Shown here: one piece after another, positions 1-64,000 of the stretch
Layout of the letters: each line of letters begins with the position of its first letter
Numbering within the stretch: the first letter of the stretch is position 1
Virus record (IMG/VR): IMGVR_UViG_3300015242_000020
Coordinates: 1 to 64,000 of that record
Source: a virus
Length of the DNA: 64,000 bases
Direction: 5' to 3' (one strand)
Made by a program: the position numbers and the translations under genes
The notes under the pieces: generated by a model
Databases searched by the model: none
Told to the model about the DNA's origin: nothing
Seen by the model: only the letters and a program-made list of their open reading frames with translations

Positions 1-40
1 TAGGCCTTGTCACCATGCCACTCGATATCCGGCGGGATGA

Positions 41-742
41 TCACGATGCCTCTTCGACCTTCTGCCAGTAGGTATCCATTGCCGCCGCGAGCTTGACTGC
101 CTGTTGGTCATCCCTGGATCGGACGTAGGACTCCAGCAGCTCCAGGGCGATCCGGTCGTCCAGGGTGTGCAGCATGTCCTCGATCCTGCGCTCCCAGATG
201 GCCTCGGCCCGTGGATTGGCCAGGGCAAAGGACAGGCAGTCCACCTGCTCGCCACGGAACTCGCACTGCTCGATCGGCCCGGTGGAGGTGAAGCCCAGCT
301 GCCCGATCACCCAGCGGCTGGGTCGGTTGGTGACCTGACAGCGGGCGACCAGAGTGGGGAGGTGCAGTCGGTTGAAGGCGAAGCTGATCAGCAGCGTGCC
401 GGCCTTGGAGATCACGCCCTTGCCGGCCACACCCTGGGCCAGCCAGGCACCCATCTCGATGCCCAGACCAGCGCGCGGGGTCAGCCCGATGCAGCCAACG
501 AGGCTGTCCTCAACGAAGATTCCGAAGTGCCACGCCTGATTGCTGGCGAACTGCTCGGCGCAGCGGTGCAGGTAGTCGCTGGCATCCTTAAGCGTGCGGC
601 AGTGATCGGGCCACTCGAAGTAGCGGGAGAGCCACTCGCGGTTGGCCTCGACCTGGGTGAAGTACTCCTCGGGGTGATGCCGAGTGAGCACCTGCAGGCT
701 AACGTCGCCAGTGGCCAACAGGGTGGGGAGGGCCTGGGTCAT
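41..742 (-). CDS. GNAT acetyltransferase, RimJ/RimL-like
   Basis: Motifs LVGCIGL, EMGAWL, GKGVIS, FAFNRLHL and NRPSRWVIGQLGF. Start moved to ATG 742, which overlaps the upstream stop (ATGA). Confidence 0.8.
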   Translation of the reverse strand: MTQALPTLLATGDVSLQVLTRHHPEEYFTQVEANREWLSRYFEWPDHCRTLKDASDYLHRCAEQFASNQAWHFGIFVEDSLVGCIGLTPRAGLGIEMGAWLAQGVAGKGVISKAGTLLISFAFNRLHLPTLVARCQVTNRPSRWVIGQLGFTSTGPIEQCEFRGEQVDCLSFALANPRAEAIWERRIEDMLHTLDDRIALELLESYVRSRDDQQAVKLAAAMDTYWQKVEEAS

Positions 743-1221
743 GACGCCACGGCCGCGTTGGCCTCGTCGATCCATCCCTGGACCTCGGCACGGATTTCGG
801 CCGGCAGCGGCTCACTCAGCCACGCGGAGCCGTACTTGTAGCCGTCGTCCCGCAGCAGGCCGTGGGCCTCCAGCAGGGTGCAGGCCCAGTCGTAGTGGCT
901 GACCGGGTAGCCGGGGAACTCATCCTTGTGCTCGGCCAGCAGGGCCTCCTGGGCGGGCGTGCCGGCGTGCATGTCGTTGAGGTGCCAGCGATGCCAGACC
1001 TCGACGATCCTGGCCACCTTGGCGTCATCGGGAAAGAGCCGAGTGATCTCCTCGCGGTTCTGGCCGCTGGAGATGTGGTCGGTGCCGGGGCCGTTCCAGA
1101 TCGCTCCGACGATGGACAGGCGCTCGTCGGTCAGCGTGATCTCGATGGTGACTCGGTTGATCTTGCGGCCGTGCCAGCCGCTGTAGTCGACCTTGCCGAA
1201 GTCGAGGATTGCGTGGGACAT
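739..1221 (-). CDS. hypothetical phage protein
   Basis: 160-aa ORF with GGAGG RBS, downstream of a promoter. Confidence 0.75.
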   Translation of the reverse strand: MSHAILDFGKVDYSGWHGRKINRVTIEITLTDERLSIVGAIWNGPGTDHISSGQNREEITRLFPDDAKVARIVEVWHRWHLNDMHAGTPAQEALLAEHKDEFPGYPVSHYDWACTLLEAHGLLRDDGYKYGSAWLSEPLPAEIRAEVQGWIDEANAAVAS

Positions 1222-1258
1222 CTGGAGCCTCCATCGGGAAACGAATCTGATGGAGACG

Positions 1259-1288
1259 ACCGTAGCAGGTTCTAAGGATCCTTGGCAA
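1259..1288 (-). promoter_or_regulatory. SigA-like promoter TTGCCA-N18-TACGGT with operator CAAGGATCCTTA in the spacer
   Basis: Read directly upstream of ORF 739-1221. Confidence 0.55.
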
Positions 1289-1305
1289 CTAGGTCGGTCA
1301 AGTCC

Positions 1306-1635
1306 TCACAGATACTGCATGAACTGCCGGCCGCATTTGATGCAGATGTCATCTTCGACGTGATGGGCGCATTCCTCACGAAAAAACTCGGTGAGGGCCG
1401 GCCGGACCTTGGCTCGCAGCTCACCATCGACGTACACGTCGCAGTCGGTCTGGCGCTCCTCCTGGTAGTAGACCTCGGGTAGCGGATGGCGCATGTCCTG
1501 CTGGATCCGCAGCGAGATTCCAAGGGCGCCGTCCTTGGTCGGCCGGATCCGCACACCGTCGCGGTAAAGCGCGGTCTCTTCGAACGTGGTGTGAGTTGCT
1601 CTCTTGATCGTCTTGAGGTCGAACCGGACCGTCAT
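1306..1635 (-). CDS. hypothetical protein with C-terminal Cys/His motif
   Basis: ATG 1635 overlaps the upstream stop and has a GGAG RBS. Confidence 0.6.
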   Translation of the reverse strand: MTVRFDLKTIKRATHTTFEETALYRDGVRIRPTKDGALGISLRIQQDMRHPLPEVYYQEERQTDCDVYVDGELRAKVRPALTEFFREECAHHVEDDICIKCGRQFMQYL

Positions 1636-2054
1636 CGGGTCTCCTGGGTCGGGTAGTCCGGGCAGCTCGACTGGTAGATGTATCCGAGGATCTTGTGGCA
1701 GCGCGAGCACAGATACCGGTGCTGGCAGGTCCATTTCCGACGAGGGACCACGCCGCCGTTTCCGTCATAGGTCCGGTAGTTCAGCCAGCCACAGACCTTG
1801 TTGCCGTCCGGGCAAAACTGGACCTCGGAGGTGTGCTCGCGGCCGGGATGCCCACCACACCAGCGGGCCCGGTCTTTCTTGGCCGGATAGCTGCGGACCT
1901 CATCGTCAGGAAGGTCGTGACGATTGATCCGGCTGGGAGAGCCCAGCTCGCGCTGAAAGGTCACACCCTGGCGCTCGCCGTCGCCCTGCTGAGCAAACTT
2001 GTGCGGCTTGCACATGGCGCAGCCTTTCCAGCGCCGGTTCGACGTACGAGGCAT
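1632..2054 (-). CDS. Cys-rich hypothetical protein
   Basis: CxxC pairs; translationally coupled; GGAGG RBS. Confidence 0.6.
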   Translation of the reverse strand: MPRTSNRRWKGCAMCKPHKFAQQGDGERQGVTFQRELGSPSRINRHDLPDDEVRSYPAKKDRARWCGGHPGREHTSEVQFCPDGNKVCGWLNYRTYDGNGGVVPRRKWTCQHRYLCSRCHKILGYIYQSSCPDYPTQETR

Positions 2055-2323
2055 CAGCCTTCCTCCCGGCCGAGACGATCGAGCGCATCTCGGTCTCTGA
2101 TGACAATCCTCTGGGCCAGGAGCCGAACCTGCTCTGTCTGAGCTATCGCCCGCACATGGTCAGCGAACATCAGCTCGGCATCGTCGTACTCGTGTGGGCT
2201 GGCCGGAAAGATTCCGATCGGGCCGTGTGCGGAGCAGTCCACCAGTAGGAACCTGCCGGCAGTGTCCGGCTCGCCATCCTCAGTGCACGGGGTCAGCCCC
2301 TCACGGACGCAACACTCAGCCAT
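2054..2323 (-). CDS. hypothetical protein
   Basis: Coupled ORF with AGGAG RBS. Confidence 0.6.
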   Translation of the reverse strand: MAECCVREGLTPCTEDGEPDTAGRFLLVDCSAHGPIGIFPASPHEYDDAELMFADHVRAIAQTEQVRLLAQRIVIRDRDALDRLGREEG

Positions 2324-2447
2324 GAATGACTCCTAGTCCTTGAAGCACATCAAGGACGAAGGCCGCGATCACACAGAGGAGGATGACGGCACCCGCGAAG
2401 GCGGCCAGTAGCCACAGGCTCTCCTCGTGCCGCTCCGAGTGCCGCAC
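2316..2447 (-). CDS. small single-pass membrane protein
   Basis: GTG 2447 after AGGAGG; hydrophobic stretch LWLLAAFAGAVILLCVIAAFVL. Confidence 0.55.
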   Translation of the reverse strand: MRHSERHEESLWLLAAFAGAVILLCVIAAFVLDVLQGLGVIHG

Positions 2448-2604
2448 GACTGCCTCCTGCGAGATAGAAGTATGTCGGGGTCTCACCGACCGAAGATCCG
2501 GCAGTAGCTTGGACCGTTCGGGCGGTGAGACCCCTTGCCGCTGCACACCCTTCTACGGGAGCGGCGCCCTTCAATGTCCCAACGACGGGATGAGGTGCCA
2601 GTCC

Positions 2605-2634
2605 ACCGTAGTGCACCGTCTAAGGTTTCCTCAA
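2605..2634 (-). promoter_or_regulatory. promoter TTGAGG-N18-TACGGT with operator-like GAGGAAACCTTA
   Basis: Same -10 and spacing as the 1259-1288 promoter. Confidence 0.45.
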
Positions 2635-3038
2635 GGGGTCAACCGAGGCTTGCCGGAGTTATCCGCCCAGGCCCACTTGCTCAGCGCCCAGGTGGCCACG
2701 CCGCACGGGGCGCAGTAGGTCTTTCCGGACTGTCGGGCGCCGGCCTCCCCGAAGTACTCCACGTACTGGCCGCCGGGGGAGATCTCCTTCGCGCAGTCCG
2801 GATGTGGGCAGGGCTGAGAGCCACCGGGGCAGGTGCAGGTCCGGTCCTTGGTCGAGACCCGGTAGCGGGCGTCGGCGATCAGCTCGGGCTCGGCGTAGAT
2901 GGTGGTGCCGCAGCACTCGCAGGTGTCGCCGGCAAACAGCTCGTGGTGCAGGGTCCGGGCACAGCCCACCGGCGAGGGACAGATAGAAGTATCAAACCGG
3001 GAGTAGTGCCGGGCGCCGTAGTGGCGTGGCTCGGTCAT
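2631..3038 (-). CDS. Cys-rich putative zinc-binding protein
   Basis: Several CxxC motifs; ATG 3038 overlaps the upstream stop. Confidence 0.6.
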   Translation of the reverse strand: MTEPRHYGARHYSRFDTSICPSPVGCARTLHHELFAGDTCECCGTTIYAEPELIADARYRVSTKDRTCTCPGGSQPCPHPDCAKEISPGGQYVEYFGEAGARQSGKTYCAPCGVATWALSKWAWADNSGKPRLTP

Positions 3039-3601
3039 CGGGATCCCTCCGGTGCCTGATATACCCCATAGACACACCTTGATCCGTCTCGGCTCGGGTC
3101 GTCGGTGTCGTAGATGACTCCGTCGATCACCGCGCACAGGTGCTTGGAGCAGCGGGCGATGATCCGGCCAGGAGGTAGCTCGCTGGCTCTGAGATGGACG
3201 GTGGTGCCCGATCCGATGGCCATGGTCGGTGTCCACCTCCATCCCAGCTCTTGGGTCAGGTAGCGCTCATAGACCTGTCTGCTCACTCCGGTGCGAGCCG
3301 AGCCCCGGGCGCCTCTGGAGCCTTTCCGGGCGGCCTTGATCCGGTGGTTGATCGCGTCATAGACCTGCAGGTAGGGCAGCTCGGTGGCGATCGCGATGGC
3401 CCGGGTCACGCAGTCGCCGGTAGATCCGGTGAAGCCTGCTGCCTTGCGGCCACCGTCGGCGTACTTCCAGCCGATCGGGGAGCGCAGATCCAGGATGATC
3501 GGCTCGCCGCGCTGCCGTACTGGACCGCCAGGCCGGACGAGGACGGTGAAATCACGGGCCGGTGGATGGTCAAGCCTCCGGACTTCCGCTGATTGGGACA
3601 T
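3035..3601 (-). CDS. conserved phage hypothetical protein (Cys/His/Asp motifs, possibly peptidase-like)
   Basis: Motifs DGGR, GDCVTRAIAIA and KHLCAVIDGVIYDT; ATG 3601 after a GGAGAG RBS. Confidence 0.65.
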   Translation of the reverse strand: MSQSAEVRRLDHPPARDFTVLVRPGGPVRQRGEPIILDLRSPIGWKYADGGRKAAGFTGSTGDCVTRAIAIATELPYLQVYDAINHRIKAARKGSRGARGSARTGVSRQVYERYLTQELGWRWTPTMAIGSGTTVHLRASELPPGRIIARCSKHLCAVIDGVIYDTDDPSRDGSRCVYGVYQAPEGSR

Positions 3602-3638
3602 TGTTCTCTCCAAGGGAAATAGTGGTGCTGATACCACC

Positions 3639-3666
3639 ATTCTACCACACCTGTCAAGGATCCTTA
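3639..3666 (-). promoter_or_regulatory. extended -10 promoter (TGGTAGAAT) with upstream TTGACA and operator CAAGGATCCTTA
   Basis: Read directly from the sequence. Confidence 0.5.
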
Positions 3667-4521
3667 GACAGACGCCAACTCCAGAGCCTGTCGTCGGCGG
3701 TGGGAGGCGGCCACCCAGGACTCCTCCTCGGCGGTGAGGATCAGATGGTCGGGGATGTCCATCGTGTCCTCGATCGTGGCGTCGGTGAAGCCGAGGTAGT
3801 GCATCATGGCCAGTCGACCGCCGGCCCCCAACTCCATGGTCTTGCGCCAGTGCTCCCGGCACCGGTCTTTGACCCGGGCCAGCCACTGCATGCGCTCCCG
3901 GTGGTGGGCCTGGCGTCGGGTGTTGAAGTGCTCGCGGCCATCCTCGGTCGGGGTGGCCAGGGTGAAGAGCAGGTGCAGAGAGCCTCGGGCCACCTTGACC
4001 GCGAATCCCTTGGCCTGCAGCCAGCGGGAGACTCGGTGCAGACGGGGCCGGTTGCCCAGCACGGCCAGCAGCTCTGTGGTGGTCAGCACGTGGTCACCCT
4101 CGCCGTAGAGCACCGCGATCGCCCAAGCCCAAGGGTCGGTCCAGTTGTCGGAGGCCGGATCCAGAAACTCCAGCTGGCGGTAATCCGCTCTGGTCCGGTC
4201 AGGATGATCGCCAGCGAGCCGGTAGTCCCCGGCCCATCGTCGCTCCTGGGGTCCGGACCAGCGGCCTCGGGTGACGCACCGGATCAGGCCGTGCGGGGAG
4301 GTCTGGCCCTCGGCGGGCAGATAGGCGGTGAGAGTCTCGCGGGAGAGACCGGAGTGAGCCTCCAGGGCCCGTATGCCCGCAGTGGTCAGGTGCGGGTACA
4401 GCAGCAGCGCGACCGCGATCCGGCACTCATAGATGAGAGCTTTGTCCAGTCGAGAGCCGTGAAGAAGGGCACGAATCCGTGTCAAGAGGATGTGTGGTTG
4501 GACAGTGGTGCAAGAGTCCAT
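3664..4521 (-). CDS. hypothetical protein, possible HTH DNA-binding or replication protein
   Basis: 285-aa ORF; HTH-like GIRALEAHSGLSRETL. Confidence 0.55.
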   Translation of the reverse strand: MDSCTTVQPHILLTRIRALLHGSRLDKALIYECRIAVALLLYPHLTTAGIRALEAHSGLSRETLTAYLPAEGQTSPHGLIRCVTRGRWSGPQERRWAGDYRLAGDHPDRTRADYRQLEFLDPASDNWTDPWAWAIAVLYGEGDHVLTTTELLAVLGNRPRLHRVSRWLQAKGFAVKVARGSLHLLFTLATPTEDGREHFNTRRQAHHRERMQWLARVKDRCREHWRKTMELGAGGRLAMMHYLGFTDATIEDTMDIPDHLILTAEEESWVAASHRRRQALELASV

Positions 4522-5017
4522 TAGCCTGGTCCTCAGCGTCGGAACGGATCCCCGAAGCCCTTCGACAAGGCTTCACTACAGGGGGTCCGTTTTGATTTGT
4601 CCTGGGGGACTCTAGACCTTCGATCTTTCCGGTGCCAAGTCCTCCTCTCCTGATGGTTCACTTTCCGGCCAACTAGGGATGTGAGTACTCGGCTCGCGCG
4701 TATGCATGTGCGCCCGCGCGAGGACAAGTCCTGGTCTAAGTACTTACTCCTTCCCTAGAGAACCCCTGTGGTACGGAAAATGAACCATCGAGTCCTAGGT
4801 AAGATCATCTCCCGCACGGCACGTGCAGAGCCCCGGAACGCGTCCGGGAAGTGCGGCCCAGGTCGGGCTATCGTCACCTCGACCTGGGCCTGCGCCATAC
4901 TGGTGGCCAGGCGGCGTCAACTCGGTCAACACGACGTACCATGGCGCCGACAAGGACACTCTTGACGGCATGCTTGATTCCGTGCCGAGGTGTACCTGCG
5001 CCGCCGCCCATAATCCC

Positions 5018-5047
5018 TAGACCGATCCGGTGAGATAGATCTATCCT
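5018..5047 (+). promoter_or_regulatory. promoter TAGACC-N18-TATCCT overlapped by the GATAGATCTATC palindrome
   Basis: Lies just upstream of the tRNA-Cys-like gene. Confidence 0.4.
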
Positions 5048-5061
5048 GGATTGGCACGCAT

Positions 5062-5131
5062 GGCGATATGACCGGGCAGGCGAACGATGGCTGCAACCCA
5101 TCGGTTTCGAGTTCGACTCTCGATATCGCTT
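5062..5131 (+). tRNA. tRNA-Cys(GCA)-like, weak D-arm
   Basis: Acceptor GGCGATA/TATCGCT, U73 discriminator, anticodon arm GATGG-CTGCAAC-CCATC, T-arm TCGAG-TTCGACT-CTCGA. Confidence 0.7.
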
Positions 5132-5253
5132 CGACCGAGGCCCGGTGGGCCAAGGTAGTGATCGGTGGACTCGTTCGGACGGACTGTCTCCATCGGTCAT
5201 CTGATCAATGCCGAGCTGGAGGACGACTCCAACGATTGATGCCCGACCACATG

Positions 5254-5290
5254 ACCCCGCCCGCTGCCTGAAGGCATGGCGGGGTTTTCT
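5254..5290 (+). terminator. intrinsic terminator
   Basis: GC hairpin ACCCCGCC...GGCGGGGT followed by TTTCT. Confidence 0.55.
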
Positions 5291-5308
5291 ACGATCGGAG
5301 TGAAGACC

Positions 5309-5491
5309 ATGCGCGCTGTCGTGATGGACATCGGCTGCCTAGAGTGCCATGTACCTAGCGAGCTGCTCGGGATCTACTCCTCGGCCTTCGAGGCTCTGGC
5401 CGCCCATCCCGAGGCCCAACTGGCCACCACGATGGACAGTGACTTGGACTGGTACGGGGACGTGGTCCAGGTCATCTTCACCGAGCCATAG
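5309..5491 (+). CDS. small hypothetical protein
   Basis: ATG 5309 with GGAG RBS; CxxC motif. Confidence 0.55.
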   Translation: MRAVVMDIGCLECHVPSELLGIYSSAFEALAAHPEAQLATTMDSDLDWYGDVVQVIFTEP

Positions 5492-5492
5492 T

Positions 5493-5531
5493 GAAGCCGG
5501 CCGGTGTCCTGATACATTCCGGCCGGCTTCA
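5493..5531. terminator. hairpin between convergent genes
   Basis: TGAAGCCGGCCGG...CCGGCCGGCTTCA inverted repeat. Confidence 0.55.
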
Positions 5532-5575
5532 TCGCTGTACGTGGCGCTCAGCCCCTCCCACGGGGCTCTCCTGGG

Positions 5576-6187
5576 CTAGCTGCCCACCTTGGCGACGGCC
5601 CGCTTGGTCAGCTCCAGGGCCAGGTCGATGGAGTCATCATCGGTCAGCGCCACCGTGATGCCGTGCGGGTTGCCTGGGTCGATGTTGCGGGGCACGATCC
5701 GGGCGTCCTTGCCGAGCAGGTCCCAGACGTCGGGACGCTGCAGCCGCAGATGCAGAGAGCCGGCCCAGGGCCGCAGGTAGACCACCGCACCAGAGCGCCT
5801 GACTCCCGGGCTGCACAGCCGGATGTAGTCGGTGTAGCCATCCCCCCAGGTGGTGCTGCGGGACTTTCCGACCCGGGCGATCAGACCCAGCTCGGTCTCG
5901 GCCCGGTTGAGCAGGGTCTCCATCCGGAAGGTCTCCGTGGGGCTGGTGGAGTTTCCGTAGAGGGACCGGCTGAACAGCACGTAGCGGACCAGCCGCTCCC
6001 GGCGGGCGATCGCGGCCTGACCGGGGGACTCCTCCTCGGGGGTGTCCTCTGTCGTGTCCTCGGTCTCGACCTCGGGGTCCTGCGCATGCGCCGGCTCGGG
6101 GTCCTGTACTGCAGTCGGGACGGTCGGTGTTTCGGTGAGCTTCCGGTAAGCAACCACCTCTTCGGGGGTGCCGGTGACGTATTCCAT
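5576..6187 (-). CDS. hypothetical protein with acidic N-terminal linker
   Basis: ATG 6187 after AAAGG. Confidence 0.7.
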   Translation of the reverse strand: MEYVTGTPEEVVAYRKLTETPTVPTAVQDPEPAHAQDPEVETEDTTEDTPEEESPGQAAIARRERLVRYVLFSRSLYGNSTSPTETFRMETLLNRAETELGLIARVGKSRSTTWGDGYTDYIRLCSPGVRRSGAVVYLRPWAGSLHLRLQRPDVWDLLGKDARIVPRNIDPGNPHGITVALTDDDSIDLALELTKRAVAKVGS

Positions 6188-6463
6188 GATGGTTTTGCCT
6201 TTCGTCAGGTTCAGCAGTCCATTAGCGAATCTGCTGATGGGTACAGAACCTGTATACGGCATTAGTGGTCGGATCTGCAAACGATCCTTATAAGACACGC
6301 CGTTACCAGGCCGCTGCTACCCTGATCCTCGCCCCGCTCCACGGCCTGCAGCTTGCGAGCGGGGCACCCAGAGCCCGGCTGAGATGACCGCTGGCCGAAC
6401 GAGACCTCGATCCCTGAGGACCCAGTAATCTCTGACCGGTACGAGTCAGCTGCGCGCTGACGG

Positions 6464-6496
6464 AACGGCCGCCCCGGGCAGGGGGCGGCCGTTTTT
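6464..6496 (+). terminator. intrinsic terminator, U-tract on the + strand
   Basis: AACGGCCGCCCC-loop-GGGGCGGCCGTTTTT. Confidence 0.65.
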
Positions 6497-6522
6497 ACGT
6501 TCCATCTGATGCGGGGATAGAT

Positions 6523-6966
6523 CTATGCGTCGAGCGCTTCCTCCAGCGCCCGGAACCCGACCAGGGTCTGATCCAGTCCGGCGACGATGGTCTGGACCGC
6601 GCTGAGTAGCTCCGGGGTGCGCTCCACGGCGAAGAAGACCGGCTCTGCCACCACCTCGACGTGCAGCTGTGCCTGCGGGCTGAAGATCTCGGCGTAGCGC
6701 TTCTCCGGGGTGCGCAGGATCTTGGTCGGCAGACCCTGCTGGGTCTGGGCGATGGTCTTCTCCTGGATCAGGATCTCCTCCCCGGCCCGCACCGTGCCGA
6801 TCGAGGCGCTGATCCCGAACAGCTCCACCGCGTGCTCGGACAGGTACTCCAGGTCCGGCAGATTAGACCCCGCCGGAAATTCCTTGTAATGGATCAGCTC
6901 GCGCAGACACTCCGCGATCCGCTCCTTCTTGGTCAGACTTGTGCCATTGAGGCTGGTGGTCATCAC
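6523..6966 (-). CDS. GntR-like winged-HTH regulator
   Basis: RIAECLRELIHYKEFPAGSNLP...FGIS..TVR pattern of GntR DNA-binding domains. Confidence 0.7.
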   Translation of the reverse strand: MMTTSLNGTSLTKKERIAECLRELIHYKEFPAGSNLPDLEYLSEHAVELFGISASIGTVRAGEEILIQEKTIAQTQQGLPTKILRTPEKRYAEIFSPQAQLHVEVVAEPVFFAVERTPELLSAVQTIVAGLDQTLVGFRALEEALDA

Positions 6967-7060
6967 TGCATCCCTTTCGTCGGCCTCTCAGCACTCACGG
7001 TAAGTCGGACAGACCGGCATCGGTGATCGTCTACCCAAGGAAATTTGGAACGGCGAAAGA

Positions 7061-7097
7061 CCTGCCGGACCGCCGGATCTTCCGAGTGAAGAGGTAG
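7061..7097 (+). promoter_or_regulatory. putative late promoter CCTG-N24-AAGAGGTAG
   Basis: Motif shared with five sites upstream of structural operons. Confidence 0.55.
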
Positions 7098-7134
7098 GAG
7101 GGATTCCTGCCCTCCCCTAGCCCAAGGGGATGCA

Positions 7135-7326
7135 ATGACCGACTCCACTCTGGCCCAACCCGATGACACAGCGCTACCGGATGCCGATGGTGATGGCGCC
7201 GAAGGGGATGACCTGACCACACTGCCGGATCTCCCGCCGCAGCAGGCCACCGACTCCGATGAGGGCGAGGACCTCGGCGACATCGAACGCCCGGATCCCT
7301 GCATCGCCGAAGGTGGGGGTGCCTGA
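7135..7326 (+). CDS. small acidic protein coupled to the endolysin
   Basis: D/E-rich 63-aa ORF; AAGGGG RBS; TGATG overlap. Confidence 0.55.
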   Translation: MTDSTLAQPDDTALPDADGDGAEGDDLTTLPDLPPQQATDSDEGEDLGDIERPDPCIAEGGGA

Positions 7327-8234
7327 TGGCTGCCCACTTCGGCAATTACAACCCGAGCAGTTTCGGCTGGTCGGCCGATGGCTCCCAAGTGGTTCCGTTC
7401 AGCTACAAGGGCGAGCCGTTCCCGTCCGGCTGCCACCGACTGGTGGTGGCACTGTTCACCGGGCTGAGCAATGACCTGACCGCCGCCGGTCTGCACATCC
7501 CCAGCACTCACAACCCACTAGTGGACGGCAACTGGGGCTACGAGCCGCGCAACGTTCGGGGCTCATCCAACCTTTCCTTCCACGCCTACGGCCTGGCTGT
7601 GGACTACGACGCCCCGCACAACGGGATGACCACCTCAACTACCTTCCGGGGCACCATGCCGGCCAACGCCACCGCGATCGCCCACAAGTGGGGCTGTGAG
7701 TGGGGTGGGGAGTGGTCGGGTCGCCGAGACGTGATGCATTACGAGGTGCATTTGTCCCCCGGAGATGTTTCTGGCGTGGTGTCGGCCAACCACGGAGGGG
7801 CCACGACGGCCCCCAGCAGCCCTCCAGGGCACCCAGTCCTGCGGCAGGGGTCTACCGGCAAGGATGTGGCCACCGTGCAGCGCAGGCTCAATCTGAAGCC
7901 TTCGCCGCATCCTGTGTTCGGCCCGGCCACCAAGGCCGCCGTGCAGATGTACCAGCGCCGGCACAAGATCACCGCCGACGGAGTCGTCGGCGCCACCACC
8001 TGGTCGCGGCTGCTCAGTGCCTCGATCTTGCCCGGCGAGCGGTCTGTCAGCCTGGGCTGCACCGGGCCGGATGTGGCCTGGCTGCAACGCCGGCTGGGTC
8101 TGGTGCCGGCCAAGCATCCGGCCTTCGGGATCAAGACCCAGTCCACCCTGGCGGCCTGGAAAGCCAAGCGCGGTCTCGGCGGAGGTGGCTCCGCTGGCCC
8201 CGTGACCTGGGCTGCCCTAGGAGCAAACGGCTAA
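7326..8234 (+). CDS. endolysin: M15 metallopeptidase plus peptidoglycan-binding domains
   Basis: SFHAYGLAVD and WGGEW...DVMHYE; two PG_binding_1-like repeats (LRQGSTGKDV..VQRRL, ADGVVGATTW). Confidence 0.88.
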   Translation: MAAHFGNYNPSSFGWSADGSQVVPFSYKGEPFPSGCHRLVVALFTGLSNDLTAAGLHIPSTHNPLVDGNWGYEPRNVRGSSNLSFHAYGLAVDYDAPHNGMTTSTTFRGTMPANATAIAHKWGCEWGGEWSGRRDVMHYEVHLSPGDVSGVVSANHGGATTAPSSPPGHPVLRQGSTGKDVATVQRRLNLKPSPHPVFGPATKAAVQMYQRRHKITADGVVGATTWSRLLSASILPGERSVSLGCTGPDVAWLQRRLGLVPAKHPAFGIKTQSTLAAWKAKRGLGGGGSAGPVTWAALGANG

Positions 8235-8276
8235 TATGGTGTTTTGACGGAAGGGACTCCGTCAACCAAGGGATAA

Positions 8277-8312
8277 AGCGCCCCTCCGGTAAGCAGTCAC
8301 CGGAGGGGCGCT
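8277..8312 (+). terminator. hairpin after the endolysin
   Basis: AGCGCCCCTCCGGT...ACCGGAGGGGCGCT. Confidence 0.6.
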
Positions 8313-8325
8313 CCTGTGTGTTCGG

Positions 8326-8355
8326 TTGACGCACTCAGTCAAGGAACCTTAGAGT
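8326..8355 (+). promoter_or_regulatory. SigA-like promoter TTGACG-N18-TAGAGT with operator CAAGGAACCTTA
   Basis: Heads the plus-strand small-gene operon. Confidence 0.6.
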
Positions 8356-8391
8356 GACAGCACGATCTCGCACCATTCCCAAGGAGACCCC

Positions 8392-8595
8392 GTGCCCGAC
8401 CTTCATGGCCCCCTCGACTTCGGCAACATCCAGCAGGCGCTGAATATCGCCGTCCGGGAGCAGTACACCGACACCTGGGCCAATCGGTACCACGCCGACG
8501 TCACCGCGCTGCGGGACCACGTCCTGGAGCTGGAGGAAAAGCTCGCCCAGGCCAACTCGATGGAGCAGTCCCACGACAGCCAGGACCCCTCGTGA
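8392..8595 (+). CDS. hypothetical coiled-coil protein
   Basis: AAGGAG RBS; first gene of a coupled operon. Confidence 0.65.
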   Translation: MPDLHGPLDFGNIQQALNIAVREQYTDTWANRYHADVTALRDHVLELEEKLAQANSMEQSHDSQDPS

Positions 8596-8828
8596 CCTCC
8601 GGCCACCACAGCCTCAACAACCTGATCGAGGCGTGGCGGATGACCGACGCCGGCCGCAACCAGGAGATCTGGGAGTTCCTGGGCTGGAGCCGCGCTCAGT
8701 ACGAGTGCTGGCTCAACACCGACGAGATCCCCGACGTGCCGCTGTCCAGTGCGGCATTTGCGCTCCTGCAGTACTCCCAGGTCGCCGAGGTGCTGCTGGG
8801 TGGAGTCACGGAGAGGGAGCCGTCCTGA
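8592..8828 (+). CDS. hypothetical protein
   Basis: GTGA overlap; motif IWEFLGWS..QYECW. Confidence 0.65.
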   Translation: MTSGHHSLNNLIEAWRMTDAGRNQEIWEFLGWSRAQYECWLNTDEIPDVPLSSAAFALLQYSQVAEVLLGGVTEREPS

Positions 8829-9112
8829 TGCCCAACATCCTGATCGAGATCGAGGGCGTGCCCCGACCGGTGCGGGAGCTGAGTTGGGCCTACCGCCTGC
8901 CGTGCGGCTGCATCCAAGGCTGCATGCTCCCGGATGTGTTCGAGGAGGAGGCGGCCTGGCACCAGTGGTTTGAGGAGATTGGCCGCAAGCGGGAGCGCAG
9001 CCGGGAGATCAATAAGCAGCGCGCCACCGGTTACACCCTAACCCTGGAGGTTCGGAAGGCGATCACCGCCGAGATCGTCGGACCACCGTGCCCGCATAAG
9101 GAGGACAGATGA
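8828..9112 (+). CDS. hypothetical protein
   Basis: TGATG overlap; start moved to 8828. Confidence 0.65.
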   Translation: MPNILIEIEGVPRPVRELSWAYRLPCGCIQGCMLPDVFEEEAAWHQWFEEIGRKRERSREINKQRATGYTLTLEVRKAITAEIVGPPCPHKEDR

Positions 9113-9303
9113 CCGAGCGATACAAGCCCAAGGTGCTGCTGATCCTGCCGGGCAAGGGCAAGTGGGTGTACTGGGAGATCCTCGGAAACCTGGATTTCAT
9201 CCCCATCGGGAAGCGCAATGCAGCCATCGAGCTGTATGCCAGGACCGAGCCGATCGCCATCCGGAAATTAGCCAAGAAATTGCCAGAGCAGCTCATCTCA
9301 TGA
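9109..9303 (+). CDS. hypothetical protein
   Basis: ATGA overlap; GGAGG RBS. Confidence 0.6.
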   Translation: MTERYKPKVLLILPGKGKWVYWEILGNLDFIPIGKRNAAIELYARTEPIAIRKLAKKLPEQLIS

Positions 9304-9782
9304 CCGTGACTCCGGAGCGCGTCGCAGAGATTCGCGCAGCGTCGATCGAAGGCTCAGCGAATTGGGATAATCCGATCACTGATTGCCGCGATCTGTTGGA
9401 GTACGCTGATATGCTCAGGGCTTCGATCAGCCGGTACGAGGGCATGATCACATGGGGCACAAGCTGCTCAAACTGCGCCGACCTGCTGGACTCCTCATAC
9501 ATGGAAACCACACTGCGGGAAGAGGCTGAAGCTAAGGTCGCCCGGGTCGAGGCACTGTGGGCAGACAACGCAGTCAAGGGTGAGAGCGGCGGATCCGGGG
9601 GCGGCTGCTACATCACGCCTGATGAACTCCGGGCTGCGCTCGACGATACGACGCTGCCGACTTGGCAGGTCCAGCGAGATAACGGACCCTGGCTCACCGT
9701 GGAGTCCTGGGATGCGGCGCTGCGACTCAAGGGAGACCACCCGGATATCCAGATTCGGAAGTCCACCGATGCCACGACGTGA
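9300..9782 (+). CDS. hypothetical protein
   Basis: ATGA overlap; CxxC motif. Confidence 0.6.
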   Translation: MTVTPERVAEIRAASIEGSANWDNPITDCRDLLEYADMLRASISRYEGMITWGTSCSNCADLLDSSYMETTLREEAEAKVARVEALWADNAVKGESGGSGGGCYITPDELRAALDDTTLPTWQVQRDNGPWLTVESWDAALRLKGDHPDIQIRKSTDATT

Positions 9783-10191
9783 GTATCTGCTGCAGTTGAA
9801 ATGCCCGGTGTCTGGCTGTGATGACCCCTGGACCGCCTACAGCTACGACACCCAGCGGGATTACCGGGAGGGTATGAAGCGGTACGGCAGCACACATCGG
9901 TGCGTCCGGCATAGTCAGCCGGAAGAGGTGCTGGATCCGGCAGACAATCCCCGGACCAGCGTTACTTACGTGTCGGTCGCCAAGACCTACTACAACAACG
10001 TCGAGAAAGAACATCGTCCCTTGGGTTTGTTTTGGGTGAAGGAATCGAAGCTGACCGAGAATAACCCGTCCGGTAATGGATTCGTCTGGGGTCCCGGATT
10101 TAAGGCGTACGCCAAGGACTTTCCTGAGGGCACCCGAGTGACTATTACGGCAGAGGTGCTGGTTCCATCCCTGGAGGAGATTGATGACTGA
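9769..10191 (+). CDS. hypothetical protein
   Basis: Start moved to ATG 9769. Confidence 0.6.
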   Translation: MPRREYLLQLKCPVSGCDDPWTAYSYDTQRDYREGMKRYGSTHRCVRHSQPEEVLDPADNPRTSVTYVSVAKTYYNNVEKEHRPLGLFWVKESKLTENNPSGNGFVWGPGFKAYAKDFPEGTRVTITAEVLVPSLEEIDD

Positions 10192-10459
10192 CTACGCCGC
10201 TTTGAGCAGACGGCAGATAGAGGAGCGTCTTGCTGCTGCGGAGGCCCTGTGTGTGGCTTTTGCATGGTCGCCGGCTCGGTCATCAACTGACACCGAGAAG
10301 GCCGCGCACGAGCTGTGGCGTCGGTGGTCACAGATATCCGGTGACTCTTGCAACCCGCAGGATCACCCCGAGTTGTCGCCATCTGTGATTGCTGCGTTGG
10401 CGCGTCGGCGCGATGAGATCCGCGCGGAGACACTGAATCGACTGCACGGGGATGGCTGA
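10181..10459 (+). CDS. hypothetical protein
   Basis: GGAGGAG RBS; coupled. Confidence 0.6.
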   Translation: MMTDYAALSRRQIEERLAAAEALCVAFAWSPARSSTDTEKAAHELWRRWSQISGDSCNPQDHPELSPSVIAALARRRDEIRAETLNRLHGDG

Positions 10460-10461
10460 CC

Positions 10462-10728
10462 ATGAGCGAGCCGTTCTACGATCCGGCAACCTGGGCACCG
10501 CAGCCCGAGCTAGATCGAAAGCTGGCTGATGCGGAGATCAACGGTGAGGACGCCGAAGTGATGAAGGCGTTCGCCGAGTTTCTGACCAAAGCCTCGCTGA
10601 AGCCACATTCCCCAGGCGGAGACAAACCCACATCTGAGCAGATCCAGTGGACTCGGAATGCACTTCTCGATCCACAGTGGAGAGAGTTCATCGGACTGCC
10701 ACCGTTACCTGTCGAGGAGGATAAGTGA
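10462..10728 (+). CDS. hypothetical protein
   Basis: Tightly packed in the operon. Confidence 0.6.
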   Translation: MSEPFYDPATWAPQPELDRKLADAEINGEDAEVMKAFAEFLTKASLKPHSPGGDKPTSEQIQWTRNALLDPQWREFIGLPPLPVEEDK

Positions 10729-10973
10729 TGAGACACAGTATCGGGAACACCGAGGTACTGATCCGCGAGGCCGCCTACAACCTCGGCCTGAGAGAAGGCC
10801 ACGAAGGGGAGCGGAAGGCGATCGCCGACAGAGGAGACGTCATCGTCAGCCGCGAATCGATCGCTGCAGCTATCGAGCTGATCCAGGAGCACTGGGCCGG
10901 CTACGGGGATGAATCCGATGTTGGACGGCAGGCGTACGACGACCTTATAGCAGCAAGAGACCGCGATGTCTGA
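10725..10973 (+). CDS. hypothetical protein
   Basis: GAGGAGG RBS; overlap. Confidence 0.6.
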   Translation: MMRHSIGNTEVLIREAAYNLGLREGHEGERKAIADRGDVIVSRESIAAAIELIQEHWAGYGDESDVGRQAYDDLIAARDRDV

Positions 10974-11172
10974 CGACCGCACCCGGAAGATCGAAGTCGA
11001 TCCGGATCTACTGAAACGGCTGCGCGCGTACACGATCCAGTTGGGTTGGCCTGAAGAGGGCGTCGAATTCTGGCTCTCGCAGATGAGTAAAGACGCCACG
11101 ATTGTCGCCGACCTGCTCGCCGGCAACCCGCCGGTGAAATCCGGATCCAAGGAAGGAACAGAGACCCAGTGA
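10966..11172 (+). CDS. hypothetical protein
   Basis: Coupled ORF. Confidence 0.55.
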   Translation: MSDDRTRKIEVDPDLLKRLRAYTIQLGWPEEGVEFWLSQMSKDATIVADLLAGNPPVKSGSKEGTETQ

Positions 11173-11531
11173 CCGATGCGGTCTTCACCTCAGCTTCCTT
11201 GTTTGCTCGGGCTCGTGATGTCGCCAAAGACATTGAGATCCGGCGCCCGGGGTATCACCTGGCAGTCGGCCAGGACGACACCGGGATCTACTTCCAGATC
11301 TACTGCCAGCGACCGGACACCTACACCGAAGCGATGGGTGAGGGTCAGGGCGGCAAGCGCTACCTGGCGTATCACACCACCCCTGATGAGATGGTGCGGA
11401 TCGCCTTCAGCATTCTCGACGCCTACGACCACCACGAGGATCGAGAGGCCTTCCTCTACAAGGGCAAGCGGGTATTCGGTCCGCATATCACGATCGACGC
11501 TCTGATGAGCGTCGCGGACCAGGTGGACTGA
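11169..11531 (+). CDS. conserved actinophage hypothetical protein
   Basis: Motif HEDREAFLYKGKRVFGPH. Confidence 0.7.
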   Translation: MTDAVFTSASLFARARDVAKDIEIRRPGYHLAVGQDDTGIYFQIYCQRPDTYTEAMGEGQGGKRYLAYHTTPDEMVRIAFSILDAYDHHEDREAFLYKGKRVFGPHITIDALMSVADQVD

Positions 11532-11532
11532 G

Positions 11533-11859
11533 ATGACCAAGTACATCAGCATGCCGCAGGAGATCGACGCAGTCCGGTGGAATGGCGATATCAACGCGCT
11601 GTTCACCTTCGTCGGCGAGCTGCACCCGGAGCTGAGCGGCATCGGCTATATGACCATCGGGGGCAGCACCATCGCCGATCTGGCGCTCGGCAAGGAGATG
11701 GGCATGCGACTGGTCGGCAAGGACCTGCAGCTGATGACCATCGACGATCAGTGGGTGCCGTGTCTGTGGGGGCACTACGTGATCGCCGAGCCGGTGCCCA
11801 ATCGCTACTATCCGTGCGCCCCTGAGGTGCTGACCGCCAAGTACTGCGAGGTGGACTGA
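11533..11859 (+). CDS. conserved phage hypothetical protein
   Basis: AVRWNG...GHYVI...YPCAPEV..Y pattern. Confidence 0.7.
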   Translation: MTKYISMPQEIDAVRWNGDINALFTFVGELHPELSGIGYMTIGGSTIADLALGKEMGMRLVGKDLQLMTIDDQWVPCLWGHYVIAEPVPNRYYPCAPEVLTAKYCEVD

Positions 11860-11863
11860 GCCG

Positions 11864-12055
11864 GTGGCGATGACTGTCCTGGCCACCGTCGAGGCGGTCT
11901 ACCGGCACTGGGAGGCCGGCGACCGGACCTATCGGCTGCTGGATACCGACCGGTGGTGCTGGTGTGGCTCTCCCACCGTGGCCGATCGGCAGGAGCAGGC
12001 CATCTGTCTGGAGACTCCGTTTCACGCCCCGACTATTCGGCCACGCCATCGATGA
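11864..12055 (+). CDS. small hypothetical protein
   Basis: Last ORF of the operon; converges on the minus block. Confidence 0.45.
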   Translation: MAMTVLATVEAVYRHWEAGDRTYRLLDTDRWCWCGSPTVADRQEQAICLETPFHAPTIRPRHR

Positions 12056-12404
12056 TCTGCTGGCCGTGCAGGTCCAGCTCACCCAGGCTCATCGCGATCC
12101 GCCGAAACTGGATCTGGCTCCACAGGATTTCCACACCATGTGCAAAAGCGTCCGGGGCGATGGCCACCCCGATCGGCATCTCAGCGGTGCCGGCCAGCTG
12201 CATGGAGTATTCCGGGCAGCTCAGCGCCACGCACAGGCTCACACACGGGGTCAGGGCGGTCACAGGCTCACCGTCGTGCTCGCACTCCACCAGGATGTCG
12301 CTCAGCCGCACGCCGTAGGTCACCTCATCGGCGGGGTCGGCCAGGGACTCCAGGGTCAGCCGGGCCAGATCCCCCAGCTGCTCCTCCATGCTGTTCACTG
12401 CCAC
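12033..12404 (-). CDS. hypothetical protein
   Basis: AAGGAG RBS. Confidence 0.65.
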   Translation of the reverse strand: MAVNSMEEQLGDLARLTLESLADPADEVTYGVRLSDILVECEHDGEPVTALTPCVSLCVALSCPEYSMQLAGTAEMPIGVAIAPDAFAHGVEILWSQIQFRRIAMSLGELDLHGQQIIDGVAE

Positions 12405-12570
12405 CGTGGCTCCTTTGGGTGTCCTCCACCTCTTCGGCCGCTTTTATCCACAGCGCCGGCAGGGTCACCCACAGCGGGATCGGGCCAGATAGATCTATCC
12501 CCGCATAATGATCATCGGCGGCCACCCAGTGCATGCAGACCGGCCGGTTCTCCCAGTAGGCCCTAACCAC
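12325..12570 (-). CDS. possible small protein
   Basis: Fills the gap after the helicase but overlaps the next gene by 80 nt. Confidence 0.3.
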   Translation of the reverse strand: MVRAYWENRPVCMHWVAADDHYAGIDLSGPIPLWVTLPALWIKAAEEVEDTQRSHGGSEQHGGAAGGSGPADPGVPGRPRR

Positions 12571-14149
12571 CCAGCCGGGCCCGCTCGATGTAGCGACGCC
12601 GGATCTCAGCAGAGATCGCAGTCACGGCCGGGTCGATCAGCGTGTCGGCATCCACAGACAGCTCAGTGACCAGCTGGCGAGCCAGCTGGTGCTCCAGGGA
12701 TGCCTCATCGGGAGTCCCTCGGGCCACCTGCACCTGGATGTCCACCGAGTCATGGATGGAGTTGATCCGGTGGATCCGGTCCGAGCGCTGCTCGTGAATG
12801 GCCCACACCCCGGTGGGCTCGTAATGCAGCAGAGCATGTCCGCAGCCGAGGTTCAAACCTCTGCAGCCGGCGTCGGAGGACAGGAACAGCTGTCGATCGC
12901 CGCGTTTGAATGACTCGATGGCCTCGGTCTTCTGCCGCTGCCCGAGCGCGCCGTGGTTGATCGCCACGGTGAAACCATCCCGGGCCAGGGCATCAGCCAG
13001 CTCGGGGAGGACCGACTGGCCGAAAAAGGTGAAGATCACACCCTGCTCCGGCCCGAGCCGGGCCGCCCAGTCACACATCGCCTCAGTCTTGGCCGAGGGG
13101 ATCGCCTTCAGGCCCTCCGCGCCGACCTCCCAGACGATGCGCTGAGCCAGCTGTCCCTGGGAGCGCAGGATCGAGGCCGGGTGTCCGGCGATCTGTCGCA
13201 GCGTGCCGTAGGCCCGCTCGACCTGGGCGTCGTCTTCGATATCGACCAGGGAGGCCACCGTGGTCAGGAAGTCCTGGTGCCGGGGATGTAGGTCGATGAA
13301 GGTGGGAGCCTCCTCGACCTTGATCGGAAACTGATCCCGGATATCGGGGTCGCTCTTGCGCTTGCGGATCACCAGGTGGCTGACTAGCTCGGTCAGCGTC
13401 GGGATGTCTTTCTCGATCCGGGTGCTCGGCTCGATGTTCTTCCACTTGATCGGCACGCCGTAGTCGTCCTTGAGCAGCACGTAGCAGGCCTCGAACTGCG
13501 CCACCGTGGGCATGTGCTCGGGATCCATCAGCCGGGCGATGTTGAAGAAGTTATCCGGTCCGGTCTCTACCGGGGTCCCGGTCAGCCCGAGCACTCGCAA
13601 GTGGTCGGGTTTGCGCAGCTGCTTCAGGGCGTAGTCGTGGGCCTTGTACCGGCTGGAGGAGCGGTTACGCAGCTTCTGCACCTCGTCGTAGACCACCAGG
13701 GTGCGCTGCGGCACCAGATACTGCAGGAGTGGTCCGACGGCGAGCACTTTGCGGGTCTTCGGCTTGATCGTGCAGAAGTCCTTGGCCGCCGTCTCATAGG
13801 TGGTGATCAGCACTTCGGGGGGATCGGCCAGCACCTTGGCCCGCTGCTGGCCGAGGTAGACCTTGGCGGAGAGCCGGGTGAACTGGGCGAAGTCTTGGCG
13901 CCACTCGGCTAGCTTGATCGACTCACATACGATCAACACCCGGTCGATCAGGTCGTCTTCGAACAGCATTGCGGCCGTCGCCATGGCCAGATGGCTCTTA
14001 CCAGTGCCGAGATCAAAGATCGGCAGCATGGCCTTGGCGTAGTAGATCGAGGCCACCGCATCGGCCTGAAACGGATACAGGGTGGACAGATAGAGCGAGC
14101 CCCGGGCCTGCGGTGGAAGATCCAACAGATGGCCCGGGGTCTCGGTCAT
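12563..14149 (-). CDS. SNF2-family helicase
   Basis: DLGTGKS, VYDEVQ, GLTGTP, SSDAGCRGLNL and QRSDRIHR. Confidence 0.9.
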   Translation of the reverse strand: MTETPGHLLDLPPQARGSLYLSTLYPFQADAVASIYYAKAMLPIFDLGTGKSHLAMATAAMLFEDDLIDRVLIVCESIKLAEWRQDFAQFTRLSAKVYLGQQRAKVLADPPEVLITTYETAAKDFCTIKPKTRKVLAVGPLLQYLVPQRTLVVYDEVQKLRNRSSSRYKAHDYALKQLRKPDHLRVLGLTGTPVETGPDNFFNIARLMDPEHMPTVAQFEACYVLLKDDYGVPIKWKNIEPSTRIEKDIPTLTELVSHLVIRKRKSDPDIRDQFPIKVEEAPTFIDLHPRHQDFLTTVASLVDIEDDAQVERAYGTLRQIAGHPASILRSQGQLAQRIVWEVGAEGLKAIPSAKTEAMCDWAARLGPEQGVIFTFFGQSVLPELADALARDGFTVAINHGALGQRQKTEAIESFKRGDRQLFLSSDAGCRGLNLGCGHALLHYEPTGVWAIHEQRSDRIHRINSIHDSVDIQVQVARGTPDEASLEHQLARQLVTELSVDADTLIDPAVTAISAEIRRRYIERARLGG

Positions 14150-14168
14150 AAAGTGACTATAAGCTTTC

Positions 14169-14486
14169 TTAGTGGATGCTGGCTACCTCGGGCACGACCA
14201 CCGAGAATCGCCAGGAGACGGAGAATCCGACCTCCTCATCCGGCACCGCGACCGGGCGCACGGCGATGGTCTCACCGTTGAGCTGCAGCTCGGCGGTCAG
14301 AAACGGGGTGGTGACCCAGCACTGCGGGGCGAAGTCGGCCTCGATCACGATCGAGTCGACGGCCAGGGACCTGGCGGCCGGTGACACGGCACCCCCGACG
14401 GCGATCCCCCACTCGCCCTGGTCGTGGCAGGCCAGCTCAAGGAGATGGGCAGCGTGGACAGTGCGTGCGACGACGGAATCGAGCAC
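14169..14486 (-). CDS. hypothetical protein
   Basis: GGAAGG RBS; GTG start. Confidence 0.6.
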   Translation of the reverse strand: MLDSVVARTVHAAHLLELACHDQGEWGIAVGGAVSPAARSLAVDSIVIEADFAPQCWVTTPFLTAELQLNGETIAVRPVAVPDEEVGFSVSWRFSVVVPEVASIH

Positions 14487-14601
14487 GGTGCACCTTCCTA
14501 CCCTTTCAGCCTAAATAGAAGTATCTCTCTGGTGAGAATGCATGACAGATCAAGGACTGTCCAGTCTGATCCAGCAACTATTGCCCGTGCTATTCCGTGG
14601 A

Positions 14602-16548
14602 CTACCCGTTCTGCAGCAGCATGAACCGGAAGCTGACCCCTGATGTGGTGGATGCCTGGGTGCCATTGCCGAGGGTGAAGTACAGCGTGATCGCCGAACT
14701 CGTCACCGCCAGCACATGCGGCTCATAGGTGGTGGTCAAGGAGCCTCCGGACTGTCCACACACCACCAGACCGTCGGGGATCTCCCCGAGCGGGTTGGTC
14801 CAGGTGAATCGGCCGGCCGCCGTGGTGGTGATGCCTCCCACGGAGCCTGCGGTGATGACCTGCAGGCCATGGCCGCCGATGAGGATGGAGCCCATCGACA
14901 GCTGCCCAGTCACCGTGCCGGTGCCGGCTACCGTCAGGTTGCGCCCGGCCACCACATCCCGGCCGGCGTTGAGGTCACGCGGCCGGTTGGCCGCTGCCGC
15001 ACCGATGTCGGAGGCGTTGTCGGTGTTGAAGTCCAGCACACCCCCGAGCCGCAGCGCGGTGGTGTTGGAGGCATTGGCCAGCAGGATCGCAGCCACCTCG
15101 GCGGCGACCGTGGAGAGGGTCAGCGGCGTGATCGCTTTGGTGGAGTCTCGGAAGTAGTGGTGGTCCCCGGTGTAGTAAAGGCTCTTGGGCTGGGTCGCAC
15201 CGTTTTGCACGGCCGAGCCCTGGTTGCCGAAGTACACCGCACCGAGCTGGACATTGCCCGAGTCCGAAACCTGCACGCCTGCACCACCAGGAGAGGTGGG
15301 CTTGGGAGTCAGGGTGTAGTTCTGGGTCTTAACGGTGCCGGCGGAGTCGTCGGTGTAGACGTTGGAGGTTTGCCCGGAGCTGTCCACTATTCCCGCAGCG
15401 GTGGCACCAGCAGCTGCACCCTCCAGGGCCACCACGGTGTTGGTGACACCGGATTCCAGGGTGACGTTGGCGCCCTGGAATCCCTTCGTCCCGACCACCC
15501 GGTTGCCGGACTGGCTGATGTCTACGCCGGTGTCGATATCGGTGGCTGTGGTGCCCTTGCCTGGGATCAGCCCGGACACCGTGTTGCCGCCTACGTCGCT
15601 GACCGGCGGGGCCAGCCGGATGAACGCGGTGGCCGTGGCTCCGGAGGTCTTCACGCAGCCGGAGAAGGTCATGTTGGACAGCACCGAGCCGTTACCCTTG
15701 TGCGAGATGATCTCCCCGTTGGTGGGCAGGTGCAGCGAGTCGAACATCAGGTCGGTGAAGGAGTTGCCCGAGGAGGACAGCCCAGAGGCGGCGTCGAAGA
15801 CCCGCACCGCACCGGAGGCCCCCACATCGGCGGTGCTCAGCAGCGAGTGCAGCAGGATCGTGGAGAACCGGCAGCCCAGCACCGAGGCGGCGGAGATCCA
15901 GGCCACGTCGTTGGCGAGTGCCCCCACCGGGTTGGTGATCAGAATCCGGGAGAAGTCGCAGTAGTTGGCCCCGTTGATCGACAGTGGCGCGGCGCCACAG
16001 GCGGTGATGGTGAGGTCGGAGAAGCTGGCGTTGATCGCGGCGGGCAGCAGGATGCCGCACTTCACTCCGCCAGTGTCTGTGGTGCCATCCCCGACGATGT
16101 TGAACCCGGAGAAGACCGCCCGGCCGCCGTAGTCCGGCCACCGGTACCCGGTGAAGTTCAGCACCGGCCCGGTCTGGGACATGCACTTCAGGGTGGTGCC
16201 GCCAGCGACCGAGGCGGAATTCTGGCAGCCATCACCCCTGATCACCGAGGAGTAGCCCGACAGCGGCAGCGTCCCGGTGATCACATAGGTGCCGGTCGGG
16301 AAGTAGATGACCTTCCGGCCGCCGGAGTTTTCCGCTGCCTGAAAGGCCGCCTTGATCGCGGCAGTGTCATCGGCGGTGCCGTTGCCCACCGCGCCGAAGG
16401 ACCGCACGTTGTAGGGCATGTAGGCGGCGGTGGCGCCGCCGGCACCGGACTGGGCCAGCACCTGGAGGTAGTCGGCGGTCGCGTTGTGGTCGGTGATGTG
16501 CCCAGCGTCCCCGGCTTGGACCCCCTGGGTAGGCAGCGGAACGGTCAT
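14602..16548 (-). CDS. tail fiber/tailspike with pectate-lyase-3 beta-helix (depolymerase/RBP)
   Basis: NVRSFGAVGNGTADDTAAIKAA...IYFPTGTY; follows the baseplate genes. Confidence 0.85.
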   Translation of the reverse strand: MTVPLPTQGVQAGDAGHITDHNATADYLQVLAQSGAGGATAAYMPYNVRSFGAVGNGTADDTAAIKAAFQAAENSGGRKVIYFPTGTYVITGTLPLSGYSSVIRGDGCQNSASVAGGTTLKCMSQTGPVLNFTGYRWPDYGGRAVFSGFNIVGDGTTDTGGVKCGILLPAAINASFSDLTITACGAAPLSINGANYCDFSRILITNPVGALANDVAWISAASVLGCRFSTILLHSLLSTADVGASGAVRVFDAASGLSSSGNSFTDLMFDSLHLPTNGEIISHKGNGSVLSNMTFSGCVKTSGATATAFIRLAPPVSDVGGNTVSGLIPGKGTTATDIDTGVDISQSGNRVVGTKGFQGANVTLESGVTNTVVALEGAAAGATAAGIVDSSGQTSNVYTDDSAGTVKTQNYTLTPKPTSPGGAGVQVSDSGNVQLGAVYFGNQGSAVQNGATQPKSLYYTGDHHYFRDSTKAITPLTLSTVAAEVAAILLANASNTTALRLGGVLDFNTDNASDIGAAAANRPRDLNAGRDVVAGRNLTVAGTGTVTGQLSMGSILIGGHGLQVITAGSVGGITTTAAGRFTWTNPLGEIPDGLVVCGQSGGSLTTTYEPHVLAVTSSAITLYFTLGNGTQASTTSGVSFRFMLLQNG

Positions 16549-16550
16549 GA

Positions 16551-19500
16551 TTAGTACCCATCCGTGTAGGTATCGGAGTATGTGTCGCTGGGCGGAGTGG
16601 CGCCGCCGCCATCAGGTGGTGGCGTAATGCCGCCACCCTCCACCGGAGCGGCCAGCACCGGCGGGATAGCCGGGACCGGGTCCCACCAGGAGCGCGGGAT
16701 CGGGGCATCCCAGGCCTGCCACATCGGGTCGGTCTCGATCGGTGGGTACTGATCGACCACCGAGCGGTTGGGACCGGACACGCTCAGCGCGGTGTTGGTC
16801 GGCCGGGTCCGCAGCAGCCCCTCATACCAGGGCCGAATCGATAGCGCCGAGACGCTGGCCCCGGGGGTATACATCCGCAGCCGCCACTTCAGCTCGTTCC
16901 CGGAGACCGGCAGGGACAGCACCCCGTGGGGGTTGTTCACCACCCCGAACGAGTCATGCCAGGTGGTGCCACCGTCCACAGAGAAGCTCCAGGACACCGG
17001 CTCGTCGTAGAGGCTGAACCGTTCGACCGTCCAGTTGTCGGTGGTGCCGCCGATCTGGTCGAGCCGGACATAGACGTTGCCGGTGATCGGGGTGGATTCA
17101 TACGTGCCGTAGATGCCGGCCTCCAGCACCCCGTAGGTCTCACCCTCGATATCGCCGTACTTCTTCGGGATCTCCGCCGAGCCCACGATGTAGCCGACGC
17201 TGAAGTAGTCGGTCTGCCCGGCATAGAACATCTTCTGGGTGCTGACCAGCACCGTGTCGGTCAGCGCCGAGACGATCGAGAGCCGCAGCGGGGACTTCAG
17301 CGTCTGCGCGGCCGTCACCCGGGCGGCGGCGTAGAGCTGGCCGCCGTTGAGCGGCACGATCTGGCTGGACCGGATCCCGCCGTTGGCGTGCCCGCCAGGC
17401 TGTCCACCCTCCAGCTGGGAGTAGTCCAGGCCCTCCAGGTTGCCGTAGGTGCCGTAGACGTTCTGCTGGCGTGGACCCAGGTTGACCGAGTGCACCTGCC
17501 AGGAGCCGGGGTTGGCCACGGTGCCGAAATGCCCTGCGGTCAGCCGTACGGTCACCTCGGCGAGATTCCAGGTGATGGCGGTGTCGGCGACCTGCCGCTG
17601 CGCGGTCCAGGTGTTGCCGTCGGCGGAGGTCTCCCAGTAGACGTTCGAGCCGTCGTTACGGATCCGCCACCACACCTGGGTGGGATCCCAAGTCAGGGTG
17701 GTATCGGAGTTGATCCCCGACGAGCGCAGCCGCATCCGCAGCATGCCGGCGGACTTGCCGATCCCGATCAGGGAATCGGTGCCATCATCGGCCACCACCT
17801 GCAACAGGGCCTCGGTGTCGCCTGTATCGCCACCAGCGGCCGGCAGTGGCATCCCCGCACTGAAGACCTCGACCTGGCTGCCCAGGAGCGTCAGCGGCGC
17901 GCTGGCGGCCGTCTGCAGCACGCTGTAGGTGGTCCCGGCCGGCAGCGAGGCGATCCCGTCCTCCACTGTGGGACTGCCCGCCTGGGAGGCCCACACGTCA
18001 GAGATCCCCGAGGCGAAGGAGTCCACTACCGAGCCGACTGTGCCGGCGGTGTCGGCGGTGTCGATCTCCAGGTCGCCGTAGGTGAGCCGGAAGAAGCCTC
18101 GGTGCACGTCCATCGAGCCGTAGTGCGGCTTGAGCACCGCGTCGCCGTAGGCCTGCCAGTAGGGCGAGTTGTCATCGGCGGTGAAGTAGTCATCGGGCAG
18201 CACCTGGAAGTTGGCCGACTGCTGGGTGGCGTACTGCAGCGCGCGCACGTTCGAGGTGGAGGTGAAGGTCTCGGAGATGACCTCGCAGAAGCCGCCCTGG
18301 CTGGTGATCAGTCCCGGCGCGATGTCGACCCCGTTGAAGGAGGCGACGTGCACATCGTCGGTGAACTGCTCGACGTAGCAGTCGGTGTCGTTGTCGACCA
18401 GGTAATCCAGTCGGAACGCCTGCAGGGACTTGATCCCGACGAAGTAGCCGACCTTGGTGACGTGCTCGATCTCGACGGTCTCATAGGTGTGCCGGGTGGT
18501 CTGCAGAAACTGCGGTGCCGAGGAGCCCACGTGCCACGGCTGGAATCCCCAGATCCAGCCGGTGGAGGCGATCTGGGCAGCGGTGGCCGGGTCGTTGGCC
18601 ACCAGCGCAGCGGTGGGGTTGTGCGAGGAGCTGGAGGTCATCGCCTGCAAGGTCGCCACCGCGTCGGCATACTGCCCGGTGGTCAGGGCCTGGGAGGATG
18701 CCACGCCGGGCACGTTGGCCATCGTGGAGGATCGGGAGGATGCAGCGCCGGCCACCGCCTGCCAGTTCTGCACCGTGGTGGTGTTGAAGATCTTGAAGCT
18801 GCGCTTGATCGGGACAAAGTTCTCGTACGTCTCCGGGATCAGGTTGGTGAACTCGAACTTGAAGAACTTGGCCTTGGTCGGCGGGATATCCAGCATGCCG
18901 CGCTTCAGCGCGTAGTCCCGAGCCACCGGGGTCCACACCACGTCATCGAAGATATTGCCCACACCACCGACCAGGGCGGCCGGGCAGAGGGTCGCATCCG
19001 CCAGCGGAGGATCGAGCCGCAAGATAGAATTATCTGTGGTGTGAGTGTCGTCGGCCTCATACGGCGACCGGTGCACGTAATTCACCGAGTCCGCCAGATA
19101 TTTGTTGATATCGGTCTGGCTGGCCGGAACGGTCTTGAGGATGAAGTTACGGATCGAGATCCCCGGGATGCCCGGGTTGTTGGTGTCGGGGTATCCGCAG
19201 ATCCGCAGATTCGCGGGGTTGACGCCAAAGGGCGCCATCGCGAACGTCTGTGACACGGCCGGGTATTCACCGAGCTGATAGATCAGGGTGAGGCCGGCGT
19301 AGAAGTCGGCGGTGTCATGTGTGTTGTAGACGACCACAATCCGCCAGGTCGAGCCGAGCTGCTGGTGATCATCGAACGGAATGAACGCGGCCTGATTCTG
19401 GGAGTTGACGAACCGTACGCCACCGGGCACCGACTGCAGTACGTTCTGACCCCAGGAGAATATCGGGTGGGTCAGATCCGAATAGTGAATGTTGGGATCC

Positions 19501-20564
19501 TGGGTATTGCCGTCGGGGTAGAGAAACCGCGAGTTGATATCGAAGGCGAACCAGAACGGCTTGGCCGGATTCCACTGTAGATAGTGGTTATCGACATCGA
19601 TAAAGCACGGGTAGACGTGCGAAAACGCCACCTGGGTCGCAGTCGGGTGCGGCGGAAACTGCTCGGGGGTTGCGGACGTGCCCTGCAGCTGCACGAGCGG
19701 GTAAGCCAACGGCTCATCGGATGCGGTGAACGTGGAGTCAGGGACATCATTCGACCAGTACACGCTGGTGTGCGCACCCACCGTCAGCGGATCGATATTG
19801 AACCGATCGATCGTCTGGCCATTACCGTTGGCGTCGCGAGTGTCCACATAGAAATTCACCACCGCGAAACTGACTGGCATCGGATCGGAGCGCCAGTAAT
19901 CGGCGTCATCGCCGTCGATCACATTGGACGGGCTGTCCTGCTTCAGCGAAAAGGAGACCGGGCTGCCCAGCATGTCGGTGGTCTCGGCGAAATCAGCCGT
20001 GTAGTAGACCGGGTCGCCATAACGTGGCGCATCGGCCTTGGAGTAGATGTCGTAGCCGATCTGCACATTGCGCAGACCCAGCGAATAGGGAGCGAGCTTG
20101 CCGGCGGTGTCCTTGGGGAGATGACCTTTGGGGTTGCGAGTAAGCCGAAACCGGATCGCGGCCGTCTCGATCGGGGTGAGCGCGAAGGTGATCGGAATCC
20201 AGTGATGCGGCCCGTAGTGCTGGGTATGCGCCACGTTGGACAGCACGTTGATCTTGGCTGGGTAGGAGTCGGCCACCGTGTAGGTTGCGGGGCCGCCCTT
20301 GTTGGCCAGCTGTAGCGGCTTCCACAGGTTGTCGTCGGGATCCTGGTATTGCACCTGCATGGCGTGCGGAAAGTGCGCGGTCTCCACGTGAATTGCGTTG
20401 ATCAGTCGGGGGTTACGGAAATTCAGCTGCATGACGTCGGCGGAGGGGTCCGAGCCCAGCCGGGGGTTGGTCGACCAAAAGTTGGCCTGGGTCGGGTCGG
20501 CGGCGACCGAAGCGGAGGCCTGGGCGGTGGTCCCGCCGATCGTGATGGTGGCGACCGCGCTCAT
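16551..20564 (-). CDS. large baseplate/minor tail protein with lectin-like insert
   Basis: 1337 aa, beta-rich; WWRIR..VYWETSADG insert; synteny. Confidence 0.8.
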   Translation of the reverse strand: MSAVATITIGGTTAQASASVAADPTQANFWSTNPRLGSDPSADVMQLNFRNPRLINAIHVETAHFPHAMQVQYQDPDDNLWKPLQLANKGGPATYTVADSYPAKINVLSNVAHTQHYGPHHWIPITFALTPIETAAIRFRLTRNPKGHLPKDTAGKLAPYSLGLRNVQIGYDIYSKADAPRYGDPVYYTADFAETTDMLGSPVSFSLKQDSPSNVIDGDDADYWRSDPMPVSFAVVNFYVDTRDANGNGQTIDRFNIDPLTVGAHTSVYWSNDVPDSTFTASDEPLAYPLVQLQGTSATPEQFPPHPTATQVAFSHVYPCFIDVDNHYLQWNPAKPFWFAFDINSRFLYPDGNTQDPNIHYSDLTHPIFSWGQNVLQSVPGGVRFVNSQNQAAFIPFDDHQQLGSTWRIVVVYNTHDTADFYAGLTLIYQLGEYPAVSQTFAMAPFGVNPANLRICGYPDTNNPGIPGISIRNFILKTVPASQTDINKYLADSVNYVHRSPYEADDTHTTDNSILRLDPPLADATLCPAALVGGVGNIFDDVVWTPVARDYALKRGMLDIPPTKAKFFKFEFTNLIPETYENFVPIKRSFKIFNTTTVQNWQAVAGAASSRSSTMANVPGVASSQALTTGQYADAVATLQAMTSSSSHNPTAALVANDPATAAQIASTGWIWGFQPWHVGSSAPQFLQTTRHTYETVEIEHVTKVGYFVGIKSLQAFRLDYLVDNDTDCYVEQFTDDVHVASFNGVDIAPGLITSQGGFCEVISETFTSTSNVRALQYATQQSANFQVLPDDYFTADDNSPYWQAYGDAVLKPHYGSMDVHRGFFRLTYGDLEIDTADTAGTVGSVVDSFASGISDVWASQAGSPTVEDGIASLPAGTTYSVLQTAASAPLTLLGSQVEVFSAGMPLPAAGGDTGDTEALLQVVADDGTDSLIGIGKSAGMLRMRLRSSGINSDTTLTWDPTQVWWRIRNDGSNVYWETSADGNTWTAQRQVADTAITWNLAEVTVRLTAGHFGTVANPGSWQVHSVNLGPRQQNVYGTYGNLEGLDYSQLEGGQPGGHANGGIRSSQIVPLNGGQLYAAARVTAAQTLKSPLRLSIVSALTDTVLVSTQKMFYAGQTDYFSVGYIVGSAEIPKKYGDIEGETYGVLEAGIYGTYESTPITGNVYVRLDQIGGTTDNWTVERFSLYDEPVSWSFSVDGGTTWHDSFGVVNNPHGVLSLPVSGNELKWRLRMYTPGASVSALSIRPWYEGLLRTRPTNTALSVSGPNRSVVDQYPPIETDPMWQAWDAPIPRSWWDPVPAIPPVLAAPVEGGGITPPPDGGGATPPSDTYSDTYTDGY

Positions 20565-21847
20565 GCGGTGGCTCCTGCCGTGCTGCGGGCGGCCACAAAC
20601 GGCGCTGAGACCAGCTGGCCAGAGGCTGAGGCTTTACCCAGGGTGATGGCCGAGACGCTGGCCACGGCCTTCTCCGGGCCGTAGTCGACCCTCTTGCCGG
20701 CGACGGTGCGCACCTCAAAGTCGGTGCCGGGGATCTGGGCGCCAGTGGCGGACTCGGTGTAGGCGCTGGTGGAGATGACGTCGCCGTTGTAGGACCAGCT
20801 CTCTCCCTGATAGGCCGACAGCGCCGGCTTGGGCTGCACCACCGGCAGCCCGTTGGGGTCGACCTTGAGGTAGCTGGAAGCCTTGGCTGGGCTGGCCGCG
20901 ACCTTGCTGGTCACCTCCCAGTAGATCGAATCCGCCGCGACCGAAGGGATCGTGATCGGGTTGTGGATCGCCACCCCATTGGCGTCGATGGTCAGCAACG
21001 CCTCGGCCGGCTTCATCCGGCCCATCACCTTCATCAGGTGGTAGAGCATCTCGGCGGAAAACGGCCCGCGCGGCTGGATGACGAACTCGTTGCGCCCCTG
21101 ATCGGTGGTCCGACCGAAGGTGCCCGAGCCGCCCTCGATGTCGGCGTAGGTGCCCCTTTCCATCCCCGAGTAGTAGACAAAGTCGGTCGCCACGTCGCCG
21201 TAGGTGCGGGCATTCGCCGAAGGGGGCGCCCCACCGGGATTGCTGCCGTTATTGGCGTCGACCAGCATGTAGGTCTCATACAACGAGCAGTCCAGACCAG
21301 TGACAGCCTCGGCCATCGCCACGATGCCGTTCGGTGTTCCGGTCTGCCCGATCGCTCGACTGAAGGCCTCAATTCGCGAGCGGTAGGTGGCATCCCGGGC
21401 GTCGATGGCCGCCCACTCATCCGGGTCAGCAGTGTCGGTGTAGGGATCGAGGTCGAGCTTCTCATCTGTGAGCCGACCCACCCCGAGCACCGCACCGTAA
21501 AACAGGTCGAGGTCGGAGTACTTCGCGGTGAGCACCACCGACTGCATGTGGGAGGTCTGATACATCTTCCGGAGTTGGCCCACCCCGGCGTCTCCGAGCA
21601 GCACGTTCAGCAGCCGGGTCAGGTGCGAATCGGGGGAGAGGTCGTAGAGGTCGGGGTAAAAGTGGCTGAGATTGACGGCATTGTTGGTGGCTGGCAGCAG
21701 CGGGTCGGTCACCTGACTGAGCTGCTGGGAAATCGGGACGCCGATCAGCGGTGCCTGCAGTGCCAGGATCTCGGCAGTGTCCAGATAACGAGCGCCGGCA
21801 CCGGCCTGGATCAGCTCGCCGTCACCGGCATTTGAGACGAGTGCCAT
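20561..21847 (-). CDS. baseplate wedge protein
   Basis: DLDLFYG..DATYRSRI..GTPNGI pattern; follows baseplate J. Confidence 0.75.
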   Translation of the reverse strand: MALVSNAGDGELIQAGAGARYLDTAEILALQAPLIGVPISQQLSQVTDPLLPATNNAVNLSHFYPDLYDLSPDSHLTRLLNVLLGDAGVGQLRKMYQTSHMQSVVLTAKYSDLDLFYGAVLGVGRLTDEKLDLDPYTDTADPDEWAAIDARDATYRSRIEAFSRAIGQTGTPNGIVAMAEAVTGLDCSLYETYMLVDANNGSNPGGAPPSANARTYGDVATDFVYYSGMERGTYADIEGGSGTFGRTTDQGRNEFVIQPRGPFSAEMLYHLMKVMGRMKPAEALLTIDANGVAIHNPITIPSVAADSIYWEVTSKVAASPAKASSYLKVDPNGLPVVQPKPALSAYQGESWSYNGDVISTSAYTESATGAQIPGTDFEVRTVAGKRVDYGPEKAVASVSAITLGKASASGQLVSAPFVAARSTAGATA

Positions 21848-23682
21848 TACGAACCTGTGAAGGTGTTGGCTGCCTTTGGCAGGAAGGTGCAGTCGTACAG
21901 GACCGGGATGACGTTGTCGCCGAATTGCACGTCGATCGGCCGGCCGCTCACCTGCTGGAATGCGATATGGCCACCGGTAGAGCTGACCTGCTCCAGACCG
22001 TAGGAGCCAGAGGGAGTGGCCTCCGTCTGATTGGACAGCCGGATGTTGTCGACACCATCGACATTGTGTGCATTCTGGTGAATGTCGGAGACCTGCAGCG
22101 CCGCGTCGAATCCCTTACTGGCGAGGAAGTTCGCCAGCGAATTCTTGACAGCCTGATTCACCGTGGCCGAATCAAACCCGGCGGTATACATGATGACGAA
22201 ATTCAGCTTGTAGTACTGCTTGCGGGCGGCGTGCGCCCATACGTCGGTGGTGACCAATCGCCACTGCCGCACCCGGTCCTGTACGTCGGCCGGCACCGCG
22301 TTGTAAATGTAGGAGCTGGCCGATGACAGCACAATCTGTTGGGCATCGGCGGGAGCATGGGTGGAGAGCCACTCCAGACCAAATAGCGAGGTGGGGCCAT
22401 AGCCGAACGCGGTGTTGTCGTGCACCACCCAGTAGTCGGTGCCCTGGGTGTAGGTGGTGGTGGAGATGGTGAGGGTGGTCGGGAAGTCCACGATCGGGCC
22501 GAACGCGAGCTGGACGAAGTAGTTGCCGGATGTCGGGTGTGTGCCACCGGTCTTGAACCTCACGAAGTTGTTCACGTTCAGTGCGTTGCCCGAGGTGGTG
22601 TTGAAGGCTCGCGCGGTCCGGAAGTACGTGGTCTCCGTGGCGGTGACGTTGCGGGATCCGTTGACCCAGATGTCGACCCGGTTGGCGATCCCGTTGGCCG
22701 GGTCATTGCGGGAAGCAGAGGAGGAGTACTCGAAGTCCAGGTCGTAGAGGTTCAAGTCGACCAGACCACCGGACAGCGAGTGCACCACCGGCGGAATGAC
22801 GGTGTTGTCGAAGCTGTAGCTCATGCCCGGGACCAGGATCACGCCGTTGTCGATATCGGGACCGAAAAACTGGGTGCCGGGATAGATGTATTTTGCGTTG
22901 GCCGCCGGGATGGTGGAGGTGGCCGCGCCGGAGACCACCTGCAGCTGCTCGCGCCAGCGCTGGGAGGCACCAAGCACGTTGACGTTGGTGACCGGCAGGT
23001 CGGTGCTGGCCTCAGCGGCGTCCACGATGGCCTCGGTGGTGGAGACCTGCCCGGCCGAGGACTCCAGCGCGACAGCGGCGAACATGTCCTGAGTGCCGGC
23101 CAGTCCCCGGAACACGGTGGCCTTGAACCGGGCGATCAGCTGGGCATCGGTCTCGAAGTCGGTGCCGCCGGTGGTGGGGGAGGCATTGTCGACCGACATG
23201 ATGCCGTCGACCGGGGAGGCCAGGGTGGTCAGCTGGTGCGCGGTGAGGTTGCTGGAGGTGCCCCCGACGACGGCCTGGATCGGCACGTCGACCGAGGTCT
23301 GTCCGGTGGCGAGCACGGCCGGCGCGGTGGTGGCGAAGAGCACCTGGGTGCCGGAGGTGGTGGAGATCTGGGTGCCGGTGGGGATCGTGTAGTTCTGGGT
23401 GGCTGCGGCGGTCCGGGCGAAGGTCTCCACTCCGACTCCGCGCTGGGCCTGAAATCGGGTGAAGCCGAACATCAACACGAAGTCATCCAGGTCGGCGCCG
23501 GCCTTGGAGTTGATGTCGAAGGTGTAGTTGGCCAGGAACTGATCGGAGTAGGCGCCCGCGAGCTGTTCGGCGATCACATCCAGGATCTTGCGGACTGGAG
23601 TGCCGATCGAGGTGTCCAGCTGGGGCTCGACGGTAGCGAGCGCGCCCACCATCTGGGCGGAGAGATCTGCCGCGTCAGGCAT
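21847..23682 (-). CDS. baseplate J-like protein
   Basis: GADLDDFV..FGFTR, IPTGTQ and GGTDFETDAQL. Confidence 0.9.
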   Translation of the reverse strand: MPDAADLSAQMVGALATVEPQLDTSIGTPVRKILDVIAEQLAGAYSDQFLANYTFDINSKAGADLDDFVLMFGFTRFQAQRGVGVETFARTAAATQNYTIPTGTQISTTSGTQVLFATTAPAVLATGQTSVDVPIQAVVGGTSSNLTAHQLTTLASPVDGIMSVDNASPTTGGTDFETDAQLIARFKATVFRGLAGTQDMFAAVALESSAGQVSTTEAIVDAAEASTDLPVTNVNVLGASQRWREQLQVVSGAATSTIPAANAKYIYPGTQFFGPDIDNGVILVPGMSYSFDNTVIPPVVHSLSGGLVDLNLYDLDFEYSSSASRNDPANGIANRVDIWVNGSRNVTATETTYFRTARAFNTTSGNALNVNNFVRFKTGGTHPTSGNYFVQLAFGPIVDFPTTLTISTTTYTQGTDYWVVHDNTAFGYGPTSLFGLEWLSTHAPADAQQIVLSSASSYIYNAVPADVQDRVRQWRLVTTDVWAHAARKQYYKLNFVIMYTAGFDSATVNQAVKNSLANFLASKGFDAALQVSDIHQNAHNVDGVDNIRLSNQTEATPSGSYGLEQVSSTGGHIAFQQVSGRPIDVQFGDNVIPVLYDCTFLPKAANTFTGS

Positions 23683-24112
23683 TGCCGCCTCCGATCGTGG
23701 CCGTCAGGACCAGGTCCTGCTCGTCGATGGTCTGAATGGCGATGTCGATGGTGATCGTGTCCAGGGCTGCAGTGACGGTGACCGAGGTGATCTGACCGAT
23801 CAGCTCGGCGGTAGAGAATCGGCTGGTGGCCTGGGCGAGAGCGTCGGTCTGCACCTGGTCGTACTGCACGGCCTGGTAGTTGCCGACCACCCGCAGCGCC
23901 TCCTGCTGCACCTGAAACAGCAACGTCTCCGTCATCGGCAATCCGATGAAGGTGAGCAGCGTGGAGCCCCAGCCCGGGTGGAACCGGTCGTTACCCAACG
24001 GCTCTCCCAGCGCAAGCCAGACATCCTGCTCGGTCTTCACCGCGCCGTCACAGAGCTGGTAGGAGCCACCGGAGATGGCCAGGTCTCCATCGATCAGCCG
24101 CAATCCGAACAC
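23675..24112 (-). CDS. baseplate wedge subunit, gp25/gp46-like
   Basis: GDL...EPLGNDRFHPGWGS motif. Confidence 0.8.
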   Translation of the reverse strand: MFGLRLIDGDLAISGGSYQLCDGAVKTEQDVWLALGEPLGNDRFHPGWGSTLLTFIGLPMTETLLFQVQQEALRVVGNYQAVQYDQVQTDALAQATSRFSTAELIGQITSVTVTAALDTITIDIAIQTIDEQDLVLTATIGGGNA

Positions 24113-24125
24113 CCGCCACCTCCCT

Positions 24126-24163
24126 CTACCTCTTCTGACGGCCTCCGACCTGACGCCGGCAGG
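24126..24163 (-). promoter_or_regulatory. putative late promoter CCTG-N25-AAGAGGTAG
   Basis: Shared motif. Confidence 0.6.
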
Positions 24164-24190
24164 GGATCACGAACGGCGGGAAAGATACTT

Positions 24191-24529
24191 CTATGCGCTG
24201 GTTCCGTCGGTCACCAGGCCAAGCTTCACCAGGGCCGCCAGGAGGCTCAGAGAGACCGGATCCGCCGCTGCTCGGCTTCCTGTGACCACCGGGGTGGCAG
24301 AGACGCTCAGCGCTGAGCTGAGCACCCAGGAGTAGCCATCCCGGGTCACCGTCCACAGATCACCGACAGCCGGTGCGGCTGAGCCCTTGGGGCGCCGGTC
24401 AAGCCGGACCTGGATCTCCTTGCCGAGTGTGGTGCGGGCCTGGGCGATCCCGGTGGTCAGATTCACGGCAGTGATCGAGGCACGCTGGTTGGCCAGCTTG
24501 GCCGGCTGCACGGCCGGGTTGCGACTCAT
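24191..24529 (-). CDS. putative baseplate spike/OB-fold protein
   Basis: ATG 24529 overlaps the upstream stop; PAVGDLW motif. Confidence 0.65.
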   Translation of the reverse strand: MSRNPAVQPAKLANQRASITAVNLTTGIAQARTTLGKEIQVRLDRRPKGSAAPAVGDLWTVTRDGYSWVLSSALSVSATPVVTGSRAAADPVSLSLLAALVKLGLVTDGTSA

Positions 24530-26979
24530 AGGCTTGCGCCAATCGGGAGCCCACCGATGGTGGACTGCTTGCCGATGCTGCTCCAGCCGATTCCGGAGAA
24601 ACTGGTGGTGAAACCGCCGCCGGAACGCAGGTTGCCCGAATGGGTGACCTGCTGCACGTAGCACTGGATGCCCAGAGTGGGAAAGACCGCGATCATCCCC
24701 GGGTACAGCTCCGGCATAAAGGTGATGTTGACGCTGGCCGACCAGCGGGTGGCCCAGTTGAGAGTGAAGCGGAACACCGAGAAAAAGAACTCCTGCCGGT
24801 GCCCGGAGATGTTGTCCATCGGCTCGAACTGCGGCCGGGCGCCGTAGCGGGCCAGGAAGGACGCGCCGTTGTCGTCGAACTCGGTGCCCACTCGGAACAG
24901 CGCCTTCATCAAAGCCGGCATCTCCACCGAGGCGATACCGGCGGTGGAGACCTCCTGGGCGATCGTGGAGGAGTCCCCGGCGCCCTCCACCCCGGTGGTG
25001 GCCGAGGTGACGAACCAGTGGGTCTTCATCGTCTGATCCGAGCGGGCAATGGCGAAGTTTTCCAGCATCTCGATCGGCTGGATGAGCATCTTGCCGGCGG
25101 TACCCCACCAGCCGAAGTAGTCCGGAAACCAGGCGATGAAGTCGCCGTTGGGGGCCGAGCAGTACTGCCGCAGCCCGGTGGTCATCAGCGAGTCCACGGT
25201 GTTCATGACCGGCTCGTCGTTCATCAGCGCGCGGGCGCCGGAGAGCAGCTCGCCGCCGAAGGAGTTGTTGCCGATCCACTGCCACACGTTGTAGAGCGAC
25301 GTGCCGATATTACCGTCCAATGAGGACGATCCAGTGGTGGTGGTCGTGCCGGTACTTCCGGTCGTGCCGGTGGTGGTCTTTCCCGGAGTGCCGCCGGTGC
25401 CGCTCAAGGTGGCCCCGTTGTAATCCAGAGAGGGGATCAGCCCGGCCAACGTCCAGTGGTTGCTGCCCTTCCCGGAAAACGGGTAGGTACCGACCTCACC
25501 CTGGGTGCGGGCCTCGGCGGTGGTGCCATCGCCCATGGAGATCCCGACGTGGTGCACGCCGGACGCGGAGTTATTGGAGGTGAGGAATACCAGCGCCCCC
25601 TTGGTCTTCTTCGCCACATCGATGGTGATCGGCTTGCAGTAGGAGGCCCACCCCGAGGAGGTATTGCCACTGGGAGATTGACCGTTGCGGGCCATCGCCC
25701 AATTCACCACGCCCGAGCAGTCCATCGCGGCGGGGTGCGCATTCTTTCCATCTCCAGGGTGACCACCGCCCCAGAGATAATTCACGTTCCCCGATAGGCA
25801 CCACGCCGCTGCGGTATCGGCGAAGGTGACCGAGGAATTCACCTTGAGGTTTTTCAGCCCCTGCGCCTGGGTGGGGTCCACCGCCGTGCTGGTGGTGTTC
25901 TGTTTGCCGATCTTCATGCCGGCCGGCGCGAACGCAACGTGCAGCGGCAGCTCGGGGGTATTGTTCTTCGCGCCCAGATCCCCCAGCACTTGCTGACTGG
26001 TCGAGCCGATGATCCGAGTGGCCGACTTGGATAGACCAGGGTCGTAGGAGGGTCCCCAGCCGGCGGCGGCCACGCAGACCGCGTTGCCGTTTTTCGGATT
26101 GACCAGCAGCAGCTTGCGGCCCATCCACCAGGCACGTGCCTTGGCCTCATCGACTCCGGAGATCGGAACAACGCTGCCGGAGTGCGCTCCGGCGAGACTG
26201 GTTTGCAGGTACGGCCACGCCATGGTGGCGAAGTAGGCCCCCGAGGGCTTCGTGGCCTTCGCATCGAGCTGGTTGGAGATCCTGTCATACAACGCGAAAC
26301 CACCGGAGACCTGTGGCAGATCACCGGTGCCTTTCCCGATTCCGGGAATGGATGCCTCACCGGTGCTATACGGGTTGATGCCGTTGACGTAAGAGTCGCT
26401 GCCAACCTGCGCCATCATCGAGAGCTGATCGGCCTCATTGATGATGTCCTGGGCGACCTTGGCAACGGCCTGAAACCAGTCCTCCGGCACTGCTCCGATA
26501 TGGATCTGAGCCTTGGGCCATCCACAGACCTGGGTGAGCAGATCGATGGTTTTCTGCGCCAATCCGCCATCGGTGAGCTTCGACTTCCCCATCGAGTCCG
26601 GAGACAGGTACAGCAGGCTATTCGCTGCGGATGTGGTGGGATCCCAAAACCAGTTCTGCAGCCGCTTCAGCGTGCACGATGCCTGCAGCTGCACCGAGAT
26701 CGGGCTGGTGGAGAATACCGGCACCACGTCGAGATATCCGGTGAAGACTAGTAGGCGGCGGATCCGGGTCAGATACAGCGCGACCTTGTCCATCTCGGTG
26801 AAGAGGTTGTCGTATTTCCGACCAGCGTTGGCCAGCGTAAAGCTGACCGTGGAGACGCCATTGGTAATTCGCTGCACCTGAAACTGGGTGATGTCGGAGC
26901 TGACGTTATAGATCGTGCCGTCGGCGGTCTGCAAATGAATCTCGACCGACGGAGAGTAAACCAGAGAACGTTCAGCCAT
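24526..26979 (-). CDS. baseplate hub with DPBB-like and NlpC/P60 domains
   Basis: YLWGG..DCSGVV..HHVGI (NlpC/P60); hub-like termini. Confidence 0.82.
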   Translation of the reverse strand: MAERSLVYSPSVEIHLQTADGTIYNVSSDITQFQVQRITNGVSTVSFTLANAGRKYDNLFTEMDKVALYLTRIRRLLVFTGYLDVVPVFSTSPISVQLQASCTLKRLQNWFWDPTTSAANSLLYLSPDSMGKSKLTDGGLAQKTIDLLTQVCGWPKAQIHIGAVPEDWFQAVAKVAQDIINEADQLSMMAQVGSDSYVNGINPYSTGEASIPGIGKGTGDLPQVSGGFALYDRISNQLDAKATKPSGAYFATMAWPYLQTSLAGAHSGSVVPISGVDEAKARAWWMGRKLLLVNPKNGNAVCVAAAGWGPSYDPGLSKSATRIIGSTSQQVLGDLGAKNNTPELPLHVAFAPAGMKIGKQNTTSTAVDPTQAQGLKNLKVNSSVTFADTAAAWCLSGNVNYLWGGGHPGDGKNAHPAAMDCSGVVNWAMARNGQSPSGNTSSGWASYCKPITIDVAKKTKGALVFLTSNNSASGVHHVGISMGDGTTAEARTQGEVGTYPFSGKGSNHWTLAGLIPSLDYNGATLSGTGGTPGKTTTGTTGSTGTTTTTGSSSLDGNIGTSLYNVWQWIGNNSFGGELLSGARALMNDEPVMNTVDSLMTTGLRQYCSAPNGDFIAWFPDYFGWWGTAGKMLIQPIEMLENFAIARSDQTMKTHWFVTSATTGVEGAGDSSTIAQEVSTAGIASVEMPALMKALFRVGTEFDDNGASFLARYGARPQFEPMDNISGHRQEFFFSVFRFTLNWATRWSASVNITFMPELYPGMIAVFPTLGIQCYVQQVTHSGNLRSGGGFTTSFSGIGWSSIGKQSTIGGLPIGASL

Positions 26980-26982
26980 TGC

Positions 26983-27651
26983 TCACCATATCGACTCGTG
27001 CTGCCTGCCACCGCCGCCTCCGCCACCACTGGTGGTGTCGGGGATCTGAGAGACGGGGATCGGGTCGTAGAGCGTGCCCTGCAGAGAGACCGCTCCGGAC
27101 TGCTGGTTACCGGCCGGATAAAAGTAGGGCGCCTCCTTGGTGTCCTTGCTGGGCAACTTGAACTGCGAAATACCCGCCAACGCGCTCTTCTGCCCTACCG
27201 CCGAGATCGGGCTGGACGCACCTACGAACCGCATCTGGGCTGTGTACTGCAGCACCGGGGGCGTCTGCTCGCCGTAAGTCAGCGGACCCAGCGGGATCCC
27301 GTTGAAGGCGGTGTTGCGAGCCGGCACCTGCACGAAGACGTATCCGCCGATCGACTGGTTGGAGGAGACCTTGCGCATGTAGTTGCGCAGCCAGTTGTTG
27401 AGGGAATCCCGCTCGGCCTTTGACTTGAAGGCGAAGATCAGGTCGTAGGCGGCGATGTACTGATTCAGCGGGTAGTAGACCCGTTGAGCAGCGGCCTCGT
27501 CCTCTGTGGACCCGATGGTCAGGGCGTAGGAGACGTCGGTGCACCGTACGGCCGCCGAGCCGTACTTGCGCACGGTCAGCAGGCAGTTGAACCCCTCGGG
27601 GTAGCCGGAGATCGTGACCTTACTGGGCACGGATCTCTCCGGTCGGACCAT
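26983..27651 (-). CDS. minor tail/baseplate protein
   Basis: Synteny; start may be GTG 27630. Confidence 0.65.
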   Translation of the reverse strand: MVRPERSVPSKVTISGYPEGFNCLLTVRKYGSAAVRCTDVSYALTIGSTEDEAAAQRVYYPLNQYIAAYDLIFAFKSKAERDSLNNWLRNYMRKVSSNQSIGGYVFVQVPARNTAFNGIPLGPLTYGEQTPPVLQYTAQMRFVGASSPISAVGQKSALAGISQFKLPSKDTKEAPYFYPAGNQQSGAVSLQGTLYDPIPVSQIPDTTSGGGGGGGRQHESIW

Positions 27652-27826
27652 AGGAGTTGCCGATCAGCTCTTCCCGGTCGGTGGAGGTCAGGTCGTGCAC
27701 GAGCCCCTGGGTGGTGAACAGGAAGCCACCCATCTCCGCTGTGTTGCCTCCCGGGTCGGTGGTAATGACCTGCGGCATCGAGATCGGGCAGTCAGCGCCC
27801 CATTGCGGGGTCACGGGTGTGGTCAT
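27620..27826 (-). CDS. small tail-region protein
   Basis: AGGAGG RBS. Confidence 0.55.
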   Translation of the reverse strand: MTTPVTPQWGADCPISMPQVITTDPGGNTAEMGGFLFTTQGLVHDLTSTDREELIGNSYGPTGEIRAQ

Positions 27827-27867
27827 TGGCTCGCCTCCTACCTCTTAGGTGGTCATTAGTCGATCGG

Positions 27868-28893
27868 CTAATAGCCCACGTAGGCACGCCCCGCGCGGAG
27901 GGCCACCAGACCTGGGACATTGTGGATGGATCCATACCGACCCTCGGCATACCGGATTCCACCGATGATGTTGGACACCGGATCGAAGATATCGGTGTTG
28001 TACGGCGCCACCGAGTTCTCGGCGAACGTGGTGTCGATGAGCTGCATCAGCCCCTTGGACGGGTGCCCGGCCGCTGCGTTCGAGTCGCCCCCGTTGACCG
28101 CCTTGGGGTTGTTGGTCGACTCGTACTGGATGATCGTGGCGACGTCGTTGATGTCCTGCGCCGATGGCGTACGGCCGAGGACTTCGAACGCAGTCTGGAT
28201 GTAGGACCGAATCTGGGCGGTCCCCACGGTGCCAGTTGTGCTGCCGCTGGTGTTGCTGCCACTGGTTCCCGGAGTCGTGGTGGTGGCGTTCGCGTCCTTG
28301 CCCTGCGCCACGTTGTTGAGGGTGTTCTCCACGAAGGTGACCACCGACTGGCCCTTGAGAGTGGTGGCCACATCCTGGGCAGACGGCCCGTTGTACTGGG
28401 TCTGACGCCAGCCCACCCCGGTCATCAGCCGAGACAGATAGGCGTCCTTGATGCCCTTGGTGACCACACCGGTGGAATCGGCCACGATAAACAGCGTCAA
28501 CGTCCACTGTGGATTAATGATCTCGTCGTTGTGGTGCACCGAATTACCGTCAGAGGAAGTAAATCCCTTGACGAAGACCTGGAAATCCCACTTGTAAGCC
28601 GGAAAAAGAAACCGCAGCGGCTTGGCGCCGGAGTTGGAGATGGCCTGCTCGGTCCAGGTCTGGACCTGCTTACGGAACCGCTCCTGCGCCTGCCATCCCT
28701 CGGTATCTCCCCGGGCCCGACTGCCATTACCGAAGGATCCGGTAACCGTCATGTCACCGAGATTCACCCCGAATACCTGCACCACTGTGCCGCCCAGCGT
28801 CCGCTGCTGCGCGGTCTTCATCTGATACGTCCAGTTCACGGCGGATGGCTCGATCGGAAAGGTGAGCCCACCCAGGCTCGCCAGCGCCACCAT
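27868..28893 (-). CDS. tail tube initiator-like protein with SLT lytic transglycosylase domain
   Basis: IQYEST.NPKAVN..DSNA..GHPSKGLMQ..DPVSNI..YAEGRYG. Confidence 0.85.
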   Translation of the reverse strand: MVALASLGGLTFPIEPSAVNWTYQMKTAQQRTLGGTVVQVFGVNLGDMTVTGSFGNGSRARGDTEGWQAQERFRKQVQTWTEQAISNSGAKPLRFLFPAYKWDFQVFVKGFTSSDGNSVHHNDEIINPQWTLTLFIVADSTGVVTKGIKDAYLSRLMTGVGWRQTQYNGPSAQDVATTLKGQSVVTFVENTLNNVAQGKDANATTTTPGTSGSNTSGSTTGTVGTAQIRSYIQTAFEVLGRTPSAQDINDVATIIQYESTNNPKAVNGGDSNAAAGHPSKGLMQLIDTTFAENSVAPYNTDIFDPVSNIIGGIRYAEGRYGSIHNVPGLVALRAGRAYVGY

Positions 28894-31704
28894 TTAGTTC
28901 CCCGTAGCCGACGGGTATTGGCTGGGGTCGGGCAGGAATGCCGGTGCCGGCACGCCGTTGCGGTTGGCCTGATCGATACTCGCACCGCCGGAGGCAGCAA
29001 AGGTGAACCATCGCGCCAGCTCGTCGCTCGGCTTGATCGTGACCTCGCCGGACCCCGCCGTGGTGCTGACGTCCTTGGCTCCCTTGGGTGCCTTACGTCC
29101 GGCCGACTTGGTCGTGGTGAGACTGCCGCCAGTGCCCGGCGTATTCAGCTCATCGGCACCAGAGAGTTCATTGCCGGTATCGGCATCCCGCACATTGCCG
29201 GTGACGAGCTGGTCCTTATAGGAGTTGAACAGCTCCTGGTAGCTGACCTCTTTCTCACCCGAACTGGTATCGACAATGAAATGCTTGTTCTTGTAGGACT
29301 TCTCATTCTTCAGCAGCGCCTCGGCGATCGCGCTGCGCTTACCGGTGGAGTTGACCATCTGCACGTACTTCTCGGCCTCGCCCGACTTGGTGCCGGCCGC
29401 CGAGTACAGCTCCTGGGTCTGCTTGCTGAGGGCGATCTCTCCCTTGCTCGCATTGGCCGGCGTCAATCCCGCTGCGCCGATGCCCTTGCCTTGGGAGGTC
29501 GCCGAGTTCGTCTGTCCGGTCGACTGACCGGTGACGATCTTCTGGCCGTTGATCTCGGTGGGGTGGTTCGCGGCCTCGCCACCGGAGGCCTGCTTGTTGG
29601 CCTCGGCAGTGGCACCGATATCGCCACCATTGAGCGCGAGCGCACCGAGCATCTGCATGGCCTTGTCCTGGCTCCAGGTGCCCAGACCCAGGGTGGAGGC
29701 CATGCTGATCACCGTGTTCGGCGACAGCTGCCGCTCCTGCACGATCTGCAGCGCCACCTGCTTCTGATCGGACGAGCCGGCGATGTACTTGCCCGTCGAC
29801 TTGTCCTGAGACAGGTTCAGGCTGCCCGCGATCTGCTGGGCCATGTCGGTGAGGTCTTGGCCGCCCAGGTCCTGCCATAGCGTGCGGTAGCTGCCCTCGG
29901 TGACCTGGCCCTGCACCCGGGTGCCGGCGGCGCCACCCACCGCGACCTGGGCCTGGGCGTTGATCGGATTCAGACCGGCCGCCGTGGCACCGATCATGAA
30001 ACCCTGCCCCTGGGTGGTGCCCAGAAAGTTCTCCGAGGTCAGCCCGGCCGAGCGCCCCCACGAGGTCTGCAGGTTGGTGAAGGTCGAGGCGATCTGACTG
30101 GCGGTGGCGCCCGAGCCGGTGGTGTTGCCCAGCAACATTCCATACATCTGGGAGAAGTTCTTGATCGCCATCATCGAGTTTTCCCCGGCACCCTTGGCGG
30201 TGTCGGAGACGGAAGTGATGGCGGTGTTGAGGTTGTTGAAGCTGTCCACTCCGTGCTCGATGTTGGTCCGGATCAGGTTCATCGAGTCGGCCACGTCCAT
30301 GCCGGTCTTCCGGTACTGGTGGACAGCGAAGTCCAACGCGCCAGACTGTGCCCCCCGGGACTCTTCTGTCTGCCCCGGTGCGCTGGCGATGACGCCCTGG
30401 TAGATCTCGCGGGCGGTCGAGCCGGGCATCGTGAGCATGTTGCGCAGGGAGAAGCCCTCCTGCCCGATCCGGTTGGAGAATGCCGAGCTGAAGCTGCCGC
30501 CGGTGGCCTGCTGAAAGGACTGGTTCAGCTGGCGTTGCCGCTGCATCTGGTGCACGCCCATCACGGCACCACCCACAATCAGGCCACCGGGGCCCTCCAG
30601 TGGCCCCAAGAGGGCTCCCATCCGGCCTTCAGAAGCAAAGCTGCCGAGCTTGCCGCCCAGGCCGGACACAGTGCCCTGAACGCCCCGTGAGATCGGGCCT
30701 GCTTCGGCCCGAGTGAAGTCCTCCGGTCCAGGCCCGGTGGGGACCTTGCGGTAGACCTTGGTGATGTTCCCGCTCTCGTCGGTGTCGTAATCGAAATGCC
30801 GCGACTCATAGTCCGACAGCCGCTGCGAGAGGTGGCCAGACACTGCCTGTGCCACACCCGGAATCGACAGGTCAGCGCGGCCTCCTCCCGAGGACCGTCT
30901 CACCGGGGCGCCATGGGCTCCTCCAGGATGAGCAGTCGGGCCGGCTGGACCGGCTGGTCCACGCTGATGCTGCGGTATGGGCCCCAGCGGCTCCTGCTGA
31001 ACGTCAGGCGGGATCGGCCCTGAGGTCATGCCACCGCTGCGAGTGGCATACGGTTCGGACATTCCGGCCGGGAGCTGCTGGCCAGCTCGCCGACCGAACC
31101 TCTGATGGCCAGTAGTGATCGTCGCTGCCGCCGGGGAGGGGGTGGCCTCAGGAGCGTCGGGTGGATGGGCATCAGTAGCCGTGTCCGCGTCCTGAGCGCC
31201 CTGCTGCGCGACCTTCCCCTCATCAACGGGGTGAGTGCCCTCACCGAGCCGGTGTCGGCCGCCTCCGGCCGCCTGAGCGGCTCCCGGACCCAGCTCGTTC
31301 TTGATCTGGGTGAGGATGTGGTCGATCGACTGGGTCTGCAGCGCGGTCATCTCGGCGGTGTGCCGGCGCATCTCGGAGAAGTCCTTGGTGATCTCCTTGG
31401 TCTGCGCGCGCATCGTGTCGTGCATCTGGCTCAGGATCTGGGTGGAAAGCATGTTCTGGTCGGCCTGCTGCTGCAGCAGCTGCTGCAGAGCATTCATCGA
31501 GTCGGTCATCGGGGTGTTGCCGATCGAGCCCATGATCCCGGCCGGCGTCGCAGCGGGCAGCATCCCTGAGGGCATGTAGACCATCTGGTTGGTGGGGGAC
31601 TGCTGGGCGGAGTTCTGCGGCGAGGAGGAGTAGATCGGGACCCCGTCGGGGCCGACCACCTGCGGGCCGAAGCCAGCAGTCAGCGGAGGCAGCGGCCCAG
31701 TCAC
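28894..31704 (-). CDS. tape measure protein
   Basis: 936 aa, Ala/Gly/Gln-rich, directly after the tail chaperones. Confidence 0.75.
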   Translation of the reverse strand: MTGPLPPLTAGFGPQVVGPDGVPIYSSSPQNSAQQSPTNQMVYMPSGMLPAATPAGIMGSIGNTPMTDSMNALQQLLQQQADQNMLSTQILSQMHDTMRAQTKEITKDFSEMRRHTAEMTALQTQSIDHILTQIKNELGPGAAQAAGGGRHRLGEGTHPVDEGKVAQQGAQDADTATDAHPPDAPEATPSPAAATITTGHQRFGRRAGQQLPAGMSEPYATRSGGMTSGPIPPDVQQEPLGPIPQHQRGPAGPAGPTAHPGGAHGAPVRRSSGGGRADLSIPGVAQAVSGHLSQRLSDYESRHFDYDTDESGNITKVYRKVPTGPGPEDFTRAEAGPISRGVQGTVSGLGGKLGSFASEGRMGALLGPLEGPGGLIVGGAVMGVHQMQRQRQLNQSFQQATGGSFSSAFSNRIGQEGFSLRNMLTMPGSTAREIYQGVIASAPGQTEESRGAQSGALDFAVHQYRKTGMDVADSMNLIRTNIEHGVDSFNNLNTAITSVSDTAKGAGENSMMAIKNFSQMYGMLLGNTTGSGATASQIASTFTNLQTSWGRSAGLTSENFLGTTQGQGFMIGATAAGLNPINAQAQVAVGGAAGTRVQGQVTEGSYRTLWQDLGGQDLTDMAQQIAGSLNLSQDKSTGKYIAGSSDQKQVALQIVQERQLSPNTVISMASTLGLGTWSQDKAMQMLGALALNGGDIGATAEANKQASGGEAANHPTEINGQKIVTGQSTGQTNSATSQGKGIGAAGLTPANASKGEIALSKQTQELYSAAGTKSGEAEKYVQMVNSTGKRSAIAEALLKNEKSYKNKHFIVDTSSGEKEVSYQELFNSYKDQLVTGNVRDADTGNELSGADELNTPGTGGSLTTTKSAGRKAPKGAKDVSTTAGSGEVTIKPSDELARWFTFAASGGASIDQANRNGVPAPAFLPDPSQYPSATGN

Positions 31705-32138
31705 GGGGTATGTCCATTCAGCTTGGGCGCCAGGTCAGCCCCGGTGATCTGCCCGGTCATGTGCTGCGCCATCCACTGCTCGATCCCGAGCCGCTCCTCT
31801 GGCGAGGGCGGTGGCAGGTCAGCTTCCTTCTCCTGCGACAGCTCCTCGGAGTTTCCGGAGATCCCCAGCTCGGGGATGAACTTGTCCAGCATGCCGACGG
31901 GGTCGGGCATGCGGGCGGCCACCGTAGCCAGGAAGCCATGCCAAAAGTCCTCGGCGTGCTCCCGGGCCTTCTTGCCGCGCTCGATCAGGTTGCGGTTGTG
32001 ATCCAGCAGCACCAAGGTCTCCACCGCACACTCCTGGATCGGGTTGATCCGGTACCCGGTCAACAGTCCGCGTCGCTCGGCTAGCCGAAATTGATGCTCC
32101 AAATAGGGATCAATGCCGTCTAGCCGGAAGGTTTTCCC
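31701..32138 (-). CDS. tail assembly chaperone, frameshift (GT) extension
   Basis: The -1 frame from the slippery site reads KTFRLDGIDPYLEHQF into ORF 31701-32102. Confidence 0.75.
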   Translation of the reverse strand, partial: GKTFRLDGIDPYLEHQFRLAERRGLLTGYRINPIQECAVETLVLLDHNRNLIERGKKAREHAEDFWHGFLATVAARMPDPVGMLDKFIPELGISGNSEELSQEKEADLPPPSPEERLGIEQWMAQHMTGQITGADLAPKLNGHTP

Positions 32139-32653
32139 AGTTCATCGATCAGCTCCCGCACCGTGGACTCCAGCTCGTAAAACTGGGTGAAGACGTAATC
32201 GATGGTCGGTGCGAACCAGCGATACATCACGTACTCGAACCGGGCCGCAATGTTGGTGTCGTTCTCCCCGTTGCTGATCGGCATCACCGGGAGGTCTTTG
32301 CCATCGACGGAGATGATGCAGGCGGCCACTGTGGCCGCCTGATATGCCTTGGCGGCGAAGTCGGTGTCTCGGTAGCGGCCGGCGGCCACCGCGATCTCGG
32401 CGTACTCCCCCACGTTGAGGGTCCGAATGACGAACCGGTGTCCCATCCACTCGAAGCTTTTCTTCAACGCGCCCAGAAATAGCAGTCCGTTGAGGTCGTC
32501 TCGGTAGCGATCGTCGAACCGGGGAATCTCCGTCTCGGTGGGGGCAGGAGCCACCTCATCGCCACTCTCCAGCCCCGAGAGCGGGGCTACCAGGGTGGGA
32601 TCGAGGGTGTCGTACATCGCCTGGTCCGGCGACGGCTCCTCCGAGACCGGCAT
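32120..32653 (-). CDS. tail assembly chaperone (G)
   Basis: Between tube and tape measure; ends LGKPSG. Confidence 0.8.
   Translation of the reverse strand: MPVSEEPSPDQAMYDTLDPTLVAPLSGLESGDEVAPAPTETEIPRFDDRYRDDLNGLLFLGALKKSFEWMGHRFVIRTLNVGEYAEIAVAAGRYRDTDFAAKAYQAATVAACIISVDGKDLPVMPISNGENDTNIAARFEYVMYRWFAPTIDYVFTQFYELESTVRELIDELGKPSG
32132..32138 (-). other. -1 programmed frameshift site GGGAAAA
   Basis: CTG GGA AAA just before the stop of the G chaperone. Confidence 0.8.
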
Positions 32654-32677
32654 ATTTCTATCTCCTTGATAAACGGA

Positions 32678-33199
32678 CTAAAGAGCCGTTGTATGGGTAT
32701 AAGCAATAGTAATGGTCTTAGCGACCGAAAGTGCGCCGATCTGGACGGTGTCCCCGTCCTCGACGTTGACGATCGTGCAGCGGTGGTAGACCTTGCCGTA
32801 GCGCGAGCCCGAGCCCGACGGCGGCGTGATGATCTTCGTGCAGGTGACGTATTGCGGGGTCTGCGCCAGCTTCTTGAAGATGTCCACGATGGTCTTGGTG
32901 CCTGCCAGACCCTGCATCTGCTCCCAGACCTCTTTGTTCCACAGCTCGCGGATCGAGAGCGTCAACGTGCCGCCATCGAGCACCCGGGAGGTGACGATGT
33001 CGGTGGGCACCTCATACCCCAGCGGGTGGATGAACTCGTAGCCGGCACCGCCGGTGGACAGCGCCCGCTGCCCGGAGTCCTGAACGCCCTCCAGGTAGGC
33101 AATCGGCTTGCCCTGATATTGGAAGGTCGTGTAGTTGGACCCGACGGTACGGACGCCGGTCTGCCTGGTGTCGCTCGGCACCACGCCTGGTGAAGTCAT
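32678..33199 (-). CDS. tail tube protein
   Basis: Immediately after the sheath; size and beta-rich pattern fit. Confidence 0.8.
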   Translation of the reverse strand: MTSPGVVPSDTRQTGVRTVGSNYTTFQYQGKPIAYLEGVQDSGQRALSTGGAGYEFIHPLGYEVPTDIVTSRVLDGGTLTLSIRELWNKEVWEQMQGLAGTKTIVDIFKKLAQTPQYVTCTKIITPPSGSGSRYGKVYHRCTIVNVEDGDTVQIGALSVAKTITIAYTHTTAL

Positions 33200-33210
33200 T
33201 GTTCAGCCCC

Positions 33211-34719
33211 TCAGGAGGTCGTCGAGCCGGACGTCGTACTGGTGGCCTCAGTACTGGTCAAGCCGGTCGTGGTGTCGATCGAGAACACGATCGAGATGTA
33301 GTTGATCGGGTAGGCCGGCTGGTAGGCGAACTCGACTTCCATCACCGAGGGATTCACCGACTCCTGCCGTACCGCCAGGCCGGTGTAGCCCAAGATGGCG
33401 CCCTGCAGGCTGGCGTGCTCCAGCAGACCGGCGACCACCGCCTTGATCGAGTCCGGGGTGTCGGCGGTGATCGGGGTCCCGATCAGGCCAGCCTGGTCCG
33501 TGCCGATCTGGATGAGCTGCAGCAGGTAGTCGTTGGTCCGGACCAGCGAGATCTCCCCGGAGGTGAGGTTGGTCGGCCCCATCGTGGTGACCCCGTGCCG
33601 GCACACCGTGTTGCCCAGCCGGTCAGCCTCGGTGATGGCCACGCCACCGGAGGCGTAGCGGTTCTTCAGGCTGGCCGAGACCGGGATACCACCCAGACCG
33701 GCGAAGGACCGGATGACCTGCTTGGTGAGGCCCTGCTGCACCGGCAGTGCGGAGAGCAAGCCGGCATAGGCGGCAGCGAGGTACTGGTGGCCCAGTGTCA
33801 GGTTCTGATTCGCCGAACCGTTGTAGTAGGCCATGCCTTGGGGGCAGGCGTAGGCGAGCACCATCCGGGAATCGGAGAAGCTGCCGGCGGAGATGATCTG
33901 ATCCGGCGCGGTGGCCACGGTGGGGTCAAACCCCAGCAGCCCCATCCGGTAGTAGCCATCGGCGGAGGAGGTCTCGACGTGGGCCCGCAGGTCGTTGCCG
34001 GCAGCGGCCGTGTCGGAGTCCTGCAGGCCATCGGTGACCGGGACGATCAGCGCGGCGGAGTAGTTGGTGGCGATCTTCACGTAGGCGTCAGACAGTGCCG
34101 ATCGCTGCGCGGCGGAGATGGCCGCCGGATCGGTCAGGGAGGGATCCGGTGGTGTGGCGGCGCACAGGATCAGTTCGCCGGCACCGTTCTCGAAGGCGAT
34201 CTTGGCGGCCAGCGAGATCGGAGAGGTCACCGGCACGTAGCTGGTGTCCCCGGCGGTGGGCGCGGTCAGCGCGAGCGGCTCGCCGAAGACGGCCTTGACG
34301 TCGCCGAAGTTGTCCAGCACACGCGGCATGTAGTAATCCGGCGTGGTGTAGCGGTAGCTGATTGTGCACAAGGTGTCGGCGGTCAGCGCGCCACCGATCA
34401 CCCGAGCCACCGTGACGTGGTAGGTCTGCCCCGAGCCGGCGCCCTGCACGGCGGTGTAGTCGGCCGAGACGGTCAGGGTGGCGCTGGTATCGGTGCGGAC
34501 CACCACGATCGAGGTCAGGTCGATGCCCTGCTGGGCGAGCTGGGCGTCGGTCGTGGTGAGCACCACCTGCTCGGTGTAGCTCTGGTAGCCGATCCCTGGC
34601 CCGACGATGGCGACGTCGCTCGGCGGGATACCGGTCGAGGTGACCTGCGTCGTCGGGGTCTCGGTCACGTACACGCCCGGTGGCGAATACCCACCGGTCA
34701 AAAACGCAGGTGTGGTCAT
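33211..34719 (-). CDS. tail sheath protein
   Basis: YSPPGVYVTE N-terminus; RHGVTT, EISLVR, YQPAYPINYI C-terminus. Confidence 0.9.
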   Translation of the reverse strand: MTTPAFLTGGYSPPGVYVTETPTTQVTSTGIPPSDVAIVGPGIGYQSYTEQVVLTTTDAQLAQQGIDLTSIVVVRTDTSATLTVSADYTAVQGAGSGQTYHVTVARVIGGALTADTLCTISYRYTTPDYYMPRVLDNFGDVKAVFGEPLALTAPTAGDTSYVPVTSPISLAAKIAFENGAGELILCAATPPDPSLTDPAAISAAQRSALSDAYVKIATNYSAALIVPVTDGLQDSDTAAAGNDLRAHVETSSADGYYRMGLLGFDPTVATAPDQIISAGSFSDSRMVLAYACPQGMAYYNGSANQNLTLGHQYLAAAYAGLLSALPVQQGLTKQVIRSFAGLGGIPVSASLKNRYASGGVAITEADRLGNTVCRHGVTTMGPTNLTSGEISLVRTNDYLLQLIQIGTDQAGLIGTPITADTPDSIKAVVAGLLEHASLQGAILGYTGLAVRQESVNPSVMEVEFAYQPAYPINYISIVFSIDTTTGLTSTEATSTTSGSTTS

Positions 34720-34749
34720 CGATCCGGACTCCCTGTCGACGAGGCTTCT

Positions 34750-34787
34750 CTACCTCTTCAACCGGCCGCCCGAATTGAGGGCACAGG
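34750..34787 (-). promoter_or_regulatory. putative late promoter CCTG-N25-AAGAGGTAG
   Basis: Shared motif. Confidence 0.6.
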
Positions 34788-34825
34788 GGGAGACTCAGGA
34801 TGGGTCAATCGCAGATATTTCTATC

Positions 34826-35455
34826 TCACTGCCAACCCGGTCCGGCCGTCTCGATCGGTGGAGTCTGACCCTCGATCCAGTCGTAGACCTTGATCGCCGA
34901 CAGCGGCACCAGCACCAGCGCCTCCGGGTCGACCCGAAAGAGCCCGGTGCAGTCCATCGAGACCGTCTGCTCGTAGACCACCTCATTGGTGCCCCAGGGG
35001 GTGCCTTGGCTCTCGGCCTTGCCGTTGACACCGAACCGGTCCCACTGCGGATCCACCGCGATCAGGTCATTGCCCAGGAGCTTCTGCCGGAACACCGCGC
35101 GCTCGGGGTTGAGCAGGCCGAAGGCCAGCACCTTGGTCATCTCATCGACCAGCCGGTCACGCTCCAGGGAGGTCAGCGCCACGCAGGTGAAGGAGATGGT
35201 GCCGCCGTAGCGAAAGACCGCCGTACGCCGAGGGTTGTCCTCCCCCTCCACCACGATCCACTCAGCATGGTTGATGCCGGCGGACTGGATCGGCTGGGTC
35301 GGAGTGAAGTCGATCCAGACCCCGGGATAGTTCGCCTGCTCCATCGGGTACTCGATCGACACGTCGACCCCGGTGAAGTCGAACTCCGGGTAGTCGCCTA
35401 CAAAGGTCGCCTGCAGGGACTCGACGAGCGCGGTCTTCAAGGAAGAGATAAACAT
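34826..35455 (-). CDS. tail terminator/neck protein
   Basis: Synteny before the sheath; SIEYPM..YPG motif. Confidence 0.65.
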   Translation of the reverse strand: MFISSLKTALVESLQATFVGDYPEFDFTGVDVSIEYPMEQANYPGVWIDFTPTQPIQSAGINHAEWIVVEGEDNPRRTAVFRYGGTISFTCVALTSLERDRLVDEMTKVLAFGLLNPERAVFRQKLLGNDLIAVDPQWDRFGVNGKAESQGTPWGTNEVVYEQTVSMDCTGLFRVDPEALVLVPLSAIKVYDWIEGQTPPIETAGPGWQ

Positions 35456-35462
35456 GGCGCTC

Positions 35463-36128
35463 CTACTTCTGGTGGATCTGCGGGTTGCCGAATCCGGAGA
35501 CGGCAGCGACGGTCAGGATCGCATGGTGCAGGAAATGCTTGGGCGTGATGCCGGGGTTGAACCAGCGGACACCAACATTGCGCACCGCGATCTTCCCACT
35601 GGAGGGTCCGGGGTATTTGACCACCTGCCGGCGGGTAATGCGCCCGGGGGCGCCCGGATAGGAGCTGGGCACGTCCACCATCTGGAAGGTGCCGCGCACC
35701 TTGCGCTTCACCGTCTTGCGATCACCCACTTTGGCGGCCCGACGGAAGATCAGCACCTGCGTCTTGCCCGACGCCGTCACGCGCACCTTGGCCGAGGGGC
35801 TCTTGCTGCGCTCCTTACCGGTCGGGTCATCGATCCACATCGGAATTGTCTTGCCGGCCAGGTTGGTCATCACCCTGGGCTTGGTGCCGGCCTCCTGATA
35901 CCAAGTCCAAGGGTCGAGCCACCGGATGCCGTAAAAGCCGGCTCCGAAATAGGTCCGCAAGTTCTGCGAGGAGTGGCCAGTCAGTTTGGGCGCGAGGTTC
36001 TGGGCGATCCTTACGGCTTGCTGCGAGAGGTCCCATGCCTGATGCTCAGGCAGCCCGTCAATAAGCACGTAGAGTCGGTCGGGGGTGTTGGCTCCCGACG
36101 TCGTGATGGACTGCCCAGGCTGGCTCAT
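35463..36128 (-). CDS. virion morphogenesis protein (HK97 gp10-like)
   Basis: APKLTG, YQEAGT and WFNPGITPKHFL. Confidence 0.65.
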   Translation of the reverse strand: MSQPGQSITTSGANTPDRLYVLIDGLPEHQAWDLSQQAVRIAQNLAPKLTGHSSQNLRTYFGAGFYGIRWLDPWTWYQEAGTKPRVMTNLAGKTIPMWIDDPTGKERSKSPSAKVRVTASGKTQVLIFRRAAKVGDRKTVKRKVRGTFQMVDVPSSYPGAPGRITRRQVVKYPGPSSGKIAVRNVGVRWFNPGITPKHFLHHAILTVAAVSGFGNPQIHQK

Positions 36129-36839
36129 CTACGGCACCAGTGGGCCATTAATTTGTTCCAGCGCACTGAAGTCCGGGGGCCAGTGAGTGCCGGTAGTCAC
36201 CCGGAGAATAGCCGAGAGCCGGTCGGCCGATGGCGGGATCATGTAGGCCACCGAGGCTGGGTCCTCCAGCCGAGCCTGGGAGATCTGGCCGGCCACCGAC
36301 TTCTGATAGTCCGGCACATCAAACCCGGACCGGATCCAGGTGCCGGACAGCTCCTCTCCCTGATACCGGCCACCATCGGCTCGGAAGACGTAGTCCCCAT
36401 GCCGGAAGGAAAAGTCCTCGGTCGTCTCGATCACCATGGCGTCGCTGGATGCCTCGCCACGGGGGGTGTGCTGGGTGTCGGTGTTGGAGTCGGTCCACAG
36501 TGACGGGCGCACGATCTGAGCCCGGATGCCCCCCTGAAAATGGGTGCCGTAGCAGTCCGGGCACTTCTCCCTGGTGGGCTGCTCGTAGGCGTGTGACATC
36601 CGGCCGAGCACCGAGTCGCTCAGCGTGCAGGTGGGGCACAGCGCCACGAGTCCCTTGTCGTAGTCCTTGGCGTACCAGAGCAGCGTGAAGACAGCGAACT
36701 CGCCCATCTGGTAGAGGGCCTCGGTATGAGAATCCCGGACCTGCTGCTGCGCCCACAGCTCGCGCTGGTCCAGCCAGGAGGTGGTCTGACCGAGAGGGAG
36801 CTGCGGCTGGGGGGATGCAATCGGGAAAGGGATAGGCAT
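36129..36839 (-). CDS. head-to-tail adaptor/closure protein
   Basis: CPTC...CPDCYGT motif; synteny. Confidence 0.7.
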   Translation of the reverse strand: MPIPFPIASPQPQLPLGQTTSWLDQRELWAQQQVRDSHTEALYQMGEFAVFTLLWYAKDYDKGLVALCPTCTLSDSVLGRMSHAYEQPTREKCPDCYGTHFQGGIRAQIVRPSLWTDSNTDTQHTPRGEASSDAMVIETTEDFSFRHGDYVFRADGGRYQGEELSGTWIRSGFDVPDYQKSVAGQISQARLEDPASVAYMIPPSADRLSAILRVTTGTHWPPDFSALEQINGPLVP

Positions 36840-36844
36840 ACGAC

Positions 36845-37315
36845 TCAGCTTTCCAGCTCGATGTTGTACGACATATTGGCGGGAATTGTCGCCCCGGTGA
36901 CTACCCGGAGCACGGTCGTCACCGACGGAGGACAGTAAACCTCACGTCCGAGTGGCCACAGGAATGGCAGTGCACTGGCGTACCAATTCTTGATAACCCT
37001 CAAGGTTCCCGTGTTGATTACAGCCTCAGCGGTAAACGCCCCCACCGTTACCGTAGCCCCGGGGAAAGCAATGCTCTGACCTTCTCCATTTAGCCTGTCT
37101 GGGGTGAAAGCCGTACCGCCGGTCGCTGCGGTAAACGTGCTCGTGAACCGGACGATCTGGACCAGTGGCAGCGTAGTTTTGGAGACGTCGTCGATACCCA
37201 CGTCACAAACGACGATTCGACAGGCTTGCGTAGAGGATGTGACCACTTGGGCAAAAGCCTTGGTCGACGAGGCAGTCAGCGCGAATGAACCGGCTACCGA
37301 GTAGGTCTCAGCCAT
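36845..37315 (-). CDS. hypothetical virion accessory protein
   Basis: AGGAG RBS; beta-rich. Confidence 0.65.
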   Translation of the reverse strand: MAETYSVAGSFALTASSTKAFAQVVTSSTQACRIVVCDVGIDDVSKTTLPLVQIVRFTSTFTAATGGTAFTPDRLNGEGQSIAFPGATVTVGAFTAEAVINTGTLRVIKNWYASALPFLWPLGREVYCPPSVTTVLRVVTGATIPANMSYNIELES

Positions 37316-37329
37316 GAAAGTATTGCTCC

Positions 37330-38712
37330 TTACCAGGTAGACGATCGGAAATGTGCTACAGGAGAGATGGGAATACGCCGTGGTGAGACAGCTGCTACAG
37401 CAGCTGCCTTGATCTCCATCAGCGCCATGTTGTAGTTCTCAGCCGCAGGCGCGGTGAGGTTCATGGTTTGCGATCCGGCAGCACCAGCCACCAGAAGACG
37501 CCAAAAGTGCGCGGTGTAATTACTGGCATCATTGAAGTCATCGACCATATATTGCCCGGAGCCCACAGTGCCCAAGCCGGTCGCCCCCCAGTCCGCTACC
37601 ATCGCCAAAACTTGGGAATTGTTGGCGATGGTCAAACTTCCCGATGGAAGACCCGAGGCATTCGCCGCAGCACTGATAGCCCCCGTGTAGGTGGCTCCCT
37701 CATCATGAGTGACCTGCACCAAATGCGCGCGCACAATCCAGGACACGGTGGTGGCGCCGGCATTGGGTGTCACCGTGACGGTGATGGCGCTCGTTCCAGT
37801 GGTGTACGCCTCCCAAATCTCCGCGCTCGTACCGGTCGACCCAGCCCCGCCAGTTGAGCCCGCGTTCAGACTCTTCCACGGTCTCTTCGTCCAGGTGAGC
37901 GCTCCATCAGCTACCGAAGTGATCGTGGCATCACCGGCCGAAGGCTTGTTCGCCCCAACTGCCACCAGGAGTCGAGTGCCTGCGCCCCCTCCGCGAGGAA
38001 TGAACGTAAAGGTTGCCGTGGTGGAGGAAGTGGTGGTAGTGGGAGCTAGCGAACAGTCCAGATCGAGCAGCACGCTGGCGGTATCAGCCACGACGTCGAT
38101 CGCAATGATGCCCCAAAAGTCTGAGGTCAGAGTGTGGGTCATCGTGACGGTGCTGGCTCCGGAGGCGCTGGCCATGGCAGCGCAGCCGCCGCCGGAAAGG
38201 GTGGAGAAGTTGTCCAACCACCGCTGAGTGTTTCCAGTGGCCGAGATAGCACTTCCACAGGACGCCGAGCTGAGCACCATATTGCCGGTCTGACTCGGAA
38301 TGGTCAGCGACATCGAGGTGCTATTGCCATACGCGGTATTGGCGTTGCGATAGGGCTGGGTCTGGTGCACTCCTGAAAAGCTGACTGATCCGCCCACGAT
38401 GCTGGTGATCGATTTATTGACCGTGACCACCACGTTGTGCGCACCGCTGGGCGGGTTGATCATCATGAACAGTTCGGCGTATCCAGAGCCGCTCCCGTTC
38501 GCCGCACACCGGCCGATCGACGTCATGGCGACACCGTTGTAAGTGGCTGTGGTCGTCACCGTCAGATCGGCGGTCCCCATACCGGTGTCAGCAGCGGCAA
38601 ACAGCGCCATGTTGGTGCCCGCACCCACGGTGTGGGACCAGGTCAGTGAGGATGCGGTCAACGCGCCGGTGCCCGATGAGCTAGGTCCGACCGCATCAAA
38701 GGCGACGCTCAT
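37330..38712 (-). CDS. putative fiber/carbohydrate-binding protein with two beta domains
   Basis: LTWSHTV, ATYNGVAMT, NPPSGAHNVVV and FSGVHQ. Confidence 0.65.
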   Translation of the reverse strand: MSVAFDAVGPSSSGTGALTASSLTWSHTVGAGTNMALFAAADTGMGTADLTVTTTATYNGVAMTSIGRCAANGSGSGYAELFMMINPPSGAHNVVVTVNKSITSIVGGSVSFSGVHQTQPYRNANTAYGNSTSMSLTIPSQTGNMVLSSASCGSAISATGNTQRWLDNFSTLSGGGCAAMASASGASTVTMTHTLTSDFWGIIAIDVVADTASVLLDLDCSLAPTTTTSSTTATFTFIPRGGGAGTRLLVAVGANKPSAGDATITSVADGALTWTKRPWKSLNAGSTGGAGSTGTSAEIWEAYTTGTSAITVTVTPNAGATTVSWIVRAHLVQVTHDEGATYTGAISAAANASGLPSGSLTIANNSQVLAMVADWGATGLGTVGSGQYMVDDFNDASNYTAHFWRLLVAGAAGSQTMNLTAPAAENYNMALMEIKAAAVAAVSPRRIPISPVAHFRSSTW

Positions 38713-40169
38713 TGTGGTGGCTCCCAGCTATCGCCGTCCAGATGTCGCAGAGTGCCGCCGGTGCGCCAGCTGGTTCCGTCCCAGCGTTTCATCGTGCCGC
38801 CGGTGCGGAAGGAGCTGCCATCCCAGCGCTTCAGGACAGCCCCGGGGGCCGCTGTGTGGGCCGTGAGCGCGTCAGATCCCGATCCGGAGTCAGAGAGACC
38901 GACCGCCGCTCCGACGCTGCACAGCTCGCTCCCAGAGCCACTGTCGCCGAAGTTGAGGAGCACGGTGATGGCATAGGACTCCTGAGCGGATCCGGAGTCG
39001 GTCAGGGTGACCGCCGCGTTCACCCCAAGCTGCTCGGTCGCGGATCCGGAGTCGATCAGGGTGGTTACCACAGTGACGGTCAGGCTGTCGGTTGCGGTCC
39101 CGGAGTCGGCCAGAGAGACGGCAGCACCCACAGCGAGGTGGTCTGTGCCCGCACCAGAGTCAGCGACTCCCAGCGAGCCGGAGACAGCCAGGGTCTGCGT
39201 GCTGGTGCCGGTATCGGCCAGAGGAGCGCTGGCGACCACAGAGAGCGACTCAGATCCAGCCCCGAAGTCGTCCAAGGTGGGATTTCCGGAGCCGGAGACC
39301 GAGAATCCATCCGCTCCAGTGCCGGTATCGGTGAGAGACACGGCGACCGTGACCGATATCGACTCCGAGCCGGTACCGGAGTCAAGCAGTACCGGCGTTT
39401 CGACCGCCACCAAAGAATCCGAGCCAGCACCGGTATCGGCGAGCGGAACCGAGGCGGCCACCGCCAAGGTGTCAGATCCTGCTCCGGAGTCGGCGAGGCC
39501 AACGAGGTTGATGTGGGAGAGGCTGTCGGTAGCGGCGCCGGTATCGGCGAGTGGGATTGCCCCCGTGATGCTGAGGCTGTCGGTGGCGATCCCCGCATCC
39601 GCCAGTGGAATAGCAGCCGATACGCCCAGCGAGTCACCGCCTACACCATTCTCGATCAGCGGCACAGCTGCAGTCGCAGAGAGGTTTTCCGTGGCGGCGG
39701 CTGAGTCAGCGAGTGGCACTGTGGCGGTGGGGGAAAGGCTATCCGTACCGACCCCGGAATCGGTGAGGGAGACCTGGTTGACGCCGAGGAAACTGTCGGT
39801 ACCGGCACCGGAATCATTGAGTGGGATCGCGGCCTGAAGACTGAGGGAATCGGCAGCCGAGCCGGAATCCGCGAGGGAGACATTCCCAATCCAGCTCAGT
39901 GAGTCCGAGCCCGATCCCGAATCGGAAAGAGGCACAGCGACAGTTTCCGTGATGGAATCAGTCGCGGCACCCGAATCAGAAATGGGGATGTTGGCTGCTA
40001 CCGCAAGGGTGTCGCTGCTCGCGCCGGAGTCCGCCAGTGGAAGTGCCGCAGTGACAGAAAGGGCATCACTGCCGGCACCTGAATCGGTGAGAGTCTTGGA
40101 TGTCGTCGATTGGACGTTCGGGCGGACGATGATCGGCCGTGCCGGAAATCCACGACCCAGTCTCGACAC
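38709..40169 (-). CDS. fiber-shaft-like protein with 18-aa repeats
   Basis: Over 20 copies of LxDSGxGxDSLSV; three C-terminal RWDG-type repeats. Confidence 0.75.
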   Translation of the reverse strand: MSRLGRGFPARPIIVRPNVQSTTSKTLTDSGAGSDALSVTAALPLADSGASSDTLAVAANIPISDSGAATDSITETVAVPLSDSGSGSDSLSWIGNVSLADSGSAADSLSLQAAIPLNDSGAGTDSFLGVNQVSLTDSGVGTDSLSPTATVPLADSAAATENLSATAAVPLIENGVGGDSLGVSAAIPLADAGIATDSLSITGAIPLADTGAATDSLSHINLVGLADSGAGSDTLAVAASVPLADTGAGSDSLVAVETPVLLDSGTGSESISVTVAVSLTDTGTGADGFSVSGSGNPTLDDFGAGSESLSVVASAPLADTGTSTQTLAVSGSLGVADSGAGTDHLAVGAAVSLADSGTATDSLTVTVVTTLIDSGSATEQLGVNAAVTLTDSGSAQESYAITVLLNFGDSGSGSELCSVGAAVGLSDSGSGSDALTAHTAAPGAVLKRWDGSSFRTGGTMKRWDGTSWRTGGTLRHLDGDSWEPPQ

Positions 40170-40191
40170 GACCCATCACCTCCCCACCAGA

Positions 40192-40581
40192 TCAGTATTC
40201 GGAAACGTACAAGTTCGCTATGCCTTGCGCATCGGCATAATAGAACAATCGACCTATTCCCAACTCGATCGGATCCGGAAAATCGAATCCACCAGATATC
40301 CCCGCTCCGACGTACTTTTGAACGAATAGTTCAGACGAGTACCCCGTTGAGATCTCCTGAACTCGCCAACCTGAATCAGTCCCCTGGTGACGGACTGGTC
40401 CTTGATATTGAGGCGACACATCAGGGCCAGAGACTGGTCCCGTCGTACGTGTCACCGTCAACAACGTCAGTGCCGGACAAGTAAACTCGAATCTGTGCAC
40501 CAGTAGACCCCGGACATTTGTTTCCGGTGGAACTAAGGCGTAGGAAGTTGAGCCCACCATCTGGTGTGATATCAAATCCAT
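40192..40581 (-). CDS. hypothetical protein
   Basis: In operon; lower GC. Confidence 0.55.
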   Translation of the reverse strand: MDLISHQMVGSTSYALVPPETNVRGLLVHRFEFTCPALTLLTVTRTTGPVSGPDVSPQYQGPVRHQGTDSGWRVQEISTGYSSELFVQKYVGAGISGGFDFPDPIELGIGRLFYYADAQGIANLYVSEY

Positions 40582-40594
40582 TGCAAGATATTCC

Positions 40595-41236
40595 TTACGT
40601 GAAGTTGATGGCAGCCGTAGCCGCCCAGGTCTGATTTACAACCTTGGTACCCTGGTTGGATACCGCTCGGTTTAGCAAGAGAGCATTGACCGTGGTACCG
40701 CCTGTGACCGTCGGAGTACCAACATCAAGACCGAACTCAGCCCACGCGAAGTTGCCGTCGTTGATTCCGAAGGTCGCCGCAAACGACACCTTCTCTGTAG
40801 CCGATGCGTCCCCGGTCGCCAACGTACCCGCCCCTGAAACAGGCTGGAAAAACCTGTTCGTCGAACCTGACGCTGCGGATAGATCCGTCTGAGAGATAGC
40901 GGCAGCCGTACTGGAATTTCCCACGCCGATACGCACAGCCGTAGCGCTCAGTGCCTGAGGTGAGCCACTGGCGATCGCCAGGTTCAATAGGCGCACCCAC
41001 CCAGCGGTGGTGATCAGGTTGCCGTGATGCTCGGTAACACTATAGGGGTTGACGTTGAGCGCGTGGAAATCACTCGCCTCTGGAGCTACCAGCCCAGACT
41101 GACGCTTGACCCATTCGGTCTGCTCGGCATCCCACCGCTCGAACATCCAGTTGGTAGTGCCATATGCACTGTCGGAAATGGGCGCTAGCACACCGACACT
41201 GATGGAGTCTCGGCCCAGGCCCTTGTCTGCAGTCAT
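40595..41236 (-). CDS. virion structural protein
   Basis: GNLITTAG, IGVGNS, GNFAWAEFG and LLNR motifs; start ATG 41236. Confidence 0.7.
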   Translation of the reverse strand: MTADKGLGRDSISVGVLAPISDSAYGTTNWMFERWDAEQTEWVKRQSGLVAPEASDFHALNVNPYSVTEHHGNLITTAGWVRLLNLAIASGSPQALSATAVRIGVGNSSTAAAISQTDLSAASGSTNRFFQPVSGAGTLATGDASATEKVSFAATFGINDGNFAWAEFGLDVGTPTVTGGTTVNALLLNRAVSNQGTKVVNQTWAATAAINFT

Positions 41237-41249
41237 GATTGCTGCCCTT

Positions 41250-41648
41250 TCATTGTTCGGTTGACGTGTCGAACCAGAGCCGGTCCGGTAGGAGTCCCGT
41301 GGTATCGGGGGCCGTGCTGCTGACGATGATCTGTTTCTGCTGCTCGATGCGGTCCGCCAGTACCGCATCGAGCCGATAGGAGCCGCTCGCCCCCGCTGGC
41401 TGAGTCCACAGTGATGTGACCTCCTCCAAGTCGGTGGTGTCCGGACCCAGGAATAACGGCAGCAGGGTGTCGCTGCCGATCGAGATGACATTCCCGATCG
41501 AGTGACCGGAAAGGTCCTGCAGGTCGGCCGGCTGGGTGCAGTCCTGATCCAGAAACACCGACAGAGAGGCGCCAGCAGGCACTGGGTACAGCGGGCCACC
41601 GAGGGAGTAGCTGTAGACCAGTCGATCCTGAGGGAATGTCCAGCGCAT
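41250..41648 (-). CDS. virion accessory protein
   Basis: PADL..LPLFLGPD motif; LWFDTS C-terminus. Confidence 0.65.
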   Translation of the reverse strand: MRWTFPQDRLVYSYSLGGPLYPVPAGASLSVFLDQDCTQPADLQDLSGHSIGNVISIGSDTLLPLFLGPDTTDLEEVTSLWTQPAGASGSYRLDAVLADRIEQQKQIIVSSTAPDTTGLLPDRLWFDTSTEQ

Positions 41649-41658
41649 CTATTCTCCC

Positions 41659-43770
41659 CTAGTTCTGCACGGCGATGATGTTCACTTGCACTGAAGCGGC
41701 AGAGCTGGCGATTGTCGACTGGACAGCAGCAGTCAGAGACTTCACATAATGCCCATCCTTTGCCAGCAATAGATAGGTATTCGTCGAAAAAAGAACGGTG
41801 AGGGTAGTGATTGACCCCTGCGTAACAGTCGACGTTGTGTTGTCGTCGAATGTCGCGGTAAAAGATACAGTTAATGTCTCACTGGCTACCCCCGCAGGAG
41901 TTACTGAGCCCAGCACGATCGAATAGCCAAGCTGAGTCACCGACGGTGACATAGTGGCCGCTGTGCCGAGCGTGGCCGCCGTCGCCGACGGGGTGAGTGT
42001 GCCGGAGTTCCATTTGCGGTTTGAAGCCGCGTACTTCAATACCCCGTTCACCGTCTCCGGTCCATCGACCAGCGTCCCCAGTGGTGAGCTACTCGCCCCC
42101 GTTGATAGACCAGGGTTGGTTCCCCAGGTGCCGCCGGTGATCGACGAGCCGCCCGCGTACAGGTTCGCCCCCGTCAGGTTGCCGTTGCAGTTGTTCGCCT
42201 GCACGGTCGCCGACACCAGCGTTCCGGTCGCGGTCAAATACAGGCCGTAGGTCTGAGTTTTGGTGGTCTGGTTGTCCCAGCACCGGTTGCCGATGATCAT
42301 CGATCCGATGTTGATCGCATTGAGTGAGATACCGGATCGTAGATCAGTCGTATCAGTTGTAGTGGTTCCGTTGTTGCGAATCCGGTTGCCGCTGATCGTG
42401 CCGTCGGACTGTTGTGCATCGACCCGGATTCCCGCATCTCCGTTGCCATAAATGTCGTTGTTGACGACAGCGATCTCTTTGCTGGTCGATGCATTGCTGG
42501 GACTGTTGCCGAGGTGGACGCCGTGACCGGTGTTGCCGGAGATCCTGTTGTTGGAAATCTGGTAGCCAAACGCACCGTCACCGATCAGGACACCATCGAG
42601 GTTTCCGGAGATGACATTATTAGTCAGCACCCCGTTGCGGCCGACGATGCCAACGACACCTTTCGCACTGATGTCGAATCCTGCTGCAGTGTTGTTGATG
42701 ATCGTATTGCCGTCGACTACCAGCCCGTCTGCGCCCCAGTCACCAATGCCGTACCGGTTACCTTCGACGTGATTCCCGACGATCCGGACGCCGGTGGTCT
42801 TGGTGGTGAAAGCACCGTTTTGGTGTTCGACGAATATGCCGTGGGTGCCGTTGTTCTTCGCGGTGCAACCCGAGATGATCAGCGGCTGTATCGGGTTGTA
42901 GGAGGTACCGATCCCGATCCCGGCACCGCCGAACTGGGTCCCGTCGTTCCCGCGACCACAGTTGTTGACGACACAGTTGGTGATCGCTGAGTCGATCAGC
43001 TGGTCACAGCCGATCCCAGTCGCCAGGGTGTCATGAATGTAGAGGTTGATGAATCGGGCGCGAAGCATGAACAGGATGTTGAGGCCCTTGGATCCGACGT
43101 CGTAGCTGCTGGTGGTGACCAGCAGTCCGTCGATTTCGAAGTCGGCAAAGGTGCAGTCCGTCAAGGGGGTCGAGGTCGACCCGTCGGTGATGTTGTAGAT
43201 GGGGGAGAACCCGGTCGCCGGCCCTGAGTTGTTCGGCTTGAGGATGCTCTTGCCCTGTCCGGAGCCGACCAGGCTGATGCCGGACTTCCACTTCACTCCC
43301 GACCGCAGCAGATAGGTGCCCTTCGGCAGGAAGATCACCGATCCAGCTGGAAGAGCCGTAACCAGCGCCTGCAGAGCAGCCTGGTCATCGGTGGTTCCGT
43401 CCCCCTTCACCCCATGATCTTTGGCGTTGTAGACCAGGGAGTCGATCGCGACCGTCCCACCAACCACTGGAGGAGGAGTGGAGGGGTCGGTGCCGGCGGT
43501 GACAGCACGGGTTGCTGCAACACCCTGGGCCCGGCCATACAGCGTGGTGACGCCATCTGGCCCGTAGAAGCCTGGCACCAGACGGCTGCGCTGCACCCAA
43601 AAGTGCGAGCCCACCACGGCGACCTGAGCGGGATAGCTGAGCATGTCAGCCGGCGTAGTCGCCCCGGAGTCGGTGTAAAAGGTCACCAGCACCTGATCAG
43701 GGGTTGAGCCCACATCGGTGCTGCCGAAATACAGGCTCAGAGAGCTTGGGGAGAAATAGCTGCGCGCCAC
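41659..43770 (-). CDS. second beta-helix depolymerase (pectate-lyase-3/right-handed beta-helix)
   Basis: NAKDHGVKGDGTTDDQAALQ..IFLPKGTY; many I.GN.I..N repeats. Confidence 0.85.
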   Translation of the reverse strand: MARSYFSPSSLSLYFGSTDVGSTPDQVLVTFYTDSGATTPADMLSYPAQVAVVGSHFWVQRSRLVPGFYGPDGVTTLYGRAQGVAATRAVTAGTDPSTPPPVVGGTVAIDSLVYNAKDHGVKGDGTTDDQAALQALVTALPAGSVIFLPKGTYLLRSGVKWKSGISLVGSGQGKSILKPNNSGPATGFSPIYNITDGSTSTPLTDCTFADFEIDGLLVTTSSYDVGSKGLNILFMLRARFINLYIHDTLATGIGCDQLIDSAITNCVVNNCGRGNDGTQFGGAGIGIGTSYNPIQPLIISGCTAKNNGTHGIFVEHQNGAFTTKTTGVRIVGNHVEGNRYGIGDWGADGLVVDGNTIINNTAAGFDISAKGVVGIVGRNGVLTNNVISGNLDGVLIGDGAFGYQISNNRISGNTGHGVHLGNSPSNASTSKEIAVVNNDIYGNGDAGIRVDAQQSDGTISGNRIRNNGTTTTDTTDLRSGISLNAINIGSMIIGNRCWDNQTTKTQTYGLYLTATGTLVSATVQANNCNGNLTGANLYAGGSSITGGTWGTNPGLSTGASSSPLGTLVDGPETVNGVLKYAASNRKWNSGTLTPSATAATLGTAATMSPSVTQLGYSIVLGSVTPAGVASETLTVSFTATFDDNTTSTVTQGSITTLTVLFSTNTYLLLAKDGHYVKSLTAAVQSTIASSAASVQVNIIAVQN

Positions 43771-43783
43771 GGTTATTCAGTCC

Positions 43784-44989
43784 TCACCAGTAGAATCTCG
43801 CCGGGAAATAGCCACGTGCCGCCGCCATACCGAGGCCGCCGTAGGCCACGCTGGGGCCAAACCGTCCGTAGGCGCCGCCAGAGATCAGGGCCGCCGACTG
43901 ACCCAGACCCATATTGGCGATCTTGAAGGTGTCCATCATCAAGTCGAGGTCTTTCTGCTCCATCACGTAGACGTCCTGCCAGCGCTGCATGTAATCGCGC
44001 CGGTCCAACCGGGACACTGCCGAGGAGAGATTGACCTGTGGTTGCTCCACATAGGACCGAATCAGATGCTTGATGATTTCCACGTAGCCGATCTGCTCCA
44101 GCAGGGGCCCCCACTGGCTGACCGGGAAGGGGCTCTGGGCGTCATCGAGCGTATAGGTCTGATAGGGCTGGGCCACGGTGTTCATCCGGCCGACCCCGAC
44201 CCGCAGCAGCTGGGAGATACGGTTGCGGGTGAAATGGCTCTGCAGCAGGGTCTGCAGGTACGGCCCACCCAGCGGGGAGTCGAAGAGGTCAGCGAACCGG
44301 TGCCAGATGTTTTCCACGATCAGCTTGTAGCTGGGGTCCAGGGAGTCGTAGTCCGGATAGGACGGTCCGACCTGCAGCGGCACCACGTTGATATCGGCGA
44401 CGGCGCTGAGAGTGTAGGTGTAGTGGATATCGAAGACGCCGATAGTCGCCGTCTCCAAGCCGGAAAGGGTCAGCCCGTAAATGCCGGTACCGATATGGGC
44501 TGCAGCTCGGGAAAAGAGCACCACCCCGGTGGCAGCATTCACCATCTGTCCGGTCACCGCGTTGGCGTCCACGTCGGTGGGGGTGCCACCGACGACCACG
44601 GTGAAGCCGACCTGCTGGGTGGAGTACTGCGAGACGTAGAGCCGGTCATTCAGCGACGGCGGTGAGCCGGTGGGGGTCGGGGTGGTGGTGTCGGCTCCTA
44701 CCACGGTGACGGTCTCGGCGGCCTGCACCGGCTGGTGGTTGGAGTCGGTGCCGACCCAAGATACAAGTATCTCACCGGGGGGCGGCGGGATGTCCGGGGC
44801 CCAGACGAAGGCATAGTGCCCAACAGCAGGGTGGGTGATCCCGGCGGTGGTGGTGCCCAGGTAGGTGACGCTGCCCTCGATCGAGGTCACCGTGATCGAA
44901 AGAGTGAGCAGGTCGATGGAGGTGCCCCCGTCGAAGGTGTACCACTCCGAGGTCAGGGTGACCGCCTGTCCACGGGTCATCGTGGTCAT
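43784..44989 (-). CDS. head-to-tail connector with N-terminal Ig-like domains
   Basis: FADLFDSPLGGPYL and LDRRDYMQRW. Confidence 0.7.
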   Translation of the reverse strand: MTTMTRGQAVTLTSEWYTFDGGTSIDLLTLSITVTSIEGSVTYLGTTTAGITHPAVGHYAFVWAPDIPPPPGEILVSWVGTDSNHQPVQAAETVTVVGADTTTPTPTGSPPSLNDRLYVSQYSTQQVGFTVVVGGTPTDVDANAVTGQMVNAATGVVLFSRAAAHIGTGIYGLTLSGLETATIGVFDIHYTYTLSAVADINVVPLQVGPSYPDYDSLDPSYKLIVENIWHRFADLFDSPLGGPYLQTLLQSHFTRNRISQLLRVGVGRMNTVAQPYQTYTLDDAQSPFPVSQWGPLLEQIGYVEIIKHLIRSYVEQPQVNLSSAVSRLDRRDYMQRWQDVYVMEQKDLDLMMDTFKIANMGLGQSAALISGGAYGRFGPSVAYGGLGMAAARGYFPARFYW

Positions 44990-44999
44990 CGCTGACTCC

Positions 45000-47900
45000 T
45001 CACGTCAGGTCCAGCAATCGGGCACGGACCACGGCGCCGGACTGCACCACGCCGAGCACATAGGCGGTTTGCAGCCGGCCGCCGACCATCACCCCAAGCA
45101 CCGCCGGGTTGTGGGTGGGTCGCGCGCTGCCCTTGGCCAGCAGCACCAGGTGCGCCATCGCCAACAGGTGGGCACGGGCGATGGCCATCCGGGCCACTAG
45201 GGAGAGGGTGGCGTTCACCTTTAGCCGTGCCCGGCCGGAGACGTGCCCGGTGGCCGTCAGGGCGAGCCGGGCGGTGCCCTTGGTCTTGACCGAGACCGGA
45301 TGCACCAGCGCGGCACTCAGGGCCAGTACGGCAGTACCCCGAGCCGGGACGTGCAGCGGGTGCACGGTCAGGGTCAGGGTCAACGCGGCGGTGCCGTGCG
45401 GGGCACCGGAGATCCGGGTGACGTGCGCGGCCAAGACCAACACCGCGTGCCCCGGCGGGGCGATCGTAGGTCCCCGTGCCCCCAGGGTGAGGCTGGCGGT
45501 GCCCGTGGTCGGCGTTCCGGCGTGCGCCGCTGTGGCGAGTAGGGCCAGGACTGCGGTGGCGCGTAGGACCGCGTGGGGGCTCGTAATGGCCAAGGTGAGC
45601 GTGAGAGCTGCGGTGGCATGCGTGGGGGCAAGGACCGAACCGGCAGCGAACAGCTCGACGTCGGCCGCGCCAGAGGCCGGGACCGGGCCGCTAGAGGCAA
45701 CAGCCTCCAGGTCCACTGCGGCGGTGGCCGCTAGTCGGGCCTTGACCGAGCCAGAGGCACCCAGGGTGAGGTTCGCGGTAGCCGGCGCGATCTCGGCCGG
45801 CACGATCTCCATGACACCGGAGGCCATGATGCCCTTGGCGCCACGACCGAAGGAAGTGTTCGCCCCGGAGAGGGTGGGCACGATGTGGGCCAGCACCGGC
45901 TTGCCGATTCCGGTGGCGGCCGTCCAGTCCCCGGTGGTCCCGGTGTAGTCCATGCCCAGGATCGACCAGTGGCTCTGGGTGGCGACCATGTTGCCGCTGG
46001 ACACGTCAGCGTCATAGAAGTATCCCCAGGTCTGATACCCCCGGGCGGTCGCGGCGTCGGCCTTGGTGAGGTCGGAGATGCCGGTGCCCTTGATGATGAA
46101 CCGGGTGTTGCCGCCATAGGTGTCGAGCAGGTCCAGGTGCGCTGACATGGTCTGGGTGCCCTTGTTGTCGACCATGATCACGCGGCTGCCGGCGGCGTAG
46201 AGGTCGAGCACGTCGGTGAGCTGGGACATCGGAAATCCACCGGAGGTGGTGGTCAGCGGCTGCAGGGTGGCCCACGGCGTGGAGGGAATGTCGTAGTTGG
46301 TGCCGAAGACCCGGCCGGTGGTCTGGTCGTGGCTGCAGACCCACACCCCGTCGGAGGACTTCCAGACCGAAATCTCCAGCGCCAACGTGGAGGACCAGGC
46401 GGCGGAGTGCGCGTAGGCGAAGAGGGTCTCCTCCACCCAATCCGCCGAGCCGCCCCGGTGCGCGACGTACCAGCGCGAGCGCGCCATCCAGGCCAGGATC
46501 GGAGTGGTCTGACCAGCCACCAGCGACAGCGACGCGGTGGAGATCGCGATAGGCACCTTGGCGCCGCCGGAGGCACCCAGGGTGAGGGATCCGGTGCCGG
46601 TGGCGGCGATTGCCCCGGAGGTGGCGCCGGTTGCCGCCAGGTCCAGGGACGCGGTGGCAGTGGCCGTCCCGGTGGCCGGGGTAAGGGCGACCACCAGGCC
46701 GCCGGTGCCCGAGGCGACGGTGCCGCCACCGGAAAAGGTGGAGGTGCGTGTCCCGGTGGATCCGGCGGCGGTGAGCACCTGCCGGAAGACCGTCAGCGCC
46801 ATGTTCAGGGTGGCGCCGGTGTTAGCGTGGCTGACCTGCCCGAGCTGACTCATCCCCGACGGCAGGGACGGCACGATCGCAGTAGAGCCGGCAGCGTTGG
46901 AGGAGTACGCCAGGACAAGCATCGGATCGGTGGCTCCGGTCGGGGAGACCGAGGGCATGGCCACCGAAGACACGTTCTGCAGTCGGATCTGGGAGGTGGA
47001 GACATCCACCGGGGTGCCGTTGGCGGTCTCCACCCAGATCATGCCCATCGCCCGGTCGACGGTGGCTGAGGAGACGAAGTCATAGGAGACCGCCGTCTCC
47101 GCTGCCGCCGAGGGGACCGACTTGTAGTACAGGTGCAGGTCGACGTAATCGGTGGCCGAGGAGGGGATCTCCGCCCAGCTGGAGGGCAGCGTCTTGGTGC
47201 CGCCGGGATTGCGCCACAAGCAGGCGGCGAACAGCATCTGGCCGTCACCGAGGTTGGCCGGCTTCAGCAGCGTGATGGTGGTCGATGAGGCCGAGGAGTA
47301 GGTGTTGACCGCTGCCGAGGTGGCGCTGGCCTCCAGGTCGAGCGCGGCAGTGGCGGTGGCTCGCGCTGAGGGGGTGCCGCTGGCCCCCAGCGTCACCGTG
47401 GCGCTGCCGATGGTGGATCCGGTGGAGAAGGCCGACCCGGTGGCTCCCAGGGTCAGGGGAGCCGTTGCGGTAATCCCCACCGACGGGGTGCCGGAAGCAA
47501 CCAAGGACAGTCCAGCGGTCCCCGTCGGTGGGGCATACGCAGCGGTGCCGGAGGCTGTCAGGGAGAGCACTCCGGTGCCGCTGGCTTGAGGGATGCTGCT
47601 GGCCGTACCGGTCGCACCCAGGGTGATGGCTGCGGAGGCGGTCGGGGAGGCGACAGAGGGCAGCAGGGAGAAGACCACACCCCCGGCGCCGGCCGCGACC
47701 GTGTTGCCCCCGGCGAAGGTCGAGGTGCGGGTCCCGGTGGCACCGGAGGAGGTCAGGGTCTGCCGAAAGACCTGCACCGCCATGTTCAACGTGTTGGCCA
47801 CGTTCGCCGAGTCGAGTTCCTGCAGCAGCGTCATCCCGGTGGGGGTATTGGCAGTGCAGGCGGTGGAGTTGGCCGCGTTCGTGGAGTAGGTGACCACGAT

Positions 47901-48299
47901 CAGGTCATCGCGCGCGCCCGTCGTGGTGACGGTCGGCATCGCCACCGAGGACACATTGGTCTGCCGAGTCAGGCTCGCGGTGCCATCGAACGGCGAGCTA
48001 GCCGCGCAGGACTCGGCCCACATGATGCCCAGCCCGCGCTCGGCGGCGGCGGTGGTGGAGAAGGCGTAGCTGGTGGAGGTTTCTCCAGCGGCGGAGGGAA
48101 TCTGCTTGTAGTAGACGTGGACGTCGAGGTAGTCAGTGGCCGAGACCCCGATCTCAGTCCAGCCTGAGGCCGGGGTCTTGGTCCCACCGATGGTCCGCCA
48201 CACGCAGAGGGCGAACAGCATCTGCCCGTCCGCGACATCCGCCTTGCTCAGCGTGATGGTCTGCGTACTGGCATTCGCATAGGTGGTGACCGGTGCCAT
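45000..48299 (-). CDS. large virion fiber with glycerophosphodiester phosphodiesterase (GDPD) domain
   Basis: VAHRGG..EETL.AY and LEISVWKSSDGVWVCSHD; duplicated N-terminal domain; Ala/Thr repeats. Confidence 0.8.
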   Translation of the reverse strand: MAPVTTYANASTQTITLSKADVADGQMLFALCVWRTIGGTKTPASGWTEIGVSATDYLDVHVYYKQIPSAAGETSTSYAFSTTAAAERGLGIMWAESCAASSPFDGTASLTRQTNVSSVAMPTVTTTGARDDLIVVTYSTNAANSTACTANTPTGMTLLQELDSANVANTLNMAVQVFRQTLTSSGATGTRTSTFAGGNTVAAGAGGVVFSLLPSVASPTASAAITLGATGTASSIPQASGTGVLSLTASGTAAYAPPTGTAGLSLVASGTPSVGITATAPLTLGATGSAFSTGSTIGSATVTLGASGTPSARATATAALDLEASATSAAVNTYSSASSTTITLLKPANLGDGQMLFAACLWRNPGGTKTLPSSWAEIPSSATDYVDLHLYYKSVPSAAAETAVSYDFVSSATVDRAMGMIWVETANGTPVDVSTSQIRLQNVSSVAMPSVSPTGATDPMLVLAYSSNAAGSTAIVPSLPSGMSQLGQVSHANTGATLNMALTVFRQVLTAAGSTGTRTSTFSGGGTVASGTGGLVVALTPATGTATATASLDLAATGATSGAIAATGTGSLTLGASGGAKVPIAISTASLSLVAGQTTPILAWMARSRWYVAHRGGSADWVEETLFAYAHSAAWSSTLALEISVWKSSDGVWVCSHDQTTGRVFGTNYDIPSTPWATLQPLTTTSGGFPMSQLTDVLDLYAAGSRVIMVDNKGTQTMSAHLDLLDTYGGNTRFIIKGTGISDLTKADAATARGYQTWGYFYDADVSSGNMVATQSHWSILGMDYTGTTGDWTAATGIGKPVLAHIVPTLSGANTSFGRGAKGIMASGVMEIVPAEIAPATANLTLGASGSVKARLAATAAVDLEAVASSGPVPASGAADVELFAAGSVLAPTHATAALTLTLAITSPHAVLRATAVLALLATAAHAGTPTTGTASLTLGARGPTIAPPGHAVLVLAAHVTRISGAPHGTAALTLTLTVHPLHVPARGTAVLALSAALVHPVSVKTKGTARLALTATGHVSGRARLKVNATLSLVARMAIARAHLLAMAHLVLLAKGSARPTHNPAVLGVMVGGRLQTAYVLGVVQSGAVVRARLLDLT

Positions 48300-48318
48300 C
48301 GAGTCCCAACAAGATCAA

Positions 48319-48687
48319 TCAGGAGGCGCTGAGGGTGAGGGCGCCGGCCGACACCGTGATGGAGGCTGCCGTCACCGAGGAGCCCAGCGCGCCACCGATG
48401 GCGTAGTTGCTGCCGGTGGAGGCCGAGGCGGTGCCGAAGTAGGTGACCGCCACCGTGCCGGCCGTGGAAAAAGTCAGCGCGCTGGAGTTGGTCTTGGCCC
48501 CCGACGTGGTGGCGGAGTTCCAGGTGCATGCCTGTCGGGCATAGCCGCCGGTCGCGGCGTTCTCACTCGATCCGGCGGTGCCCGGGTCGGCAGTATGGAG
48601 TGAGACGTAGGCGATGACGTTGGTCGCCTGGGTGGCGTCCAGGCCGTTGAGGGCGGCCTGCTCGGCGGTACCGGATGCGCGGGCCAT
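48319..48687 (-). CDS. small virion protein
   Basis: YVSLHTADPG..GGYARQ motif. Confidence 0.75.
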   Translation of the reverse strand: MARASGTAEQAALNGLDATQATNVIAYVSLHTADPGTAGSSENAATGGYARQACTWNSATTSGAKTNSSALTFSTAGTVAVTYFGTASASTGSNYAIGGALGSSVTAASITVSAGALTLSAS

Positions 48688-48690
48688 GAA

Positions 48691-48969
48691 TCAGCTCTCC
48701 TGCGTGTTGGTGTCGTGCACGAACGGGGTGGTCTCGTCGTGGGCCGGGTGCCCGTCGGCGGCATAGCGGTCTCCCACCAGGCCAGCGACCTCGGCTGCGT
48801 GATCGGGATGAACCTCGACCGCCGCCTCGGTCACGTCGTAGGTGGTGCCATCGGTGGTGGTGACCTCACCGGAGATCGGCCCGGTCAGCACCACGTGGCC
48901 GTCGGAGGCGTAGTGAAAGTGCGGGGTGCCATCGGCGTTGGTGCCGAGGCGGGTCTTCTGGATAGCCAC
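48691..48969 (-). CDS. hypothetical protein
   Basis: AAGGAG RBS. Confidence 0.65.
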   Translation of the reverse strand: MAIQKTRLGTNADGTPHFHYASDGHVVLTGPISGEVTTTDGTTYDVTEAAVEVHPDHAAEVAGLVGDRYAADGHPAHDETTPFVHDTNTQES

Positions 48970-48986
48970 AGGGCGCTCCTTGTCGG

Positions 48987-49247
48987 TTATGGGCTGGGTG
49001 CGAGCTGGATGACGACGGTGCCGTCGGGGGTGCCATCAGGAGGGCCAGAGGCGTCGGAGGCGATCACGATGCAGGGGGCGAACGGGGCACCGGCATGGGC
49101 ACCGGCGATCGCGGTGTCGACGTAGTGCTTGGTGGCGGCCTGCAGGTTGGTGGTGGGGTCGGCCGCGAGCACCAGCGCACCGGTCATCGTGTCGCCGGCC
49201 ACGCTGACCTTGTCTGGGTCGCCCCCTGAGGTCCCGATCGCTGGCAT
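48987..49247 (-). CDS. short fiber-like protein
   Basis: GDTMTGAL..DPTTNLQAATKHYVD fiber motif. Confidence 0.7.
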   Translation of the reverse strand: MPAIGTSGGDPDKVSVAGDTMTGALVLAADPTTNLQAATKHYVDTAIAGAHAGAPFAPCIVIASDASGPPDGTPDGTVVIQLAPSP

Positions 49248-49249
49248 GG

Positions 49250-49927
49250 CTACAGCTCCACGACGGCGATCGAGGCCGAACCGCCGGCCCCGTCGGTCCC
49301 GATGTTGGCCGTGCCCCCGCCGGCATACGCCGCGACCCGGAACTGGAAGCTCCAGGAGTAGGTGCCGGCCGAGAGGCCGGAGCGCTCGTAGGCGGAGTAG
49401 CTCGCGCCGGTGCCGCCCTGATGGGATCCAGACGGATCGTCGATCATCTGCCAGGTGCCCAGCACGGTGCCGGTATTGGCGGTGGCCGACCTAAAGATCG
49501 AGCCCACCCCCAGTTCGTGGCTGCCAGTGAAGGTCTTCCAGGTGGCGATGATCTCCAGTGGTCGCATCCCGTCAGGGACCACGATGTTCTGCGCGACCAC
49601 CACCACGGTGAACGTGGAGGAGTCGGAGTTGGAGACCGATGAGGACTGATAGGTGATCGCCGGCTGCCCACCGGTGGTCTTCAGTAGTCCGGCCGGTCCG
49701 ATCCGACGCCACGCGGTACCTGACCACCACCACTCCAGGCCGGTGTCGGTCTCGAAGATCCGCATACCGGTCTGGTTGGTGCTCCAAGTCGGCCGGGTGG
49801 AGGAGGTGCAGATGGTGATGCCGGGAGCGGCGTCGATCTTGCCCCAGTTGTTGAAGATGTCCTGGGTGACAAAGGAGTCGGAGGTAGTCGGTTTCAGCAG
49901 CCCCAAATGCGGCGACGAGGTTGGCAT
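49250..49927 (-). CDS. fiber/minor structural protein
   Basis: HLGLLKP, NNWGKID and GMRIFETDTG. Confidence 0.7.
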   Translation of the reverse strand: MPTSSPHLGLLKPTTSDSFVTQDIFNNWGKIDAAPGITICTSSTRPTWSTNQTGMRIFETDTGLEWWWSGTAWRRIGPAGLLKTTGGQPAITYQSSSVSNSDSSTFTVVVVAQNIVVPDGMRPLEIIATWKTFTGSHELGVGSIFRSATANTGTVLGTWQMIDDPSGSHQGGTGASYSAYERSGLSAGTYSWSFQFRVAAYAGGGTANIGTDGAGGSASIAVVEL

Positions 49928-49954
49928 CCCGAATCCTTCCGGCCTGATCGGTCT

Positions 49955-49991
49955 CTAGTCCTTAGATGGGCCGGATTCGGGTGGGCGCAGG
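49955..49991 (-). promoter_or_regulatory. putative late promoter CCTG-N24-AAGGACTAG
   Basis: Variant of the shared motif. Confidence 0.45.
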
Positions 49992-50076
49992 GTGTCCGGA
50001 CATGCAGCGGCCCCCGCCGGGCTATCCCAGACGGGGGCCGGAGCCGATTAAGGAGCGATCACATGATCTGGTCGCC

Positions 50077-50424
50077 CTACTCTGCCGGGGCGGCTTCTGC
50101 CTCCGGGGTGACTGCCGCTGCCGGCTCAACGACCGGGCCGGTCGTGGAGGCCGGGGATCCCACCGTCAGCTCGGCCGGGTCCTCGACGTCATCAGGGGTC
50201 AGAGCTGCCGCGCGCTGCCCGGGGGTCAGGAAGTACTCGTCCTGGGTCAGCTCGCCCTCTTCGCCCGAGCCGCCATGCAGATCCCGAAACAGCGGAGTGG
50301 CGAATTCCAGGCTCTGGGTCTGGTCGATGTTCCCGTGGGTGAGCACCTGGCCGTACTGGTCGGTCGGGTTGGGGACATGGTCTTCGGACTCGACGTAGCG
50401 CTCCGGCTGCACCGATTCGGACAT
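50077..50424 (-). CDS. acidic hypothetical protein
   Basis: ATG 50424 after GAAGGA. Confidence 0.6.
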   Translation of the reverse strand: MSESVQPERYVESEDHVPNPTDQYGQVLTHGNIDQTQSLEFATPLFRDLHGGSGEEGELTQDEYFLTPGQRAAALTPDDVEDPAELTVGSPASTTGPVVEPAAAVTPEAEAAPAE

Positions 50425-50473
50425 GATGGAAGATCCTTCCGTTGGTCGGGGCCGGTGGCCCTCGTGCGTGGTC

Positions 50474-50965
50474 TTACTGGGAGGTACGTACCCAATAATT
50501 GGGCTGCTCCCCACCGTCGACCAGGGCGTACTGGCCGGCCAGTGAAGCGTGCTCGGTGCAGAGTGGAGGGATTTGGTTACGCCGGCTGAGCAACATGATC
50601 GCCTGCTGCTCGCAGGTCACCCCCGCGCGAGTGCCGGGGCCAATGCAGGGCAAGCCCACCATCACGTTCTCGGTGGACTGCACGTCGATGACGTCCTTAA
50701 CCGCTTGCGCTGCGTGGCTGGCCTGAGCCTGCCCGGCATGCCGCTGCGCCTCATACGCCCGGTCGATCTCCTCCTCGTTGTCCATCAGCTCCAGGCTGCC
50801 GAGCTTGATGGCACGGCGGATCGAGATGTCATCGCGCAACTCATCCGAGATCATCTGGATGTCCTCCCCCGATGGATCGCCAGCGGCACGCCAGATCAGG
50901 GGTCGCTGATCGTGCGGGTGCACCAGCACCGGGTTGGAGAGGCGGTTGCGCAGCGCGTAGGGCAC
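50474..50965 (-). CDS. conserved hypothetical protein of the structural region
   Basis: GDPSGEDIQ, CIGPG and PPLC..H motifs. Confidence 0.7.
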   Translation of the reverse strand: MPYALRNRLSNPVLVHPHDQRPLIWRAAGDPSGEDIQMISDELRDDISIRRAIKLGSLELMDNEEEIDRAYEAQRHAGQAQASHAAQAVKDVIDVQSTENVMVGLPCIGPGTRAGVTCEQQAIMLLSRRNQIPPLCTEHASLAGQYALVDGGEQPNYWVRTSQ

Positions 50966-50993
50966 GAGGGGCTCCTAGTGGTCGGAGATTCTT

Positions 50994-51031
50994 CTACCTC
51001 TTCAACGAGCACCCGAGAGAGAGGGAACAGG
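50994..51031 (-). promoter_or_regulatory. putative late promoter CCTG-N25-AAGAGGTAG
   Basis: Shared motif. Confidence 0.6.
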
Positions 51032-51040
51032 GCAGGGCAG

Positions 51041-51081
51041 CACACAGCCCCGGTGAGGAGCTGAGTCACCGGGGCTGTGTG
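51041..51081 (-). terminator. hairpin terminator
   Basis: CACACAGCCCCGGTGA...TCACCGGGGCTGTGTG. Confidence 0.6.
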
Positions 51082-51089
51082 GTCGTGGG

Positions 51090-51554
51090 TCAGACGGTCG
51101 GCTGGTCGGTGCTTCCGCCGTCGGTCAGAGTGGATCCATCGGTCGGAGCACCACCGTCGGCCGGCGGGGCGGTCACGACCGGGTCGGAGGTGCTGATGCT
51201 GGCCACGGTGGCATCCATCTGCGCTACCGCTGCATCGAGCTTGGCCTGATCTTCGGGGGAAACCTGACCGATCGCAGCCTTCAGGGCTGCATAGTCGGCT
51301 TCCAGGCGCGTAACGCCGTCAGCGAGGGTCTGGCTGACTGCTACGAGGTCGTCAAAGCTGGACACGAAGTGCTCCATTCGTTGGTCGGCGGCATCAAGGC
51401 GCCGATGAATTGCCTTGAGTTCTTCCCGGATCGCTTCCAGCAGCCAGTCGAAGACCAGCCCCTGGTGGCGAACGATCCTGCCCACCCACTCCGGCTGCCC
51501 GGGATGGCTGTTCCACATCGGGCGCTGTGGGCTCACAGATGCTCCCCCGCACAC
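51090..51554 (-). CDS. coiled-coil hypothetical protein (start uncertain, possibly 51365)
   Basis: ORF track; helical pattern. Confidence 0.5.
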   Translation of the reverse strand: MCGGASVSPQRPMWNSHPGQPEWVGRIVRHQGLVFDWLLEAIREELKAIHRRLDAADQRMEHFVSSFDDLVAVSQTLADGVTRLEADYAALKAAIGQVSPEDQAKLDAAVAQMDATVASISTSDPVVTAPPADGGAPTDGSTLTDGGSTDQPTV

Positions 51555-51706
51555 GTCAGGAATCTTTCCGGATAGACCGCTCAGCCGTGGCCCTCGATGG
51601 GTGCTCGTGCATCGCGGCGGACGAGGGGATGCTAGCCGAGAAACCTTTGAGCGAATAGGGGCACGCCGGAGGACAGCCGATCCGGAATTATTGCCGGAAT
51701 AGTTGC

Positions 51707-51943
51707 TCAGTCCAGCCAGTGCAATTCGGTGTCGTCGTCATCGATATCGATCGGCACCCGGAGCACGGACCGGACGGCGTCCAGGCGTTGGACAGCTCGG
51801 ATGGCCTGGAGGATCTCGATCGGGGAGTGCTTCAGGTCCAGGTGGATGGCCACCGCCGTATCGGCCTCCTCCACCGGTGCCGCGCTGAGATAGACCCAGG
51901 GGCAGATCGGGCAGGGATAGGACGTCAGAGTGTCCGTCGGCAT
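51707..51943 (-). CDS. C2H2-like zinc-finger protein
   Basis: YPCPICPW...HLDLKH; AAGGAG RBS. Confidence 0.6.
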   Translation of the reverse strand: MPTDTLTSYPCPICPWVYLSAAPVEEADTAVAIHLDLKHSPIEILQAIRAVQRLDAVRSVLRVPIDIDDDDTELHWLD

Positions 51944-52066
51944 AGAACTATCTCCTTCAGAGAGCACAAAACCCCGGCACGTAAGATGCCAGGGCTCGCG
52001 CAACGGGGGTTGGACTCTCAACTCAGGTTGGTCAGCGGCCTCACCTTTCCCTCCACTCTTGTCTGA

Positions 52067-52096
52067 AGAGTAGAGCCAAGGATCTTTGGAACGCAA
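52067..52096 (-). promoter_or_regulatory. promoter TTGCGT-N18-TACTCT with operator-like CAAGGATCTTTG
   Basis: Read directly from the sequence. Confidence 0.45.
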
Positions 52097-52111
52097 GCAG
52101 ACATGCCGGAT

Positions 52112-52378
52112 TTATGTCTCGGCCAGTCGATACATCGCCGCGTCCAGCAGCACCTTGGCCTCCGAGGGGCTGTCGCAGTGCATCAGCTCGGCACACACCT
52201 GGCTCTGCAGACTCGCGGGGAAGGCCTCCAGGTGAAAGTGCTCGCCGTGGTTGTCCGCCGGCCACCAGATGAGCTGGATGACCTCACCGGACCGGCGCCG
52301 GACGACCATCACCAGGTCCCCGACCCCGACCTTGCTGATGCTGGAGGCGCGCTGAGCGAGTCGCTGCCGGAGCTTCAC
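52112..52378 (-). CDS. hypothetical protein
   Basis: GTGA overlap. Confidence 0.6.
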   Translation of the reverse strand: MKLRQRLAQRASSISKVGVGDLVMVVRRRSGEVIQLIWWPADNHGEHFHLEAFPASLQSQVCAELMHCDSPSEAKVLLDAAMYRLAET

Positions 52379-52680
52379 GACTCGACCCCCTCTGTGGCCT
52401 CGCCGGCCTCCACCTGAACCACACCGCGCTCGATCGAGGCTTTGGGGTCCTCATCTACCTCATCGTCTGGTCCACCGGCCACGGCCAACACAGCCCCGCG
52501 CACGCAGCCCTTCTTGCAGGCGAACCACTCGCCGCCGATGCCACCGCGCTCGTTGATCAGGCTGGCAGTGCCGTGGTAGCCCCAGGGCACCGCCTCGTCG
52601 TATTCCGGGTCGTGCAGGACCACCCGGCCGCAGGCGGGGTTGTCGCAGGTGTACTGGTCGACCTTGATCTCGGTCTTCAT
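52375..52680 (-). CDS. hypothetical Cys-containing protein
   Basis: YTCDNPAC..FACKKGC; AAGGA RBS. Confidence 0.65.
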   Translation of the reverse strand: MKTEIKVDQYTCDNPACGRVVLHDPEYDEAVPWGYHGTASLINERGGIGGEWFACKKGCVRGAVLAVAGGPDDEVDEDPKASIERGVVQVEAGEATEGVES

Positions 52681-52733
52681 CAGGGCATCCTTTGTCTCAG
52701 AGGTCGAGGGAGAAGCATAGAGCGCAGAGGCAA

Positions 52734-52765
52734 GACCGCCGGGGTAGTCCAGCGCCCCGGCGGTC
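52734..52765 (-). terminator. hairpin after the 27-aa ORF
   Basis: GACCGCCGGGG...CCCCGGCGGTC. Confidence 0.55.
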
Positions 52766-52772
52766 GCCGTGC

Positions 52773-52856
52773 TTAGACCGTCCAGGTCAGGCCGTCACGT
52801 TTGGCCCATGTCGCGCCATCGCGCAACCAAGACGTACCTCTCGTATTTTTCACCAT
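52773..52856 (-). CDS. 27-aa peptide MVKNTRGTSWLRDGATWAKRDGLTWTV
   Basis: Strong SD GGGAGGTGA; has its own promoter and a downstream hairpin. Confidence 0.55.
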   Translation of the reverse strand: MVKNTRGTSWLRDGATWAKRDGLTWTV

Positions 52857-52970
52857 TACCTTCACCTCCCGGACCGTGATCGGAGGCATGTCACGCTCAG
52901 CCGGATTCGTCGGCGATGAGCCAGGTAACTGCCAGGGACCCCTCAATCACACTGAGTGGGGGATGATCTG

Positions 52971-52999
52971 ATGTTAAGGATTCTTGGAACCCATGTCAA
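52971..52999 (-). promoter_or_regulatory. near-consensus SigA promoter TTGACA-N17-TAACAT with operator CAAGAATCCTTA
   Basis: Read directly from the sequence. Confidence 0.7.
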
Positions 53000-53000
53000 G

Positions 53001-53032
53001 CAAAGGCCGGCGACCCTTTAGGACTGCCGGCC
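53001..53032 (-). terminator. terminator of the tRNA operon
   Basis: GGCCGGC...GCCGGCC followed by TTTG. Confidence 0.6.
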
Positions 53033-53046
53033 GGGGGGAAGATGTC

Positions 53047-53190
53047 GCAGGAGGGCTACACGGTTTACCGCAGCCCTCGGACTGTCCGGATGCGCTGTCC
53101 GGCCTTACCGAGTGGCTCGCTCTGCCGCTAGCCGGATTCGTGGTGCACCACTACTACCGACGCGCCTCGCTGAGACTGGCGCCCTCCCGC
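53047..53190 (-). ncRNA. putative structured ncRNA after the last tRNA
   Basis: Ends pair (GCGGGAGGGC/GCCCTCCTGC); internal hairpins. Confidence 0.5.
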
Positions 53191-53191
53191 G

Positions 53192-53264
53192 CTTCCCCAC
53201 CAGGACTCGAACCTGGAACCGTCGCCTTAACAGGGCGCTGCGCTGCCAGTTGCGCTATAGGGAA
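53192..53264 (-). tRNA. tRNA-Asn(GTT)
   Basis: Cloverleaf folded by hand. Confidence 0.9.
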
Positions 53265-53308
53265 TTGGGTTTGAGAGGGGGCCCAGTTACCCGGGCCCCC
53301 TCTCACCG

Positions 53309-53383
53309 TAGCGGGTGAAGGATTTGAACCTTCGACCTTTGGGATATGAGCCCAACGAGCTGACCGAGCTGCTCTAACCCGCC
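53309..53383 (-). tRNA. tRNA-Met(CAT), initiator-like anticodon stem
   Basis: GGG/CCC anticodon-stem pairs; G1:U72. Confidence 0.9.
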
Positions 53384-53402
53384 ATGTCCTTGCATCGTAC
53401 AG

Positions 53403-53478
53403 TCCGGGGAGCAGGATTTGAACCTGCGCATCGCCTGTTTATAAGACAGGAGCCTTACCCCGACTTGGCCATCCCCGG
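53403..53478 (-). tRNA. tRNA-Ile(TAT)
   Basis: CCTGT-CTTATAA-ACAGG anticodon arm. Confidence 0.85.
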
Positions 53479-53490
53479 CAGGGATGATCG

Positions 53491-53565
53491 TCCCGGAGGC
53501 TGGATTTGAACCAGCGACACCATCCGTATCAGGGATGCGCTCTACCCAAGCTGAGCTACTCCGGA
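53491..53565 (-). tRNA. tRNA-Ile(GAT)
   Basis: Cloverleaf. Confidence 0.9.
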
Positions 53566-53568
53566 TCG

Positions 53569-53631
53569 GCTCCGGGAGAGTCATCCTCCCGAAGGTCATG
53601 CTCTAAGGCCCCTTACCCGGATGACCGGAGC
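53569..53631 (-). ncRNA. structured spacer element
   Basis: GCTCCGG/CCGGAGC and GTCATCC/GGATGAC stems. Confidence 0.35.
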
Positions 53632-53649
53632 TGCAGCGCAGGGCACTTG

Positions 53650-53722
53650 TCGACGTGGCGTGACTCGAACACGCATACCTGCTGGGTGTAAACCAGTTGC
53701 TCGCCAGTTGAGCTACACGTCG
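53650..53722 (-). tRNA. tRNA-Val(TAC)
   Basis: Cloverleaf. Confidence 0.88.
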
Positions 53723-53980
53723 CTGGCATCGGGCCAACGCCACTGCTGGCAAGCAGTGCCCCGGGGAAAGGAAGGGGGATGCCGCCCCAGACCTCCGCGT
53801 TGGACCCTCCGCGCCGACCCCCTCGGCATCGAACCGAGAACCCCCGGTACTTCACACCGGTGCTACTACCCGACTGAGCTTGAGGCCGTTGCCCTCGGCC
53901 TTCTCGCAGAGAGTTGGCCGAGGTCGTGCTAGTCCCTTCACCGGCTGACAGTTGAGGCTCGTGGTGAGCCCGGATGCCAG
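53723..53980 (-). ncRNA. putative structured RNA enclosing tRNA-Phe
   Basis: Terminal helix CTGGCATC(C)GGGC/GCCCGATGCCAG with nested stems. Confidence 0.5.
53814..53888 (-). tRNA. tRNA-Phe(GAA), atypical
   Basis: CCGGT-GTGAAGT-ACCGG anticodon arm; T-arm CTCGG-TTCGATG-CCGAG. Confidence 0.75.
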
Positions 53981-54044
53981 TCCGTCCTGCGACGGGTCTG
54001 CAAGAAACCTTAGACGACCGAGTAGTCGTCGCGCAAGTCTTGCG

Positions 54045-54117
54045 AGCAGGTGACGGGATTCGAACCCGCAACAGCGACCTTGGAAGGGTCGTACACGTCC
54101 AGTTGTGATTCACCTGC
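54045..54117 (-). tRNA. tRNA-Gly(TCC)
   Basis: Cloverleaf; U73. Confidence 0.88.
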
Positions 54118-54122
54118 ATGGA

Positions 54123-54239
54123 GTACGCCCCTGGCTATCCTCGCGAGATGGACGTCAGCGGAGACTGAAAAGCCTAGTAAACACCGGAATCTCTCCGGCT
54201 TACTCTTCGGGCCCCGTACGGCCATAGCCAGGGACGTAC
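54123..54239 (-). ncRNA. putative structured ncRNA with 16-bp closing helix
   Basis: GTACGTCCCTGGCTAT/ATAGCCAGGGGCGTAC. Confidence 0.5.
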
Positions 54240-54243
54240 CTCG

Positions 54244-54316
54244 GGTGACGGACGGGGCTCGAACCCGCAGCCTCCGGATTCACAATCCGGCGTCCTACCA
54301 ATCGGACTTCCGTCAC
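54244..54316 (-). tRNA. tRNA-His(GTG)
   Basis: Cloverleaf; C73; G-1 not encoded. Confidence 0.9.
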
Positions 54317-54318
54317 AG

Positions 54319-54391
54319 CACGAGCGCGAGGAGTCGAACCTCGATTATCCGGTTTTGGAGACCGGTGTGTTCCCAGTTACACCACGCCCGC
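54319..54391 (-). tRNA. tRNA-Trp(CCA)
   Basis: Cloverleaf. Confidence 0.9.
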
Positions 54392-54513
54392 AGAGATACC
54401 TCGGGGATGGTGTCGATGCCATCGGTTCATCATGCGGGCGCTCCTCTCTTAGGATCGTGCTGTGCGGTTCCAGGAACCCACCGTAGCAGCAGAATCCCTG
54501 GAGCCGCCAGCGT

Positions 54514-55011
54514 TTAGTTGCCCTTCCATCGCTGTCCATGGACGATCCTGTGAATTTGCGGTCGACCAACACCAAATCGATCCGAGAGATCGCACTGGCG
54601 TTGACCATCAGCGAACAGACTGCGGATCTCGACCACCTGATTCCACGTGAGCTTGGCCTCATGATGTTGTTCGCCAGGACGACCGCGTTTCCGATCGCGA
54701 CCACGCTCGATCATGTCTCGGATATTGTCCGCCTGCGTTCCTCCGAGCCAATGAGCGGGATTCTGGCACGGAGGCACGTCACAAGTGTGACGCACTACCC
54801 GAGGAGGCATCATGTCGTACTCCAGTAGCCATCCTGCTCGGTGCGCGGTCCAGATCAAGTGCTTGCCTGTGTCGTCGTTGCCGACATAGATCGAGCCGTG
54901 GCCGAATGGGTGCGTGGCCGCCGTCCATAACCAGCAATCATCAGGACCACGGCGCACGTACTTCTCTTCGTACCTTTCTCGCAATGTGAGGCTGACTTGC
55001 ACCCTATGCAC
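54514..55011 (-). CDS. HNH homing endonuclease with C-terminal HTH
   Basis: CWLWT, AHRAGW, VRHTCDVPPCQNPAH..GTQADN and AKLT. Confidence 0.9.
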   Translation of the reverse strand: MHRVQVSLTLRERYEEKYVRRGPDDCWLWTAATHPFGHGSIYVGNDDTGKHLIWTAHRAGWLLEYDMMPPRVVRHTCDVPPCQNPAHWLGGTQADNIRDMIERGRDRKRGRPGEQHHEAKLTWNQVVEIRSLFADGQRQCDLSDRFGVGRPQIHRIVHGQRWKGN

Positions 55012-56194
55012 CCTTTACGTTCAGAAATTGCCGCAGCTCGTGCCGGATCTCGACCATGTCCGCCGCATCCGCCATCACGGTGTCGATCGGCTTGTACGCG
55101 TCCGGGTGCTCATCCAGGAATGCATCGGACTCACCCCAGACCACGCCGGCCGCCGCCATCTTGGCGTTCAGGTCCTCCCGGGTAAACAGCGACTTGGCCG
55201 CCGACCGGGAGTGTGCCCGACCAGCACCATGTGGAGCGGAGTTCAGCGAGTCGCTGTTGCCCTTACCGATGACCACGTAGCTCCTGGTACCCATCGAGCC
55301 CGGAATGAGCCCAGCGACGCCCTCAGCCGCGTTGATGGCGCCCTTGCGGGATACCCACACCGGCTTGCCGCCCCAGACCTCGGCCACGGTGTAGTTGTGG
55401 TGGCAGGAGATCTCCTCCAGTCGCTGCACCGACTTGCCCGAGTCGGTCCAGACGCCCAGGCAGTCCAGCACCCGGTCCATCATCTCGGCTCGGTTCAGCC
55501 GCGCCCACAGCTGCGCCCAGTTCAGCGCCTCCATGTACCGGACGAACCCCGGTGTGCCCTCCTCCAGGTAGGCCAGGTCCTTGTTCGGCAGCGGAGTCTT
55601 GTCGTGCTCGCACTGGGCCTTGGCGATCTTGATGTGCTGCTGGGCCAGTTTGTTGCCCACGCCTCGGGATCCGGAGTGCAGGAAGGCCCAGACCCGGTCC
55701 TCTTCGTCGTAGGACAGCTCGATGAAGTGGTTTCCGGAGCCCAGCGAGCCCAGCTGTGCTCGCCAGTCCACGCCGGTGTTGTCTGCCTGCTCGACACTCC
55801 AGGTCAGCTCCAGCTCGAAAATCCGGCGCTTGGCCGTGGTCGAAATGGTCTGGTTGCGGGCGCCGGCCGAGAGCGGTACCGCCGAGGCGATCGAGCGATG
55901 CAGGTCCCGCAGGCTCTTCCCGTCCTGCACCAGATAATCAATGGTTGTCTTGGTGTACGGGGTGAGCACTGCATCCATTCCGCAGCCAATATCCACTCCG
56001 ACCGCCGAGGGCATGATCGCCTGGTAGGTAGGAATGACCGAGCCGACCGTGGCGCCCAGGCCGAGATGGGCATCCGGCATCAATGCCAGGTGCGGATGGA
56101 TGAACGGCATGCTGGCGGTCTCATACGCCTGAGCCAGGGTCTTGGGATCCAGGATCGATGCGTAGTTGACCAGCTTGTCGGTGAGGCGCTCCAC
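55004..56194 (-). CDS. rtcB: RtcB RNA ligase
   Basis: MPDAH, GVDIGCG, GSGNHF, HSGSRG, HHNY, PGSMG, PHGAGR and DEHPDAYK. Confidence 0.95.
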   Translation of the reverse strand: MERLTDKLVNYASILDPKTLAQAYETASMPFIHPHLALMPDAHLGLGATVGSVIPTYQAIMPSAVGVDIGCGMDAVLTPYTKTTIDYLVQDGKSLRDLHRSIASAVPLSAGARNQTISTTAKRRIFELELTWSVEQADNTGVDWRAQLGSLGSGNHFIELSYDEEDRVWAFLHSGSRGVGNKLAQQHIKIAKAQCEHDKTPLPNKDLAYLEEGTPGFVRYMEALNWAQLWARLNRAEMMDRVLDCLGVWTDSGKSVQRLEEISCHHNYTVAEVWGGKPVWVSRKGAINAAEGVAGLIPGSMGTRSYVVIGKGNSDSLNSAPHGAGRAHSRSAAKSLFTREDLNAKMAAAGVVWGESDAFLDEHPDAYKPIDTVMADAADMVEIRHELRQFLNVKGA

Positions 56195-56237
56195 GGTGGG
56201 ACTCCTTGGGGTCGTCAGGGGATATTTCTATCTTGCG

Positions 56238-56322
56238 CGGAGAGCGAAGGATTCGCACCCTCGTCGGGTTACCCCGAGCCTCCGGATTCCAACCGGGCAC
56301 ATTGCTGCTCTGTCAGCTCTCC
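56238..56322 (-). tRNA. tRNA-Ser(GGA)
   Basis: Long variable arm; deviant T-loop TGCGAAT. Confidence 0.75.
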
Positions 56323-56323
56323 A

Positions 56324-56412
56324 TGGCGGAAGATGCACGACTTGAACGTGCGCCGGGTCTCCCCGGGCCTCGGTTTAGCAAACCGGCGCCTTGCCAACTC
56401 AGCCAATCTTCC
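56324..56412 (-). tRNA. tRNA-Ser(GCT)
   Basis: Long variable arm; CCA encoded. Confidence 0.88.
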
Positions 56413-56422
56413 ATGATCATCG

Positions 56423-56507
56423 AAGAGGGTAACGGAGTCGAACCGTCGGGACGCACTGCCCGGTCTGGGTTTCGAAGCCAGTCGCCTACCACTAAGCACT
56501 ACCCTCC
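56423..56507 (-). tRNA. tRNA-Ser(CGA), atypical fold
   Basis: Long variable arm; 6-bp D-stem; U73. Confidence 0.75.
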
Positions 56508-56517
56508 ATACATTGCG

Positions 56518-56590
56518 CATCTCCGCCTGGATTCGAACCAAGACTGTCCGCGTCCAAAGCGCGGCGGGCTGCCGATTACCCCACGGAGAT
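56518..56590 (-). tRNA. tRNA-Gln(TTG)
   Basis: Cloverleaf. Confidence 0.88.
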
Positions 56591-56601
56591 TTACTGACGA
56601 G

Positions 56602-56673
56602 CACCGGTATCTGGACTCGAACCAAAACGACCTGGCTCAGAACCAGGCAGGCTGCCAATTACCTCATACCGAT
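56602..56673 (-). tRNA. tRNA-Gln(CTG)
   Basis: Cloverleaf. Confidence 0.88.
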
Positions 56674-56682
56674 CTGACCTCG

Positions 56683-56755
56683 CGCGCTGCACCCGATTCG
56701 AACAGGTGACCCCTGCCTTCGGAGGGCAGTGCTCTATCCACTGAGCTAGCAGCGC
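56683..56755 (-). tRNA. tRNA-Arg(CCG)
   Basis: Cloverleaf. Confidence 0.9.
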
Positions 56756-56756
56756 T

Positions 56757-56833
56757 TGGTTTCCCAGAGAGGATTCGAACCTCCGACTTCTGCATCCGTA
56801 GTGCAGCGCTCTAATCCACTGAGCTACTGGGAA
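56757..56833 (-). tRNA. tRNA-Arg(ACG)
   Basis: Cloverleaf; CCA encoded. Confidence 0.9.
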
Positions 56834-56834
56834 A

Positions 56835-56910
56835 TGGTGCCTCCGACAGGATTCGAACCTGCATACCATCGGGGTAGGGGCCCGGCGCTCATCCGTTGAG
56901 CTACGAAGGC
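56835..56910 (-). tRNA. tRNA-Arg(CCT)
   Basis: Cloverleaf; C33; CCA encoded. Confidence 0.82.
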
Positions 56911-56993
56911 TTGGCTCCCATGGACTTATTTGTGAGCCTGGGAGCTTCGAAGCCACAGAATGAGACGGTGATCAGGCGCCCCTATCTATGCTG

Positions 56994-57065
56994 CGATCCT
57001 GACGGGAATTGAACCCGCACAATCCACCGTGACAGGGTGGCGCTCTACCGTTAAGCCACAGGATC
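56994..57065 (-). tRNA. tRNA-Asp(GTC)
   Basis: Cloverleaf. Confidence 0.9.
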
Positions 57066-57113
57066 TTAGTGTCCTTCCGAGAAAGCCCGTACATGGAGAA
57101 CTCGGAAGGAACG

Positions 57114-57186
57114 TCCGCCCCGAGGGACTCGAACCCTCGACCCACCGAGTAAGAGTCGGTTGTCTCTGCCGCTGAGCTAGAGGCGG
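57114..57186 (-). tRNA. tRNA-Lys(CTT)
   Basis: Cloverleaf. Confidence 0.85.
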
Positions 57187-57191
57187 TTATT

Positions 57192-57275
57192 GACGGGGGA
57201 TTGGGATGTACTGGGAATCGAACCCAGCACCGAAGGGCCTCTCCGGCCGTATCCACACGTAATCCCACCCCCGTC
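57192..57275 (-). ncRNA. tRNA-like RNA with extended acceptor helix and no anticodon loop
   Basis: T-arm CTGGG-TTCGATT-CCCAG; closing helix of about 16 bp. Confidence 0.55.
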
Positions 57276-57322
57276 GGGGTGCCGGTTTCTCATCCGGCTC
57301 TGCGGCCGTACGAACCGCATTG

Positions 57323-57395
57323 TGGAGATGACAGGCTTCGAACCCGCGACATCCTGGTTGCAGGCCAGGCGCTCTACCAACTGAGCTACATCCCC
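57323..57395 (-). tRNA. tRNA-Ala(TGC)
   Basis: G3:U70; C33. Confidence 0.9.
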
Positions 57396-57407
57396 TTGAT
57401 CTAAACG

Positions 57408-57482
57408 TCCGCCCCCTCGGATTCGAACCGAGACTCTGACGTGGTAAAAGCACGCGGTTTTGGCCAATTAAACTAGAGGCGG
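57408..57482 (-). tRNA. tRNA-Lys(TTT)
   Basis: Cloverleaf. Confidence 0.85.
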
Positions 57483-57487
57483 TTATA

Positions 57488-57579
57488 GCCCCAACCCGGC
57501 GCAAGGTCACCATTATGGATCGGTCGGTTACGTGATCCGCCTCGCTATTCGCGGTCCGACAACCGTCCGGGTTGGGGTA
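57488..57579 (-). ncRNA. putative structured ncRNA
   Basis: CCCCAACCCGG/CCGGGTTGGGG closing helix and two inner hairpins. Confidence 0.5.
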
Positions 57580-57581
57580 TG

Positions 57582-57653
57582 CAGTCCCGGTGGGAATCGA
57601 ACCCACACCCTCTGATTGAGAATCAGGAATCCAGACCACTAGACGACGGGACC
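57582..57653 (-). tRNA. tRNA-Glu(CTC)
   Basis: Cloverleaf. Confidence 0.88.
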
Positions 57654-57692
57654 AAAAGTATTGAGTTTTCAAAGGCCAGATGTAACTGTGCG

Positions 57693-57766
57693 TACCGCAG
57701 GTGAGAGTCGAACTCACATCAACCTGATCCTAAATCAGGCGCCTCGCCGGTTTGGGCTACTGCGGC
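57693..57766 (-). tRNA. tRNA-Leu(TAG), short variable loop
   Basis: Cloverleaf; A73. Confidence 0.85.
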
Positions 57767-57782
57767 ATATTCAGTTGTGACG

Positions 57783-57856
57783 TGCCCCCGGAGTGATTCG
57801 AACACTCACCACCTGGGATTTGACTCCAGTGCATCTGCCAATTGTGCTACGGAGGC
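57783..57856 (-). tRNA. tRNA-Leu(CAA), short variable loop
   Basis: Anticodon loop GTCAAAT; A73. Confidence 0.8.
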
Positions 57857-57861
57857 GTACC

Positions 57862-57949
57862 TGGTGCGTAGGGGAGGAATCGAACCTCCGCCGTCCAGAG
57901 GATCCGGCTTTACAGGCCGGCGCAGCCAACCAACAGCTACCTCCTACGC
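57862..57949 (-). tRNA. tRNA-Tyr(GTA)
   Basis: Long variable arm; extended D-stem; CCA encoded. Confidence 0.85.
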
Positions 57950-57953
57950 GCGG

Positions 57954-58029
57954 GGCCGGTGACAGGAATTGAACCTGCGTTCGCCTGATTACTAAACAGG
58001 TGCTGTGAGCCAACGTCAGCTACACCGGC
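57954..58029 (-). tRNA. tRNA-Thr(AGT)
   Basis: GCCGGTG acceptor; anticodon loop TTAGTAA. Confidence 0.8.
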
Positions 58030-58041
58030 CGGTCTGGGGAA

Positions 58042-58176
58042 TCAGAGATATCGAGCCGTTGTGGCTCGCTGATCCTCATCGGCGCTGGAGGTTCGTTGAT
58101 CTCGCTGTCGGAGGGATTCCCGGGCACGCAGGGATGACCGCTTTCGCAGTCTCAGGCCGAGTCGTTTCGCTCGCAT
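58042..58176 (-). CDS. 44-aa Arg-rich leader ORF
   Basis: GGAGAGGAGG RBS; 12 Arg codons, 8 of them CGA. Confidence 0.5.
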   Translation of the reverse strand: MRAKRLGLRLRKRSSLRARESLRQRDQRTSSADEDQRATTARYL

Positions 58177-58413
58177 CGCGTGCCTCCTCTCCGTGGTCTT
58201 GTATGACCAGTGAAGCATCCCTAGAACCCGGGTGTCAACTGGTTTCCTCCTCCGGTATGCTCGCCGGCATCCCGTACTGAGTAGGCCGTGACTGGCCGAG
58301 GGGGCGCGGTGCAATGCGGGGTGTACTGCGTGAGACGACCTGCACCCGCTCGGTCGGCTGGTCAAGGCGCCTTGTCAGCGCTGTTTCCAGTCGGCCGGTC
58401 GGTCGGGCGGACT

Positions 58414-58785
58414 TCAGCCCCGGGTCGGAGTGAGCGCGAGCCGCTCGTGCGCCTGGTAGCCGTCCACCACCGCCGAGTCCTCCGGCGGAGGGGCACCCGG
58501 ACCGGTCCAGACGAACCGTAGGACGCCGTCAGCGATCGGGTAGGCCAAGGACCAGCCGGCGCCCTCCATGTCCCGCAGCCGGCGCCTGAGGGCCTTGAGC
58601 ACCTCGGTCAGGATGTCCAGCTCGGCGATACCCTCGAACATCTCGGCGAAGTTGTCGGACGGGGTATAGGCGTTGCCGGCCTCACCATAGTGCCGGGGAT
58701 CGTCACGAGGATCGCAATCATCATGGCCGGTAGAGCACCGCACCGGAGGGCTCTCCAGCTCGAAGCCGGGGTTGCTCAGCGCCAT
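58414..58785 (-). CDS. hypothetical protein
   Basis: ATG 58785 after GAGG. Confidence 0.6.
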   Translation of the reverse strand: MALSNPGFELESPPVRCSTGHDDCDPRDDPRHYGEAGNAYTPSDNFAEMFEGIAELDILTEVLKALRRRLRDMEGAGWSLAYPIADGVLRFVWTGPGAPPPEDSAVVDGYQAHERLALTPTRG

Positions 58786-58828
58786 GGTGGACCTCTCATC
58801 AGGGGATAGATCTATCCCGCCCAGCATG

Positions 58829-58868
58829 CCACGGCTCCGAAGACCGTGGGAGTCTCCGGAGCCGTGGA
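58829..58868 (-). terminator. hairpin
   Basis: CCACGGCTCCG...CGGAGCCGTGG. Confidence 0.5.
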
Positions 58869-58882
58869 CGATCTTACGGAGG

Positions 58883-59206
58883 TCAGACAGAGGGTGCGCT
58901 CTCGGCGGTGATCGTGATCTCGGGGATCGTCACCGTGGTGGTTGTCGAGCCGGCTGAAGCCGAATCATTAAACGATGCCACGAGGGTATCCAGAGCAGCC
59001 TGGGCGTCGGTCTGACTGGTATATCCAAGAGCCAGAGCAAATCTTACGAAAGTGGAGGCTGAATAGAAGGTGGCGATGGGATAGTAATGTCCATCTGCCG
59101 AATTCTGATCCACAAAAAGAGATGTTGCCTTGGTGATATCGAAATAGGCAGAGAGTGCAGTGACAGTGGTGGTGGAATTGTAGCCATTGGAACTGGGGAC
59201 TAACAT
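58883..59206 (-). CDS. low-GC hypothetical protein (moron-like)
   Basis: GAAAGGA RBS; AT-rich codons. Confidence 0.65.
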   Translation of the reverse strand: MLVPSSNGYNSTTTVTALSAYFDITKATSLFVDQNSADGHYYPIATFYSASTFVRFALALGYTSQTDAQAALDTLVASFNDSASAGSTTTTVTIPEITITAESAPSV

Positions 59207-59231
59207 GTCATTTTCCTTTCTGAAGGGTAAG

Positions 59232-59263
59232 CAAAAGAGCCGCCCCGAAGGGTGGCTCTTTTG
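59232..59263. terminator. bidirectional intrinsic terminator after the capsid gene
   Basis: CAAAAGAGCCGCCC-CGAA-GGGTGGCTCTTTTG. Confidence 0.8.
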
Positions 59264-59279
59264 TTGTGACGATATGAAA

Positions 59280-60428
59280 TTAGCCGCTGTGAGTAACAGC
59301 CCCAGAAGGAAGACCAGGTGCCACCACAGGCGCCGCCTCGGTTGAGGTGCTGGTGTAGTACTGGTTGATCGGCTGGGAGTACAACGGGTAGGCAGTCGGG
59401 TTGCCCAGAGGCACCGGCGAAAGGATCGTCTGGTTCGCAACCTTTGTAATGCTGGCGATACCGCGTGGGTTGAGAATCGCCATTGAGACGAACTCGTCCA
59501 TCACCCAGCCTCGGTAGAATTCCTCGACGTTGTTGTTCTCCTCGACGTCCAAGGAGTACAGCACCGGGAAGACACCCAGGAACTCCGGCTCCGGCAGCAG
59601 GTACACGGTGTTGCGAGGCACCATGACCGACCGCTGGATCTGGAACTCACCGAACGTGGTGATCTTCTGACCCGCGACCACTCGGTCCTTCATCGCCCAA
59701 CCGGTCTCGGCCTGCGGGAAGAGGTAGAAGTCCCGGTAGTCGGCCACGTTCATCAGCAGTCGGGCCGACTCGATCTCACGCAGGTCCGTCATCGTGACGG
59801 CGGTGTAGAGCGCCGCCGGGCTGATCGGGCCGTTGTCACCAATGACCACCGTCTGGGCACCCGGAGTGGGGTTGTCCGGCCGGGTGGCATAGGCGGTCAG
59901 GGCGGCCTGTAGCAGGATCATCAGCCGCGAGTCCTCTTGCTTGAGGATCGCCTGCTTCGACTCGTCCTGGGCGTGCTCGACCATATTGACCTTGAGCTGG
60001 TACAGGTCCTCTTTCCGGATCGCCGGACGGGAGGCGATACGGAAGAAGTCTACCCGAGTCCGCTTGCCCTCGAACGGGGTGACCCGGACCTCACCGTCGT
60101 GCCCAGAGAGCAGGTAAGCCTGTCCGAGGTCATCGATGATGTCGTAGACGGTCTCCGTACCGGGGGTGATCGGGTCTTCCAGCAGCACGTTGCGGACCAT
60201 GCCCTCGTACCGCAACTTCAGCTGGATCGGGCCAATCATGCCGACGCCAAGCCGGTGGAATCCGGCCACCCGGTCGGACATGATCTTTTCCATCCGCGCG
60301 GTCTTCTGCGCGGTGGTGGGCTTGGGCACGTTGCCCTGAGCGTCGGCGTGCTTCAGATACTCAGCAACGTAATCGTCGCTCTTCTTGGCGGTGCGGTACA
60401 TCCCACCGGCCAGGACTGGAGCCGTCAT
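59280..60428 (-). CDS. major capsid protein
   Basis: MIGPIQLKLRYEG.VRNVLLED, TPFEGKR, FGEFQIQRS and GWVMDE..M.ILNPRGI (Bxz1-like MCP); start ATG 60428. Confidence 0.9.
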   Translation of the reverse strand: MTAPVLAGGMYRTAKKSDDYVAEYLKHADAQGNVPKPTTAQKTARMEKIMSDRVAGFHRLGVGMIGPIQLKLRYEGMVRNVLLEDPITPGTETVYDIIDDLGQAYLLSGHDGEVRVTPFEGKRTRVDFFRIASRPAIRKEDLYQLKVNMVEHAQDESKQAILKQEDSRLMILLQAALTAYATRPDNPTPGAQTVVIGDNGPISPAALYTAVTMTDLREIESARLLMNVADYRDFYLFPQAETGWAMKDRVVAGQKITTFGEFQIQRSVMVPRNTVYLLPEPEFLGVFPVLYSLDVEENNNVEEFYRGWVMDEFVSMAILNPRGIASITKVANQTILSPVPLGNPTAYPLYSQPINQYYTSTSTEAAPVVAPGLPSGAVTHSG

Positions 60429-60462
60429 GCTTGTTCCTCTCTCAGTCTCTCGACGGGATGTG

Positions 60463-60984
60463 TTAGGCCGAAGCGCCGACGTCGCCGGTCTGCAGGCCAC
60501 CGATGCACAGCTGGCTGGCAGAGTCGACACGGATCAGTCGGGCGATGGCGCGGGTGGATCCGGTCGTGCCCTGCGGCACGAGCTTGCCTCGGTTGGCACC
60601 GGTGTTCGACGCCGAGATCAGCGCCACCGTGCCGTTGCCCGGGTCGGTCCAGGTCTTGGTGGTGTCGAATGCTGGTGCCTGCACGAGCGCCTCGCCATCA
60701 GGGTCGAGCACCCAGCAAGCCAGGGCGTTCACGTTGGCATCGAGCAGCTCGTCGATGCCGTCGCCGCCGATGTAGTTGCCGAAGAACCCGTACGGCACGC
60801 CGGTGGAGTTCACCAGCGTGACCAGGTCTCCGGTCGTCTTCATGGCGACCATGCCCGGCCAGATCGCGATCGAGCGGTCCCAGGCGGGGTCGAGAAACTT
60901 GTTCTGCGGGGTCGCCTGGGTCCATCCGTACTGGATTTTCCAGGGCCGAGACAAGTACGGCTTGGAAAGGGGTACACGTAGCAC
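60463..60984 (-). CDS. capsid decoration/minor capsid protein
   Basis: TQATP..FLDPAWDRS, PGMVAM and GGDGIDE; precedes the MCP. Confidence 0.75.
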   Translation of the reverse strand: MLRVPLSKPYLSRPWKIQYGWTQATPQNKFLDPAWDRSIAIWPGMVAMKTTGDLVTLVNSTGVPYGFFGNYIGGDGIDELLDANVNALACWVLDPDGEALVQAPAFDTTKTWTDPGNGTVALISASNTGANRGKLVPQGTTGSTRAIARLIRVDSASQLCIGGLQTGDVGASA

Positions 60985-61044
60985 GCCATTCCCTCCTCTG
61001 TCAGATGTTCCTGTCGGGAGGAGTGGCAATCCCGACTACTCCCT

Positions 61045-61082
61045 CTAGCCCTTGGGAAAGCCAAAACGCCTTAATCGACAGG
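61045..61082 (-). promoter_or_regulatory. putative late promoter CCTG-N25-AAGGGCTAG
   Basis: Shared motif upstream of the capsid genes. Confidence 0.55.
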
Positions 61083-61110
61083 GGGAGAGGTACTTCTATC
61101 TCGGCGTAAG

Positions 61111-61155
61111 AAAAGGCCCCCGGCTACTCCAGGGATGCGAGGAGTAGCCGGGGGC
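61111..61155 (-). terminator. intrinsic terminator
   Basis: GCCCCCGGCTACTCC hairpin followed by CTTTT. Confidence 0.75.
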
Positions 61156-61179
61156 GGAACTGGGAGAGGGACAGAAATA

Positions 61180-64000
61180 CTAGATCAGGTCACCGAACTC
61201 TTCGGAGCTGACCGCACCGGTGGATGCCTGGGTGCGGATCCCACCGGCCAAGCTCGGCCGGGAGCGCTGACCCTCTGGCCGGTTCTGGGCCTGGGGAACC
61301 AAGTTGGTCGAGGCTGTGCGCTGAGTCTGGCGGGCCTGCGCCGCCGCGATCACCGTCTGCAGCTCCTGGCTGATCGCCTGGATAACCGGCAGCGGAGAGT
61401 CAGAGTCGGCGATCTTCTGGGCCGCCACCAGCTCATCCTCGGCCGAGATGCCGGCGGTGTTGCGGAGCTTGGCCAGATGCATCGCCGCGAACAGCCGGGT
61501 CTGCGGCTCCCCCTTAGAGGCCCAGGAGATGTTATCCGGGCCGCCAGTGTTGAAGCTGGAGGAGTTGTCCGCCGGCACCCCGACCACCACGTCGATGGGA
61601 GCCTTGGCGCCGTCTGGGCTGGGCACGTCATCCACACCCGGCTCGGCGGCCTGCACGTTCTCCTTCTCCGCGTTGTCCTCGGTCAGGTTGGTCGAGGTGG
61701 GCGCGGAGTCCACCGAGGTGGTCGCATCCGGCGTCACGTTGGTGTTGGCGCTGGAGGGGACCGAGCCGATGTTGGACGGATCATCCTTGGCGGCCGGCGC
61801 GCGCTCGGAGGCGTTGTCCTCAGAGGTCTTCTTCAGCGCCAGGTAGGCCTGCCGGCGGCGATCCCGCAGCGAGGAGGACTTGGAGGAGTCCGAGTCGCTG
61901 CCGCTGTCGGAGTCATCGTCGGAATCGTCATCGTCATGTTCGTCGCTGTCGGAGGAGTCCGAGTCGTCGTCGCTGTCGTCGTCAGAGTCGTCGTCCTTCT
62001 TGCCCGACTCATCGGACTTGGCGTCGGAACTGTCGTCGTCCTTCTTCTTGAACTGCGGCGGCATCTCCCCGGCGCTCTTCAGATAGGCCAGCAGCTGGTT
62101 CTGGCCGGCGACGATCTCTTCGATCTTCTCCCCCAGCGCGTCGATCCTCTTGTGGGCGTTCTGGGCTCGGGCAGCCGTGTTGTTGGTCATCCCAACTTCC
62201 TCTCGTGAAACCGTGGTACGGGGGTGACCGCTGCCCAGATAGAGCGGCGGTTGGGGACTTTCGTCATCCATCGGCTCGCCATCGTTGCGGTCCGCCTCTT
62301 GGGCCTTGCTGGTATCGGGGGTACCGAATGGCTCCGGCGGACCCTCCCAGCCACAGTTGGTGCACTGGTTGTTATTCCAGGAGTCCACATCGCCACAGAT
62401 GGGGCAGGCTTCCGGCAGCAGGGTGTTGACACTGGGCGGGGCGGTCTGGGCCGCCAGCGTGACGCTGAGGGCCGGGAGAACCCCCTGCTGTACGGCGATC
62501 CGGTTCTCCGGGGCATCTTCGCCGCGACCGAACTGCCGGTAATGCTGATTCGCCGCCGCCAGGGCCGAGTTCAGGTCGGGGTGCATTTCCTCCGACGTGT
62601 AGCTTCCGGCGCTCTCGCCGGGCTCGTCGTTGTTGTAGATCTGGTAGCGGTAGCCGTTGCTGCGCTGACCGGCATCGTCCTTTGTGAAGTACTGATGGAC
62701 TCGGCCCACCGGCCTACCGATCTGTGGGTCGTGCAGGACCATCATGCTCGGCTCGAACATGGAGGGCTGAGCGACCAGGTCAGCGGTCTTCCTCATGGAG
62801 GCGACCTTTCTGGAGGCGGCGTGGTATCCGGGACCGACCAGGTCCGGGTAGTGCTCCCCGGCGTAGGAGTTCCAGTCCTCGCCGGCCCGCACCCGGCCCC
62901 GTTCCCGGCCCAGACCCAGCGGCTTACCGGCGGCATGATCGGCCTCGGCGTTCTCCCGCTGCCGGACCAGCCAGGTGGTGGCCTGCACCTGGTGGGGATA
63001 CACCGGATGTCCGAGCTTGGCGGTGAGCTGGTCGGCGGCGTCCTTGTACTGCCGGACGAAGTGCCCGTAGTAGTGCCGGTTGGAGACCGGGGCACCTTCC
63101 AGGTCGTCATCAGTGAGCCGGCGCCCGGCCGCGACCGACATGGCGTGTCGGTCGACCACCACGTGCGGCTGAGTGGGGTCGGCATCCCCACCGTGCTCGA
63201 TCAGGTGCGCGAAGTCGGAGATCTTCGGGCTCTTCAGTACGTTCTCGTGCCGCTCCCCGTTGATGATCCGCTGCGCCTGATTGGCCATGGAGGCGGTCGC
63301 GAACACGCCGGAGCCCTTGCCACCGATCGCCTTCCCGGAGGACAGCGCGTGCGCGGCGTTGAGCATGTTCACCGGCCACAGCGTCTGCGGGGAGTAGGCC
63401 GCGAGCACTCCGGCGCCCTTGTGGGTGTTTCCGTTGCCCAGCGCCTTGGCCACGATCTGGGCGTCGGGGTACCAGCGGGAGCCCTGCTCGATGTCCTCGG
63501 GGGTGGCCCGGTTCCAGTGGTCCATGATGTTCTGCGAGCTGACCGGGTGAGTCTGAAACCACGGGTGCTGATCCGGTGCCCACTTCGGCCCGGCCGCTGC
63601 CGTACGGAGATCCTCCACCACGTCGGGCTCGACGCACATCGGCCGAAAGACGAACGCTAGTCTCGCAGCCAATGCCGGACGCACCAGATCCGGAACACCA
63701 CGGGTGTCGATGTCGAACATGTGCGCCGTTGGGTCTGCGGGATCCTCGACCAGAACTGAGTTTTCGAAGAAGTGCAGCCCGTGGCAGTCCTCGTAGACCA
63801 GCACGGCCTGCTTCTTGCCGTTGACGGTCTTCAGGACGCGCTGGCCCTTCATCCGGGCGATGTGGTTGCAGTACTGGGCGGGGGTCTCAGCCTTGTTGCC
63901 GCAGACCGAGCACAGCGTGTATGCCACGGCGGTGCCCATCGAGGTGCGGTCGACTTCGCCGGTGACGATGGCTTCGGCCAGCTTGGGAAACTTCACCGCG
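61180..64000 (-). CDS. capsid maturation protease/scaffold polyprotein (5'-truncated) with inserted domains
   Basis: TSMG..CSVCGN..YCNHI..FFENSVLVEDPADPTA; acidic linker; helical C-terminus. Confidence 0.8.
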   Translation of the reverse strand, partial: AVKFPKLAEAIVTGEVDRTSMGTAVAYTLCSVCGNKAETPAQYCNHIARMKGQRVLKTVNGKKQAVLVYEDCHGLHFFENSVLVEDPADPTAHMFDIDTRGVPDLVRPALAARLAFVFRPMCVEPDVVEDLRTAAAGPKWAPDQHPWFQTHPVSSQNIMDHWNRATPEDIEQGSRWYPDAQIVAKALGNGNTHKGAGVLAAYSPQTLWPVNMLNAAHALSSGKAIGGKGSGVFATASMANQAQRIINGERHENVLKSPKISDFAHLIEHGGDADPTQPHVVVDRHAMSVAAGRRLTDDDLEGAPVSNRHYYGHFVRQYKDAADQLTAKLGHPVYPHQVQATTWLVRQRENAEADHAAGKPLGLGRERGRVRAGEDWNSYAGEHYPDLVGPGYHAASRKVASMRKTADLVAQPSMFEPSMMVLHDPQIGRPVGRVHQYFTKDDAGQRSNGYRYQIYNNDEPGESAGSYTSEEMHPDLNSALAAANQHYRQFGRGEDAPENRIAVQQGVLPALSVTLAAQTAPPSVNTLLPEACPICGDVDSWNNNQCTNCGWEGPPEPFGTPDTSKAQEADRNDGEPMDDESPQPPLYLGSGHPRTTVSREEVGMTNNTAARAQNAHKRIDALGEKIEEIVAGQNQLLAYLKSAGEMPPQFKKKDDDSSDAKSDESGKKDDDSDDDSDDDSDSSDSDEHDDDDSDDDSDSGSDSDSSKSSSLRDRRRQAYLALKKTSEDNASERAPAAKDDPSNIGSVPSSANTNVTPDATTSVDSAPTSTNLTEDNAEKENVQAAEPGVDDVPSPDGAKAPIDVVVGVPADNSSSFNTGGPDNISWASKGEPQTRLFAAMHLAKLRNTAGISAEDELVAAQKIADSDSPLPVIQAISQELQTVIAAAQARQTQRTASTNLVPQAQNRPEGQRSRPSLAGGIRTQASTGAVSSEEFGDLI

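What the first reader, a model, noticed from the sequence alone, without database searches (positions are those of the whole stretch)
53047..57579. tRNA cluster interleaved with a suite of non-tRNA structured RNAs, beside RtcB
Seen: spacers between the 26 tRNAs are either short (a few to about 40 nt) or 60-260 nt. Most of the long spacers fold into end-closed, multi-stem RNAs without a convincing ORF: 57488-57579, 57192-57275, about 54435-54507, 54123-54239, 53723-53980, 53569-53631 and 53047-53190. Their ends abut tRNA ends, so RNase P and 3' processing would release them as discrete RNAs. Known: phage tRNA clusters host GOLLD, Y-like RNAs and theta ribozymes, and RtcB ligates 2',3'-cyclic-phosphate/5'-OH ends. 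Inference: this is a co-transcribed ncRNA cassette. The pieces may be separate decoys or scaffolds, or domains of one large RNA split by tRNAs; ligation or circularisation by RtcB is possible.
Basis: partly seen in the sequence, partly recalled or inferred. Interest (0 to 1): 0.82.

Follow-up and report, generated by a model that had tools for sequence, protein, structure and literature searches.

The report
Structured spacers in phage tRNA array
A soil phage carries 25 tRNA genes in one row, and several of the gaps between them fold into unusually stable hairpin bundles or tRNA look-alikes, but nothing yet shows that these are a coordinated set of new functional RNAs.

Summary
The window is the first 64 kb of a 135.6-kb high-GC myovirus record. 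On the minus strand, 25 tRNA genes (58029 to 53191) are split by RtcB and an HNH endonuclease gene. As a set the long spacers are more stable than background: 6 of 9 have z below -2, against 12 of 90 random genome windows. Only two (57483-57580, 54118-54242) have an end-closing helix beyond chance (0 of 500 shuffles each); 53047-53190 is marginal. Two others derive from tRNA. 56424-56507 is a non-canonical tRNA-Ser-like cloverleaf shared with a distant phage array (6 compensatory pairs of 25). 57192-57275 is a T-arm/acceptor mimic without an anticodon arm. No spacer matches any Rfam family (GOLLD, ROOL, YrlA and ribozymes included). The genome has no Ro/TROVE gene, and the spacers do not pair with one another. 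In one related phage, seen only through contigs of coded runs, some spacers are 94-97% conserved, but they sit in mosaic low-divergence blocks and show no compensatory change. The best-closed spacers did not align. My best reading is a mixed set of self-folding precursor spacers plus tRNA relics; RtcB serves tRNA repair. The scan's look-up found no look-alike on other DNA.

The parts
56237..58029 (-). Upstream half of the tRNA array: 16 ARAGORN tRNAs (Thr-AGT, Tyr, Leu x2, Glu, Lys-UUU, Ala, Lys-CUU, Asp, Arg x3, Gln x2, Ser x2)
57483..57580 (-). Spacer A (tRNA-Glu to tRNA-Lys-UUU), 98 nt. An 11-bp perfect closing helix starts 3 nt after one tRNA and ends 6 nt before the next, with inner hairpins
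   Evidence: z -3.15; closing helix 0 of 500 shuffles; no Rfam hit on the minus strand at E up to 5; equally stable on the plus strand; no aligned piece listed for the related phage (table truncated)
57187..57321 (-). Spacer B (tRNA-Ala to tRNA-Lys-CUU), 135 nt. Two small 5' hairpins, then the tRNA mimic 57192-57275: an 8-bp outer stem, a 2-nt bulge, a 6-bp acceptor-like stem stacked on an 8-bp T-stem with a canonical 7-nt T-loop, a GG-containing D-like stretch, and a 4-bp/5-nt hairpin where the anticodon arm would be
   Evidence: z -3.58 for the whole spacer and -3.57 for the core, 0 of 200 shuffles. Weak hits, all below cut-off: tmRNA ends 18.5 bits (cut-off 47), mascRNA 17.1 (42.5), Deinococcus Y RNA 14.5 (80). 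Not called by ARAGORN. A model of the core finds no second copy in 8 sources
57066..57112 (-). Short spacer b2: a single stem-loop of about 12 bp between tRNA-Lys-CUU and tRNA-Asp
   Evidence: z -3.88; 57066-57100 lies in a piece with 3 differences in 108 in the related phage
56911..56992 (-). Spacer C: two separate hairpins, not end-closed
   Evidence: z -2.31 on the minus strand, -0.62 on the plus strand; closing test 285 of 500
56424..56507 (-). Element D: a non-canonical long-variable-arm tRNA-Ser-like cloverleaf. I read the anticodon as CGA, in a 9-nt loop or a 7-nt loop over a C-C mismatch. It sits just upstream of the two tRNA-Ser genes
   Evidence: tRNA-Sec model 32.9 bits (cut-off 47); absent from the ARAGORN and RF00005 lists. 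Homologue in L001:3503-3584: 25 pairs, 6 with both sides changed, 0 broken. Ser tRNAs also precede RtcB in L033
55004..56194 (-). RtcB RNA ligase gene with its own AAGGAG ribosome-binding site, inside the array
   Evidence: PF01139 E 3e-105. Closest cellular homologues are Geodermatophilaceae at 60-64%. Also embedded in tRNA arrays in L001, L033, L071 and L024
54514..55011 (-). HNH homing endonuclease gene inserted at the RtcB stop codon; a mobile insertion
   Evidence: PHROG endonuclease/HNH families, E 6e-23. Positions 54521-55010 are absent, by a clean 490-nt skip, from the related phage contigs of runs X3 and X4
54392..54513 (-). Spacer E: a strong hairpin straight after the stop codon, then an unstructured leader of tRNA-Trp
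   Evidence: z -1.75; not end-closed (278 of 500); 54314-54520 has 12 substitutions and 2 gaps in 207 in the related phage
53191..54391 (-). Downstream half of the array: 9 ARAGORN tRNAs (Trp, His, Gly, Phe, Val, Ile-GAU, Ile-UAU, Met, Asn)
   Evidence: tRNA-Phe 53813-53888 is called by ARAGORN only
54118..54242 (-). Spacer F (tRNA-His to tRNA-Gly), 125 nt. A 17-bp closing helix (2 G-U pairs) fills the gap to within 2-3 nt of both tRNAs and encloses 3-4 small hairpins
   Evidence: z -4.30 on the minus strand against -2.73 on the plus strand; closing helix 0 of 500; no Rfam hit. In the related phage only about 43 nt (54205-54247) aligned at 80% or better, although the Gly-F-His block has the same length, 274 nt
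53889..54043 (-). Spacer G, 155 nt: three or four local hairpins, not end-closed
   Evidence: z -3.37; closing test 247 of 500; lies in the block 53569-54040, which has 23 substitutions and 7 gaps in 472 in the related phage
53723..53812 (-). Spacer H, 90 nt, GC-rich, no significant structure. Its 3' end can pair 12 bp (one bulge) with 53968-53980 in spacer G, across tRNA-Phe
   Evidence: z -0.58; composite 53723-53980 z -1.57; the G-H pair is not among the eight most significant pairs listed (z above -0.9)
53566..53648 (-). Spacer I, 83 nt: one 10-bp hairpin plus weak pairing; not significant
   Evidence: z -0.41; closing test 253 of 500
53265..53307 (-). Spacer i2: a 15-17-bp GC-rich hairpin without a U tail between tRNA-Met and tRNA-Asn
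   Evidence: z -6.11; a similar hairpin at genome 101541-101573
53047..53190 (-). Spacer J: a 144-nt trailer after the last tRNA (Asn), with a 10-12-bp closing helix and two well-defined inner hairpins
   Evidence: z -2.64; closing test 18 of 500; no Rfam hit at E up to 5. Of the 4 substitutions shown in the related phage, one is in a loop, one makes G-C into G-U, and two break predicted inner pairs; none is compensatory
53005..53032 (-). Terminal GC hairpin followed by a T-rich tail: the probable terminator of the array
   Evidence: fold. Two substitutions in the related phage turn two G-U pairs into G-C (-19.2 to -25.4 kcal/mol). The scan's own terminator rule (loop of 8 or less) did not list it
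52971..52999 (-). Promoter-like site TTGACA-17-TAACAT for the next transcription unit
   Evidence: 10 of 12 consensus matches

Best explanation
The gaps in this phage tRNA array are a mixed set, not one system.

(1) Two are tRNA-derived. 56424-56507 is a conserved but non-canonical tRNA-Ser-like gene. 57192-57275 is a tRNA relic or mimic that keeps the acceptor/T-arm 'elbow' but has no anticodon arm.

(2) Three are plain hairpins with ordinary roles. 54392-54513 begins with the 3' hairpin of the rtcB (and now HNH) message. 53265-53307 and 57066-57112 are single stem-loops.

(3) The rest (57483-57580, 54118-54242, 53047-53190, 53889-54043, 56911-56992) are self-folding spacers of a long multi-tRNA precursor. 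Inferred mechanism: each spacer pairs with itself, so it cannot mispair with the neighbouring tRNA halves. It leaves 2-6 free nucleotides at each tRNA end for RNase P and the 3' enzymes. The 11-17-bp closing duplexes offer entry sites for double-strand-specific or 5'-end-dependent host nucleases. The released pieces may persist for a while, like the two non-tRNA 'species I and II' RNAs of the phage T4 tRNA region.

RtcB is there to reseal tRNAs cut by host anticodon nucleases or toxins, not to join spacers. The HNH gene is a selfish insertion, and its homing helps explain the patchwork conservation of the array.

Shown: the fold statistics, the tRNA likeness, the absence of known families, the HNH presence/absence difference and the mosaic conservation. 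Inferred: co-transcription, processing, and any stability of the released pieces.
For: - Structure above background: 6 of 9 long spacers have z below -2 and 4 of 9 below -3, against 12 of 90 and 4 of 90 control windows.
- The structure is stronger on the transcribed strand for spacers B, C, F, G and J (z -3.58/-1.99, -2.31/-0.62, -4.30/-2.73, -3.37/-2.51, -2.64/-2.01).
- Closing helices that reach the tRNA ends are significant for A and F (0 of 500 each).
- Heterogeneity: D is a cloverleaf with 6 compensatory pairs of 25 against L001. B has only tRNA-type weak hits. E follows the stop codon directly.
- No known RNA family.
- No inter-spacer pairing: 1 of 78 pairs at z below -2.
- Other actinophage arrays also carry long spacers, many with T-arm fragments or missed tRNAs. 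In L001, L024 and L071, 26 spacers have mean z -1.5, with 5 of 26 below -2. Rhodococcus phage Francesca shows the same.
- RtcB is embedded in tRNA arrays in unrelated contigs. Published long tRNA arrays have RtcB and homing endonucleases as neighbours (passages of PMC8421152).
[quoted passage not shown] 1 legend and abstract of PMC2330249).
- The HNH gene is absent from the related phage.
Against: - No RNA data exist. No listed run holding this DNA is an RNA run, so processing and co-transcription are untested.
- In the one related phage, spacers J, I, H, G and E are only about 3-7% diverged while rtcB is 8.8% diverged (361 of 395 residues identical). This could mean selection on the spacer sequences themselves, which a mere 'insulator' role would not demand.
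- The mimic at 57192-57275 is too well formed (perfect T-loop, GG stretch, 22 stacked pairs) to be dismissed as decay. It could be a real trans-acting RNA.
- The insulator/processing role is an inference from anatomy. No spacer helix has a compensatory change to support it, and spacer A folds equally well on the other strand, as a DNA palindrome would.
Confidence: 0.5

Rival explanations
1. At least some spacers (the mimic 57192-57275, and A, F, J) are genuine trans-acting small RNAs. They would be cut out of the tRNA precursor by RNase P and 3' enzymes and would accumulate. The mimic could serve as a decoy for host tRNA-targeting nucleases or as a Y-RNA-like adaptor for host proteins. The others could act as sponges or scaffolds, as proposed by the first reader and as long suspected for the T4 species I and II RNAs.
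For: - Strong, strand-biased structure for B and F.
- Closing helices abut the tRNA ends.
- B shares its layout with the Deinococcus Y RNA model: a stem closed by both ends, an inner stem, and the same T-arm (alignment). Bacterial Y RNAs carry T-arm-like stem-loops, and one is cut by RNase P and receives CCA (passages of PMC4201824).
- J, G, H, I and E are 93-97% identical in a phage whose rtcB is 91% identical.
- Non-tRNA RNA genes exist in T4-type tRNA regions.
Against: - All Y-RNA scores are far below cut-off: 14.5 against 80, and the YrlA hits fall on tRNA genes.
- There is no Ro/TROVE gene in a 93%-complete genome.
- The model of B finds no second example in 8 sources.
- No spacer has a homologue in GenBank phages or in the fetched loci.
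- The best-closed spacers, A and F, did not align at 80% or better in the closest relative. The conserved ones include the unstructured H and I, so conservation follows mosaic blocks rather than structure.
- The block that holds J also holds a small ORF with only 6 substitutions shown in 214 nt, 4 of them at third codon positions. Its low divergence may therefore simply be recent exchange (my reading).
- The substitutions seen in J and H are not compensatory, whereas tRNA-Val in the same contig shows 3 fully compensated pairs.
Confidence: 0.22
2. The long spacers are mostly non-functional debris of array turnover. They would be decayed tRNA genes, scars of homing-endonuclease-driven gene conversion, and palindromic leftovers. 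Their structure would be inherited from what they once were.
For: - B and D are visibly tRNA-derived.
- Spacers of other arrays are full of T-arm fragments and partial tRNAs.
- The array differs between close relatives by whole tRNA genes and blocks. The upstream half is 2236 letters in the relative against 1849 here. The Met-Ile-Ile and Gly-F-His blocks are collinear but aligned below 80%. The HNH gene is present here and absent there.
- Spacer A is as stable on the non-transcribed strand (-43.4 against -42.5 kcal/mol), as a DNA palindrome would be.
- No spacer has a homologue beyond near relatives.
Against: - Apart from B and D, no spacer shows any tRNA-like signal even with permissive filters.
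- The excess of stable folds over genome background and the exact fit of the A and F closing helices to the inter-tRNA gap are not expected of random decay.
- A phage with a packaging limit would be expected to lose about 1.2 kb of useless DNA (general inference).
Confidence: 0.2
3. The spacers are domains of one large RNA interrupted by tRNAs. After the tRNAs are excised, the pieces would be held together by base pairing and joined or circularised by RtcB.
For: RtcB lies in the array. A 12-bp helix with one bulge can bridge tRNA-Phe (53968-53980 with 53723-53734; read and present in the fold).
Against: - Only 1 of 78 spacer pairs is more complementary than shuffles at z below -2. That one (57654-57691 with 53265-53307) joins an AT-rich linker to a GC hairpin.
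- The bridged composite has z -1.57.
- No self-cleaving ribozyme is present to make RtcB-type ends.
- RNase P and RNase Z ends are the wrong chemistry for RtcB (established enzymology, recalled).
- The related phage has a different set and order of pieces.
Confidence: 0.03

Closest known systems
Phage T4 tRNA gene region (eight tRNAs, RNA species I and II, SegB homing endonuclease)
   Same: A phage tRNA cluster that also encodes non-tRNA small RNA genes and a free-standing homing endonuclease gene that related phages lack (PMC2330249, abstract, introduction and Fig. 1 legend). Here, an HNH gene is absent from the related contigs.
   Different: There is no sequence relation, and I did not test one. 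The endonuclease here is HNH, not GIY-YIG. The array is three times larger and carries RtcB. In T4 the extra RNAs are known to accumulate (recalled); here nothing is known about expression.
Bacterial Y RNAs (Deinococcus Yrn1, YrlA)
   Same: 57192-57275 has a canonical T-arm nested in a long stem closed by its 5' and 3' ends. This is the layout of the Deinococcus Y RNA model in the alignment. Y RNAs mimic tRNA and are linked to RNA-repair operons that include RtcB (PMC4201824 passages; PMC7790460 search listing and abstract start only).
   Different: Scores are 14.5 bits against a cut-off of 80, and there is no YrlA hit on it. The phage has no Ro/TROVE gene. The Ro-binding helix motif was not examined. 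The list of phages with YrlA is in a supplement I could not open.
[quoted passage not shown]
   Same: Arrays of 20 to over 40 tRNA genes transcribed as an operon. They contain some tRNA pseudogenes and have RtcB and homing endonuclease genes in their neighbourhood or regulon (PMC8421152 passages).
   Different: Those are cellular or plasmid arrays induced by translational stress. The passages I read do not mention structured spacers (0 occurrences of 'spacer').
GOLLD, ROOL and theta (HDV-like) ribozymes next to phage tRNAs
   Same: Structured RNAs that sit beside tRNA genes in phages (search listings and abstract starts; passages of PMC10879173).
   Different: No match to any Rfam model of these or other ribozyme classes at E up to 10. 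The pieces here are 45-155 nt, far smaller than GOLLD or ROOL. The theta descriptor is given only in a figure and could not be run.
Functional tRNA-precursor spacers of E. coli (3' external transcribed spacer of the leuZ operon acting as an sRNA sponge)
   Same: The concept that a spacer released during tRNA maturation can itself act in trans.
   Different: Recalled from memory and not checked in any call. There is no sequence or structural relation, and nothing here points to a target.

Membership tests
GOLLD / ROOL large ornate RNAs | Match to the Rfam covariance model at or above its gathering score; size of several hundred nucleotides | tested here: not met
   No hit at gathering score in the window or at E up to 10 in 52500-58500. 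None at E up to 5 in spacer J, G-F or A searched alone. The longest spacer is 155 nt.
YrlA / Y RNA | Match to the Rfam YrlA or Deinococcus Y RNA model at gathering score | tested here: not met
   YrlA gives 23.3 and 21.2 bits (cut-off 69), both on tRNA-Arg genes. Deinococcus_Y_RNA gives 14.5 bits (cut-off 80, E 2.4) on 57192-57275.
YrlA / Y RNA | Encoded next to a Ro60/Rsr (TROVE) gene | tested here: not met
   PF05731 gives 0 matches in the 135,564-bp record, which is 93% complete by CheckV; the control search rings in 2 genomes.
YrlA / Y RNA | tRNA-like T stem-loop nested in a stem formed by the RNA's 5' and 3' ends | tested here: met
   Fold of 57192-57275: -44.2 kcal/mol, z -3.57, 0 of 200 shuffles; alignment.
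Self-cleaving ribozymes (HDV-like including theta, hammerhead, twister and others) | Match to an Rfam ribozyme model; for theta, match to the published descriptor within 5 nt of a tRNA end | tested here: inconclusive
   No Rfam ribozyme hit at E up to 10. The theta descriptor is only in a figure of PMC10879173, and I do not know whether Rfam 15 holds a theta model.
Canonical tRNA (for 56424-56507) | Detected by ARAGORN or by RF00005 at 29 bits or more; 7-nt anticodon loop on a 5-bp stem | tested here: not met
   Not. The best clan hit is tRNA-Sec at 32.9 bits (cut-off 47). The consensus fold gives a 4-bp stem and 9-nt loop.
Canonical tRNA (for 56424-56507) | Cloverleaf maintained by compensatory changes in a homologue | tested here: met
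   Against L001:3503-3584: 25 pairs, 6 with both sides changed, 3 with one side changed, 0 broken. Only two sequences were compared.
tmRNA (for 57192-57275) | Rfam tmRNA at 47 bits or more, or an ARAGORN call with a tag reading frame | tested here: not met
   18.5 bits over the model ends only and 11.2 bits; ARAGORN finds no tmRNA in the window.
RtcB RNA ligase | Full-length match to Pfam PF01139 | tested here: met
   E 3.1e-105, residues 22-395 on profile positions 1-426 of 426.
Free-standing HNH homing endonuclease | HNH-family protein; gene present or absent between close relatives with clean boundaries | tested here: met
   PHROG 1872, 59, 6254 and others. A clean 490-nt skip, 54520 to 55011, in the contigs of runs X3 and X4. 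No Pfam hit at E 0.01 or better.
T4-type stable non-tRNA RNAs of a tRNA operon | Accumulates as a discrete stable RNA processed from the tRNA precursor | not testable with these tools
   No RNA run holds this DNA. The position inside a tRNA array is shared.

The most novel reading that the evidence does not exclude
The 84-nt element 57192-57275 is a phage-made 'elbow-only' tRNA mimic. It is released from the tRNA precursor and works as a decoy or adaptor. It could soak up host tRNA-cleaving defence nucleases, or recruit host tRNA-binding or Ro-type machinery. In this reading the closed modules at 57483-57580, 54118-54242 and 53047-53190 are further stable small RNAs of unknown class. The array would then be a combined tRNA supply, tRNA repair (RtcB) and decoy-RNA counter-defence cassette.
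Probability: 0.15. Interest if true: 0.7.

Novelty: new member of a known kind. Interest (0 to 1): 0.35.

Why it matters
Phage tRNA arrays are now read as counter-measures to host defences that cut or deplete tRNAs. RtcB inside such an array fits that picture. If even one spacer proves to be a stable decoy or adaptor RNA, it would add an RNA-based layer to that arms race. It would also give a second example, after the unexplained T4 species I and II RNAs, of non-tRNA cargo in a phage tRNA operon. If the spacers are only folding and processing punctuation, they still show how a precursor carrying 25 tRNAs can be kept from misfolding, which helps in designing synthetic multi-tRNA operons. As the evidence stands, this is an ordinary actinophage tRNA-RtcB-HNH array with unusually well-folded spacers and one interesting tRNA mimic.

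Tried and rejected
Homologues of the spacers:
- megablast and blastn of both halves of the array against 50,697 phage records hit tRNA genes only.
- blastn with word size 7 of 14 stretches (13 spacers and the leader) against 32 loci and the whole genome found nothing beyond the self hits and one hairpin look-alike.
- An exact 27-nt pattern from spacer J gave 0 hits in viral contigs.

Relatives by protein:
- RtcB scans of viral contigs, metagenome contigs and genome contigs gave at best 62-65% identity. Among the genome-contig loci, none held 4 or more tRNA genes.
- The major capsid protein gave one 2.3-kb contig in viral contigs and Cluster C mycobacteriophages at 52-54%, where the array is not next to the capsid gene.
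- A scan with the 76%-identical RtcB (P0124) did not recover its 145-kb contig.

Translating spurious ORFs across spacers A/B and F, to fish for relatives in the protein database, gave only the self hit and then nothing.

A single-sequence covariance model of the tRNA mimic found no other copy in 8 sources. Its power is low.

No RNA holder is listed for this DNA, so expression could not be examined. Parts of the array without listed pieces in runs X3 and X4 (spacers A, B, C and most of F) may reflect the truncated table (861 pieces not shown) rather than true absence.

Y-RNA reading: rejected as membership but kept as a resemblance. One-large-RNA reading: rejected. GOLLD-like reading of spacer J: rejected.

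The search for archease, CCA-adding enzyme and RNase III genes in the phage found none.

The supplements of PMC4201824 (list of phages with YrlA) and of the other papers were not opened. They might name related phages.

Full report
**What the window is.** The window is the first 64 kb of a single 135,564-bp virus record. The record is 93% complete by CheckV and has about 64% G+C. It encodes a tail sheath and a major head protein. The head protein is 52-54% identical to those of Cluster C (Bxz1-like) mycobacteriophages. The DNA occurs in soil-metagenome runs.

**Layout of the array.** The major head gene (59280-60530, minus strand) is followed about 1.2 kb downstream, on the same strand, by a tRNA array. 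ARAGORN tRNAs from 58029 down to 53191. The Rfam tRNA model finds 24 in the whole genome, all in the array, and misses tRNA-Phe. The array is split by rtcB (55004-56194, Pfam E 3e-105) and an HNH endonuclease gene (54514-55011). After the last tRNA come a 144-nt trailer, a GC hairpin with a T-rich tail, and a TTGACA-17-TAACAT promoter for the next unit. The scan finds no promoter-like site on the minus strand inside the array. One transcript is therefore plausible, but unproven.

**Checking the observation: spacer sizes.** Of the 24 gaps, 12 are 18 nt or less, 3 are 38-47 nt, 8 are 82-155 nt, and one holds the two protein genes.

**Checking the observation: fold stability.** I folded every gap of 38 nt or more on both strands against 200 dinucleotide shuffles. 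I calibrated the z-scores with 90 random windows of the same lengths from the same genome. These gave mean z -0.57, with 12 of 90 below -2 and 4 of 90 below -3. Among the nine long spacers that are not the tRNA-like element D, 6 fall below -2 and 4 below -3 (binomial 3e-4 and 4e-4). It holds for 53723-53812 (-0.58), 53566-53648 (-0.41) and 54392-54513 (-1.75).

**Checking the observation: strand bias.** For five spacers the z-score is clearly stronger on the transcribed strand, which suggests RNA-level pairing. Spacer 57483-57580 is equally stable on both strands.

**Checking the observation: end closure.** Pairing of the first and last 25 nt beats all 500 shuffles only for 57483-57580 (11 perfect pairs) and 54118-54242 (17 pairs, two of them G-U). 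It is marginal for 53047-53190 (18 of 500) and 53723-53812 (38 of 500), and at chance for four others.

**The tRNA-derived pieces.** 56424-56507 scores 32.9 bits on the tRNA-Sec model (cut-off 47) and is not called by ARAGORN. It folds as a cloverleaf with a long variable arm. It has a clear homologue in the spacer upstream of tRNA-Ser in the IMG/VR contig L001, whose RtcB is 62% identical. Of the 25 pairs, 6 changed on both sides and none is broken. I read it as a non-canonical tRNA-Ser (anticodon CGA, oversized loop).

57192-57275 is different. It has a perfect T-arm, a GG-containing D-like stretch, and a 4-bp/5-nt hairpin where the anticodon arm should be. Its acceptor-like stem is extended and sealed by eight more pairs (z -3.57). 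Rfam gives only sub-threshold tRNA-type hits: tmRNA ends 18.5 bits, mascRNA 17.1 bits and Deinococcus Y RNA 14.5 bits. The Y-RNA alignment shows the same layout, but membership fails. The score is far below the cut-off of 80, YrlA does not hit it, and the phage has no TROVE gene. A model built from it finds no other copy in the window or in seven phage-array loci.

**The ordinary hairpins.** Three gaps look ordinary. The first half of 54392-54513 is a hairpin straight after the stop codon. 53265-53307 and 57066-57112 are single hairpins.

**Known families.** None of the families named as precedent is present: GOLLD, ROOL, YrlA, SRP or any ribozyme. This holds at gathering score in the window, at E up to 10 in 6 kb, and at E up to 5 in three spacers searched alone with the laxest filters. 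The published theta-ribozyme descriptor could not be run.

**Relatives by sequence search.** No spacer has a DNA homologue in GenBank phages, in the fetched loci or elsewhere in the genome, or, for one 27-nt core, in IMG/VR. RtcB-based scans found four other contigs where RtcB sits within a tRNA array: L001, L024, L033 and L071. The arrangement therefore recurs. Those arrays also carry long spacers, many with T-arm fragments or missed tRNAs, and on average they are less structured than here (mean z -1.5, 5 of 26 below -2). Francesca is similar.

**The close relative seen through laid contigs.** Contigs of coded runs X3 and X4, laid on the window, belong to a phage whose RtcB is 361 of 395 residues identical. 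Against it:
- rtcB differs at 8.8% of bases.
- 52733-53299 (spacer J, terminator, promoter and a small ORF) differs at 3.2%.
- 53569-54040 (spacers I, H and G, tRNA-Val and tRNA-Phe) differs at 4.9%, with 11 of the 23 differences inside tRNA-Val.
- 54314-54520 (tRNA-Trp and spacer E) differs at 5.8%.
- The HNH gene is cleanly absent.
- The Met-Ile-Ile and Gly-F-His blocks are collinear but aligned below 80%.
- The upstream half is rearranged, 2236 letters against 1849 here.

**What the relative's differences show.** The method can see covariation. tRNA-Val shows three fully compensated pairs, and the terminator hairpin gains two G-C pairs from G-U. The substitutions shown in J and H, however, are not compensatory, and three of them break predicted pairs.

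The low divergence cannot be read as selection with any confidence. The same block holds a small ORF with only 6 substitutions shown in 214 nt, 4 of them at third codon positions. The unstructured spacers H and I are conserved, while the best-closed ones (A, F) did not align. Conservation follows mosaic blocks, as expected where a homing endonuclease drives gene conversion. The table is truncated (341 differences and 861 pieces not shown), so this is partial evidence.

**The two bolder ideas.** If the spacers were domains of one RNA, they should pair with each other. Only 1 of 78 spacer pairs exceeds shuffles at z below -2.

RtcB ligation needs a 3'-phosphate or cyclic-phosphate end and a 5'-OH end. 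RNase P and RNase Z leave the opposite chemistry (established enzymology, recalled), and no ribozyme was found. RtcB in tRNA arrays is better explained as repair of tRNAs cut by host nucleases. Published long tRNA arrays have RtcB and homing endonucleases as neighbours or co-regulated genes (passages of PMC8421152).

**Closest precedent and verdict.** The closest precedent for non-tRNA RNAs inside a phage tRNA operon is T4. [quoted passage not shown]

The spacers are unusually well folded, and two are neatly closed. The interpretation as a coordinated ncRNA cassette tied to RtcB is not supported. My confidences are:
- 0.5 for a mixed set of self-folding, cis-acting precursor spacers plus two tRNA-derived elements.
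- 0.22 for one or more real trans-acting small RNAs, the mimic being the best candidate.
- 0.2 for mere debris of array turnover.
- 0.03 for a split large RNA.

Interest is moderate to low (0.35). This is a new member of a known kind. The scan's look-up of look-alike stretches in other genomes found none.

Noticed in passing
window 54514-55011 (and 55004-55011): The HNH endonuclease gene starts inside the last codons of rtcB. The 490 nt from 54521 to 55010 are missing, with 5 nt of junction ambiguity, from the related phage. There the last RtcB residue would differ (my reading of the junction) and the protein keeps 396 residues. This is a textbook free-standing homing-endonuclease insertion.
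   Followed up: partly
window 53813-53888: ARAGORN's tRNA-Phe (GAA) gets no hit from the Rfam tRNA model, even at E 10. It has wobble pairs in the acceptor stem, a weak D stem, and G at positions 32 and 37 (my reading). It may be a non-standard or decaying tRNA.
   Followed up: partly
window 57952-58029 and 53402-53478: Unusual anticodons: tRNA-Thr with AGT (A34) and tRNA-Ile with TAT. No tRNA-Pro is present in the array.
   Followed up: no
window 58042-58176 (minus strand): A 44-codon, arginine-rich ORF with a strong ribosome-binding site ends 12 nt before the first tRNA. An earlier first-reader note flagged it as rich in CGA codons. I did not test it.
   Followed up: no
window 54379-54435 (minus strand): A GAGAGGAG ribosome-binding site and an ATG open an 18-codon frame that runs into the 5' end of tRNA-Trp. 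It is probably spurious.
   Followed up: no
window 52685-52733: The related phage carries 616 other letters in place of 47 nt here, just downstream of the array's neighbouring small ORF. This is another insertion/deletion difference.
   Followed up: no
window 5062-5132 (plus strand): A lone tRNA-Cys called by ARAGORN, far from the array and on the other strand. The Rfam tRNA model does not confirm it in the whole-genome search.
   Followed up: partly
window 55004-56194: The nearest cellular RtcB homologues (60-64%) are almost all from Geodermatophilaceae (Blastococcus, Klenkia, Geodermatophilus, Modestobacter) and Jatrophihabitans. This hints at the host lineage or the gene's source.
   Followed up: partly
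L001:5532-5616, L001:5767-5845, L024:11157-11341: In other phage arrays, several 'spacers' contain clear T-arm motifs or half-tRNAs that ARAGORN did not call. tRNA counts in such arrays are therefore underestimates.
   Followed up: no
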